Assembly: GCF_030028105.1 (NCBI RefSeq)
Contig: NC_092371.1
Coordinates: 14,715,884 to 14,779,883 of the forward strand
DNA length: 64,000 nt
DNA from: Mobula birostris
Lineage: Eukaryota
Direction of reading: 5' to 3'
The notes beneath the pieces were generated by a model. It worked only from the letters and a program-made list of their open reading frames with translations. It was not told where the DNA came from and made no database searches. Below, piece by piece: positions 1 to 64,000 of the stretch (position 1 is its first letter; the number at the start of each line of letters is the position of its first letter). A program made the position numbers and the translations under genes.

Positions 1-324
1 CGCAGCAGCAGAAGGAAACCGTTCGACCCTACAGGGCTCACAAGCGAAGAGCAGAAGCGGATCAAAACTTCCAGAATTTACTTCCCTTCAATCACACTTC
101 GCCTGTCCAGTACCTTAACTCGTTTCACTGATAACCTTACCCTCGTATGAAACCACATTTGATAATATGGCACTTCCCATCCTCGAGATTCGCTAGATTG
201 CGTAAAGCATACACACGACCCTACATAAATGAAAAGAAAACAACCATTATTGAGCACAAGAATTATGAAGATACTAGAGATCCAGAGCAAAAACACACAC
301 GCACACGCACTCACATTCGCACAC

Positions 325-500
325 CCACAATGCTGGAAGCCTTCAACAGGTCAGACAATAACAATGAAAAAGTATAGAGTCAACGTTTCGGGTCGAATCC
401 CTTCATCAGGATAAGTGATGCGTCCTGGCCCTAAAGGATAATTCTATTCCTTTCCATAGATGCTGCTTGAACTGCTGAATTCCTCCAGCATTTTCTGTGT
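325..500. repeat. Palindromic Penelope-derived short repeat carrying a hammerhead-like core (377-412, - strand)
   Basis: Arms ATGCTGGAAGCC...TTCATCAGG and ...AATTCCTCCAGCATT are inverted. The - strand reads CTGATGA-A-GGG-ATTCGA-CCC-GAAA-CGTT. Confidence 0.6.
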
Positions 501-1517
501 GTTACCGCATTTTCAAATTAACTGGGAAGATAAGAATTGTTAAAGGCAGGGAGGAAAGACTAAAAATCACTGTGAAATGTTATTATAGGTTTGGTAGAAT
601 TAGGGTCTCGGACCGAAACGTCGACTGTTTATTCATTTTCATGGATGTTGCTTGGCCTGCTGAGTTCCTCCAGCACCTTGATTGTGTTGCTTTGGATTTT
701 CAGTAACTACAGAATTTCTCGTGTTTATAATTTTGGTGCTGTATAGATCACCGATTTCTCGTCAGCTCTTTATATTCCATTTAAATATCAGCACATTCTC
801 TGGGATTAGGTATCAAATATAAAGTATCCAACTTTACTGGCGATAGAAAACCGGGCAGTAATGTGATTGGGAAATTGAATTATCCATAAAAAATTATATC
901 AATCCGTAATAAGAGGAAAATAGGCACCATATGGATAGCTATAAGGTTGTAAACTGTGTAATTCAGCCGCAGGCCTGGCCTTTATGGTAGATAATGTCTC
1001 TTTCATGGCCCGGAGGGTTTGTGCACCTGCATTTGTTTATACTTTTCGGATCTAGTTTTGTTAAACCTTGCGCTTTCCATTACATCTTGTCAAGTTTATT
1101 TTGATTAGCACGGGTTTTCTGCGTACTGATAATATTTAAGTCGGATTCGGCACTGCACTTATGGCGGTCTCCTGATTTTTCGAGAATGATTCATCTCGCG
1201 GTGGTGCTCGGACAAGCCATCAATATTCTGTTGGAATTACTGTGAATACACTCTTTTTTCTGTCTCTGCATGAGAGCCTGTCGTTCCTCGGCACCTGAGT
1301 TCAGTCGTTTGTCAGCGCACACAGTGGCTGAAGGATGCTGAGCCAAAATGGACCCAGCGGGGTTTCATCAGCCGCTTGGACAACGGTTAGCTGGAGGCGA
1401 GCGTCCCTTATATTCTCAGTGCTCGTTTCGAAGTTCCGTTTCGAGTTCTCCTGTGCTTCCAACTGAGCTATAGGTTTCCGAGGAATATTCCATGTTCCCG
1501 AGTTGTATGCCATGTTA

Positions 1518-1735
1518 TCGATTTTACCAGCCCTGTCTCGAGAGCATCAGGTTAGTTTCGAGTTTACCAGTTCGGTCCTGCGAAATCAGGTCTGTCTCGA
1601 GTTTATCAGTCCTGTCTCCAAAGCATCAGGTCTGTCTCGAGTTTACCAGTCCTATCCCCAGGGTGTCAGGTCTGTCTCTATTTTCCTCGAACTTTCTCCG
1701 GAGCATCTTTTCTGCTTCGAATTCACAAGCCCTGA
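1518..1735 (+). repeat. Minisatellite, ~40-bp unit, 5-6 degenerate copies, probably within an LTR-element remnant
   Basis: Recurrent TCGAGTTTACCAGT...TCAGGTCTGTC units start at about 1518, 1558, 1597, 1637 and 1677. Confidence 0.75.
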
Positions 1736-2624
1736 GTTGAGTGATTTAGGGTTCCTTGGGACGTCAAGTGTACTGCCATGAGCCATACGGGGCTGTGAAC
1801 GTGTCTTTGTTAATCGTTGTTTCATCTGGAGTCATTAAGTCATTTTGCTTTCAATCTTGTCAATCTTGTCAATCTTGTCAAGTTTATTTTGACTGCAACA
1901 GGTTTTCTGTGTACTATGCGTTTTTAAAGTAGACTGCCCATTGGCACTTATTACAGTGTCCTGGTTTTTCGAGGAAGACAGGACTCGCTGTTGCTCAGAC
2001 AAGCCACTGATGTTCTTGTTGGAATTCTTATCTAGAACTGTCTCGATATGGGATTCTATGATTCGTACGCACCTGGGTTCAGTTGTTCGACAGCGCAAAT
2101 CGTATCACTCTCACAAGTAGGGCGGCTTGCTTAGTGGGAGTGAGGGGTGTGGTCAGATTCGAGACGATAAGAAGGATAACCAGTGGAAATTATTGAATCG
2201 GTATACAGGTCTGGAACTCTCTTATTGAAAGGATCTTGGTGCTGAAACTCTTTATAAGGTGCAGCGTGCAGTTCTTTTTCTCGAGGATTGAATTATTTCA
2301 CCAACATCGCCAAATGCTTGCAGATAAAACGATTTATGTCCAGAGTTTTCAGGGTACATTTCAAAATAACAAATGGTTTCTCATTTGTAAGAGCGCCAAT
2401 TATTCCATCGAGAAGGCAGAAAACAGGCTTGAGAAGGATAATAAATAAGACATGATGGAATGGCGATTCAAACGTGATGGGCTGAATAGCCAAAGACAGC
2501 TCTTATGTTTCATGCTTTATGATTAAAAAGTAACTCCTAATTGTCTCACGCATTTTCACTATCAACTTGAAATGCTTAAAATGAAATCTATGTCGACAAA
2601 CCTCTAGGCACGATAGAAAGAAGA

Positions 2625-4035
2625 AGCAACACACACACAATTCTGGAGGAACTCAGGAGACCAGCAGCATCTGTAGAAAACAATAAGCGACGTTTCGGGC
2701 CGAGACTCTTTATCGGGACTAGAGAAGAAGTTGAGAACTTAGAGTCAGAAGGATGGGGGGTAGGTGGGGAAGTAGAAACACAACGTGATGAGTGAATCGG
2801 GGGGGGGGTGTCGTTGGGGAGGTGCCGTGTAGCAAAGAGCTGGGAAGTTGATTGGTGAAAGACATACAAGTTTGGGGAAGGGGTAGTCTAACAGGAGAGG
2901 ACATAAAGCCATGGAGGAAAGAACAGGGGTTGGAGCACCAGAGGAAGGTGATGGACAGCGAAAGAGTTAAGTCAAGAGAGGGAAACAGGAATGGGAAATG
3001 GTGAAGGAGAGGGGGCTGGGCATCAGGCAGTTCAAGACATCGATGCTCATGTCACCAGATTGGAGGGTCCTCGGACGAAAGAAAGGCATTGCTCCTCCTG
3101 TCTGGGTGTGGCCACATCATGACAGTAGAGGAGGCCGTGGACTGACATTTCGAGATTGGAATGGGTAGTAGAATTAAAATGCGTGGACATTGTGAGATCC
3201 CGCTTTTTCTGGCGTAAGTGCTCGGCGAAGTGGTCTCTGAATGTACGTTGGTTTTCACGGATATACAAGAGGCTGTATTGGGAGAACCAGATACAGTAGA
3301 GGACCCCAACAGACTCAGAGGCGAGGCATCGCCTCACCTGGAAGGACTGTTTGGGGCTCTGAATGGTAGTGAGGGAGGAGGTGTGAGAGCAGGCGTAGCA
3401 CTTGTTTCGTTTGCAAGGAAAATTGCCAGGAAGGAGGTCAGTAGGAAGGGACTAATGGTCAGTGAAGTCACATAGGGAGAGATCACTGCGGAAAGCAGAA
3501 AGTGGAGAGGGGAAGAGGTAAAGGCGCTTGGTGTTGGGATCCCGTAGGAGATTAACGAAGTTACGGAGAAGCGTGTTGGACGCGAAGAATGGTTGGGTGG
3601 TGAGTGAGGACAAGAGGAACCCTATCCCTGGTAGGATGGCGGAAGAATAGTGTGAGGGCTGACGTGCTTGAAATGGAAGTGACGTGTATGAGGGCAGCGT
3701 TAATGGTGGAGGATGGGAAGCCCCTGTCTTTGGAGCAGGAAGACATCTTCGTTTTCATCCTAAGAGCAGTTGCGGCGGAGATGGAGGAATCGAGAGAAGG
3801 TGATGCTCTTTTACAGGAAACCTTGTGAGAAGCGGTATTGTCTAGGCAGCTGTGAGAGTTAGGGTTCACAGTAGACATCAGTAGATAAGCTTGTCTCCAA
3901 AGATTGGGACAGAGTGATCGAGAAAGAAGGAGGAGGTGTCGGAAATAGACCAGATAGGTATGAGGGCAGCGTGGAAGTTGGAGGAAAACATGATGTGGTC
4001 GGCGTTCTCTCCAATCACGAAGGATGCCTGAATTA
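2625..4035 (-). mobile_element. Penelope-like retroelement remnant (RT C-terminus, GIY-YIG endonuclease, terminal repeat)
   Basis: Minus-strand peptides FHAALIPIWSISDTSSFFLDHSV and LYCIWFSQYSLLYIRENQRTFRDHFAEHLR resemble Penelope RT and GIY-YIG motifs. The element is frameshifted. Confidence 0.75.
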
Positions 4036-5392
4036 GTAGAAGACTACGAAGTGTGATAACCCTTCTGGCAGGAAGGAAATAACCAGTCAATGAATGGTTG
4101 AAGGAATGTATGGAAGTGAAGAATGGCACGAGCCTAGAGTATGGCCCTTTTGGTAAACTTGAATATTGTGAATGAACCTCTTGGTGTTTACGTGGACTTC
4201 AGCAAGATCCTTGTCAAGGATCCGCATGGTAAGCTGGTTTGGAAGCTTGGATAACATAAGGCACGGGATCAGTGTGCCAATTACCTAAAACAAGTTTGTG
4301 TGGCATTAGATTGAGATCGATAGTGAAGCATCCTTTTACACACTGGAGGACTGCTATCAAAGGTGTACAACAGCGATATGTGCTGGCTCTACGATTGTTC
4401 GGCTATAATAACCATTTGGATGAGAAAGTATTTGGTATGGTTGGCAAGTTGCACTTTGGTATGATAAACTGCAATAACTTCTGCGTCAAATTGCAGGAAC
4501 CTGGAAAGTATTGTAGAACAGAGAGACCGAGGGACACCAGTGGCAAAATGAATGATGCAGAATCACGTTATGTCGAAACATATATCAATTCCAGCCTGGA
4601 ATCTGGCGGGGCTATTAGAGAGTGAATTTCATCAGTTGTCAGTTCCTGACTGAAATGGGTGATATCCACTTTCTCATCCTGCCCACCATCGCTTAACCCC
4701 CACGAAACCAACCCGACCCCAAAAGAGGGAACAGACTTTACCTCCCTTTTGCTTTCAATTTAGTAATGTGTAACGTGATTACCTCTCATTTCCCTACACT
4801 TCAGAGAGCCTGACGTCTCCTTCTCAACCTCAAAGAAAAATAAATTTAGCATCGAAGTTCAAATATGCCATCATATACTCCTGTTAGATTAATTGTCCTG
4901 CGGATATTCAGAATAAATACAAAGAAGTGCATAAGAATCAATGATCAACGGCAGGCTATAAAGACGGACAATGAAACAATGTGCAATTACCCAAAATAAT
5001 CGTAAATAAAATAGCAATAACGATCAGGAGCATGACTTACAGAGCTCTTGAAAGTGTCCATAGATGGTGGAATCAGTTGGTGTGAATTAAGTTGAGTGAA
5101 GTTGTTCCCTCTGTTTCAAGTGTCTGATAGTAGAGGGTGCTAATTTTCTCACAACTGTTCATAGTTTTGCGGGACCTGTGGCTCATGTACATCGTTCCCA
5201 TGGCAGCAACAATAACAGAGCAAGGCTTACATGGTGGGATTTGTGGGGAATGGGGACCTTGAAGATGTTTGCTGCTTCATGGTACTGCTCCGCTTTAGGT
5301 GAGCTCAGTAGTGGGGAGGGTTTTACCTGTGATGGACTCGGAATTATCCACTACTTTTTGTGGGTCTTTCCGTTCAAAGGCACTGGGATTTC

Positions 5393-6520
5393 TGTCATCG
5401 TCCGGTTCGTGAGGTCCGCATTCCGGTTCACGGTCAGGTCCATCGATCCGTATTCCAGGTTTTCTGGTTTTCCCCTGTCCTGCTGTGTGCCTTAATTGAG
5501 GCACATGATTCTAATTTTGGGCTGGCCACTAAATAGCTCCTGGGCTCAGCTTCATTGAGTGGGCTGTTTCCTCCCCTTCCCCTTCCTTCTGAAGCCTCGC
5601 CTGCTACCTTCGACTGTGTCCTCGCCTGTAACGCTGTCAGGTTCAGCCGCCAGAGCAAAACCGGGTGTTGTTGTGTCTAGATAAGGATCAGTCTTTCGTT
5701 GTTTGGAACTGCCTCTTTGTGTCCTCGCCTTCGCTAGGTAGGTCCGGCCGTTTGCCGTTAACTTGAGTTAGGAACTGTCTCTGTGTCCACGCCTTCGCTA
5801 GGTAGATCCGGCCATTTGCCGCTACACTGAGTGGAGATCTGTTTGTCAGTGTTCTGTGTATGAGTCCCGGCACTATGTCCTGCTCCCTAGGAGGTGTCCT
5901 GACTCTGTGAAGAGCCCAGGCCCCAAGTCCTGTTCCCAAGGAGAGGTCCAATCTCTCTGTTCCATGGTCCTGTTCTCACTCGACCAAGGCTCTGCTTTCC
6001 CGTTCTCCCTCGACCAAGGCTCTGCCTTTCTGTTCCCCCTCCACCAAGGCTCTGCGTTCCCCTTCTCCGTCGAACAATTCAAGGCTTCGTGTTCTCGTCC
6101 GGACCATGTGCCTCGCACAGCCCAAGAGTATCACCCCTAGCCCGGTATTGGGGATCCCTCGTCTTGTGCTGGAGTTTCCTCGTCCTGTACAGGAGTCTCA
6201 CGTCTTGTCCTGTGGCCACTTCTCGTCATGTAGCCACGTCTTGTCCTTGCCTGGATCCGGGGTCCTAGCCCGAGTCAAAACCCAGGTTCCAAGTCCCTGT
6301 ACAGTCTCTGGCTCGGAGACCTTCTCCAAGTTCCAAGTTCCTAGTTCCTCGTCCGGGTCCCGTTTTCCTAGTCTAGTCCTAGCCCAGGCCTTGTATCCTA
6401 GTCTCCTCCAGCGTCGTTTCTTCCTCACTTCCCTTGCTTTCTTGACACACCTAGCCCTGTTCCTAGTACTTCAGTGTCTGTGTCTTGCATTTGGGTCCGC
6501 TTCAGCGCCCTCGTGTGACA
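5393..6520. mobile_element. Solo LTR (family A)
   Basis: TGTCA...TGACA termini and a 5-bp TSD ATTTC/GTTTC. The paralogous empty site is visible at ~57462-57472, and there are no internal retroviral ORFs. Confidence 0.85.
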
Positions 6521-8063
6521 GTTTCCATAGCACGCAGTGATACAAGCAGTCAATAGAGATCAATCGTGCATCTATAGAAGCTTGTAAGAGTTTTAGATAT
6601 CATGCCAAAGCTTTGCAAACTTCTAAGAAAGTAGTGGCACTGTCGTGTCTTCTTTATAATGGCGGTTGTGGGCTGGACCCTGTACAGAAATGCTAACATC
6701 TCTGATCTCCTGATGAGGGCTGGCTGAAGGATCTCCGACTTCCAACCCCTGTAGTCACTAAATTGTTCTTAGTCACTACATTGTTCTTTTGTTTTACTGA
6801 CCTTCAGTGAGAGATTGTTGATGTCCACTATTCAGTCAGATAAGGTCATGCCTTTGAGTCAGACCTCTCCACCATGGAAGCAAAGGCTACACAACCAACA
6901 ACCAACATGGGGACTGAGATCCGAAAACCAGTGGCAGATATGTTTAACAACCTGCCAGAGGAAGTGGTAAAAGGAAGTAAGATCGTGCAGTTTGAAAGAC
7001 ATCCGGGCAGTTAGCTGGATATTAAAAAAATATGGTGACATTAGTCAAACGCATACAAGTGCGATGAGCGCAGTTGGGCAACTTGGCCAGCATGGACAGG
7101 TTGGGCAGAAAGGCCCATTTCTGTGCTGTATAACTCTATAAGTCTAAATATCGGGGCTCTCAGGGACAGGGAATTAGTGTCATAGTTGGTTGTCAGTGAG
7201 GCTCAATAAGAACCAACCTAAGTCTTCTAATAAATATTATTTATTCTAGGGACTGACATGTAAGGACAAAATATGTTTTAAGTTAGTAACAACGAATAAG
7301 ACCAAAGATCAATTATATCCTTCGCAGGTTAATGACATCCAAGTACAACAAGCTGTGAGGGAGATAATGTTGGCTTTTCTCAAGGAGTTTGAGGACGGGA
7401 TATTTTGGTTGGATGACAAATGTTCAGTAGAGGAAACAGATGTGTCTTCGGATCGAATAGCCCCAGGCTGATCATGCTCTCTGGAGGAGAGAAGCAACCC
7501 GTAATGAAAGGCTGAGAAAGTAAAACTAAACAAGTTTGGGGAACTGAATGGTGAATACACCGAAAGACAATGTACTGATTCGACGACAAAGAGGACGCAA
7601 AATCTCTTTCCTCTGGATGGGCGATGGCAGATAGGATGAAGAACGATGCCGTTGACCGAATTCAGTCAGGACCTGTCAATTTTCTCTCCAAATGCCCCGT
7701 AAATTTTTAGTCGTGGCCAGAGTCCAGGATGGGATGGGTAGATGTTTGTGCACAACGTAGTTCGGTGCTGTGGATACCGGCAGGGCAGTGCTGGGTTTAT
7801 GACCATTTCAGATCTTGGATAACAGCAAAGCAGGTGCGCGAGGTCCATGCGTGATCTTATATATTCCCCTGTCTGTCCGGTATTGAAATAATTATCGGTT
7901 TCCTCAGGTTATGCTGCGGGTTGGTTCTGAGATGGAGAGAGATACGCAGTCCATGATCACCCTCCAGTGTATTCTCAAACCTTGATGCTCTTCAAGTGAG
8001 TTTTCTGTGATCTGCTTTCAAAGTTATGCATTTGTCACACATAGAGCTGAGAAAGCCATCACT

Positions 8064-8200
8064 NNNNNNNNNNNNNNNNNNNNNNNNNNNNNNNNNNNNN
8101 NNNNNNNNNNNNNNNNNNNNNNNNNNNNNNNNNNNNNNNNNNNNNNNNNNNNNNNNNNNNNNNNNNNNNNNNNNNNNNNNNNNNNNNNNNNNNNNNNNNN
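8064..8200. other. Assembly gap (137 N)
   Basis: Run of N in the sequence. Confidence 0.99.
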
Positions 8201-10037
8201 TCTCCACCTCTCCCTCCTCTGCTCTCCCTTTCTCTGCCTCTGTCTCTCTCTCCCCAGCTCCCGTCTTTCTCCTCTCTGTCTCTGCACCTCTCTCACATAC
8301 ACTCTCTCCCCTCACGTTCCTATCTTACTCATTCTGCCTCAATTCCAACTGCTTTTTCTTTCAGCCAATCTCTCTCTCCCTCCCCGCTCTCACCGTCTCA
8401 CCCTCTGCCCCTCCTGTTTCCCATAACTCATTCTACCTCGTTCCTCTGCACCTCTCTATCTTCCTGTCCAATTATTCCCACATTCATCGCTTGTCACAAT
8501 TGCATAAGCTTTTATTTTAATATTTAGTTTAAGAATGTGTCTCTTCCTATTTCTGAAGTTTCTCAGATTGAGAGATTTTTTAGAAACAAATTCTGTCGTA
8601 TCTCATCAACCCCACCCCCACCTTCCCGGGATCTCGTGACCGCGCGACCTGCACCACTTCACAAACAGGACAGAAACAGCAGCAATTTGTGTAACTGTCG
8701 CTAAATAAAGGCTGCACAAATCGCGTCCCGGTCCCGTGGGGAGATGACGTGGCCCGCAGCTGTATCAGTGCTGCTCACAACATAGACAGTTGGACCCTAT
8801 CCATCTATCCGTCCCATCCTCGACTCTGGTCAGCGACCAAAAAAAATCAAGGGGGCCTGGAAGAGGAAATTGAAAGGCCCTGACTGAATGAGAGAGAGAT
8901 TAACTGGACTGACCAGTGTCCTACGGTCAGGACGGGGTTGAGAGAGAATTACCATATCCCAGGTTATGAACGACACGTTTTCTAAACGGTAGTCACCATC
9001 TCCAGTTATCGAATAAAAGGTAATCGATAGAACAACTCTTACAGAACCCAAACAGCAGCATATTAAGCAACAACATTTCACAAATAAAAACAAGCCAGTG
9101 TTTCACAGTGGCGTTGTTAGATAAACGCCGATACCGTGTCACATAAGTCGAACTTTTAATTTTTTTAATTGGATGATTGTTTTTTTCTCATCTATTGCGC
9201 AATATCGAACAGATGGTGGCCGAAAGAAGGCTGGGTGGTGATGAACTGAATCATGGGCAAGTGAAGGGAGATTTGATGTACCACCCGTGACTCACTGTTA
9301 ATAACATCCTTCATCAGAGTGAGGATCAGCATTCGAATCAGGTATAATATCATTGCCATAGGTCGTGAAATTTGTTGTTTTTGCCCCAGAGTGCTGAGGA
9401 CCCGATTAAAATAAACATGGAATGTCATCAAGTAATAGTGCACCACAGCATCAAATCAGACCTTTCGGTCCTTCTAGTCTGTTCCGAACTATTATTACTG
9501 TTAGTCCCATCATTCTGCACCCTCCATTCCCCTCCCTCCATACAGATTTCTCTTAAACTTAAAATCGACCCTCATCCATCACATCTGCTGGTAACTCTTT
9601 CCTCATTCTCACTGTCCTTTGAGTGAACGAGTTTCCCCCGATGTTCCTTTTAAACATTCCACCTTGTAATCTTCTTCCATGATGTCTCGTTGTAGTCTCA
9701 CCTAATATCAATGGAAAAATACCCTGCTAATATATTACGCTTGTTATATTTCTCTGGTGTGGTGTAGTAGGAGACAGGAAGACCAACCAGAACTGCCAAT
9801 ATAAGAATGTAAGAAAAAGTTTAAAATGGAATGTTTAACTTGGATCAATTTCACAGTGGGAATTTAAATACTAGAAAGTAAATAAATAAAGTGACGGTGA
9901 AATTATACACATATTGGACAAGGCTAAGGAAGTCTTCTGGAAGTATACTGGAACGACAGACCAAAGTGATACTCTATCACTCTATGCAGGCGGCATGAGT
10001 AAGAAGGAGCATCTGGTCAAGAAATAGGTATATTTCA

Positions 10038-10065
<28 letters not shown>
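10038..10065. repeat. (AG)n microsatellite
   Basis: Direct reading of the sequence. Confidence 0.95.
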
Positions 10066-10068
<3 letters not shown>

Positions 10069-10117
10069 GGCTAGAAAACATGTTTTAGGATCATAGAGGG
10101 ATGGCGGAATCCATTGT

Positions 10118-13100
10118 TAAGACCATGAGACATAAGTGCAGAATTAGGGCTTTTGGCGCGGCAAGTCTGATCTGGCATTCACTCATGGGTGATCCTTTTT
10201 TTCTCTCCTCTTCAGCCCCGGATCCCAGACTTCTCCCCATCATCTTTGATGCCATGTCCAATGAAAAACCTATCAATCTCTGCCTTATATATACTCAACG
10301 ACCCGGCCTCCACAGCTGCATGTGGCACCAAATTCCATAAATTCAACATCCTTTGGTTGAAGGAGTTTCTCCGCACCTCGGTTTTGAAAGGGCTCCCCAC
10401 TATCCTGAGGCTGTGCCCTCTTGTCCGAGATTTTCTCACCATGGGAAACATCCTTTCCACTCTGTCTAGGCAATTCAACATTCCAAAGGTTTCAATGAGA
10501 TGCCACCTCATCCTTCTGAATTCCAGTGTGTACAGATCCAGAGCTATTAAACTTTCCTCGTATGATAAACTTTTAATTCCTGGAATCATCATTGTGAACA
10601 TCCCCTGGAGCCTCTCCAATGCCAGCACATCCTTTCTAAGATAAGGAGCCCAAAACTGTTCACAATACTCAAGGTGAGGCCTCACCAGTGCCTTTTAAAA
10701 CCTCAGCATCACATACGTGCTTTTGCATTGGAGACCTCTTGAAATGAATGCTAACGTGGCATTTGCCTTCCTCACCACTGACACAAACTGGAAGTTAACC
10801 TTGAGGATGTTCAGCACAAGGACTCCCAAGTCCCTCTGCATCTCAGATTCCTTGATTTCTCCCCGTTTAGAAAATAGGCCACACATTTATTTCTACTACC
10901 AACGTGCATAACCATGCATTTTCCAACATTGTGTTTCATTTGCCACTTTCTTTCACATTCTCCTAACCTATGTCCTTTCCTCAACACTACATGCCTCTTC
11001 ACTAATCTTCGTATCGTCCGCAAACTTTATAACAAAGTCATCTATTCCATCATCTAAATCATTTGCATACAGCATAATGCAAGGTGGTCCTAAAAACGAC
11101 CCCTGCGGAACACCACTAGTCACTGGCAGCCAACCAGAAAAAGATTATTTTATTCCCAATCGCTGCCTCCTACCAATAGGCCAATGCTCTAACCAATTAT
11201 GTAACTTTTTGTAATACCATGGGCTCTTAACTTGGTAAGCAGCCTCATGTGTGGCACCTTGTCAAAAAGCCTTCTGAAGGCCCAAACACACAACATCCAC
11301 TGCATCCCTTTTATCCTACAAAGGTACTCGTAATCTCAAAGACTTGTAACAGTTTCGTCAGGCAGGATTTTCCCTGAAGGAAACCATGCTGATTTTGTAC
11401 TACGTTATCCTGTGTCAGCAGGTAGTCCATTACCTGATCCTTAACAATTGACTCTAACACCTTCCCAAACACTGAGGTCAGCTTAACTGGTCTATAACCT
11501 TTCTCTACTGCCTTCCTCATTTCTTAAAGAGTGGAGTAACATTTGAAATTTTACAGTCGACTGCTACCATGCCAGAGTCCAATTATTTTGGAAGATCATA
11601 TCTCATGCCACCACAGTCCCTAACGCTACCTCTTTTAAAACACTAGGGTGCAATTCCGCTGGTCCGAGTGACTTATGCACATTTCGGTCTTTCAGCCTTT
11701 TGAGCACCTTCTCTCTTGAAACAGTAACTGCACCCATTTCTCTTCCGTCACACACTGCAACATCACGCACACTGCTAGTGTCTTCCACAGTGAAAACTGA
11801 CGCAAAATACCTATTTAGTCCATCAGCTATTTTTTGTACCCCGTTAAGATTTCTCTTGCCTCATTTTCTAGCAGTCCTATATCCACTCTCATTTCTCTTT
11901 TAACATTCTTTATAAACGTTTACTGTCCACTTTGATATTATTTGCCAGCTTGCTTTCATATTTCATCTTTTCCCCTCTCTTGATATTTTGAGTTGTTCTC
12001 TGCAGTTTTTTTTAAACTTCCCAATCCTTTATCTTCCCACTAATATTTGCATTGTTGTATGCACTTTCTTTTGCTTTTACAATAGCTTTGACTTCCTTGT
12101 CAGCCATGGTTGCATTATTTAATCATTTGAGTATTTCTGCATTTTTGCAATACAAATATCTTGCACCTACCTCATTTCTCCGAGAAACGCACGTTATTGC
12201 CGCTCTACTGACATGCTTGCCAGCTGCTGCTTCCAGTTTACTTTGGCCAACTCCTCTCTCATACCACTGCAGTTTCCCTTCACTGAAATACTGCTGAATC
12301 AGACTTTACTTTTTCTCTGTCAAATTTGAAGTTGAACACAACTATATTGGGATGACTGCTTTCTCAAAGTTCTTTTACCTGAAGCTCGCTAATCACCTCC
12401 GGTTTATTACATAAAACCCAATCCAGTATGGTTGCTCCCCTGGTAGGCTCAACGAAAAAATTGCTCTAAAAAGCTTACTCTTGGACATTCAACAGTCTCA
12501 CTGTCTTGAGATCCATTCCCAACCTAATTTCCGCAACCGACCTGATTGATTAAACTCCATTAACTACATTGCTCTTTTGATTCGCCTTTTCGTTTTCCTT
12601 TTCTAACGTGTGGTTGATCTCCCAGCTTCTGTTGAGACGCCTGTATATAAGTGCCAGCAATGTCCTTTCACCTTTACAGTTCCTTAACTCAACCCATAAT
12701 GATTCAACATCTTCCAAACCTATGGCACATCTGATTTGATTTTACTCGTAGAGCCACACCACCCCATCTGCCTACCTTCCTATCCCTCCGATATAACGTA
12801 TAACCTTGGACATACAGCTCACAACTACAACCATCCTTCAGCCACGATTCACTGAGGGACACAACATCATACCGGCAATCTGTAATATTTCAACAGGATC
12901 ATTCACCTTATTTATTATACTACGCGCATTTAGATACAACACTTAAGTACGGGATTTGCTACCCTTTCTGAGTCTGTATCCCTAATGATTTGATACTCAG
13001 ACTGCTGCCTGCAACTAAGTCCCATCACCTGCGTGCACTTCCTGACAATCTGACTGCACGCTAACTTTAGATTTTTACTATCCATCCTATCCTGAGTCCC

Positions 13101-13716
13101 ATCAACACCGGTTCCCACCGATCTGACAAGTCAGTTGAAACCCTGCCCAACAGTCTTAACACACCCGTCCGCTAGAATATTGGTCACCCTCGGGTTCAGG
13201 TGCAACCCATCACTTTTGAGCAGGTCATACCTCCCCCAGAATAGAACCCAATTATACAAGAACCTGAAGCCCTGCCTGCTGCATCAGCTTCTCAGCCACG
13301 TATATTCTGCCAAATAGTCTTGGTTTTACCCTCACTAGCCTGTGCCGCAGGCAGCAATCCAGAAATTACTATTCGGGGGGTCCTGCTTCTCAGCTTTCTA
13401 CCTAGCTCTCGAAAGTCTCTTTTCAGGACCTCATATCTTTTTCTTCCCATAACATTGGTAGCAATATGTACAAAGAAATCTGGCTGCTCTCTCTCTGAGA
13501 CATGCCTGACCCTCGCACCTGGGAGGTAACATACTGTCCGGGTGTCCCGTTCAAGTCTACAGATTCGCCTCTCTGTCCCCCTCTTTATTGAGTACTCTTT
13601 ATCACTACCGCTCTTTTCTTCAATGTTTCACTTTCCCTTCTACATCACGGACCATGCTCAGTCCCTGTAACCCGGTCGTTGTAGCATTCTCCCGGGTGGT
13701 CATCCTCCACAAATCC
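10118..13716 (-). mobile_element. Degenerate CR1-type LINE (ORF1 esterase fragment, ORF2 APE/RT, 3' tail)
   Basis: Peptides [41 protein letters not shown] and QHGFLQGKSCLTKLL. An ORF1 esterase-region remnant is at 13320-13600. Many stops and frameshifts. Confidence 0.9.
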
Positions 13717-14330
13717 TCCCATGTAAAGATACGCGGGAGATTCACTGCCAGGAGGAGCATTCCTCATGGCCTGCTGCGTTGACTACTGCGTTGCCACTGC
13801 AACCCCTCTGCAAAACGACTGACCTCAATGTCTGACGTTAAAGGAAATTCTGCCCAGGCCCGCTTTAGAGACTTTAGAGAGTAAAAACACTTGTCGGTTG
13901 GAAGTGACAAGTTTCAGCGAATACCTCTATTCTCTCACAAGCAAAGCAGCGACTTGCTTTCCGCAGGAATGACAAATTCTCAGATAGGAACTGATGCATT
14001 GTCGAGGTGATTCTGGGATGGCATGGAGACTTTGTAGGAATTTGATATGACCTTTAAAAGCTTTGTTCTGATTAGCCATTCTGAGCAGAGACGAGGGGCC
14101 GAGTGCCAGCACCAGCCACACTCATTGTTCCAGAGGGAAGCAGCCGAAACAATGTCTAAAATAAGTTTACCTGAGTATTGTCCAAAGTTTTGCAGGCCTG
14201 GATATGTGATACAAACTGAAGGTGAAACAATCTTGAAAATTGGGGTTAAGGTTTGAAAAATCAGCAAGGTTGCTATTCAAAGTTTCCGAAGGTCAGCAAG
14301 TCAATCTCCGCCCACATTCTTTCCCTGTCA

Positions 14331-14361
14331 CCGCCCACTCATTTACATCACAATTAATAAA
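14331..14361 (+). promoter_or_regulatory. IgL copy 1 promoter: GC box, octamer-like ATTTACAT and TATA-like TTAATAAA
   Basis: CCGCCC 14331-14336, ATTTACAT 14341-14348 (Ig octamer consensus ATTTGCAT) and TTAATAAA 14354-14361, about 120-150 nt upstream of the ATG. The arrangement is conserved in copy 2. Confidence 0.6.
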
Positions 14362-14480
14362 CTGACCCGGAGACCCCAGTTTGTAGGCTCTGAAATCTGA
14401 GCAGTTCCCGTAGATTGCACAAACAGCGCATGATTCGGTTAGAGTTTTTGGGCGCTCGCTGTCTGCACCTGTCCGGAGGA

Positions 14481-14529
14481 ATGTCCCCAGCGCTGCATCT
14501 CCTGTGGGTTCTGCTGGTTCATTTAGCAG
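14481..14529 (+). CDS. Ig light chain (type I / sigma-cart) copy 1, leader exon
   Basis: Encodes the hydrophobic signal MSPALHLLWVLLVHLA plus one base, followed by a phase-1 donor G|GTGAGAG at 14530. Confidence 0.9.
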
Positions 14530-14635
14530 GTGAGAGTCGGATGGTTACCGCTGGGATTATCCGATAAAATTGGGATAACTACTAATTTTTATTTTTCTCC
14601 AAGTCAACCAGTGGTTTTATTCTGTTGTATCGGAG

Positions 14636-14989
14636 ATCTCCACGCGGCCCCAGTGCTCAGTCAGACCCCAATGTCCGGACCTGTTTCCGCGGGACAAACT
14701 GTCCGCTTAGACTGTCGAATGCAGAACGGTAATGTTGGAAGTTACTCCATGAACTGGTACCGAGAGCATCCCGGCGAGAGACCGGAGTGGGTGTTAGAAC
14801 ATTACCCAAACAATAATATATACCGAGGGACCGGTATCAAAGACCGTTTTGAATCGTCCAGAGACTCCTCCAGCAACAGTCACATCCTGACCATCAGCAG
14901 TTTGGAGCCCCGGGATTCCGCCGTCTATTACTGTGCAGCGTGGTACAATGGTGGTATCTTCGGTCCAGGCACCAGCCTAGATATTAAGA
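14636..14989 (+). CDS. Ig light chain (type I / sigma-cart, NS5-like) copy 1, germline-joined VJ exon; J donor mutated, frame continues to TGA at 14995-14997
   Basis: APVLSQTPMSGPVSAGQTVRLDC...MNWYRE...DSAVYYCAAWYNGGIFGPGTSLDIK has canonical Cys/Trp/YYC/FGxG. CRMQNGNVGSY and SRDSSSNSHILTIS resemble shark and skate type I V. No RSS lies between V and J. Confidence 0.93.
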
Positions 14990-16678
14990 ATAAGTGACTT
15001 CCTCATCCTGCTAACAACAATTCCTACTACAGCCACTCTCATTCTCCACAGCTGGATACAATCCTGTCCAGGGGAGACTTGTCATATATCTACACTGTGG
15101 GAAGTTCCATCCGTGTCTGTCTGGCACAAGAGACCCTTCACCCCATCCAGTCATCCTTAGCAATCAAATTAATGACCGTTTTATTTGTGAACAATTGTTT
15201 TTGTTGGGCACTTTCCGACCTCCCTCCTCTTTAACTCAATAGGCCTCATGGGTTCCGTTATTGGCATTGGTTTATTTTTGCCACTTTTCACAAGATGTAA
15301 TGAAAAGTTTGTTTTGCATACTGTCCATAAAGATCACATGATGACAATGGATTGAGTTGAACACAGCTTAATGCAGAATGAAACGAAACAGCCACAGAGA
15401 AAGTGCAGTGCAGGTAGGTAAGTTGCTAGATCAGAAGGAGGTAGATTGTGAGATCAATCGTCCATTTATCGTACCAGAGAACCATTTAATAGTTTATTAC
15501 AGCGGCCTCTCTATGATGTCGAATTAAACCAATCCCTACTGTCGACACAGATTCCATATCCCTCCATTGTCTGCACACTCATGTGTCCGTCCAACAGCTT
15601 CGTAAACTACCCTACCGTATCTGCCGCCGTCACCTCATGCACCCTCCACTATGTACAAAAAGTAAACATTCACCGAACTCCTCCTGTAAATTTTCCAACT
15701 CTAGGCTTAGAGCTCTGCCCCGGGGAAGACATCTTGACTATCGATTCTATCGCTACCTCCCATATTGTCTTGAGTAATGTTTACACATAATTGGGGAAAT
15801 GATTGTTACCACAACCATAACATTTACCCTTACCGCTTCATCCACCACCTCTGAGAGCATGTTTCTCGCGAATATTCCTTAATATTTCTGGGAGCGGTAA
15901 ATCCGGGACATAGGGCAGGATGTTCACCGCTTGACGTTAATGCAATTCACAGTTTGTGATTAAGAACCGTGCCATTATGATTGTAGAAAACCCAGGAGAA
16001 GTACACCAGCCTTTAAAAACAATACAAACTAGGAGAAGGTGCTCGGTAAAAAACAGGCTGGTCACAGAGTCGAGCGGCAATAGACGGGTTACTTGGGGTT
16101 CGGAATGCAATCTGAGTCTGAACGAGTAGTTTCGCCTCATCCCGCTTCTCACAGGATCACAGGCCTGTTCTTTTTCTCCATCATTTCCTCTTCAGTCACT
16201 GGGTACTGAGTCTTGGACATCCACTGAGCTTTCCCGAACTCGGGACACCCCAAGGAGCCTTCATTCTATCATCAACTGAATGTGTAATATCTCAGTTATT
16301 GTCCTAAGATGTCAGGATTTCGGGAGCAACTGGAGAAGAACAACGAAATGATCTCACAAATGGGACTAATCATATAGGCACAGTGTGGGGAATTAGCGAA
16401 GTGGTCGAGTAGATTTGAAGTTATCATTTAACACAATGCAGTGCCGAGAATTGAATGGATTCAAAAACATTCTTTGAAATAAATGAAGTCAAGTCGTAGC
16501 CGCGCAAGGCTGCGAATAATCCGGGCAACTCTTCATTCAAAGGTTTGTACCCGAGTGGTCAAATGTGCCGTATACTGTATCCCAATGCCTGTGTTAATTT
16601 TGGCGCTGGTGTTTCGATCTCTGAACAGTCCATGAAATAATATTGTTCCTATTTCTCTCCGTCTCCTCTCTCACACAG

Positions 16679-17007
16679 GTAACGAGTCCCGGGAGCACTC
16701 AGTTCTTCTGCTCCCTCCCTCTCCGGAGGAGACCGGCAGGGGTTCGGCCACTCTCTCATGTCTGGTGAGTGGTTTTAAGCCGGGCTTGGTAGCGCTGCGC
16801 TGGACTGTGGATGGAGTCCAGACGGAGAGCGGGGTGACAACAGGCGCTGTCTCCCTGGATACCGACCAGACCTACAGGCTGAGCAGTTACCTACGGGTAA
16901 CCACCGCTGCCTGGAACAAGGGCTCGAGCTATTCCTGCAGCGTGAGCCACAGCTCACTGAGCTCGCCGCTGAGCAACACCATCTCTTCGTCCGCCTGTGC
17001 GCAGTGA
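16679..17007 (+). CDS. Ig light chain constant (C1-set) exon, copy 1
   Basis: A polypyrimidine tract and CACACAG| precede the phase-1 start. Encodes NESREHSVLLLPPSPEE...ATLSCLVSGFKPG...WTVDG...YSCSVSH...SSACAQ*, with the penultimate-region Cys typical of light chains. Confidence 0.95.
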
Positions 17008-17296
17008 GACTGTGCCGGCTGACAGCACACGTGGATTACTTGCTCTTGTTTAGTGCAGTGAAGAAATCATTGGATCTGTAAAGCAGCCCAATGCAATGTA
17101 ATTGTGTAGCAATGTTCGCCTTTGCAAACAATCACGATGTTTAATGATTTCAGAAAAGTTGGCTTTAATAATCCATCTTTTGCGAAAGATAATTTTGTGT
17201 AGAATTGTCCCCACTGTGATGTGTCTGAACTACTGCTGTGTGTAGACTCAGGAGCGATCTCCCATATGTGTTTGGAATTTGTGTGACAATACTCTA

Positions 17297-17302
17297 AATA
17301 AA
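17297..17302 (+). terminator. Polyadenylation signal, IgL copy 1
   Basis: AATAAA about 290 nt after the stop, conserved in copy 2 (45490-45495). Confidence 0.7.
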
Positions 17303-18917
17303 AGAGGAAACAGCGGTAGATTTATCGTGTCTTGTCTTTACTTGGCAATGGCAGTATGTTGGGGATAATGGTCGTGGACAACGTGCCGTCTATGAGCCTC
17401 AATCAGAATTAAAATTCTATCGACTCCAAAATCTTATTCCGCTTTCTACTCTCTGTTTCCTGAGCTTTCTTTGTCCGTCAGCACTCATCCCGCATTCACT
17501 GGACCCTTCCATTCCTCGTCATCCTGCACTCTGCTCTTCATTTACAACCATCCCTGTGGGGGGAGATCAACATTCTCACTTCCTTATGGCCAACGTCTTA
17601 CCATCATTGGGGATGTTATACTGTAGGGATGTTACCCCGTGTCTTGACTGTTCTCTCCATCGATTCCGTTAGTTCCTGAATGAAGACCATCGGCTTCACT
17701 TCCCACCCTGATATCAACGCCACCACCCGCCACACCCACTCCCACACATTAGCTTCTATAACTCATAGTTATAATCAAAGTTAAAGGTAAATTTGTTATT
17801 AAAGTATGTATACGTCTTCATATGCGTCCATGAGTTTCATGTTCTTACAGGTATTCACAGAAGAATAAAGAAGTAGAATAGGTGCAACGAAAATCTACAC
17901 ACAAAGAATGAGAAACACAAAGACGAATAACCACGAATAAATAAATGGATAGATAGAAAAATAGACAGATAAATAAATAAAAAAACATGCAAGAATAGGT
18001 AAATCAATTACATTCAAACAATCATAAATAAATAAACAAACAAACAACCAGATAAAGGAATAACGGATAAATACATAAATAAAACTGAGGACATGAGTTT
18101 TAAAGTGAGTCTATAGATCGTGGAATCAGTTCAGAGATGCAGTGATTAAAGTCATCCGCTTTGTTTCAGGGGCCTGATGATTGAACTCTTTCTGAAACTT
18201 GTAGTGCGGGATCAAAGACTGTAATTGTCAGATGGGAGAGAGTTGCTGAAGCGCGAAACAAGTGTGAGATGACTGCAGAGACCCCTTTTAATTATGTTAA
18301 ATTTAAATCTTGTCTTATCAATAGCGTGGTCTTTATAGAGGGTGTGACTGATAAGACGACTGCAAGTGTTAGCCACGCACACCCAGCGATTTCAGTAACA
18401 TTTCACAAAATCATTTACGGTTGTCTGACCTGTTCATTTTTTTCAAGAATTTGGTGTAGAAATCTAACTTCGTCATTAATTAGGTTTTAATGTTGGTTGG
18501 ATGGCGTCAACCTGTTCCTGGACCGTGCTAATAAAACTATTTATGGATCTATACAGGGAAACGTGGGCGACGTTCGAGAAAATGAATCCTGTCCATAGGA
18601 TAGAAGTCAAATGAACGATCGGAAAGATGACGACCACACTTGGTTCACTGGAGCAATTAACATTTTTAACATTTTAAAACATCTTTGTAAATACTGGGAC
18701 GGTCAAGCGCATTATAAAACACTGAAAACAGAACAATCAATGAACATAAAATAGAATACATTAAATATTTTAAAACATTAGGTTTATTCGGCATACATAG
18801 AAACAAACAATGCAGTTTGCGTCAAATCAAATCCATTAGGATTGTACTGGGGACAGAACGGAAGTGTCACCACGTTTTTGGCGACAACATGTATCTATTT
18901 GATATTTATTCTTTTAC

Positions 18918-20155
18918 TATCATAGAGGGGGGCGCTGGTGAGCAGACCCAACTGCAAGTCACAAACACTTAAGTACTAGGAACAGGATTAGGTGTGTCGA
19001 GAAAGCAAGGAAAGTGGGCAAGAAAAGACGCTGGACAAGCCACAGGCCCAGGCCGAGACAAGGATACAGGGCATGGGCTAGGACTGGACTAGGAAAGAAG
19101 GACCTGGACAAGAAACAAGCAACTTGGAACCTGGACAAGGACTCCGAGCCAGAGACTGGACAGGAACCCGGAACCTGGGTCTTGACGCGGGCTCGGACTT
19201 CCGATCCAGGCGAGGACAAGACGTGGCAAAGCAACAGGACTGGACGTGGGGGCAGGACGCAGGACTCCTGGGCAGGACGCGGGACCAGAACTGGATGAGG
19301 ACACGAAGCTAAGACTTGGACTTGGGAGAATTGAACACTGAACACAGAACCGTGGTCTTCAGAGACAGGTACGCAGAGCACAGAGCCTCGGTAATCTTGG
19401 GAGACAGAAGCGCAGAACATAGAGCCTTGGTCTTGAGGGACAGGAAGGCAGAACACAAAGCCTTGGTCTTGAGAGACAGGAACATGGAACACAGAGCCGG
19501 GACCCCTCCTTGGAAACAGGACTTAGGGCCGGGACTCATAGACAGAAACCAGAGCCAGGACTCCTCTTTGGGAACAGGACGTAGGGCTGGGACTCGTACG
19601 CAGAATGCTGAACACGATGAGACGGTTCCCAGCACTAGGTTGCTGCAAACGGCCGGACCTACATAGCGAAGGCATGGACAGAGAGACTGTTCCCAACACA
19701 AATTTGTGTTAAACGGCCAGACCTACCTAGCGAAGGCGTGGACACGGAGACAGTTGCAAACAACGAAAGACAGTTCCTCATCTAGACACAACAGGGCTCC
19801 GGTCTTGCTCCGGCGGTAGAACTTGACGGCGAGAACGCAGGTGAAGCTTCAGACGAGGCTTCAGACGAAAGAAAGAAGGGAGGCTTCAGGCAAAAGGTAG
19901 CAGGCGAGATTTCAGTCAAAAGGTAGTAGGCGAGGCTACAACCAAGGGCTACAGAAGGAAGGGAAAGGAAGGGAAGCGAACAGTCTAGCCAATGAAGTTG
20001 AACTCAGGAGCTATTTATGTAGCCAGACCAAAATGAGAATCACGTGCCTCAATTAAGGCACACAACAGGACAAGAGAAAACCGGAAAACCTGGAATAAGG
20101 ATCGATGGACCGGTCCGTGATCCAGAATGCGGACTTCACGGACTGGACTATAATA
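18918..20155. mobile_element. Solo LTR (family A), opposite orientation to 5393-6520
   Basis: Reverse-complement homology to 5393-6520 end to end, decayed TATCA...TAATA termini and TSD TTTAC/TTCAC. The empty site is visible in copy 2 at ~43875-43890. Confidence 0.85.
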
Positions 20156-20404
20156 TTCACCTCTTTATCTGTCTTTATGTCTGTCTATCTATGCATCTAT
20201 CTGTCTACTAACTTATTCATTTATTTATTCATTCAGCGATACAGTGCGTAACAGAACTTTCTGGCCGAACTGACGCGCCGCCTAGCATCTCACTGTTTTG
20301 ACCCAATTGCAATCAGAGGACAATTTGCAATAACCAACTAACCTACTAACAGGTAATTCTTTTGACTGTAGAAGGAAACCAGAGAACCTAGACGATGCAG
20401 CACC

Positions 20405-20917
20405 TGTCAGTATCTCCAGTTGAACTTTGTCTTTTTGTGTGTTTTCCCCCGAACCCTCAGTCTGTGATTTTGTATTAACATGTGCTCTTGTTTGTTTTCA
20501 TGCCCCAAATGCCCCTGTCCCCGCTCCTGCTCTACTCCGGCCCCTGTATTACTGAGTACTCCGCCTCTCATCTGTTTCTCATTATTACCTGTTTTGCTGC
20601 CACTTCTGTCTCATTGTGTTTCACCTATCATCTGCCTCTCTGTTTATTGCTCAGTGTATTTTAGTCCTGTGTTTTCACCTGTTTGTTGTCAGGTTATGCC
20701 AGTGAATTTTCCTGAGTCTTTCCAGCATTGAATACCCATCTGAAATATCGACTCTGCCTGTTTCTCGATTCCACATTTTGCATTTCTCTGGATGATTAGA
20801 CCTCTGCCTGAACGTTAACGCCGACTTTGTTTGAACCTCGGGATTTGTTACTCAATTAATATCACTATATGAATGGCAATGGGTCTGCGAATGGATCCCT
20901 ATTCCAGCGTCCTGAGA
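20405..20917. mobile_element. Solo LTR (family B, ~513 bp)
   Basis: TGTCA...TGAGA termini and TSD GCACC/GCACG. Absent at the paralogous site (~43595-43615). Confidence 0.65.
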
Positions 20918-22214
20918 GCACGTTAAACTCGATAACTGCTATGTGGGTACTGTAGATAATTGGAAAATTTCATGAACATGTTTATAGCCTTTATTGAAAA
21001 GCGCCTGAAATGCACATGCAGAGAGTATTTGTTGCACATTTGCAATAAACATTTAAACATTATGGTTTACTGAATTACAAATAATACTGGGTATAAAACC
21101 TTAAGACTGCCCACTGGAAAGGTGAGCACTAATAATGTGGTGGCGATAATAGACAGCCATACACCGGGATGCAGTCTGTAACAACGAAACAATGTTGAGG
21201 TGCGCTTTCCTGCAACGCCTATTATCCCCTATTTGAATCCCCAGCATAAGACAGGAAGTACCAGAGCATTAGGACAAGGACTTTTCGGATGGGTAACAAC
21301 TTCTTTCCCCAGGACGTGAGACTGCTGAACTCCCTTCGACCACCCAGATCTCATCATGTCTGCAGTCTCAATAGCATCACAAAGCTTGGTTTCTGATTGG
21401 TGTCGTAAATGCACCTTATGCTGAATGTTAATTTTCTGGAATTTCTGTCATTATGTGTTAATTTATTTGTGTTATCATTATTTTCTGTGTTGTTTGTGAA
21501 TCATGTGCACCTTGTTGTGCACCTTAGTCCGGAGGAACTAAAGTTCGTTTGATTAAATGGCTATGAATCTGAACTGGAACTTCAAGACGGATGTGAAGGA
21601 CAATATATTTAGGCCAATGAGGGTTATAAAGTGGAGTAATCCGTCTTCAAGATGGCCTCAGATGGTGCCAATAAATGGCGTCTTTTAGCGAGCATCTCCG
21701 ATGGGAATAATAAAAAAATCCCATTTAGGACTGCTACAGCCAAAATCCATAGCCATTGATCCGTCACCAGATAACATCGGCGAACTCTATTGCCGCTGCT
21801 TCATCCTCCGAGTGTTACCAGCATTCTCTACTTCTCTTGATGCTTTGTTTTGCTTGGAAAATGTACTTGCATAATAATATAGATGTGGACACCCGGTGGG
21901 TGGAGCTTAACATAAGACCACAAGACATAGGAGCAGGAGCATGCCCTTCGGCCCATCGGGTCTACTCCGCCAATTATCATGGCTGGTCCAGGATCCCACG
22001 CAACCCCCTATACCTGACTATACGAATCATTGACTAGGATCTTGCTAAAGTCTTGGTGAACACCATGAAGTTCATTCACAAATTCCGAGTTTACCAAAAG
22101 GGCTATATTCTAGATTGGTGCCCTCCTTCACTTGGATACATCCGTTCAGCCACTCATTGACTGTTTATCTCTTTCTTGCCTGAAGGGTGATCACACTTTG
22201 TCGTCTTCTACTAA

Positions 22215-23580
22215 TTCAGGCATACTTCGTGATTGGGGAATTCGCCGACCTCATCAACTTTACGTCCTACTTCCACCCTGCCCTCAAATTTACCTTGTCG
22301 ATTTCCGACCTCTCCTCTCCTTTCTTGATCTCTCTGTCTCAATCTTTGGAGACAGCTTATCTACTGATATTATAAACCCACTGACTCTCAGAGCTATCTA
22401 GACTCTTCCCACTCCATTACTTGTAAAAGTGCCATTCCCTTCTCTCGAATCCTCCGTCTCCGCCGCATCTTCTCAGGATGAGAACGACGGAGATGTCCTC
22501 TTTCTTCAAAGAAAGTTGCTTCCCTCCCTCCACCATCAACACTGCCCTCAACCGCATCACTTAATTCTTCACCCCATTTTCGCGCCACCCTACCAGGGAT
22601 ACGGTTTATCTTATCCTCAACTATCACCCAACCGGCTTCCGCGCCCAATACGCTTCTCCGTAACTTCCACCATCTCCTACGGGATTCCAACACCAAGCAC
22701 ATTTCCCTCTTCCCCTCTCCCTTTTCTGCTTTCCACATTGATCGTTCCCTTTGTGGCTTCCTTGACCATTCGTCCCTCCCCAATGATCTCCCTCATGGCA
22801 CATATCCTTGTAAGCAGAACAAGATGTGCCTGCCCCTACTCCTCCTCCCGCACTACTATTCAGGGCCACATACAGTCCTTCCAGGTGAGGCGATATTTCA
22901 CCTGTAGGTCTGTTGGGCCCATATCCGGTATCCGGAGCTCCCAGCGCAGCCTCCTGTATATCGCTGTAACCCGAAGTAGATTGGGAGACAGCTTCCCCCA
23001 GCACCTCCGCTAGAAAAAGCTGGGTACCCCAGTGACTCAATTCCACTTCCGAATACAATCCCGACATGTCAGTCCATGGCCTCCTGCACTGCTGTGATGA
23101 GGCCACACCCAGGCTGGAGGTGCAAAGCCTTTACCTTCCGCCCGAGGAGCATTCATACTGGTGGCATGAACATCCATTTCATGAACTGCCAGATGCCCCC
23201 CTCTCTCTCCTTCACCATTCCCCATCCCTATTTCCCTCACCTTATCTCCTTACCTTTCTATCACCTCCCTCTGGTGCTCCTCCCCCTGTTCGTTCCTTCA
23301 TGGCCTTCTGTCATCTCTTATCAGATTACGCCTTCTCCAGTCCTGTATAACTTTCAGCAATCAACTTCCCAGCTCTGTACGAAACAATCATCGCTCTCCA
23401 CCCCGGCTTCACCCATCACGCTGTGTTTCTACCCCTGCTCCCCCCACCTTCTGACTCTGAAAACTCAACATGTTCTCTAGTCCTGATAAAGGGTCTCAGC
23501 CCGAAACGTCAACTGTACACTTTTCCACAGATGCTGCTAGCCTGCTGAGCTCCTTCAGCATTTTGTGTGCATTGCTGCTT
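22215..23580 (+). mobile_element. Penelope-like retroelement remnant (paralog of 2625-4035)
   Basis: Peptides FHPALKFTLSISDLSSPFL and FQVRRYFTCRSVGPISGIRSSQRSLLYIAVTRSRLGDSFPQHLR (GIY-YIG-like). The terminal repeat has a decayed hammerhead core at 23478-23515. Confidence 0.8.
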
Positions 23581-24424
23581 GTTTCTTTCCTGCATGATGG
23601 TTTATCATATTTTGTCGTCTTCTGCTAATTCAAGCATTTTTCATATTTGGGGAAGATGTGATCGAGATAGATATCGTTTTAAGCAGTGCAAATCCGTACC
23701 GAGACAATTCGGAAGTACGCCTTGATCTTAAAGCATGAAACATAGGAACTGCATTTGGCCATTCAGCCCATCACATTTGACACGTCATTCCATCATGGCT
23801 TATTTATTATTCATCCCAACCTATCCCCTGACTTCTCAACGGAATCGTTGACGCCCTTATTCATCAAGACCCTCTTAACCTCCGCTTTATATAACTCAAA
23901 TATGAAGCCTTCACAGCTGTCCGTGGCAAAAAATTCCACACCTTATTTTGATGCATATGGTGGAAATAAGCTGCTTCTCCTCTTCCCCGTAATGATCTGG
24001 TGACAGAAGGGACTCAAATATTTCCTCGCTCCACAGTTCTTGACGAACTGAATGCCTCCGTCTCACCCTCAGTTGCAGTCCGTAATGGCCGAATCCCTTT
24101 GCTACTCCCAATGAAACAGGTCCCTTGGGTTGTAAGAACAAACTGTGCATGTATCTGACTCAGAAGGTTACACTACCGGTGTTGGGGACTGGTTTATGTC
24201 AGCTCATATTTTTCTGAATGGCTTTCAGCTCTCCCCATGTTACCTTTCTGCACCTGTGTATCAGTTCTAGGTAACATCTTTCACTTGGCTCACGTGAACT
24301 GTTAAGGCACGAATATGTTCCCATTGGCATCTCCGAGATTTAATCAAATCAGCGAATTATTAGATGGCTGTCGTAAATAGGGGGACTAGGAAGAGGCACT
24401 GGAGTAAATATAAGGCTAATCTGT

Positions 24425-24899
24425 ACTCCTACCATTTTATGCGATACCACCTGTGTGCTCATGCCCTTCTGCCGCTGTTCGAGATATTCTGCCTTCAGAG
24501 ACGCACTTCTGCATCATTGTTCTGCTCTGACCTCTCTCATTAACAAGGCTTTTCAGCACACAGAACTGCTACTCACTGGATGTTTTAATTTTTTTCTTTA
24601 TTTGCTTGTTTTTCGCAGCATTCTCTGTAAACTCTAGTAACAGTTGTGCGTGAAAATTCCAGCAGACTATCGGAGATACTCGAACCGCTCTATCTGGCAC
24701 CAACAGTCATTCCGGTCAAATTCACTTAGAGCACTTTTCTTCCCAATACTGTGTGTGGTCTAAATAGCAACTGATCCTTTTGACCCTGTATGTGACCTTT
24801 ATATATATATATTGAGTTATGGCCATGTGATTGACTCATTAGATATGTACTTTAATAGTCGGGTAGATAGGTGTACAAAATAAGTGGCCACTGAGTGTA
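24425..24899 (-). mobile_element. Tc1-like non-autonomous DNA transposon remnant
   Basis: TIR end AAGTGGCCACTGAGTG followed by TA at 24882-24899. The minus strand carries the Tc1 N-terminal ...RVYREWC.K-type sequence. Confidence 0.65.
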
Positions 24900-25865
24900 T
24901 TTCTGTAAGGTGGAACTATTGAATTCCTAAATCTCTCAATTGCACTCAATACTTAACTTGTATTAACGAAAGTGGAGCACTGTGAGCAGTGTTAACTGCG
25001 ATCCCCGAAAACTTTAGCAAAACAGATCACCCGGTCAGGCACCTGCAGCCCTGCATAATATATTACAGGAATGAGTACATCAATGAATTAATGGGTGTAA
25101 AGCTCTTGTTGAGCTGCTGAAATTCTAATAGGGGCCATCGAAATGAAAATCTGCTACAATTTTGCAATGCTGACGCTGCTTTGGCAAGTTAGGTCATACT
25201 CCGGTCACCGCTGGTTCTCTACTTCCACCACATGTTCACCAGTAGTAATTCGAGCAGTTGAATTCTCTGCTCCACCTCCGCCACATTTGCTAACCCTTTA
25301 CTGAGAGCCGTGCAACAATTTGTCAGTTTGAAATATACCCTGAGAACTCCAGGCATAAAGCCCGTTGGTTGCACATATTGGATAATATTGAATGACTAAC
25401 TGAGTCCTCGAAAAAGAAACTGTACTCTGCACCTTATGAATAGTTTCAGCACCATGTGCCTTTCAGTAAGAGAGTATCAGATCTGTAGACCGATTCAATC
25501 ATTTGCGCTCGTTATCTTTCTAGTTGTCTCGAAAATTATTTTGCACTAAACAATCTCGTTATTTGACAACCCCCCCCCCACCCCCCACCCACAACCAGGC
25601 AACGAGCCCCAACCATGAGACTGTCGATGTCGATGTGCGCCGACGAACGACTGAACTCAGGTGCATACGTACCACGAATTTCCATATCGAGACAGTTTTA
25701 GATAAGAATATCAATAGAACATCGGTGGCTTGACCGAGCAACAGTGAGTCGAACCTTTCTCGAAACACCAGGACTCCACAATAATTGTCAATGTGGAGTC
25801 TGATTTAAATAATCATAGTACACAGAAAACACGTGTCATTCAAAATAAACTCGACAAGATTATGA

Positions 25866-28462
25866 AATTCGCCCTTCGTCCTCGATGAGGACTTCGACAC
25901 TATTCGCCACTTTGAGACTGGATGTGATGTGCCCGAAGTTGACTGGTCAGGGCAGTTCGGTCACGGAATGTCCTGCTACATGCTCGGCAGATACGTGTAG
26001 GCACTACAGTTATTGCGCTGGTGGCTCTGGACTTGTGTAGCTCGCGCTCATGTGCTTCAGCTGTTCGCCTTCCTTCGTAAGCTTGACAGCCCTTGTGGAT
26101 CAGGCCGCGCCAGATAGGGGGGTTTTGTGCCAGCATTTCCCAGGTGTTCCTGTCTCCGTCAAGCGACTTCAGGGAGGCCTTCAGTGTGTCTTTGTAACAT
26201 TTCCTCTGCCCTCCCTGCGAGCGTTTTCCAGCACAGAGTTCCCAAAAAGAGCTGCTTGGGTATGCCCTATTCCGGCATGCGGACGACATGATCTTCCCAC
26301 TGGGTCTGTGCTCTCATCAGCAGTGTGTGGACTGCTGATAGGCTTGCTCTAGAGAGAACTTCAGTGTCTGGCACTTTGCCTTGCTATCTGATGCCTAATA
26401 TTCTGCGAAGACAAGTCATGTGGAAATGGTTAAGCTGTCATGCATGCCTTCGATACACAGTCCACGATTCACAGGCATAAGGGAGGGCAGCGAGTACCAC
26501 GGCTCTTTAGACCTTCAGTTTTGTTGCTGGGCTGATTTCTCGACGTTCCCATACAGTGGAGCGCAGTCTGCCGAAAGCGGAACTTGCCTTTGCTATTCAG
26601 CAGTTAACTTCTGGATCAATGGACACTGCTGGGGAAAAGGTGCTTCCAAGGTAAGTAAACTGGTCCACTGCTTGTAGTTTCTGTCCTTTGATTGTGATTT
26701 TGGGTTCTGTGTACAGTGCATGAGGAGCAGGCTCGTGCATAACGTCTGTCTTTTTGATGTTGATGGTGGGTGGAAAGTTGTTACAAGCCGTGGAGAATTT
26801 GTCCATATTGACCTGCATCTCTCGCTCTGAACCAGCATACAGGGCGCAGTCATTGGCAAAGAGGAAGTCTCCCAAAACAGTCTCATTCACCTTGGTAATA
26901 GCTTGGAGTCTCCTCAGGTTGAAGAGCTTCCCATCCACTCTGTACTTGAGGCTGATTCCAGCATCACTGTCCTGGAAGGAATTATTCCATATTGCAGTAA
27001 ACATCATGCTGAACAATCTGGGTGCGAGCACACAGTCTTGTTTGAAGCCACTGGTGACTGGGAATGCCTTGGAGGATTCTCCGCCGTCCAGCACTCTGGC
27101 CATCAAGCCATCATGGAACTGGCGTACCATCTGAATGAATTTGGCTGTGCAGCCGAACTTTGACATGATCCTCCACAGGCCTTGTCGGCAGACAATGTCG
27201 AAGGCTTTCGTGAGGTTAACAAAAGTTGTGTAGAGTTCACAATTCTGCTCCTGACACTTCTCCTGAAGTTGGTGCGCGGCACAGATCATGTCAATAGTCC
27301 CACGACCTCTGTGAAAGCCACACTGTGACTCTGACAGCAGGTCCTGCTCCAGATGAGTGACCAGACGATTTAACAGGACTTTTGCAAGAGTTTTTTTTTT
27401 TGCGATGGAGAGCAACGAGATTCCTCGGTGATTGCCCTTCCTCCTGTAGAGGTGTACGATGGATGCATCTTTAAGTTCCTGAGGAATGGATCCTTTCTTC
27501 CAAAAAGACTGGAACATCTTGGTGAGCTTCTCTATAAGTACAGGACCACCACCTTTGTAAATTTCTGCAGGTATGGCGTCTGCCCCTGGGGCTTTGCCAC
27601 TGGATAACTTTCGTGACTTCGGCTACTACCGGCGGTTCATCCATGGCGCTGTTGATGTCGACCTGGGGAATCCTGTCTATCGCCTCATTGTTAATTGATG
27701 ACGGTGGGTTGAGGACGGCTTCAAAGATCCTGCCCAAATTTGCAGGATCTGAGCCTTCACTGTAATTAGAGTTTTACCATCTGTACTCAGGAGGGGAGAA
27801 CTGCCGAGAGACAGAGGTCCGAAGAGAGTGTTGAATGCTTCATAGAATCGTTTCAATTCGTTTCTGTCAGTGTATCCCTGTATTTCATCTGCCTTGGCAC
27901 TCCACCAGGCATGTTGCATTTCACGCAGTTTATTCTGGACTGCCCTGCGAGCACTGGTAAATGCGTTTTTCTTCGCACCTGATGATGGGTCGTTCTGGTG
28001 GGCACGATGAAGGCGGTGCTTTTCCACAAGCTGTACCTGTATCTCTTCAGCATTCTTATCGAACCAGTCTTGCTGCTTACCGGTAGAGGGCCCTAGCATC
28101 GTCAGTGCAGATGAATGGACATCATCCCAGAAGCGTACCCAGTCGTCTGCAGCGCTGCCTGCAAGGTGTAGGTCAGCAAGCTTGGATTCTAAGTCTTCAG
28201 CCAGTGCTGAAGCTATGCTAGGATTTTTCAGCCTGGCCACGTTAATTATTTTCATAGCCTTGCTTCCTTGTGATCACCTCTTCAACCTGACGCAGAGCAT
28301 CATTTTGGAGACAACGAGACTATGATCTGTGTAGCAGTCAGCACGACCCATGGCCTTGGTGATTCTGACATCGTGCCTGTCTTTTCTCCTGACAATGAGA
28401 TAGTCGGTAAGATGCCAATACTTAGAGCGTGGGTAGATCCAGTAGGTCTTGTTTCGTGTAGG
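25866..28462 (-). mobile_element. 5'-truncated RTE (BovB-like) LINE, APE C-terminus and RT, frameshifted
   Basis: ORFs 28274-28465, 27677-28255, 26597-27517 and 25900-26289 contain HPRSKYWHLTDYLIVR, ELKDASIVHLYRRKG, ESQCGF, LQEKCQEQ, NLTKAFD and a C-terminal CRACSRTF Zn-knuckle. Confidence 0.9.
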
Positions 28463-28669
28463 CAAGCAGCTCTCCCCATGTTATCTTTCTGCACCTGTGT
28501 ATCTGTTCTGGGTAACATCTTTCACTTGTCTCACGTGAACTGTTATGGCACAAATATGTTCCCACTAGCATATCCGAGATTAATCAAATGAGGAATTATT
28601 AGATGGCAGCACTAAATAGGGGGATTAGGAAGAGCCAATGAAGTAAATACAATGCTAACCTGTGCTCTT

Positions 28670-28975
28670 ACCATTTTATGCGATGCCACCTGTATGTTCA
28701 TGGCCTTCTTCTACTGTTCGCCATATTCTGCCTTCAGAGATACACTTCTGCATCATTGTTCTCCTCTGACCTTTTTCATTAACAAGGATTTTCATCACAC
28801 AGAACTGCTATTCATTGGATGTTGTTATTTTTTGTTTATTTGTTCGTTTTTCGCATCATTCTCTGTAAACTCTAGTAACAGTTGTGCGTGAAACTTCCAG
28901 GATAGTAGTGGTTTCCGAGATACACGAACGGTTACATCTGGCACCAACAGTCAGTCCGGTCAAATTCACTTGGAG
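28670..28975 (-). mobile_element. Tc1-like remnant, duplicate of 24425-24730
   Basis: Direct sequence match. The minus-strand peptide is TVGARCNRSCISETTTILEVSRTTVTRVYRE. Confidence 0.6.
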
Positions 28976-29543
28976 CAGGCGGAAAGCTGTGCAGAGACAG
29001 AAACAAGAGTTTTTTTTCATAGTGAGTCCAATGATGGCTTGCCTGAGTACCACCGCGAGAGGAATCGTTCTCGAAAAACCAGGACACCAGCATAAGTGCT
29101 AATGAGGAATCCTCCTTAAATAATATCAGTACGCAGAAATCCCGTGCCAATCAAAATAAACTTGACAAGATGAAACAGACAGCACAAGGGTCAACGGCAC
29201 GAGATACGAAACGTATTAGCAAATGCAGGTGCACAAGCAAGTAGGGCCATTAAAGAGACATCATCTACTCGAAAGGCCAGTTCTGCGTCTGAATTATGCA
29301 GTCAACAATCTTATAGCTGCCCATATGATACCTAATTTTCTTCATATTACGGATTGATATACATATATTTTATGTATACTTCAATTTCCCAATCACATCT
29401 CTGCCCGGTTTTGTATCGCCCACAACTTTGGATACATAATACTAGATACAGAACCCCTGAGAATATGCTTGGTAGTTAAATGGAATATAAAGAGCTGAGG
29501 ACAAATCAGAGATCTTTACAGCACCAAAGTTATAAATACAATA

Positions 29544-32166
29544 GGGATACTATTACAGCTACAGAAAGGGTGCGTAATGTAGCAGGATCCTTTTTTGAGT
29601 CAGTATGGGCGGAAGTCAGGAACAGGAAGGGAGCAGTTACTCCATTGGGGGTACTTTATAGGCCCCCTGTAGCAGCAGAGAAACAGAAGAGGAGATTGGG
29701 AGGCAGATTTTGGAAAGATGCAAAATAACAGGGTTGTTATCATGGGCGACTTCCCAAATATTGATTGGCACCTGATTAACTCCAAAGGTTTAGGTGGGAC
29801 AGAGTTTACTAAGTGTGTCCAGGATGGATTCCTGTCACAGTATGTGGACACGCCGACGAGGGGGAATGCCATACTAGATCTAGTACTTGGTAATGAACCG
29901 GGTCAGGACACAGATCTCTCAGTGGGTGAGCATCTGGGGGACACTGCCCACCGCTCCCTGGCCTTTAGCATTATCATGGAAAAGGGTAGAATCCGAGAGG
30001 ACAGGAAATTTTTTAATTGGGGAAGGGCAAATTATGAGTCTATAAGGCTAGAACTTGCGGGTGTGAATTGGGATGATGTTTTTGCAGGGAAATGTACTAT
30101 GGACATGTGGTCGATCTTTAGAGATCTCTTGCAGGATGTTAGGGATAAACTTGTCCCAGTGAGGAGGATAAAGAATGGTAGGGTGAAGAAACCATGAGTG
30201 AGGTGGAAAATCTAGTCAGGTAGAAGAAGGCAGCATCCATGAGGTTTAGGAAGCAGGGATCAGATGGGTCTATTGAGGAATATAGGGAAGCAAGAAAGGA
30301 GCTTAAGAAGGGGCTGAGAAGAGCAAGAAGGGGGCATGAGAAGGCCTTGGCGAGTAGGGAAAAGGAAAACCCCAAGGCATTTTTCAATTATGTGAAGAAA
30401 AAAAAGGATGACAGGAGTGAAGGTAAGAATGATTAGAGATAAAGGTGGGAAGATGTACCTGGAGGCTGTGGAAGTGAGCGAGGTCTTCAATAAATACTTC
30501 TCTTCGGTATTCACCAATGAAAGCGAACTTGATGATGGTGCGGACAATATGAGTGAGGTTGATGTTCTGGAGCATGTTGATATTAAGGGAGAGGAGGTGT
30601 TGGAGTTGTTAAAATACTGTAGGACATATAAGTCCCCGGAATATTCCCCAGGCTGCTCCACGAGGCGAGAGATGTGATTGCTGAGCCTCTGACTAGTATC
30701 TTTATGTCCTCGTTGTCCACGGGAATGGTACCGGAGGATTGGAAGGAGGCGAATTTTGTCTCCTTGTTCAAAAAAGTTAGTAGGGGTAGTCCGGGTAATT
30801 ATAAACCAGTGAGCCTTACGTCTGTGGTGGGAAAGCTGTTGGAAAAGATTCTTAGAAACAGGATCTCTGGGCATTTAGAGAATCATGGTCTGATCAGGGA
30901 CAGTTATCATGGCTTTGTGAAGGGCAGATCGTGTCTAACAAGCCTGATAGAGTTCTTTGAGGAGGTGACCAGGCATATAGATGAGGGTAGAGCAGTGGAT
31001 GTGATCTGTATGGATTTTAGTAAGGCATTTGACAAGGTTCCACACGGTAGGCTTATTCAGAAAGTCAGAAGGCATGGGATCCAGGGATGTTTGGCCAGGT
31101 GGATTCAGAATTGGCTTGCCTGCAGAAGACAGAGGGTCGTGGTGGAGGAAGTACATTCAGATTGGAGGGTTGTGACGAGTGGTGTCCCACAAGGACCGGT
31201 TCTGAGACCTCTACTTTTCATGAATTTTGTTAACGACATGGATGTGGGAGCAGAAGGGTGGGTTGGCAAGTTTGCAGACGACACAAAGGTTGGTGGTGTT
31301 GTAGATACTGTAGAGGATTGTCAAAGATTGCAAAGAGACATTGATAGGATGCAGAAGTGAGCTGAGAAGTGGCAGATGGAGTTCAACGCGAAGAAGTGTG
31401 AGGTGGTACACTTTGGAAGGACAAACTCCAAGGCAGAGTACAAAGTAAATGGCAGGATACTTGGTAGTGTGGAGGAGCTGAGGGATCTGGGGGGGGTACA
31501 TGTCCACAGCACCCTGAAAGTTGCCTCACAGGTGGATAGGGTAGTTAAGAAAGCTTATGGACTGTTAGCTTTCATAAGTCGAGGGATAGAGTTTAAGAGT
31601 CGCGATGTAATGATGCAGCTCTATAAATCTCTGGTTAGGTCACACTTGGAGTACTGTGTCCAGTTCTGGTCGCCACACTATAAGAAGGATGTGGAAGCAT
31701 TGGAAAGGGTACAGAGGAGATTTACCAGGATGCTTCCTGGTTCAGAGAGTATGCATGATGATCAGAGATTAAGGGAGCTAGGGCTTTACTCTTTGGAGAG
31801 AAGAAGGATGAGAGGAGACATGATAGAGGTGTACAAGATAATAAGAGGAATATATAGAGTGGGTAGCCAGCCCCTCTTCACCAGGGCACCCCTGCTTAAT
31901 ACAAGAGGATGTGGCTTTAAGGTAAGGGGTGGGATGTTCAAGGGGGATATTAGAGGAAGGTTATTTACTCAGAGAGTGGTTGGTGCGTGGAATGCACTAC
32001 CTGAATCAGTAGTGGAGGCAGATATACTGGTGAAGTTTAAGAGACTACTAGACAGGTATATGGAGGAATTTAAGGTGGAGGGTTATACGGTAGGCAGGGT
32101 TTGAGGGTCGACACAACATTGTGGGCCGAATGGTCTGTACTGTGCTGTAGTATTCTATGTTCTATT
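29544..32166 (+). mobile_element. 5'-truncated CR1 LINE (APE and RT), relatively young, disrupted
   Basis: ORFs 29718-30197, 30674-31360 (MDFSKAFDKVPH, KFADDTK) and 31376-32104. 3' tail TATTCTATGTTCTATT, candidate TSD AATA, and an empty site at ~725-735. Confidence 0.92.
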
Positions 32167-34330
32167 AATAATTTCTGTAGATGCTGGAAATCCAAAGCAA
32201 AACAAACAAGATGCTGGAAGAACTCAGCAGGCCAGGCAACATCGATGGAAATGAATACACAGACGAAGTTTCGGGCTGAGACCCTTCTTGAGGACCAAGC
32301 CGATGATGCAGTTTCACAGTGATTTTTAATATTTGCCCCCTGCCTTTAACTATTCTTCTTTTCCAGTTAATATATTACCCCAGTTAATTTGAAACTGCGG
32401 CAAAGCACAATCTGCCGGAGGAACTCAATATGTCAAGCAGCATCTATGGAAAGGAATAGAGTAGCCGTTTCGGGCCAAGACACACCACGTAACCTGATGA
32501 AGTGACTCGAACTGAAACGTTAATTCTATTCTTCTTCATTGTTCTTGCCTGCCCTGCTGAATTCCTCCAGCAGTGTGCGTGAGCGAATGTGAGTGCGTGT
32601 GCGCGTGTGTTTTTGCTCTGGATCTCCAGCATCTTCAGCTTTCTTGTGTTCCTGAATATACCACGGTGTCCAATGTCTGTGTCATAAATGCAAAATGTTC
32701 TCTGGAGTCCAACACTCAGCCACAGTGCTTTGAATCTGTGATCCATCGCTCAGTCATGGTTGTTTTCTTTTCATTTATGCAGGGCCGTGTGTGTATTTAA
32801 ATCACGTTTTAACGCAATTTAGCGTATCTAGAGGGTAGGAAGTGTCACATTATCAGTTGTGGCTTCATAAGGGCGTAAGGTTATCAGTGAAAACGAGCTG
32901 AGGTACTGGACAGTTGGAGTGTGATTGAAGAGAAGTAGGTTCTGGAAGTTTGTACCCGCTTCCGCTTTTTGCTTCTGAGACCCGTAGGGTCGAACGGCTT
33001 CCTTCTGCTGCTACGTCACAGGGTCTATGGAATGAATAATCTCTCTTGGATGTACGGTATTGACTGAGGAACACTCTTAACTTTTCTATGCGAATTCTGG
33101 AAGTTACGACTGGCCTCCGAACAGCTCATTTGGGAATTTATAAATGCCAGCAAAAAATGGTAATTCCTGGGATATCAGCAATCAGATGGGAATTCGGAAA
33201 AGACATTTTTACTCTGTTTCATGTATGTCAATTGCAAGCACGCCATACCATGTCCTTACTTACTTTGTTTTCCAGGGGTGAACTGATGTTAAGGGCTGCA
33301 GGAAATGGAATCCCACATGTCTTCGCCATTGAACCTGGTTTGCCGATTACATCTCGTGTAGAGCTGCCGCCCACCGCTTCAAGCGGCAGATGCTACTTGG
33401 AGAAAATCACCTTTCTCCTGGCAATTGAAACGATTATGCCCAATATGACTTGCGATTCCGTAGCAGTATTTTTTGACTGAATACTACCGCTGTAACTCCG
33501 CCGTGGTATGTCCCAAGCCGGGCTGCAAAAGGAGGAGGTCTGGGCATTGGGGCTTGCTACCACTACCCGTAAACCCCAGAGCTACAGAAACACCATGAGA
33601 AGATCCAAAGAACCTACCCATGTGGAGGAATTATCTGTCGGCGTCTTGTGCCCTAGTAGGGGTGATGCGGTTAAAACAAAGAAAAAAGAAATTCGCTATG
33701 CAGCTGACACGCCTAATTTGGTGTTATGAGAAATAAATCTGCAGAACCAGTATTGATTCAGAAAATAAATTTATCACTGGACATCCAAGAAAGGTGTCAA
33801 TCTGATGTGTTTTAATTCTTCCATGCATTTAACTGTTTACGATCTTTTCATTGCGAACACGGGATAGGAGAAGCAGGCACAAAAAAAGGGCCCTGACAGA
33901 GATGTTGTTGCGCCATCCTTCCCCGAAAGATGGTGCGAGGGATCGCAACAAGTACATTTATATGGTACCTTTCACTTGTCACGTGGTTCCTATCATGAAA
34001 ATCAGTCCCGTTTTGCACAAAGGAATATTGCTCCGGAGTGTGCGGAGTTTAAAGATCGATACCAGGAGCAATACCACAGCTTCTTATAACGTAACGCAAT
34101 TTAGGGATTTAATTGTCTGCGTATGGGACCAAACTCTTTAGTCTCGCTTTCATGATATATCTTGTCCTTCCTAGAGCAAAGGCAAGTATGTGATTATTCT
34201 TAATTGTCACATATATATCGGCACATACAGTGAAATACAAAGTTTGGGTTAACAACCAGGACAACTGAGGCAACCCACAAACGTCGTAATGCTTTAAACG
34301 TCAGTATATCATACCCACAAGAAATGTAAA

Positions 34331-34772
34331 CACTCAGTGCCAACTTTATTAGATATTGCTGATCGTTACGGCAAATGTCTAATCGACAAGTCATGTGGCA
34401 GCAACTCAATCCATAGAAGAATTCAGACATGATCAAGAGGTTCGTTTATTGTGGAGACCAAACATCAAAATGAGGATCTAGGTGGCATTAGTCCTGACAT
34501 GATTGTGGATGAGAGACGGGGTGGTTTTTACGGGAAGCTACGTATCTACTGGATTTTTTTCAGGCTCAAAAATCTCTGGAGTGCAAGAGAATGGTGCGAA
34601 AAGAAAAACAAAAAAAAGATCAGTGAACGACAGGTCTGTGGGCGAAAACACCTTTTTACTATGATAGATTAGAGGAGAATGACTATACTGATGCAAGCTG
34701 ACAGGATATAACCATGCGTTACAAGAGTGATGTGCGAAATAATGAACAGAGGCCTCAATAAAACTGAGTTGC
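34331..34772 (+). mobile_element. Tc1-like non-autonomous remnant
   Basis: Starts CACTCAGTGCCAACTTTATTAG (the TIR seen at 24882-24897) and contains GAGAATGGTGCGAAAA...GTGGGCGAAAAC. Confidence 0.6.
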
Positions 34773-34980
34773 ACCCGCAACCACCAAAACGTTAAAACAG
34801 TGCCAGATTATCATTACGCTTTATGTTGAATGCAAAAGCCATCATCCGACTAATAACGTTAATCAATCACGTTGAAACACTCTTCACGTTCTTTGAATTG
34901 AGATAGATTCACTTATTTCTCCCACGCGAGCATATCCATATTTCATTCACGTTGAACATGTCTCTCGTTCATGTTCTGCT

Positions 34981-35557
34981 TGTGAAACACAAGTTTTAGT
35001 TGCTCTGTGCTGTCTCCTTGAATGATCAAGTGAATGGTTGAGAACTATTGGTTCTCAAGGTTTCACTGCTCACCCAGTGGTCTCTGTTTAGAAGCAGTGT
35101 TTGGGTTATGGTTAGAGATAAAGGACGCTTTGTAATGTGAGCTTGGTCTATCGTTTGGTATGAGATGAAGAGAGTAGACGCTAGGGAGAACCGGTCGTAG
35201 GACACGACCCGGTGGAGAGATTGTGATTAGACCGAGACGGACGGCAGGAGCAACTGAGGACCGATGTATTGAGGTCCAACTGCTGCACATTTGACTATTT
35301 AATTATAATAGGCTCTTTTTGTTTTTTCTTTGCTTTCTTCACTAATCCTACAGTTAAAATTCATAAATATATTTCCTTTAATCATATGCAGTGTGCTGTC
35401 TGTTGTTTCTTGCACTGACTTTTACAGGGTTGCAAATTACACAGCATGAACAGATACCGTCTTTTGGGGTGGGAGAGCCATCTCAATCTCCCGGGTTTGG
35501 CGGGACCAAATGTGTCTTCCCGAGACATAAGCAGCCAAGGAAACCAGCGGGGTTTCA
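34981..35557. mobile_element. Putative solo LTR
   Basis: TGTGAAAC...GTTTCA inverted termini and LTR-like composition, but no clean TSD. Confidence 0.3.
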
Positions 35558-36559
35558 GTTTAATAAGAAGATGATTGCCACCACGGTGGCTCTTGCCAAG
35601 ATCCATCGTTATATCCGGAGATTTTGAAAAGTGGAAAATAATTCGCATAGCCTGCTGACGTTTAAGGAAAGCACTGCGAATCAAACCTATCATTCCTTTT
35701 CTTTTAAATTCTGAGCAGAAATGTTACTCATTAACAATGTCTGTGCTTCCTGCTGCCTCAGTTATGCAGTCAGCATATTGGATGATCCCACCCACCCGAG
35801 AAAATCTCTTTTCCCCCACCCTGCCCTCCCAACGGGCAGAAGATGCAAAACCCTGAAAGGACGTATGCCCAGAATCAAGGACAGCTTCGATCCACTGTCA
35901 TCAGACTTTTAAACTGTCTTTTTGAACGATTGGATGGACTCTTGGCTTCACAATCTCCCCTGTGATGGTCATTTACCTGCAGTGCATTTTATCTATACCG
36001 TTTACGTTTTATTCTGCATTGTAACTGGTTACGTTCTGTGATGCACATCACCCCAAATGGGGCATGGGCCGCCGACAGAAACTCGTCAGAGACCTGTCCT
36101 TAGCCTTGATCGGCCCTGTGGCTTCCGCTCTCACTACATTACCTCATACACCTTCCGGGGAAAATATTCTTCTCCCATGGATGCTGTCTTTGGACCTCCT
36201 GTTGAAGTTTCTCTAGCTCTGAGATTTCACAGGATGGATTTTCTCGTCTCATGCCCAACCTTCCACTTCTCGCAGCCAGGCTTGGGACAGTCCATGGGGG
36301 AGTTATTATTTTACACTGTTATCGCTCAATGCAGTAAGTAATGAACATATCTGTATGCACAGCATGCAAAATGATCTTTTCTCCGTATAACAATAAACGG
36401 ATACCAATACTGCTGAGCCATCCGTCCTGAAACAACTTTCAATGAAATCACAACTGACCTGCATCACAAACGTATTTGCTGTCCAGTCGCAGCTGAAACG
36501 CAGAGGAATGACATCTCCCCCAACACCAACCCATCACCAATACCACCACCAAGCATCTT

Positions 36560-37960
36560 GTTAACAAGTGCTCACTCGCCGGAAAACAAGAAAGAGGATC
36601 TTAGGGTCGGATTACTCTTTCGGAGGAAAATGAGGATTTGCTCTGTTCTGTGCTTCACTGCACATGGCTTACTCCGGACACGCCAGAACCCGAAGGCTTC
36701 TCGATAGACAGGACGGATTGAACTGATGATTCGGCGAAGGAAAAATATGGGAGACTCTGTTTCATGTTAAACTCTTTGTGGTGATCTGATGTGGTGATTT
36801 TCCCATACTCTATTTACCCTGGTCCTGGAACATCTAACGATTGAGTACCCACCATTCTACTTGTCAGGAAATTCTTCGTTCGTGATCCTGGCCGCAGTTT
36901 ATATACAGCCAAACGCCGACGTTAACCAGACACGCGAGATATTGACGCCTGCCATCCCCAAACAGGACACCGTCTCCTGAGGGATTTCAAATCATAGTCG
37001 GTCTCCAACCAAGCTTAATTGAAAAAGTCTCGACCTAATTATCGTCAACATATCATCTGTAACGCCAGGCAACGAACACCCGAAATTATTGATATACTAA
37101 GATAAGGAATATCTCTCGTTCCCTGCGAAGACCGCATTTCGGGAAATCTGATCACTTGCCTGTCCTTCTCCTACCTGAATACAGTCAGAGGTTCAAAAGA
37201 AGGCTCCAAAGCTAAGGGCAACAAAAATATGGTCGCAGAAAGCTGGGGCTGGGCAACGAGATTGCTTCCAGTCGGTGGACTGGGCCGCGTTCAATGAAAC
37301 ATCGGAGTATCTAAATGAATATAGAACCGTTGTCACGGACTTTATAAAAAATAGTCGTAGACGAGTGGGTACTGACAAAATAATTCCGAATCTTTCCCTA
37401 CTAGAATTTCTGGTTGAACTATGAGATCCGAAATCTGATGAGGGCTAGATCACTGCACTTCAGGTCTGGCAAACAAGTAAGGTACAAGGCGACCAGGTAC
37501 GATCTCTGGAAAGCTATCTCACGGGCAAACTAGCAATTCCGGACTAATCTTCAATCACTGGAGGGTGCGCGACAACTGTGGGAAGGCTTGAATGCTATTA
37601 CCTCTTACCAACTGAAACTAAGCGACATAAAACAGCAGCGCTTCGCAGCCGGATGAGCTGAATGTCTCCTATGGTCCATTTGACCGTCAAAACATGGAGG
37701 AACATTCAGGAACTCCTGCAGCCCGCGATAACCCTATGATCTCAGTCTTGAGGTTGAAGTGTGAGCATCCTTCAGAAGAGTGAACTCACGGAAATCATCC
37801 GGCCTAAATGGAGTACCTGGCCGGGTATGAAAAAACTGTGCTAATCAACTGGCTGGAGTGTTCACCAATACCTTTAAACTCGTGCTTCGGCAGTGTGATG
37901 TTCCCATCTGCTTCAAGCAGGTTCAATTATATCGGTGTCTAAGAAGAATGTGGGAATTGC
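36560..37960 (+). mobile_element. Degenerate Rex1/Babar-like LINE (APE region to RT start)
   Basis: Frameshifted remnants resembling the Rex1/Babar APE and linker, e.g. VILAAVYIQP, QHIICN, GKSDHLPVLL and SFRRVNSRKSSGLNGVPGR. Confidence 0.65.
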
Positions 37961-38544
37961 CAGTTAGTAATGCATGCATTAAGAAAGGATACAATATTCC
38001 TCCGATGTGATATCACGAAAACAGGAGACAGACCAAGACTGAAAAACTAACAAAACCACATAATTATAACATATAGTTACAGCAGTGCCAGAATAGCATA
38101 ATTTGATGAAGAACAGTCCATGGCATAGTAAAAAAGTTCAAAGTTTCCCGAAAGTCCCACATATCACGCAGACGGGAGAAAGAAGAAAACTCTCCCTGCC
38201 ATGCCCGACCACAGTCCGACACTGAGTCGTCCGAAAACTTCGAGCTTTGATGAACCCTCCGACACCGAGTACCGAGCGCCATCTCTATCCTAATGCTTCG
38301 ACCTCAACCTAGGTCGCCAGCAGCAGGCAAAGCCGGGGATTTTGGGGGCTTCTCTCTGGAAGATTCTCGATCGCACGGTAACAACAGCTGCGAGCCAGGC
38401 ATTTCAGACACTTCTCCAGATGTTACTCTGCTTCTCACGTCTGTCTTCATCAAATCAGAATTGCCCACGGCCCCTATTTAACAGAAACGATATCATTTCA
38501 CCGGAGAGCTGCGCGCGCTGCGTCGTGCTGCCATCTTCTCCTCC

Positions 38545-39620
38545 CGCCATTTGCGTTCTCCCCTATTTCTTTTGGTTCCATACATAGCCGACCACTCTGA
38601 TCTTCAAGAGGACTGTTTTATCCCATACTATCCTTTTGCTCTTAATATACCTGTGGAGGCTCTTTGGATTATCCTACACCTCTACTGCCAAAACAACTTC
38701 ATGTCTTCTTTTAGCCCCCCTGATTTTTTTCTTAAGTATTTTTTGCACTTTTTATTCTCCTCAAGTACCTTATTTGCTTCCTGTTTCTTATACCTTTCAT
38801 ACATCTTTATCTTCTTCTTTATCAGAGTACCAATATCCCCTGAGAACCAAGGTTCCTTATTATTATTCACTTTGCCTTTAATCCTGACAGGAACATACAA
38901 ACTCTGCACTCTCAAAATTTCTCCTTTCAAGGCCTCCAACTTACCAATCACATCCTTGCCAGAGAACAACCTGTCCCAATCCACGTTTTTTTAGATCCTT
39001 TCTCATTTCTTCAAATTTGGCCTTTTTGCAGTTCAGAAACATAACCCGAGGACCAGAAATATCTACATTCATGATCACGTTGAATCTAATGGTGTTATGG
39101 TCTCTGGAATCAAAGTGTTCCCCTACACGCATTTCCGTCACCTGTCCTAACTCTTTTCCTAATAGGAGATCTTATATTGCAACCTCTCTAGTTGGTACCT
39201 CTACATATTGATTTAGAAAACTTTCCTGACCACATTTTACAAACCCTAACCCGTCTAGACCTTTAACAGTATGGGAGCCCCAATAAATATGTGGAAAATT
39301 AAAATCCCCTACTATCACAACTTTATGTTTCCTGCACTTCCCTGCTATCTCTCTGCAGATTTTCTCCTCCAATTCTCGCTGACTACTGCCATCCTTTGCT
39401 CCTACCATCCTTTTCCCTCCAATACAGCCTTGGCTATTCATCACCCGACTGCAACCATCTTTCAACCACGATTCAGAGTTGGCCACAAAGTCATACCTGT
39501 CAATCTGTAATAAAGCAACTAGATCATCTACCTTATTTCTTAAACTCGGTGCATTGAAATGTAATACTTTGTTGTCTGTATTTGTTATCCTGTTTGCTTC
39601 TGAATCTCTATTGCACTGAT
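38545..39620 (-). mobile_element. CR1 LINE fragment (APE region)
   Basis: Peptides KVVIVGDFNFPHIYW and VGEHFDSRDHNTIRF. Confidence 0.85.
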
Positions 39621-40149
39621 ACTCACCCTGCCGTCTGTAATTTTGTCATACCATCTGCCTGACCTTCCTGCAGGCTGACCGCGCGCTATCTTTGCTTTTA
39701 CACAGTTGTGGCTCCCTTCACTTTGATTCCCACCTCCCCCTCCTCTCTCAACCCCTCCGCCGGATAACATCGTTTAAACCCTCCCAACACCTCCAACAAA
39801 CCTGCTGGCGAGAATATTGATCCCCCTCGTGTTTACGTGCAACACATCACTTATGCATCAGAATCAGAATCAGGTTTATGATCGCATTAGGAAAGAAAGT
39901 CTATGGGTAGCATCCAGAGCATGAAAGACGCTATGGAAATGCAAGACCGTCTCATCGCATCTTTGCCCACATTTTCAGAATGGATGAAAAAAAAATTATC
40001 ATCAAGCCCAAACCTCCTCGCACAGGTAATATTCAAAATGACTGTGAACGATTAAACAGGCACCAAATAAGCAGAGTCATAGAATCACAGAATACCACAG
40101 CACGGAATCAGGTCTTTCAGTCTAACTCGTTACATCTGGTCAAAATGGT

Positions 40150-42240
40150 CACACGCACTGAAAAGCTTGAGCATGTGGATATTAAGATAGAGGATGTGCA
40201 AGAGCTATTGAAAAGCATCAATTTGGATAAGAGACCGGGATCAGACGTGATGTACCCCAGGCTAATGTAGGAGGCGAGGGATGAGGTTGCTGAGCCTCTG
40301 ACGGGGATGTTTGCATCGTCAATGGGGACGGGAGATGTTCCAGAGGATTGGAGGGTTGCGGATGTCTTTCCATTATTCAAGCAACGGACTAGAGATGGTC
40401 CAGGGAATTATAGAGCAGTGAGTCCTACTTCAGTGGTCGGTAAGTTGATGGAGAAGAGCCTGAGAGGCAGGATTTGTGAACATTTGGAGAGGCATAATAT
40501 GATTAGGAATAGTCAGCAATTTCATAAAGAGTAAAAGCGAGGTTAGAATTGCTATTGTACAACTGGAAAATGATTCTGGTTATGTAGTAATGGGGGTCAA
40601 AGAAATGGCAGATGATCTTAATTGGTATTTTGCATTTGTCTTCCCTGTTGGTGACACTGGCAGTATGCCAGAGGTCTGTAGGTGTTATGGAGCTGGAGTG
40701 TGTCATTACAATTACAAATGAAAAAGTGGTAGACAACTGAAAGATCTTAAGAGAGAGGTTACGGAAGGGTTAACAGATGCATTGGTCATGATCTTTCAAG
40801 AATCATTTCATTCTGGCATGGTCTCGGAGGGCTAGGAAATTGAAAGTTCACTTTAAGAAAGGAAATTGCATGCTCGTTAGCCTAACTTCAGTGGTTGGAC
40901 ACGATTGGAGTATATTAATGAGGATGAGGTGTCGGGGTTCTTGGAGACTAATGATAAAATAAGTCAAAAACAGCATGACTTCTGCAAAGAGAAATCTTAC
41001 AATAATCTGTTAGTTCTTGGAGAAAGTAACAAGCAGTGTGGACAAAAGAGAGGCAGTGGAAGTCATTAACTTGGATTATAAGAAGGCGTTTGATAAGATG
41101 CCACACATGAAGCTTCTTAGCAAGATGAAATTCTACAGGAAAGATACTACTGGCGTGAATAACGGAGTGGCTGACAGGCGGGAGGCCGCGAATGGGAGTA
41201 AAAGGAGCCTTTTATGATTGGCTGCCGGTGACTATGAGTGTCAGAGGTCAGTACTAGGAGCGCTACTTTTCATATTGATTGTCAGTGATTTAGATAATGG
41301 AATTAGTGGCTTTGTGGCAAAGTGTGCAGATGATATGAAGATAGGTGGAGGATACGTAGTGCTGAGGAAGCAATGTGATTGCAGCACGACTTACACAAAT
41401 TGAAAGAATGGGCAAAAAGTGGCAAGTTGAATACAGTGTTGAGAAATATATGATTGTGCAGTTTGGTAAAAATATACAATGGTGCGGACTGTTATCTAAA
41501 TGAGGAGAGAGTTCAAACATCAGAGACGCAAAGAGACTTCGGAGTCCCCCTGAAAGACTCCGAGAAGGTTCATTTACCGGCTGGGTCTGTGGTAGAGAAA
41601 ACAATTGCAATTTTGGCACTTATTTCAAGGGGAATAGAATATAAAAAGAAGGAGATGATGCTGAACCTTGAAAAGTCAGTAGTCATGCTGCAATTGGAGT
41701 ATTGTCAAGAGTTTCGGGCCCAATATCTCAGAAAGGACATGCTGTCATTGGAGAGAATCCAGAAGAGGTTCGCGTGGATGATTCCGAGAATGAAGGGATG
41801 AACATATGAGGAGCGTTTGGTAGCTTTGGGCCAGTACTCACCGGAATTTAGAAGAATGCGGGAGCTCTCATTGAAACCAACCGAATTTTGAAAGGAATAG
41901 ATAGGATGGGTGTGGAGACGATGTTTCCTATGTTAAGGATTTGCAGAGTTAGAGGCACAGTATCAAAAAAGGCGCTCCTTTGGAAAAGAAGGAAGGAGGA
42001 ATTCTTTTTAGCCAAAGAGTAATAAATCTGTGGAATCTTCTGGCACAGACTGCTGTGCAGGTCAGGTCCATGGGAATATTTAAGGCGGAACTTGATAGCT
42101 TCCTGATCCGTCAGGGCACCAAGGGATATGGCGAGAAGGCAGGTTTACGGAGTTGAGTGGGATCCGGCATCAGCCATGATAAAACGGCAGAGCAGACTCG
42201 ATGGGCCGAATGGCCTACTTCTGCTCCTATGTCTTATGTA
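40150..42240 (+). mobile_element. Composite CR1 LINE fragments (RT and 3' tail)
   Basis: Peptides GDVPEDWRVADVF, LDYKKAFDKMPH and LQLEYCQEF. The tail is GGCCGAATGGCCTACTTCTGCTCCTATGTCTTATG. Confidence 0.85.
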
Positions 42241-42782
42241 CATCCCCACGTCTGGTACACCTGCACCAACCAGATGCCCGGATCTATATTATTACTGATG
42301 TGGATTTTGCAAGCAAATTGAACCATCAAGAGAAATCGAGGATACTGGAAACACTCGGAGCTTCAAGCAGCGGCAATGGAGTGCGCCGATGTGGTTTGGT
42401 GACGCACCCATGACTATGGATTTCAGCTGCAGTTGTACTAAATTTAATTTTTGACTATTCCCACCGGAGGTGCACGCAAACAGACGCCATTTATCGGCGC
42501 CATCTGAGGCTATCTTGAAGACTGATTACTCCACATTATCACCCTACATTGTCATTCAACCAGACGAACCAAAGATCCTCCGAACCAAACTACACAAAGA
42601 GGTTCATATAATTCACAAACAACACAGAAAATAATAGTACCACAAATAAATTAACACAGAATAAAATACATTTCAGAAGATTAACTGCAGCATGGGGTGC
42701 ACTTATAAAACGTCGGAAAGTAAGCGGTATAACACTATCGAAATGATGAGACCTGCGTGGTCGCAGGGAGTTCAGCAATCTG

Positions 42783-43190
42783 AGAGCGGTAAGCGTTTAG
42801 GAGTTGGGTGCTTACTGTTCTGGTTAACAACAGATGGTGCAATCCGGGTCATATTACGATCAAGGAACGTGTTTGTAGACCTGATATTGAACTTTTTGCT
42901 GCTGGACTTCGGACATATTCCACCGAGATTCCACACTGGGCGGCACGGGAGGTCGTTTCTGCCTGTGGCCACCGAATTTGCAGTTCCTCCCGTGGAGGGT
43001 CAGACACCCTGAGCCAATATGCTGGTCCTGGACTTATTTCCATCTGGCATAGTTTGCATTTTGTTGTTTGTTTGTAGTTTTTGTATTGCTATATTCGGCT
43101 CTATTCTTGGTTGGTGCGGCTGTAACGAAACCCAATTTCCCTCGGGATCAATAAAGTATATCTATCTATCTATCAATCTATCTATCTAAT
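42783..43190 (+). mobile_element. Internally deleted Rex1/Babar-like element (APE fragment fused to 3' tail)
   Basis: Peptide VLVNNRWCNPGHITIKERVCRPDIEL. The tail is AATTTCCCTCGGGATCAATAAAGTA(TATC)n. Absent from copy 1 at ~21320. Confidence 0.65.
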
Positions 43191-45489
43191 CTCACGTCCT
43201 GGGGGAAAAAAAGTTGTTCCTCATCCGAACAGTCCTCGTCCCAGTTTTATGGTACTTCCTGCCAGAAGGTTGGGGGTCAAAGACGGAATAATAGGCGCTG
43301 TAGAAAAACGGACCTCACCATTTTTTCGTTGTTGAATCTGGTTTACAGACTACATCCCGGTGTATATGGCTATCTCCTATCGCCACCACATTATTAGTGA
43401 TCACCTTTCTAGTGGGCAGTCTCAAGATTTCGTACCTACTATTATTTATAATTCAGTAAACCATAATATTTAAATGTGCATTGCAAATGTGAAATCAATC
43501 CTCGCTGCATGTGTACTTCAGGCGCTTTTCAATAAAGGTTATGACAATTTTCATGAAATGTTCCAGTTATCTGCAATACCCACATGACAGTTATAGAGTT
43601 TACGCTGTATCATCCTCTAGGTTCTATAGTTTCCTTCCACAGTCAAAAGAAGTACTGGTCAGTAGGTTAGTTGGTGATTATAAATTGTCCTGTGATTGCG
43701 CTTGGGTGAAATCGGTGGGTTGCTGGGCAGCTCGTTGGGCCACATGGGCATGTTACACACTGCATCTATGATTAATAAATAAATAAATAAGCAAACAAAT
43801 AAATAAATAGATTATTAGATACTGCAAATACGCATACAGACAGCCTGATAGATAGATAGATATAAACACAGATAGATAGGTAAATACATCAATACCAAAT
43901 AAATAATCATTGTCGCCGGAAGCGTGGTGACACTTCAAGTCTGTGACCAGCACAATCCTTATTGATTTGATTGGACGCAAACGGCACTGAATGTTTCTTT
44001 CTACGTATGACAAACAAAGCTAATCTTTTTAAAAGTTAATGTATTCTCTTTAAGTTGACTGTTTTTTTCTGTTTTAGACTTTTGTAATGCGCTTGACTGT
44101 CCCCGTATTTTCAAAGATGTTTTAAAACGTTAAAGACGTTAATTGTTCCATAAACCAAGAGTTGCTGTCATTTGCTCCATTTTTCATTGGATTTCTAGCA
44201 TAAGGACAGGATTTACTTTCTCTCATGTCGCTCAAGTTGCTCTGCATATTCCATAAATAGAGTGATTAGTATGGTCAGTAATGGTCAGTGGAAGTCCAGG
44301 CACAGGATGACACTACCCAACCAAAATTAAAAACCTCATTAATGACGAAGTCAGATTTCTACACCAAAGTCTTGAAGACATCAGTAGATCAGGCAACCGT
44401 AAATAACATGTGTAAAATGTTACTGAATTCGCTCTGTGTTCAAGGAACTAACAATCTTCTTATTAGTCATACCCTACATAAAGTCCACGCTATTGGGCAA
44501 GCAAGATATATATTTAACATAATTAAACGGGTCCCTGCTGTCATCTTACATATGCTTCGGGCTTCAGCAACTCTCTCCCATGTGCGCTTACAGTCTTAGA
44601 TCTCACATTACAAGTTTCAGGAAGAGTTCAACCATCAGGCCCCTGAACCAAAGTGGCTGACTTTAATCCCCACATCTCTGAACTAATTCAATGATCTATA
44701 GACTCACTTTCAAACTCATGTCCTCAGTTTTATTTATCCATTATCGCTTTATCCCTTTGTTTATTTCTTTATGATTGATTGAGTTTAATTGAATTATCTA
44801 CTGATGTGTGTTTTATTTATTTAGCTGTCTATCTTTCTATCTATCCATTTACGTATTTGCGGTGCTTCACAGTCTTTATGTGTAGTTTTTCACTGCATCT
44901 ATTGTACCTCTTCGACTGTAAGAATACCTGCACGAGCATGAAACACATGGTCGCATATGAAGACGTACAAATACTTTGATAACAAAATTATCTTGAAATT
45001 CGAAGATAATCATATGTTACAGAAGCTACTGTGTGGGTATGTGTGTGTGGGTGTGCCGGGTGGTGGCGCTTGGTGTCAGGACGGGAAATGAGGTGGATGG
45101 CCTTCATTCAGGAACTAACGGAATCGGTGAAGACAATGTTCAAGTCATGGGAATCATCCCTACAGTGTAACACTCCCAATGGTGCTAAGACCTTGGCCGA
45201 AAGGCAGTGAGAATGTTGATCTCCGTTCCACAGGGATGGATGTAAATGAAGAGCAGAAGTGCCGGAAAACGAGGAGTATAAGGTTCCGGTGATGGTGGTG
45301 TGTGAGTGCCGACGGACGAAGAACGCTCAGGACACAGAGAGCAGAAAAGCGGAGGAAGATGTCGGTGTCGATTTAACTGCAATTCTGATTGAGGCTGCTA
45401 GGCGCCACGTTATCAGCGACCATTCCCCCCAAAGTACTGCCAGCAGCCGAGTCAAGACAACACACGATAAATCTATCGCCGTTTCCTCT

Positions 45490-45495
45490 TTTATT
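45490..45495 (-). terminator. Polyadenylation signal, IgL copy 2
   Basis: AATAAA on the - strand at the position paralogous to 17297-17302. Confidence 0.7.
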
Positions 45496-45783
45496 AAGAC
45501 TTGTTTTCCACAAGTTCAATCACAGGACAGGAGATCGCTCCTGATTCTACACACAGCAGTAGTTCGGACACAGCACAGTGGGGATAATTCTACACAAAAT
45601 TATCTGTCGCAAAAGATGGATTATTATTGCCAACTTTTCTAAAATTATAGAACATTATCATTGTTTACATAAGCGAACATTACGACACTATTACATTGCA
45701 ATGGGCTGCTGCACAGCCCCAATCATTACTTAACTGCATTAAACAAGAGCAAAAATCCACGTGTGCTGCCAGCTGGCACACTC

Positions 45784-46112
45784 TCACTGCGCACAGGCGG
45801 ACGAAGAGATGGTGTTGCGCAGCGGCGAGCTCAGTGAGCTGTGGCTCACGCTGCAGGAATAACTCGAGCCTTTGTTCCAGGCAGCGGTGGTTACTCGCAG
45901 GTAACTGCTCAGCCTGTAGTTCTGGTCGGTGTCCAGGGAGACAGCTCCTGTCGTCACGCCGCTCTCTGTCTGAACTCCATCCACGCTCCAGCGCAGCACT
46001 ACCAAGCCTGGCTTAAAGCCACTCACCAGACAGGAGAGAGTGGCCGAACCCGTGCCGGTCTCCTCCAGAGAGGGAGGGAGTAGCAGAACCGAGGGCTCCC
46101 GGGAATTGCTAC
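45784..46112 (-). CDS. Ig light chain constant exon, copy 2
   Basis: A CACACAG| acceptor precedes an open frame SNSREPSVLLLPPSLEE...SCLVSGFKPG...YSCSVSH...SSACAQ*. It differs from copy 1 at 9 of 109 aa (manual count). Confidence 0.95.
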
Positions 46113-47021
46113 CTGTGTGTGAGAGGAGATGAAAGGGAATAGAAACAGTATTATTTCATGGACTGTTCAGAGACAGAAACACCAGAGCCGAAACTAACAT
46201 AGGAATTGCAACACAGTATGCGGCACATGTGACCTCTCGGGTACAGACCTTTGAATGAAGAGTTGCCCTGATTATTCGCAGTCTTGAGCGGCTACAGTGT
46301 GACAACATTTATATAAATACAATAGTTTTGAATCGACTCTGCTCTCGGCATGCTTTGTGTCAAAAGATAACTTCAACAGTACTCAATTTCTTTGCTGACT
46401 GCGCACACCGTGCCCATATGATTGGTCCCTCTAGTGAGACCAGTTCCTTGTTCTTCTCCAAGAACTCCCCAAATCTTGAACTCTTAGGGCTATAACTGAG
46501 AATATTACACCTTCAGTTAATGAAAGAAAGAAGGCTTCTTGGGATGACCCGAGTTCGGGAAAGCTCATTGTATATCCAAGACTAGGTACCCAGAGACAGG
46601 AAAAAGAGCTGGTCTGTGAACTGGTGAGAAGCGCGGATAGGCGAAACGACTCGTTCGGAACCAGATTGCATTCCGGACCCGTACTCACCCACCTATTGCA
46701 GCTCGACTCTGACACCAGCCTGTTGTCTGCCCAGCATATTCCCCTAGTATATAATATTTTCAGTCCGATGTTTTCCTCCTGTGTTTTCTACAATCATAAT
46801 GACAGGGCAGTTCTTCATCACAAACTGCGAATTGCGTTAGCTTGAAGCAGTAAATATCCCGCGCTGTGGTCCAGGATTTACGGCACCCAGAAAAATTCTG
46901 GAATATTCATGACAAACATGTTCTCAAAAGTGGTGAATGAAGAGTGCAGGATAGATGTCATGCTTATGGTAGCGATCATTTTCCCAAATTATGTATGAGC
47001 ATTTTTCAAGAAAGTATGAGA

Positions 47022-48271
47022 GAAATTACAAATTTTTGAGGAAATTACAAGTAGGCTAGGCAAGGGATGTTGTATATTTGGATTTTCAGAAGGCCTTTGA
47101 TAAGGTGCCACACATGAGGCTATATAACAAGATAAGAGCCCATGGAATTACGGGAAAGTTACATACGTGGATGGAGCGTTGGCTGATTGATAGGAAACAG
47201 AGAGTCGGAATAAAGGGATCCTATTCTGGTTGGCTGCTGGTTACCAGTGGTGTTCCACGGGGGTCCGTGTTGGGGCCGCTTCTTCTTACGTTGTACATCA
47301 GCGATTTCGATTATGAAATAGTTGTCTTTGTGGCTAAGTTTGCTGATAATACGAAGATGGGTGGAGGGGCCAGTAGTGCTGAGGAAATAGAGAGTCTGCG
47401 GAGAGAATTGTATAGATTGGAAGAATGGGCAAAGAATTGGCAAAAGAAATACAATGTTGGAAAGTATATGGTTGTGCACTTTGGCAGAAGAAATAAACGG
47501 GCAGACTATTATTTAAATGGAGAGAAAATTCAAAGTTTTGAGATGGAACGGGACTTGGAAGTCGTCGTGCAGCATACCCTTAAGGTTAACTTCCAGGTTG
47601 AGTTGGTGGTGAAGAAGGCGAATACAATGTTGGCGTTCATTTCTAGAGGAATAGAGTATAGGAGCAGGGATGTGATGTTGACGCTCTATAAGGCGCTGGT
47701 GAGACCTCACTTGGAGTACTGTGGGCAGTTTTAGTCTCCTTATTAAAGAAAGGATGTGCTGACGTTGGAGAGGCTACAGACAAGATTCACTAGAATGATT
47801 CCGGGAATGAGAGGGTTAACATATGAGGAACGTTTGTCCGCTGTTGGACTGCATTCCTTGGAGCTTAGCAAAATGAGGGGGGGACCTCATAGAAACATTT
47901 CGAATGTTGAAAGGCATGGACAGAGTGGATGTGATAAAGTTGTTTCCCATGATGGGGGCGTCCAGTACGAGAGGGCATGACTTAAGGATTGAAGGGCGCC
48001 CATTCAGAACAGAGATGCGAAGATATTTTTTTTTTAGCCAGATGGTGGTGAATCTATGGAATTTTTTGCCACGGGCGGCAGTGGAGGCCAGGTCATTGGG
48101 TGTATTTAAGGTAGAGATTGATAGGTCTCTGAGTAGCCAGGGTATCAAAGATTATGGTGAGAAGGCGGGGGACTGGGACTAAATGGAAGAATGGATCAGC
48201 TCATGATGAAATGGCGGAGTAGACTGGATGGGCCGAATGGCCGACTTCTGCTCATTTGTCTTATATTCTTA
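47022..48271 (+). mobile_element. 5'-truncated CR1 LINE in the J-C intron of copy 2 (antisense to the gene)
   Basis: ORF 47078-47734 (DFQKAFDKVPH, KFADNTK) and a CR1 tail. Absent from copy 1 at ~15755. Confidence 0.9.
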
Positions 48272-49071
48272 TAGCGATACGATCGACAGTCAAGATTTTT
48301 TCCCCAAGGGCAGAAATCTAAGCCAAGAGGAGGAAAATTTACAGGAGAACTGCGGCGAATGTTTATTTTGTGTACAGAGTGTAGGGTGCATGAGCTGGAG
48401 GAGGTAGATACGATAGGGTCGTTTAAGAAGCTGTTAGACGGAGATAGGATGTGCTGAAAATGAAGGGATATGGAGTATGTGTAAACAGCAGGGATTGGTT
48501 TAATTTGACATCATCCAGATCCGCTGTAACAAGATATTGAATGGTTCTCTAGTGCGCTAAGATAGACGATTCACCTCACAAATTGCTTCCTTATGATCTT
48601 GCAACTTATCTACCTGCATTGCACTTCCTCTGACACTGTTACTTTTTATTCTATGTTAAGCTGTGTTTAACTCAATGCACTGTCATCACGTGATCTTGAT
48701 GGACAGTATGCAGGAAAGCCTTTCAATGCATCTTGTGAAAAGTGGCAAAAGTAAACCAATACTAATAATACAAAGTACGGGGCCTATTGTGTTAAGGAGA
48801 AGGGATGTCGGAAAATATTGAATTCTGCTACACCGGCTTAAGTAGAACAAAATTGTCCAGCAAAAAATGTTCACAAGTCAAGCGATCAGTAATTCGACTT
48901 TTCGGGCTGACTCGATGGGCTGAACGGCCTCCTGTGCCAGACTGAAACAGATGGAAACTCCCACAGTGTAGATATATGACAAGTCTCCCCTGGAAGGAGT
49001 TTTAGCAAGCTGCGGGGAACAAGAGTGGCTGTAGTAGGAATTGTTTGGAACAGAATGAGGGAGACACTTAC

Positions 49072-49425
49072 TCTTAATATCCAGGATAGTGCCTTGACCG
49101 AAGATAAATCCATTATCCCACCCTGCACAGTAATAGACGGCGGAATCGCGGGGTTCCAGTCTGCTGATGGTCAGGATATGACTGTTGCTGGAGGAGTCTC
49201 TGGACGGTTGAAAACTTTGAGTGATCCCTGTCCCTCGGGCAATTCCATTGTTTGTGTAATGTTCTAACATCCACTCCGGTCTCTGCCCGGGACGCTGTCG
49301 GTGCCAGCACATGTAGTAACTTCCAACATTACAGTTCTGTATCCGACACTCTAAGCGGACGGTCTGTACCGCGGAAACAGGTCCGCACATTGGGGGCTGA
49401 TTGAGCACTGCGGCCGCGGAGATAT
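49072..49425 (-). CDS. Ig light chain (type I / sigma-cart) copy 2, germline-joined VJ exon; open frame, but the gene's leader donor is defective (possible pseudogene)
   Basis: TTGCAG| acceptor, then AAVLNQPPMCGPVSAVQTVRLEC...MCWHRQ...DSAVYYCAGWDNGFIFGQGTILDIK, then an intact donor A|GTAAGT at 49071. Confidence 0.92.
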
Positions 49426-49519
49426 CTGCAATGAATCACAATAAAACCACTGGGTGACTTGTAGCAAAATAAAAATCAGCAGTAATCCCAATTTTAACGG
49501 ATAATCATCCGACTCTCAG

Positions 49520-49568
49520 CTGGTAAATGAACCAACAGAACCCACAGGAGATGCAGCTCTGGGGACAT
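49520..49568 (-). pseudogene. Ig light chain copy 2 leader exon with mutated splice donor (GT>CT)
   Basis: Encodes MSPELHLLWVLLVHLP plus G, followed by CTGAGAG where copy 1 has GTGAGAG. Read-through hits TAA after ...ESRMIIR. Confidence 0.85.
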
Positions 49569-49686
49569 TCCTCCGGACACGTGCAAACAGCGAGCGCCCC
49601 AAAATTCCGACCGAACCATGCGTTGTTCTGCAAACTTCGGGAACTGCTCCGGTTTCAGACTCTGCAAACTGGAGTCTTCAGGTCGG

Positions 49687-49717
49687 TTTATAAATTGGGA
49701 TGTAAATGAGTGGGCGG
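49687..49717 (-). promoter_or_regulatory. IgL copy 2 promoter: GC box, ATTTACAT octamer-like motif and TTTATAAA
   Basis: The - strand reads CCGCCCACTC-ATTTACAT-CCCAA-TTTATAAA, paralogous to 14331-14361. Confidence 0.6.
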
Positions 49718-51589
49718 CGCCAGGAAAATAATGTGGGCGGTGATTAACTTGCTGACCTTCGGAAACTTTGAATGGCCACCTGGCTGATTTAAATCCTTAA
49801 CTGCCAATGTCAACGTTGTTTCATATTCAGTTGTATCACATATCCAGACCTGCAGAACTTTGGACAATACTTAAGTTAAAATTTTAGATATTCTTTCGGC
49901 TGCTTCCCTCAGAAACAATTGGGGTGCTGATTCTGGCACTCGGCCGCTCGTCTCTGCTCAGAATGGCTAATGAGAACAAAATATTTCAAGGTCACATCAA
50001 ATTCCCTATGCCATCCCAGAATTACCACGACAATGCGTAGGTTCCTGTCTGAAAATATGTCGTTCCTGCAGAAGGCAAGTGGCTGCTTTGCTTGTGAGAG
50101 AATAAAGTTTGTCGCTAAAACGCGTAACTCCCAAGCGACAAGTGTTTATTTTTTTCTCTAAAGGCTCTATATCGGGCCTGGGCAGAACTTAATTTAAAGC
50201 CAGGCATTGGGTTTAATCACTGTGCACTAGAACGCAATTAACGCACCAGGGCACCGGTTGCTCTTTCCTGCAGCGAATCTTCCGCGCATCATTATATGGG
50301 AATTGGGGATGTTCAGCAATAATTGCACCGGTGATGCTAACGGCTACAGAAGCTGGAATCTGGAGCAATTCGAAAGAGCAGGAAGAACTGAACGGGTCAG
50401 GTAGCGTCTATGCCGGGAAATAGAGAGTCGCCGTTTACGTCCGAGAACGTTCATCTGAAGTCCCATTCATTTAACCTTCCAGCGTGAGATTTTGAAGCAT
50501 GTAACAAGACTCCGAAAATAGTCAGACAAGACTGGTAGGAGCAAACATTAGTCTGACTACATTAGCTCCAGAAATGGCCCCTGTCAACAAGAAAGGATTT
50601 TACCGCTGGGCCCCGACGTTCTATGATCTTACTTCGCCATCATCATCCAGACGAGGACCCCTGAACAGAAACCACTGATTGATTAAATTGAGGCTTATAA
50701 ATTAGACCGTGGTCACACGCCTCGGATTATAAAATTCAACGCTGATAATAAATTTACTGTCAAAGTGCGGTAAGTCATCATATACAACCCCGAGTTTCAC
50801 TGACTTGAGGGTTTTCACAATAGATAAAAAGGAATGCAATGGAATCAGTGAAAGAGTAAACAGTAAGGCGAACAAACAAACAATGTACAAAATAAGACAA
50901 ACTGTGCAAATACACACAGACAAATAAATACATACATAAATGAATAAATAAATGGATAAATTAATATTACTTTGCCTTACATAAACATTCACTTCACACT
51001 TCATGTCACCCTGTCGATTTTCTGGCCATGTCACGCAGACACCTGTACTAATATCTATTTTCTGACTGCGTGTGTTGGATCATTACTTTATCTAATGTGT
51101 ATGGCTTTATCTACTGTGTTTTTCACCTTGGTCTCAGAAGAAGGGTGATTCGCTTGTGTGCATGTGTATGGATCATTGGCAATAAACTTCAACACGAACT
51201 TGCACACATGACCTCACCCTTTCCACATTGTCTTCGGTAATATGTATCCCTGCCTGTTTTGCTAACCTGTGGACATCAACTCAGTCATTCTGCACTGTCC
51301 TGATAACCCTGATAATCGACAAACATGGCAATATCACACTTCGTTCCCTTGTCCAAGTGTTTGGACATACAGTGTAAACAGCTAGATTTCTTTTTCAGCA
51401 TCTCCTGCGAATCACTTCACAGGCGGCCTGCTGATAATCAACATGCACCGGGCCGCTGATTGCCAAACTCTCTACCGCCTAAGTTATGACACAATTACAA
51501 AGAGGTCACCAAGAGTTTTGCCGATCACGTTTTCTAACCCTGTTTCCCGGATCATATGCAGGCACTTCCTTAATGTGAGGATAGCGAGG

Positions 51590-51933
51590 TTATAATTGAT
51601 CAAAGTTAAAGGAAAATAGTTACCCCGAAGTCACAGGCGGCGAATATCTGGGTGACTGTCAGGAGAAATGGAAATGGGCAGTTAGAGCGGAGAATCCTCT
51701 CAAAGACAAGAATACCGCTTCGGATACTTTGTGGAGGATGACCACCAGTGAGAATGCCACGGCGACCGGGTGGCAGGCGCTGAGCAGGGGTCCGTGGTGT
51801 AGAAGGGAAACAGAGAGCGGCCGTGATAGGGAACTCAATAGAGAGGGCAACAGAGAGGAGGTTCTGTCGACTTGAACGGGACATCCGGATGGTTTGTTGC
51901 CTCCCAGGTGCCAGGGTCAGGACTGTCTCAGAG

Positions 51934-51971
<38 letters not shown>

Positions 51972-53790
51972 GCCAGATTTCTTGGTACATATTGGTACCA
52001 ATGTCATGGGAAACAAAAGAAATGATGTCCTGAAAAGTGAAATTAGAGAACTAGGTAGAAAGCTGAGAAGCAGGACCTCCCGAGTAGTAAATTATGGATT
52101 GCTGCTTGTGCCACGAGCCATTGAAGGTAGAAACAGGAGGACTGTTTGGCAGATAAATACATGGCTGAGAAGCTGCTGCAGCGGGCAGGGGTTCAGGTTC
52201 TTGGATAACTGGATCTCTTCTGGGAGAGGTATGACTTGTTCTAAAGTGATGGATTGCACCTGAACCTGAGAGTGACCAATATTGTCGCGGACAGTTTTTT
52301 TAGGACTGTTGGGGAGAGTTGAAACGAACTTGGCAGGTTGGTGGGAACCGGTGTGACGGGTCTCTGCATAGGATGGATGGTAAAAAGAAGTAAAGATAGT
52401 GTGCTCCTCAGATTGTCAGAACGGGCACTGCAGATGATGGAACTTAGCTGCAGACAGCAGGCTAAGTATCAAATTATTAGGAATGCAGAATCCGAAAGGA
52501 TAGCAAATGCGGTACCCAAGGTGTTGCATCTAAATGCGCGTAGAATAAGAAATAATGTGGACCATCTTGTTAAAATATTACTGATTGCCGGTATGATGTT
52601 GTGTCCAACAGTGAATCGTGGCTGAAGGATGGTTGTACTTGGGCGCTGAATGTCCAAGGTTACACGTTATGTCGGAGGGATAGGAAGGTAGTCAGAGGGG
52701 GTGATCCGGTTCTACTAGTAAGGAGCAGCATAAAATCAGATGTGACATAGGATCGGAAGATGTTGAAACATTGTGGGTGAGTTAAGAAACTAAAATGGTA
52801 AAAGGACAGTGATGGCACTTATGTGCAGGCCTCCCAACGGAAGCTGGAAGGTGGACCACACGTTGCAACAGGAAATAGAAAAGGCGAGTCAAAGGAGCAA
52901 TGTTATAGTAGTTACGTGTGATTTTAAAATGCAGGTCGATTGGGAAAATTAGGTTGGTAATGGATCTCTAGAGATTGAATTTGCTAAATACGTAAGAGAT
53001 AGCTTTTTAGAGCAGTTTTTCGTGGAGCGGACGAGGGGTCAGCTATTCTGGATTGGGCGTTATGTAATGAACCGGAGGTGATTACGGAGCTTAAGGTAAA
53101 AGAACCTTGAGGAAACAGTTCTCGCAATATAATTTTGTTCAACTTGAAATTTGACAGAGAAAAACAGAAGCCTGGTGTAGCTGTATTTCACTGAAGTAAA
53201 GGAACTACAGTGCTATGAGAGAGGAGTTGGCCAAAGTAAATTGGAAGGGGCTGCTGGCCAGCATATCAGTAGAGCAGCAATAAAGTGCGTTTCAGGGGGA
53301 AATGAGGAAGGTGCAGGACATTTGTATTCCAAAAATGAAGAAATAGACAAAAGATAAAAAAGCGCAACTCTGGCTGACAAGGAAGGTCAACGCTATTGTA
53401 CAAGCAAAAGAAAGGGCATACAACAATGCAAAATTTAGTGGGAAGATAGAGGATTGGGAAGTTTCAAAAAACCTACAGAGAGCAACTAAAAAATCATGAG
53501 AAGGGAAAAGATTAAATATGAAAGCAAGACAGGGAATAATATCGATATGGATAGTGAAAGTTTTTTCATGTATTTTAAAAATAAAAGAGAAATGAGAGTG
53601 GATAATGGACTTCTAGAAAAGGAGGCAGAAGAAATCTTAACGGGGGACACGGAGATGGCTGATGAACTAAATGAGTATTTGGCGTCAGTCTTCACTGTGG
53701 AAGACACTATCATGGTGCATTATGGTGTAGTGTGTTAAGGAAGATAAATGAAATTGACAGGTTTTCGATTGGACATGGCATCAAAGATTA
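51590..53790 (+). mobile_element. CR1 LINE, paralog of 10118-13716, with RT region deleted
   Basis: ORF1 esterase peptide IGNSIER...MVCCLPGARV...HIGTNVMG and APE region. It jumps from ~53710 to near the 3' end (ATTGGACATGGCATCAAAGAT). Confidence 0.85.
51938..51967. repeat. (AG)n microsatellite inside CR1 ORF1
   Basis: Direct reading of the sequence. Confidence 0.95.
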
Positions 53791-54017
53791 CTTGACCAAA
53801 AGCACCTTCTTAATCATGCCGCCTGCATATAGTGTTACGTTGTCCTGTAGTCCCAACATATTTCCGGACGACTTCCTTTGCCTTCTCATACAATTTCACC
53901 GACGCTTTATTTATTTACGTTCCAGTATTTGCATTCTCAATGTGAAATTTATCGAAGTTAACCATTCCATTTTAAACTCCTTCTTACATATTTATAGTGG
54001 CAGTTCTGGTGTGTCTT

Positions 54018-54357
54018 AAGCACAAAATATTCTGCAGATGCTGGGGTCAAAGCAACACCCACAACACGCTGGAGGAACTCAGTAGGTCGGGCAGCATCTG
54101 TGGAAACGATCAGTGAATGTTTCGGGCCGGAACCCTTCGTCAGGACTGAAGAGGGAAGGGGCAAAGCCCTTCTTAGTCATGCCGCCTGCATAGAGTGTCA
54201 CGTTGTCCTGTCGTCCCAATATATTTCCGGAAGACCTCCCTTGCCTTCTCATACAATTATAGGGCCTCTGCCCCTTCTCTCTTCAGTCCTGACGAAGTGT
54301 TCCGATCCGAAATGTTGACTGCTAGTTTCCCGGATGCTGCCCGACCTGCTGAGTTCC
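54018..54357. mobile_element. Hairpin Penelope-derived insertion with two hammerhead-like motifs and a 13-bp TSD
   Basis: Inverted arms 54018-54167 and 54259-54357, with TSD TCTGGTGTGTCTT (54005-54017) / TCTGGTGGGTCTT (54358-54370). The empty site in copy 1 is at ~9780-9795. Confidence 0.75.
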
Positions 54358-56007
54358 TCTGGTGGGTCTTCACGTCTCCAACTACGCCACTCCAGCGGGA
54401 TATAGCAAGGGTAAAATATAAGCAAGCTATACTTCCACTGATATTGGTGACACTACAACTAGAGATCATGGTATAAGTGTTGAATGTTTAAAGGGAACAT
54501 CGGGGGAAACCTCTTCTGTAACGAAACCCAATTTCCCTCGGGATTAATAAAGTATGACTATGACTATGAATATGGATGGTGATAGTGTAGACAGAGTTAC
54601 CAAGTGACTTGATGGATGAGGGTCGATTTCAATATTTAAGGGAAATTTGGATGGAGGGAGGGTTATGGATGCCGATGGTCCAGGTGCAGAATTACGGGAC
54701 TAACCGTATTAATAGTTCGGAACAGACTAGATGGACGGAAAGGTCTGATTTGGTGTTATGGTGCTCTATTACTTTATGAAATTCCATGTTTATTTTAATC
54801 GGGTCCTCAGCACTCTGGGGCACAAACAGCAAATTTAACCACATATAGCAGTGATATTATACCTGAGTCTGATGCTGATCCTCACTCTGATGAAGGATGC
54901 TATTAACAGCGACCCACGTAGGGTGCATCAATCTCCCTTCTCTTGTCCATTATTTAGTTAATCACCACCCAGCCTTCATCCTGCCACCATCTGTTGGATT
55001 TTGTTTAATAGATTACAAGGAATTTAATCCAATTAAAAGTTCGACTGATGTGACACGGTATCAATGTCTAATAACGCCACTGTGAAACATAGGCTTCTAT
55101 TTAATTGTGAAATGTTACAGTTCAATATCCTTCAGTTCGGGTAGTGTAAGGCCTGTTCTATCGATTACTTCTTATTGAATATTTAGAGATGGTGACTAAA
55201 ATTTAGAATACGTGTCGTTCATAACCTGGGATATGGTAATGCTCCTGACGGTAGAACACTGGTCAGTCCACTTAACCCCTCCCTCATTCAGTCAGGGGCT
55301 TTCAATTTTCTCTCCCAGGGCCGTGTGATTTGTTTTTAGCCGGCGACCAGGGTCGAGGATGGCATGGATAGATGGATAGGGTCGAACTGTCTGTATTGTG
55401 AGCAGCACTGATGCAGCTGCGAACCACGTCACCTCCCCACGGGACCGGGGCGGTGTTTCCACAGCCTTTAGTTAGCGACAGTTACGCAAATCGCTGCTGT
55501 TTCTGTCCTGTTTGTGAAGTGGTGCAGGTGGCGCGGTCACGTGATCCCGAGACGGTGGGGGCATTGATGAGATACGACTGAACTTTTTTTTTTTTAATTC
55601 TCACAATCTGAGAAACTTCAGTAATAGGAAGAGACACATTCTGAAACCAAATCATAAAAATAAAAGCTTACACAATTGTAATTATTTGTGACAGGAAATG
55701 AATCGTGGGATAGAGGGACAGGGAAAGAGAGAGGTTGAATGAGTTATGGGAAACAGGAGAGACAGAGGGTCAGACAGTGAGAGCGGGGAGGGAGAGAGAG
55801 ATGGGCTGAAAGAAAAAGCGCTGGGAAGTAAGGCAGAATGATTAAGATAAGAATGTGAGCGTAGGGATTGGGTGTGAAAGATGGGGAAAGACAGAAAGGA
55901 CAGAGACGGAAGGAGGGGAGAGAGATAGAGGCAGCAGAGAAAAGGAGAGAACGAAGAGGGAGAGAGGGAAAGCGCGAGGAGCGAGGGGGAGGGAGTATGC
56001 GTGTATG

Positions 56008-56082
<75 letters not shown>
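56008..56082. repeat. Compound (TG)n(AG)n microsatellite
   Basis: Direct reading. The position is paralogous to the N gap at 8064-8200. Confidence 0.95.
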
Positions 56083-56083
<1 letters not shown>

Positions 56084-58829
56084 GCGAGAAGTAGGAGGGA
56101 TAGAGGAGATGATGACTTTCTCAGCTCCGTAGCTGATAAATGTATAACTTTGAAAGCAGCGAACAGAAAACTCATTGAGGAGCGTAAGGGTTTGAGAATA
56201 GCCCAGAGGGTGGTCATGGGCTCGGTATCTCTGTCCATCTCTGAGGAACCCGATAAATGTTTCAATACTAGACACGCAAGGGAATATATAAGTTCACGCA
56301 TAGTCTCGTGCACCTGCTTCGCTGTTATCCAAGATCTGAAATGGTCATAACACCAGCACTGCCCTGCCGATATATGCAGCGCTGTATCACATTGTGCACA
56401 GACATCTATCAGTCTCCTCCTGGACGCTGGTTGGCAACTAAAAATGCACGGGGCATTTGGAGAGAAAATTCATAGGCCCTGACTGAGTAGCGTCACGTCA
56501 TCGTTCTTCATCCTATCCTATCCTCCATCGCACATCCCACCGAAGGAGATTTTGTGTTCTCTTTGTATTAAAATCAGTATCTTGTCTTTTGGTGTTTTCA
56601 CCTTTCAGTTCCCCGAAAACTACTTGATTTCCCTTTCCCGGCCTGTCATAACGCGCCATTTCTCTCCTCCAGAGAGCATGATCAACATGGGGCAATTCGA
56701 TCCGAAGACACACCTGTTTCCTGTACTGAACAACTGTCATCCAACCAAAATGTCCCGTCCGCAAACTCCTTGGAAAAAGCCAACATTATCTCCCTCAGAG
56801 CTTGTTGTACTTGGGTGTCATTGACATGCGAAGGAAGTATGTGATCCTTAGTTTTATTCGTTGTTACTAACTTAAAACATATTTTGTCCTTACATGTCAG
56901 TCCTTACAATAAATAATATTTATTGGAAGCCCTAGGAGTGGTGGTTGTTGAGCCTCACTGACAACCAACTATGGCATAAATTCTCTGTCCATGCCAGCCG
57001 CGACATTTAGACTTACAGAGCTATACAGCACGGAAATAAGCCCTACTGCCCAACTTGACCATTAAACATATCTACCACTGTTCTTCGGATCTCAGTCTCC
57101 GTGTTGGTCGTGCAGTCTTTGCTTCCCTGGGGGAGAGGACTGACTCAAAGACATGACCTTATCTGACTGAATAGTGCCACATCAACAATCTCTCACTGAA
57201 TGTCAGCATAACCAAAGAACAGTTTATTGACTACAGGGGGAGGAAGTCGGAGGTCCTTCAGCCAGTTCTCATCAGGAGATCAGAGTTGTTATCATTTCTG
57301 TCCAGGGTCCAGCCCACTATCGCTATTACAAAGAAGGCACAGCAGGACCCCCACGTTCTTGGAAGTTTGCAAAGCTTTTGCATGATATCTAAAACTCTTA
57401 CAAACTTCTATAGATGCATGATTGGGTCTATACTGACGGCTTGTATCACTGCCTGCAATGGAAACACCAGTACACTTCAACGGAAAAACCTACAAAAAGT
57501 AGTGGATAAAGCCGAGTCAATCACGGGGAAGTCCTCTCCACTATTGAAAACATCTAAAGCGGAGCAGTCGCATGAAAGCAGCAACCATCATCATGGACAC
57601 CCTCCCCACCAACCCCACATGCAAGCCCTGCTCTCTTCTCGTTGATGCCATAAGAAGGATGTACATGAGCCTGAGATCGCATAACACTATGAACATTTGT
57701 TGGACATTATCACCCTCTACTATCATCTTCTACTATCAGACTCTTGAAACAGAGGGAACAACTTCACTGAATCTCATTCACACCAACACTGAACTGATTT
57801 CGTTATCTATGAACACATTTAAGAGCTCTGTAGCTCAGGATCTTAACCTTTATTACGATTTTATTTATTATTATTTTTTGTATTTGCACATTGGTTCATT
57901 GTCCGTCTTTATTGCCTGCCTTTGTTCATTGATTCATTTGCGCTTCTTTGTATTTACTCTGAATGTCCGCAAGAAAATGAATCTCGTAGGGGTATATGAT
58001 GACATATATGAACTTCGATGCTAAATTTACTTTTACTGTGAGGCTCAGAAGGAGTCGTCAAACTTTCTGAAGTTTAGTGAAATGAGAGTCAATCACATTA
58101 CACATTACCATATTGATAGCAAAAGGGACACAAAGTCTGTCATATCTGTTGGGATGGGGGAGATAGGGTGGGGGTTAAGCGATGGTGGACAGGCTGGGAA
58201 ACTGTAATATCACCCAGTTCAGTCAGGAGCTGACAACTGATAAATTTCACTCTCTAATAGCCCCTCCAGATTCCAGGCTGGAATTTATATATGTTTGGAC
58301 ATAACGTGATTCAGTATCATTCATTTTGCCACTGGTGTCCCTCGGACTCTCTATTCCAAAACACTGCCCAGGTTCCTACAATTTAACGCGGAACTTATTG
58401 TAGTTTACCTTCCCAATGTACAACATCCCACGACTACCACTTTCTCTTCCAAATGGTTATTAGAGTCGAGCAATCGTAGAGCCAGCACGTGTCCCTGTTG
58501 TACATCATTGATAGCAGTCATCCAGTGTGTAAAGGGATGCTTCACTACCGCTCTCATCGAATGCCAAACAAACTTTTTTAGGTAATTGGCACACTCATCC
58601 TGGGCCTAAAGTTATCCAGGCTTCCGAATGAGCTTACCATGCGGATCTTCGACAAAGAGCTTGCTAAATACCACCTAAACTCCAAGAGGTCCATTCACAA
58701 AATCCGAGTTCACCACAAAGGCCTTACTCTGGAGTGCTGCCATCCTTCTCTTCGATACATTCCTTCAGTCATCCATTGACTGTTTATTTCTTTCATGCCT
58801 GAAGGCTTATCACGCTTTGCGGTCTTTCC

Positions 58830-59246
58830 CTAATTCAGGCAGATTTCGTGATTGGGGAGCACGCCGACCGCATCAATTTTGCCTCCAACTTCAACGTTGC
58901 TCTCAAATTTACCTGGTCTATCTCCGACACCTCTTTCTCCTTTCTCGAACTCCCTATCTCAATCTTTACAGACAAGCAAATATACTGATATCAATTATAA
59001 ACGTACTCACCCTCACAGCTACCTGGACAATACCTCTTCTCACACGGTTACTTGTGAAATTGCTATCACCTTTTCTCGATTCTTCCGTCTCCGCCGCATC
59101 TGTTCTCAGGATGAGAACAAAGATGTCCTTCTTCTTCAAAGAAAGGGGCTTCTCATCTTCCACCATCAACACTGCCCTCAATCGCATCATTTCCATTTCA
59201 AGTACGTCGGCCCTCACCCTGTTCTCACGCCACCCTACCAGGGATA
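58830..59246 (+). mobile_element. Truncated Penelope-like remnant (paralog of 22215-22600)
   Basis: Peptide YKRTHPHSYLDNTSSHTVTCEIAITFSRFFRLRRICS. Confidence 0.75.
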
Positions 59247-60249
59247 GGGCTGTTAGCAAGTTTTGAGGAAAACGCCACCTGCCTAAAAAGGCGCGGTGGA
59301 AAAGGTGAATGCCTGAGGATTCAGTACAATATAGGCTAGTGTTAGGAATGAAAAACAATTAGTTATTGAAGTGGAATATGTTTGAAATTCCCAGGAGACT
59401 CCCTGTCTCCCCGATGGCCCCATCTGCGCCACGGAAATCGAGATGTAGCTCCTTAGAGACCGTGTTATGGACCTGGAGCTGCAGCTTTCTGGACTTTGGC
59501 TTGATAGTGAAAGTGAAACAATGATAAACAGGAGCTCAGGGAGGTAGTTACCCCAAGGTTATAGGAGAAAGATAAGTAAGTGATTGTCACAAGAGAGAGG
59601 AGAGAACGTTAGATAGTGGAGAACCCCTGTGGCCGTCCACCTAGATAATAAGTACTCCATTTTGACTACTATTGAGGGGGGAACGACCTACCTGGGAGAA
59701 CCAACAGCGGCCGTGCCTCTGGCACAGAGTCTGGCTCTGTGGTTCAGAAGGGTAGGAAACAGAAGTGGATGTGCAAAAGTAATACGGGACTCCATAGTCA
59801 GGGTGAACAGATAGGCGATTCTGGGACGCAACAATGAAACATGGATGGTAGTTTGTCTCACAGGTCCAGGATCCGAGATGATTCTGGACGTATCCGTAAT
59901 ATCCTGAAAAGTGGAGGTGGGCAGCCAGAGGTACTGGTATATATTATGAAACGTTAAAAAAAATAGGTATTGACAGAGATCTAGAAAATTATCAACCTAG
60001 CAAGAAGGAGCTGAAGTATGAAATGAGGAGAGCCAGAAGGGGCCATGAAGAGGCCTTGGTGAGCAGCATTAAGGAAAACCCCAAGGCATTCTACAATTAT
60101 ATGAAGAGCAAGAGGATAAGATGTGAGAGAATAGGACCAATCAAGCGTGACAGTGGAACAGTATGTATGAAACCGGAGGAGATAGCGGAGGTACTTAATA
60201 CATACTTTGCTTCAATATTCAGTACGGAAAAGGATCTTGGCGATGGTGG

Positions 60250-63200
60250 AAAGCGGCCAGTGAGTGAGTGGGCCAGTGAAGTAGTGGTGCTTTGAGGCTT
60301 TGACTCGAGAGGCTTCGACGAGAAGAGGCGGAGGACGAGCTTGCTCGCAGTTAGTCTTTACGGTGCCTCCTGAGACGGTGATGTGCCTCTCATGTGAGAT
60401 GTGGCAGTCTTGGGGGCACGCCCCTCTCCACGGAGTCACATCCACCAGAAGTGCATACAGCTGGGCGATCTGGAAGACCATGTAAGGAATCTGGAGCAGC
60501 AGCTGGATGACCTTCCACTCATAAGGGAGAATGAGGCAGTCATAGATGAGAGCTACAGGGAGGTAGTCACACCTAGGCTATCGGAAGCAGGTAGTTGGGT
60601 GACAGTCAGAGGGAGGAAAGCGAAGGTGAGCAGACAGGTAATACACAGCACCCCTATAGCTATTCCCGTGAATAATAAGTTTATCGTCCTGGATACTGTT
60701 GGCGGGGACGACCGACCAGGTGTGACCCACGGTGGCAGGGCCTCCGGCACTGAGTCTGACCCGGTGGTGCAGAAGGGTGGGACGGAGAAGAGGAGAGCTG
60801 TCGTCATAGGAGACTCTATAGTCAGGGGAGCAGACAGGAGATTTTGTGGACGTGAGAAGGACACCCGCATGGTTTGTTGCCTCCCGGGTGACAGGGTCCG
60901 GGATGTCTCTGACCGGGTGCACGATATCCTCGTACGAGAGAGAAAGCAACCAGAAGTCCTAATGCATGTAGGGACCAACGACATTGGCAGGAAGAGAGTT
61001 GAGGTCCTGCAGTCTGAGTTTCGGGAACTAGGGAGAAGGCTGAAGAACAGGGCCTCAAGGGTGGCCTTCTCAGGATTGCTGCCAGTGCTACCGGACAGTG
61101 ATGGTAAGATTTGGAGGAGATGGCAGTTGAATGCGTGGCTGAGGAGTTGGTGCACGGAGCAGGGTTTTAGATTTTTAGATCATTGGGATCTCTTCTGGGG
61201 AAGGTGGGACCTGTAGAGATTGGACGGGTTGCAACTGAACCCGACGGGGAGCAATACCCTTGCAGTCAGGTTTGCTAGCATGGTTCGGGAAGGTTTAATC
61301 TAATTTGCAAGGGGGATGGGACTCAGAGCGATAGAGAAGTGAAAGAAGTGCATGGAGTAAAGCCAGATCTAACATATAGAGAGGCTTTGAGGAAAGAGAA
61401 GCAGAATAAACGGTGTAAAGGCAGTAAAATAGAAGAGCTGAAGTGTGTGTACCTCATTGCAAGAAGCATCAGGAACAAAAGTGATGAACTGAGAGCTTGG
61501 ATATATATATATATGGAATTATGAGGTAGTGGCTATTACAGAGACTTGGCTGGCACCAGGGCAGGAACGGATTCTCAATATTCCTGGATTTCCGTGCTTT
61601 AAAAGGGATAGAGAGGGCGGAAAAAGGAGAGGAGGGGTGGAATTACTGGTCAAGGATAATATTACAGCTACAGAAAGGGTGGGTAATGTAGCAGGATACT
61701 CTTCTGACTCAGTATAGGTGGAAGTCTGAAACAGGAAGAGAGCAATTAGTCCATTGGAGATATTCTATAGGCCCCCTGGTAGCAGCAGAGATACAGAGGA
61801 GCAGGTTGGGAGGCAGATTTTGGAAAGGTGCAAAACTAACAGGGTTGTTATCATGGGTGACTTCAACTTCCCTAATATTGATTGGCACCTGATTAGTTAC
61901 AAGGGTTTAGATGGGGCAGAGTTTGTTAAGTGTGTCCAGGACGGATGCCTCTCACAGTATGTGGACAGGCCGACTAGGGGAAATGCCATACTAGATATAG
62001 TACTAGGTAATGAACAGGGTCAGGTCACAGATCTCTCAGTGGGTGAGCATCTGGGGGACGGTGACCACTGCTCCCTGGCCTTTAGCATTTTCATGGAAAA
62101 GGATAGAATCAGAGAGGACAGGACAAGTTTTAATTGGGGAAGGGCAAATTATGAGGCTATAAGGCTAGAACTTGCGGTGTGAATTGGGATAATATTTCTG
62201 CAGAGAAATATACTATGGACATATGGTCGATGTTTAGAGATCTCTTGCAGGATGTTAGGGATAAATTTGTCCCGGTGAGGAAGATAAAGAACGGTAGGGT
62301 GAAGGAACCATGGGTGACAAGTGAGGTGGAAAATCTAGTGAGGTGGAAGAAGGCAGCATGCATGAGGTTCAGGAAGCAAGGATCAGATGGGTCTATTGAG
62401 GAATATCGGGAAGCAAGAAGAGAGCTTAAGAAGGGGCTGAGAAGGGCAAGAAGGGGGCATGAGAAGGCCTTGGCGAGTAGGGTAAAGGAAACCCCCAAGG
62501 CATTCTTCAATTATGTGAAGAAAAAAGGGATGACAGGAGTGAAGGTAGGACCGATTAGAGATAAAGGTGGGAAGATGTGCCTGGAGGCTGTGGAAGTGAG
62601 CGAGGTCCTCAATGAATACTTCTCCTCGGTATTCACCAATGAGAGGGAACTTGATGATGGTGAGGACAATATGAGTGAGGTTCATGTTCTGGAGCATATT
62701 GATATTAAGGGAGAGGAGGTGTTGGAGTAGTTAAAATAAATTAGGACGGATAAGTCCCAGGGGCCTGACGGAATATTCCCCAGGCTTTTCCACAAGGCGA
62801 GGGAAAAGATTGCTGAGCCTCTGGCTAAGACCTTTATGCCCTCATTGTACAAGGGAATGGTACAGGAGGATTGGAGGGAGACGAATGTTGTCCCCTTGAT
62901 CGAAAAAGGTAGTAGGGATAGTCCGGGTAATTATAGACCAGTGAGCCTTACGACAGTGGTGGGAAAGCTTTTGGAAAAGATTCTTAGGGATAGGATCTAT
63001 GGGCATTTAGAGAATCATGGTCTTAGCAGGGACAGTCAACATGGCTTTGTGAAGGGCAAATCGTGTCTAATAACTCTGATAGAGTTCTTTGAGGAGATGA
63101 CCAGGCATATAGATGAGGGTAGTGCAGTGGTCGTGGGCTGAGAAGTGGCAGATTGTGTTCAATCCGCAGAAGTGTGAGGTGGTACACTTTGGAAGGACAA

Positions 63201-63937
63201 ACTCCAAGGCAGAGTACACAGTAAATGTAAGGATTCTTGGCAGTGTGGAGGAGCAGAGCGATCTGGGGTACCTGTCCACAGATTCTTGAAAGTTGCCTCA
63301 CAGGTAGATAGGGTAGTTATAAAGCTTATGGAGTGTTAGCTTTCATAAGCCGAGGGATAGAGTTTAAGAGTCGCGATGTAATGATGCAGCTCTATAAAAC
63401 TCTGGTTCGGCCACACTTGGAGTACTGTGCCCAGTTCTGGTCGCCTCACTATAGGAAGGATGTGGAAGCATTGGAAAGGGTACAGAGTAGATTTACCAGG
63501 ATGCTGCCTGGTTTAGAGAGTATGCATTATGATCAGAGATTCAGGGAGCTAGGGCTTTACTCTTTGGAGAGAAGGAGGATGAGAGGAGACATGATAGAGG
63601 TGTACAAAATAATAAGAGGAATAGGTAGAGTGGATAGCCAGCGCCTCTTCCCCAGGGCACCACTGCTCAATACAAGAGGACATGGCTTTAAGGTAAGGGG
63701 TGGGAAGTTCAAGGGGGATATTAGAGGAAGGTTTTTTACTCAGAGAGTGGTTGGTGCGTGGAATGCACTGCCTGACTCAGTGGTGGAGGCAGATACACTG
63801 TGAAGTTTAAGAGACTACTAGACAGGTATATAGAGGAATTTAAGGTGGGGTCTTATATGGGAGGCAGGGTTTGAGGGTCGGCACAACATTGTGGGCCGAA
63901 GGGCCTGTACTGTGCTGTACTATTCTATGTTATATGT
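60250..63937 (+). mobile_element. Near full-length CR1 LINE (5'UTR, ORF1, ORF2) with stops, frameshifts and an internal RT deletion
   Basis: ORF1 at 60401-61216, ORF2 fragments at 61529-63803 and tail TATTCTATGTTATATGT. Closely similar to 29544-32166 where they overlap. Confidence 0.92.
60401..61216 (+). CDS. CR1 ORF1 protein remnant (Zn-finger-like N-terminus, coiled coil, SGNH-type esterase domain)
   Basis: Motifs HQKCIQL, LEDHVRNLEQQLDDL, VVIGDSIVRG, MVCCLPG and HVGTNDIG match the CR1 ORF1 esterase pattern. Confidence 0.8.
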   Translation: MAVLGARPSPRSHIHQKCIQLGDLEDHVRNLEQQLDDLPLIRENEAVIDESYREVVTPRLSEAGSWVTVRGRKAKVSRQVIHSTPIAIPVNNKFIVLDTVGGDDRPGVTHGGRASGTESDPVVQKGGTEKRRAVVIGDSIVRGADRRFCGREKDTRMVCCLPGDRVRDVSDRVHDILVRERKQPEVLMHVGTNDIGRKRVEVLQSEFRELGRRLKNRASRVAFSGLLPVLPDSDGKIWRRWQLNAWLRSWCTEQGFRFLDHWDLFWGRWDL

Positions 63938-64000
63938 AGGGGTGTCTTACAGCGGACTGGAAAGATAGAGCATATAGACATTAAGAAAAAGGATGTGCTG

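What the first reader, a model, noticed from the sequence alone, without database searches (positions are those of the whole stretch)
14989..16684. IgL copy 1 has lost its J splice donor, and both rescue routes give the same secreted VJ-only protein
Seen: the J donor reads A|ATAAGT (14990-14995) where copy 2 has A|GTAAGT. Read-through gives ...LDIK-N-K-TGA (stop 14995-14997). The only nearby GT (14994, AA|GTGACT) spliced to the C acceptor (|GTAACG, 16679) gives AAG AAT AA|G TAA, again ...LDIK-N-K-stop, now in the last exon and so not an obvious NMD target. The promoter, leader exon and its donor, and the V framework (both Cys, Trp, DRF, YYC, FGxG) are intact. An AATAAA at 16478-16483 is copy-1 specific (TATAAA in copy 2). 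Inference: this locus could make a 136-aa precursor of a free, germline-fixed light-chain V domain with no C. Alternatively it is a very recent pseudogene.
Basis: partly seen in the sequence, partly recalled or inferred. Interest (0 to 1): 0.8.

Follow-up and report, generated by a model that had tools for sequence, protein, structure and literature searches.

The report
Manta-ray light-chain gene, dead splice site
One of the manta ray's many ready-joined antibody light-chain genes has a single-base change that kills the splice site joining its variable and constant parts. It is most likely a very young dead gene, not a new free-standing antibody domain.

Summary
Copy 1 (ATG 14481, VJ exon 14636-14989, C exon 16679-17007) reads A|ATAAGT where copy 2 reads A|GTAAGT. 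Read-through and the cryptic GT at 14994 both give a 136-aa ...LDIKNK product. DNA-run contigs of the same species match with no differences.

The window is Mobula birostris: copy 2's conceptual protein is 100% identical to an NCBI model from that assembly. The family is the lambda (type II) light chain, which is germline-joined in all cartilaginous fish studied.

The Mobula hypostoma orthologue has the same leader, the same CDR3-J and nearly the same gene span. It is annotated as an intact 243-aa VJ-C chain, so the lesion is probably lineage-specific and recent. Coding decay is not yet visible.

Four RNA runs carry huge lambda expression. None has a contig at 97% likeness or better over copy 1's CDR3, J, donor or intron, and no rescue junction appears. 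No protein model exists for copy 1.

V-exon skipping, a third outcome, was overlooked.

Verdict: a young pseudogene or null allele. The secreted V-only protein is possible on paper but unsupported. The scan noted other light-chain pseudogenes nearby in this genome.

The parts
14341..14361 (+). Octamer-like ATTTACAT (14341-14348) and TATA-like AATTAATAAA (14352-14361) upstream of copy 1
   Evidence: Read directly. Copy 2 has the same ATTTACAT. RNA contig depth of the family starts in bin 14394-14487. Promoter function is inferred, not tested.
14430..14432 (+). Upstream in-frame ATG (MIRLEFLGARCLHLSGG-), in weak context
   Evidence: The same 17-aa extension is used in NCBI models of the paralogues P0002 and P0003.
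14481..14529 (+). Leader exon of copy 1 (MSPALHLLWVLLVHLA + 1 nt), donor GTGAGA intact
   Evidence: Identical to the leader of the M. hypostoma orthologue P0001. A GT..AG joint 14530-14635 is seen in RNA contigs at 95% likeness or better, and these may come from paralogues.
14636..14989 (+). Germline-joined VJ exon (V-set domain, CDR3-J CAAWYNGGIFGPGTSLDIK), open frame, no RSS
   Evidence: Pfam V-set E=3e-17. 95% identical to P0001. It departs from family near-invariant columns at 3 of 110 over the whole chain, which is within the range of annotated members.
14990..14995 (+). Dead J splice donor ATAAGT (G>A at +1)
   Evidence: Copy 2 has GTAAGT. DNA contig X4 14914-15096 shows 0 differences.
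14994..14997 (+). Cryptic GT (14994-14995, TAA|GTGACT, 5/9 to consensus) overlapping the in-frame stop TGA (14995-14997)
14990..16678 (+). J-C intron (1689 nt)
   Evidence: RNA contig depth is 0 across 15052-16649 in X1-X3, except for a repeat at 15334-15427.
16478..16483 (+). Intronic AATAAA
   Evidence: One found against 0.8 expected by composition. No RNA coverage around it.
16679..17007 (+). C-lambda exon with intact acceptor (cacag|GT) and stop TGA at 17005-17007
   Evidence: Pfam C1-set E=5.5e-24. Open frame of 108 codons.
17297..17302 (+). Likely normal poly(A) signal AATAAA of the 3' UTR
   Evidence: Read directly. Inferred. 3' UTR bin 17026-17100 has depth 0 in X1 and X3 and 391 in X2.
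45784..49568 (-). Copy 2: leader 49568-49520, dead leader donor CT at 49519-49518, weak cryptic GT at 49513-49512, VJ exon 49425-49072 with intact donor GTAAGT, C exon 46112-45784
   Evidence: The conceptual protein is 100% identical to P0014 (Mobula birostris, 245 aa), whose 'PAEN' N-terminus shows the NCBI model uses the cryptic GT. Its gene span of 3785 bp equals 49568-45784.

Best explanation
Copy 1 is an unprocessed, very young pseudogene, or a null allele not yet known to be fixed. It is a germline-joined lambda (type II) light-chain cluster of the giant manta ray. A single G>A change at intron position +1 abolishes the J donor, so no full VJ-C light chain can be made. Any transcripts would be aberrant: V-exon skipping, intron retention or weak cryptic splicing. 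They are expected to be rare and without function. The rest of the gene looks intact only because too little time has passed for further decay. Shown: the lesion, its confirmation in DNA contigs, the family assignment and the intact protein model in the sister species. Inferred: that the locus is functionally dead and that the lesion is recent.
For: Lesion and its consequences. No in-frame donor keeps FR4. DNA contigs agree with the base. Family: V-set plus C1-set, and the best hits are ray and shark lambda chains, including Heterodontus 'lambda light chain'. Lambda/type II genes are germline-joined in all cartilaginous fish studied, and pseudogene clusters occur in these families (PMC5192425). 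One of them carries a splice-signal defect (PMC2193156). Orthologue P0001 (M. hypostoma) has an identical leader and CDR3-J, a gene span of 2528 against 2527 bp, and is modelled as an intact 243-aa VJ-C. Amino-acid changes number 5 on this lineage against 4 on the hypostoma lineage. There are 3 departures at 110 near-invariant columns, against a family median of about 3. Both counts fit recent inactivation. The M. birostris annotation is in the protein collection, since copy 2 equals P0014. It holds no protein more than 95% like copy 1's V. RNA: in four runs with family depth up to about 4.7e5, depth is 0 at 97% likeness or better over 14947-15060. Depth is 0 in the intron, and there is no 14989/14993>16679 or 14529>16679 joint. 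The neighbouring cluster also has a dead donor, so splice-site decay is not unusual here.
Against: The frame, both Cys, Trp, YYC, FGPG, the leader and the C exon are all intact, and there is no excess of substitutions, so constraint cannot be excluded. RNA absence rests on Logan contigs, which drop rare variants. In run X1, some contig 95-97% alike reaches into the J bin 14958-15051 (depth 205). Run X2 shows depth 391 on the 3' UTR bin. Either could be low-level copy 1 transcription or a close paralogue. The orthologue's DNA could not be read, so its GT donor is inferred from the protein model.
Confidence: 0.8

Rival explanations
1. The locus makes a functional, secreted, germline-fixed V-only light-chain domain of 136 aa. 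It does so by read-through or by the cryptic GT at 14994. The product acts alone or as a surrogate-like partner of heavy chains.
For: Both routes give the same open 136-aa product with a signal peptide and a complete V domain. The stop lies in the last exon, or no downstream junction exists, so classical NMD is avoided (inference). Cartilaginous fish lack known surrogate light-chain genes (PMC9614664), so a niche is conceivable. No coding decay is visible.
Against: No read-through, intronic coverage or cryptic junction appears in four RNA runs with very high lambda expression. The intronic AATAAA is at chance frequency. The cryptic donor lacks G at -1 and at +5. The orthologue is an ordinary VJ-C chain, so a V-only state is not conserved. 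Two of the five lineage-specific changes lie in the C exon, and none suggests a remodelled VH interface. No protein model exists in the annotation.
Confidence: 0.05
2. Residual transcripts mainly skip the VJ exon, the usual outcome of a +1 donor mutation in an internal exon. That yields an in-frame leader-C 'V-less' chain of 125 aa, with or without any role.
For: Both introns are phase 1, so leader to C is in frame and gives 125 aa. Exon skipping is the commonest consequence of 5' splice-site loss under exon definition (established splicing knowledge).
Against: No 14529>16679 joint appears in any RNA run, although the leader and C exons are covered at huge depth. Contigs can miss rare forms.
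Confidence: 0.07
3. The A at 14990 is an assembly or sequencing error, or the donor is restored at RNA level by A-to-I editing, so the gene is really functional.
For: The DNA run that confirms the base may be the assembly's own sample (caveat).
Against: An independent contig assembly of the reads gives A with 0 differences over 14914-15096. The RNA around the site has no unusual structure (z=0.14), so it is not an evident ADAR substrate. No spliced VJ-C contig with copy 1's CDR3-J was found. The annotation pipeline produced no model here.
Confidence: 0.03

Closest known systems
Pseudogene clusters among cartilaginous-fish light-chain miniloci (for example nurse shark NS4 R6, R19, S5 and the sigma-2 pseudogene locus)
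   Same: One cluster of a multi-cluster L-VJ-C family is disabled by a small lesion while its neighbours stay functional. A splice-signal defect is already on record for nurse shark S5 (PMC2193156; PMC5192425).
   Different: This is the lambda/type II isotype of a batoid (Mobula). The only lesion is the J donor +1 base, and no stop or frameshift has accumulated yet.
Mobula hypostoma 'immunoglobulin lambda-1 light chain-like' (P0001, GCA_963921235.1)
   Same: It is the orthologue. Leader and CDR3-J are identical, identity is 95.4% overall, and the ATG-to-stop span is the same.
   Different: It is modelled as an intact 243-aa VJ-C chain. The window's copy cannot splice J to C.
VpreB (the V-only component of the mammalian surrogate light chain)
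   Same: A germline-encoded, non-rearranging V-type domain without its own C domain.
   Different: VpreB lacks the J strand, carries a unique tail, pairs with lambda5 and is conserved as such in eutherians (PMC9614664). Here the J is complete, the tail is two residues, the orthologue is VJ-C, and no expression was seen.

Membership tests
Cartilaginous-fish lambda (type II / NS3) germline-joined light-chain cluster | One V-set domain and one C1-set domain in an L / VJ / C three-exon unit | tested here: met
   Pfam V-set 3e-17 and C1-set 5.5e-24. Exon layout.
Cartilaginous-fish lambda (type II / NS3) germline-joined light-chain cluster | V and J fused in the germline with no RSS or intervening DNA | tested here: met
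   A continuous open frame runs from FR1 through YYC-CDR3-FGPGTSLDIK within one exon.
Cartilaginous-fish lambda (type II / NS3) germline-joined light-chain cluster | Closest relatives are lambda/type II chains of other elasmobranchs | tested here: met
   32 hits were found. All but one of those carrying an isotype name are called lambda (P0012 is named kappa light chain-like). They include Heterodontus 'lambda light chain of immunoglobulin', P0028. No formal isotype tree was built.
Cartilaginous-fish lambda (type II / NS3) germline-joined light-chain cluster | Functional J donor that joins VJ to C | tested here: not met
   AT replaces GT at 14990-14991. The locus is therefore a member of the family by descent but not a working gene.
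Pseudogene (unprocessed) | A lesion that prevents the normal product | tested here: met
   Donor +1 G>A, and no alternative in-frame donor keeps FR4.
Pseudogene (unprocessed) | Loss of expression | tested here: inconclusive
   Depth is 0 on the locus-specific CDR3-J and on the intron in 4 RNA runs. These are assembled contigs, and weak signals 95-97% alike remain unexplained.
Pseudogene (unprocessed) | Relaxed constraint compared with functional relatives | tested here: not met
   5 against 4 lineage changes, and 3 of 110 near-invariant departures, which is within the family range. This is expected if inactivation is very recent.
V-only surrogate-type chain (VpreB-like) | The V-only architecture is conserved across species | tested here: not met
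   The orthologue in M. hypostoma is VJ-C.
V-only surrogate-type chain (VpreB-like) | A transcript and protein of the V-only form exist | tested here: inconclusive
   None was seen in contigs of 4 RNA runs. Proteomics is not testable with these tools.

The most novel reading that the evidence does not exclude
The donor loss turned an ordinary germline-joined lambda chain into a secreted 136-aa free VL domain, or a V-less leader-C chain. The manta ray expresses it at some life stage or in some tissue not sampled here. It could act, for example, as a surrogate-like partner for nascent heavy chains, in a lineage that has no known surrogate light chain.
Probability: 0.05. Interest if true: 0.65.

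Novelty: new member of a known kind. Interest (0 to 1): 0.15.

Why it matters
As found, it matters little. It is one more disabled cluster in a multi-copy antibody gene family, useful mainly for annotating the manta ray's light-chain repertoire and for dating gene loss between Mobula species. It also warns that open frames and intact motifs do not make a working cluster, since both clusters in this window have a dead splice donor. If the V-only product were real, it would be a natural example of a free light-chain V domain born by a single mutation. It could then bear on how surrogate-type chains arise.

Tried and rejected
- The C-exon protein search found nothing, because full-length chains fall outside the tool's length limits.
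- The PDB sequence search of the C domain was swamped by multi-domain heavy chains and gave no isotype information.
- The DNA of the M. hypostoma orthologue and of the M. birostris record could not be fetched because the files are too large. No dN/dS and no direct reading of the orthologous donor were therefore possible.
- Both read-laying runs went to RNA and DNA of the window's own species.
- A-to-I editing was rejected for lack of RNA structure.
- The intronic AATAAA as a purpose-built signal was rejected as a chance-level occurrence.
- The first impression that copy 2 is heavily decayed was not borne out. It departs at 4 of 110 near-invariant columns, within the family range.
- A family-HMM scan found no further light-chain exons in the window.
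- A literature search for Mobula immunoglobulin genes found nothing relevant.

Full report
**What is there**

The window holds two light-chain clusters in inverted orientation.

- Copy 1 lies on the + strand. Its parts are an ATG at 14481, a leader exon to 14529, a leader intron 14530-14635, a VJ exon 14636-14989, a J-C intron 14990-16678, and a C exon 16679-17007.
- Copy 2 lies on the - strand. Its ATG is at 49568, its VJ exon is 49425-49072 and its C exon is 46112-45784.
- A family-specific HMM scan of all six frames finds no other light-chain exon in the 64 kb.
- The duplicated unit runs from about 11735-21000 against 53750-43526, at about 80% identity. Exons are more alike: C 92%, VJ 85%.

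**The observation**

- Position 14990 is A, so the J donor reads AAG A|ATAAGT. Copy 2 has AAG A|GTAAGT.
- Read-through gives AAT AAG TGA.
- Using the GT at 14994 with the C acceptor gives AA|G TAA.
- Both routes give the same 136-aa product ending LDIKNK.
- The AATAAA at 16478-16483 is present, and copy 2 has TATAAA there. One such hexamer in a 1689-nt intron is what base composition predicts (0.8 expected).
- Contigs built independently from a DNA run of the same species match the window with no differences wherever they lie within 14513-17100 (two short stretches have no listed piece). One contig spans 14914-15096. That run may come from the assembly's own animal (caveat printed).
- So the base is not an assembler slip. 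Its frequency in the species is unknown.

1. Copy 2, used as the intact reference, has its own dead splice site. Its leader donor reads CAG|CTGAGA where copy 1 has CAG|GTGAGA.
2. In-frame cryptic donors exist upstream of the dead J donor. GT sites lie at 14954 and 14963, and GC sites at 14969 and 14975. Each would delete part or all of FR4, so none restores a proper VJ-C chain.
3. Both introns are phase 1. Skipping the VJ exon is the usual result of a +1 donor mutation in an internal exon (established splicing knowledge). It would give an in-frame leader-C product of 125 aa.

**Identity of the gene and the genome**

- The pieces are a V-set and a C1-set domain.
- A search with the stop-free frame around the VJ exon returned 32 ray and shark light chains, nearly all named lambda. 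One is Heterodontus 'lambda light chain of immunoglobulin'.
- Copy 2's conceptual protein is 100% identical to P0014, an NCBI model of Mobula birostris (GCA_030028105.1). That model's gene span of 3785 bp equals 49568-45784.
- The window is therefore giant manta ray.
- P0014 begins ...HLPAEN-ISAAA. This shows the NCBI model rescues copy 2 with a weak cryptic GT 6 nt downstream of the dead donor.
- Reviews state that lambda/type II genes are germline-joined in every cartilaginous fish studied and that the cluster families contain pseudogenes (PMC5192425).
- Lee et al. list nurse-shark pseudogene clusters, including one with a defective splice-signal pair (PMC2193156).

**The orthologue**

- P0001 of Mobula hypostoma has the same leader (MSPALHLLWVLLVHLAD-LHAAP) and the same CDR3-J (CAAWYNGGIFGPGTSLDIK). 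Its overall identity to copy 1 is 95.4%.
- Its ATG-to-stop span is 2528 bp, against 2527 bp here.
- It continues ...DIK-S-SESWEL... into a full C domain of a 243-aa chain.
- I could not read its DNA. That its donor is GT is inferred from the gene model.
- No M. birostris protein more than 95% like copy 1's V exists in the collection, although that assembly's annotation is clearly in it. So the annotation pipeline made no protein here, and there is no intact twin.

**Age of the lesion**

- I polarised the 11 amino-acid differences between copy 1 and P0001 with twelve close paralogues. Five fall on the window's lineage, four on the hypostoma lineage, and two are ambiguous.
- At 110 near-invariant family columns, copy 1 departs three times. 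The annotated family members have a median of about three.
- So there is no acceleration and no further damage. This fits a lesion much younger than the species split.
- By itself this cannot separate 'young and dead' from 'still constrained'.

**Expression**

- Four RNA runs of the same species carry this family at word depths up to about 4.7e5 over FR3. Depths over the C exon reach about 5e5 in the three of these runs also laid.
- At 97% likeness or better, depth falls to 0 from 14947 through 15060. That stretch covers copy 1's CDR3, J, dead donor and early intron.
- At 95%, the intron is empty from 15052 to 16649 in three runs, apart from a repeat.
- No joint from 14989, 14993 or 14529 to 16679 is listed.
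- The 3' UTR bin 17026-17100 has depth 0, 391 and 0 in X1, X2 and X3.
- The same tables do show the CDR3-J of other, expressed paralogues as loose ends. Expressed junction regions are therefore visible by this method.
- Two weak signals remain unexplained: depth 205 in bin 14958-15051 of X1 at 95-97% likeness, and the X2 3' UTR signal.
- These are assembled contigs that drop rare variants. The result says 'not appreciably expressed', not 'silent'.

**Other readings tested**

The RNA around the donor has no unusual fold (z=0.14), so A-to-I repair of the donor has no support.

A VpreB-like role is conceivable in a lineage without known surrogate light chains (PMC9614664). Against it:

- The J strand is complete.
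- The tail is only two residues.
- The orthologue is an ordinary VJ-C chain.
- The lineage-specific changes are split between the V and C exons, with no sign of a remodelled interface.

**Verdict**

- The best explanation, at about 0.8, is a very young unprocessed pseudogene or null allele of a germline-joined lambda cluster. It sits next to a second cluster with a different dead donor.
- The secreted V-only protein is an arithmetical possibility without supporting evidence (about 0.05).
- Earlier notes of this scan flag further light-chain pseudogenes a few kb and about 108 kb beyond this window. I did not check them.

Noticed in passing
window 49512-49520 (- strand): Copy 2's leader donor is CT instead of GT. 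The NCBI model P0014 (245 aa, '...HLPAEN...') uses a weak cryptic GT 6 nt downstream (AGA|GTCGGA). Copy 2 may therefore also be non-functional despite being annotated as coding. Its V also has unusual Cys residues (PMCGP, QNCNV, YMCW) and QSF in place of DRF.
   Followed up: partly
window 14430-14480 (and 49617-49569 on - strand): A conserved upstream in-frame ATG adds 17 residues (M[IV]R.EFLGARCLHLSGG) before the signal peptide. NCBI models of the paralogues P0002 and P0003 start there. Its context is weaker than that of the second ATG.
   Followed up: no
window 47065-48271; also 10118-11298 and 41040-42238: A 1.2-kb interspersed repeat is inserted in copy 2's J-C intron, which is why that intron is 3.0 kb against 1.7 kb in copy 1. 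Two more copies, 66-72% alike, lie elsewhere in the window.
   Followed up: no
window 11735-21000 vs 53750-43526: The two clusters lie in an inverted duplication of about 9-10 kb at about 80% identity, so the duplicated unit is far larger than the gene.
   Followed up: partly
window 17026-17100 and 14958-15051: Weak RNA contig signals 95-97% alike appear: depth 391 on the 3' UTR in run X2 only, and depth 205 reaching J in run X1 only. They could be low-level copy 1 transcripts, alleles or a close paralogue.
   Followed up: no
window 8064-8200: A run of 137 N (assembly gap or masked).
   Followed up: no
M. hypostoma locus of P0001 (no DNA), 5-10 kb upstream, opposite strand: The neighbouring called gene is a 364-aa V-set plus C1-set protein. 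It probably belongs to the non-rearranging VJ-C1 receptor family that earlier notes of this scan describe around this window.
   Followed up: no
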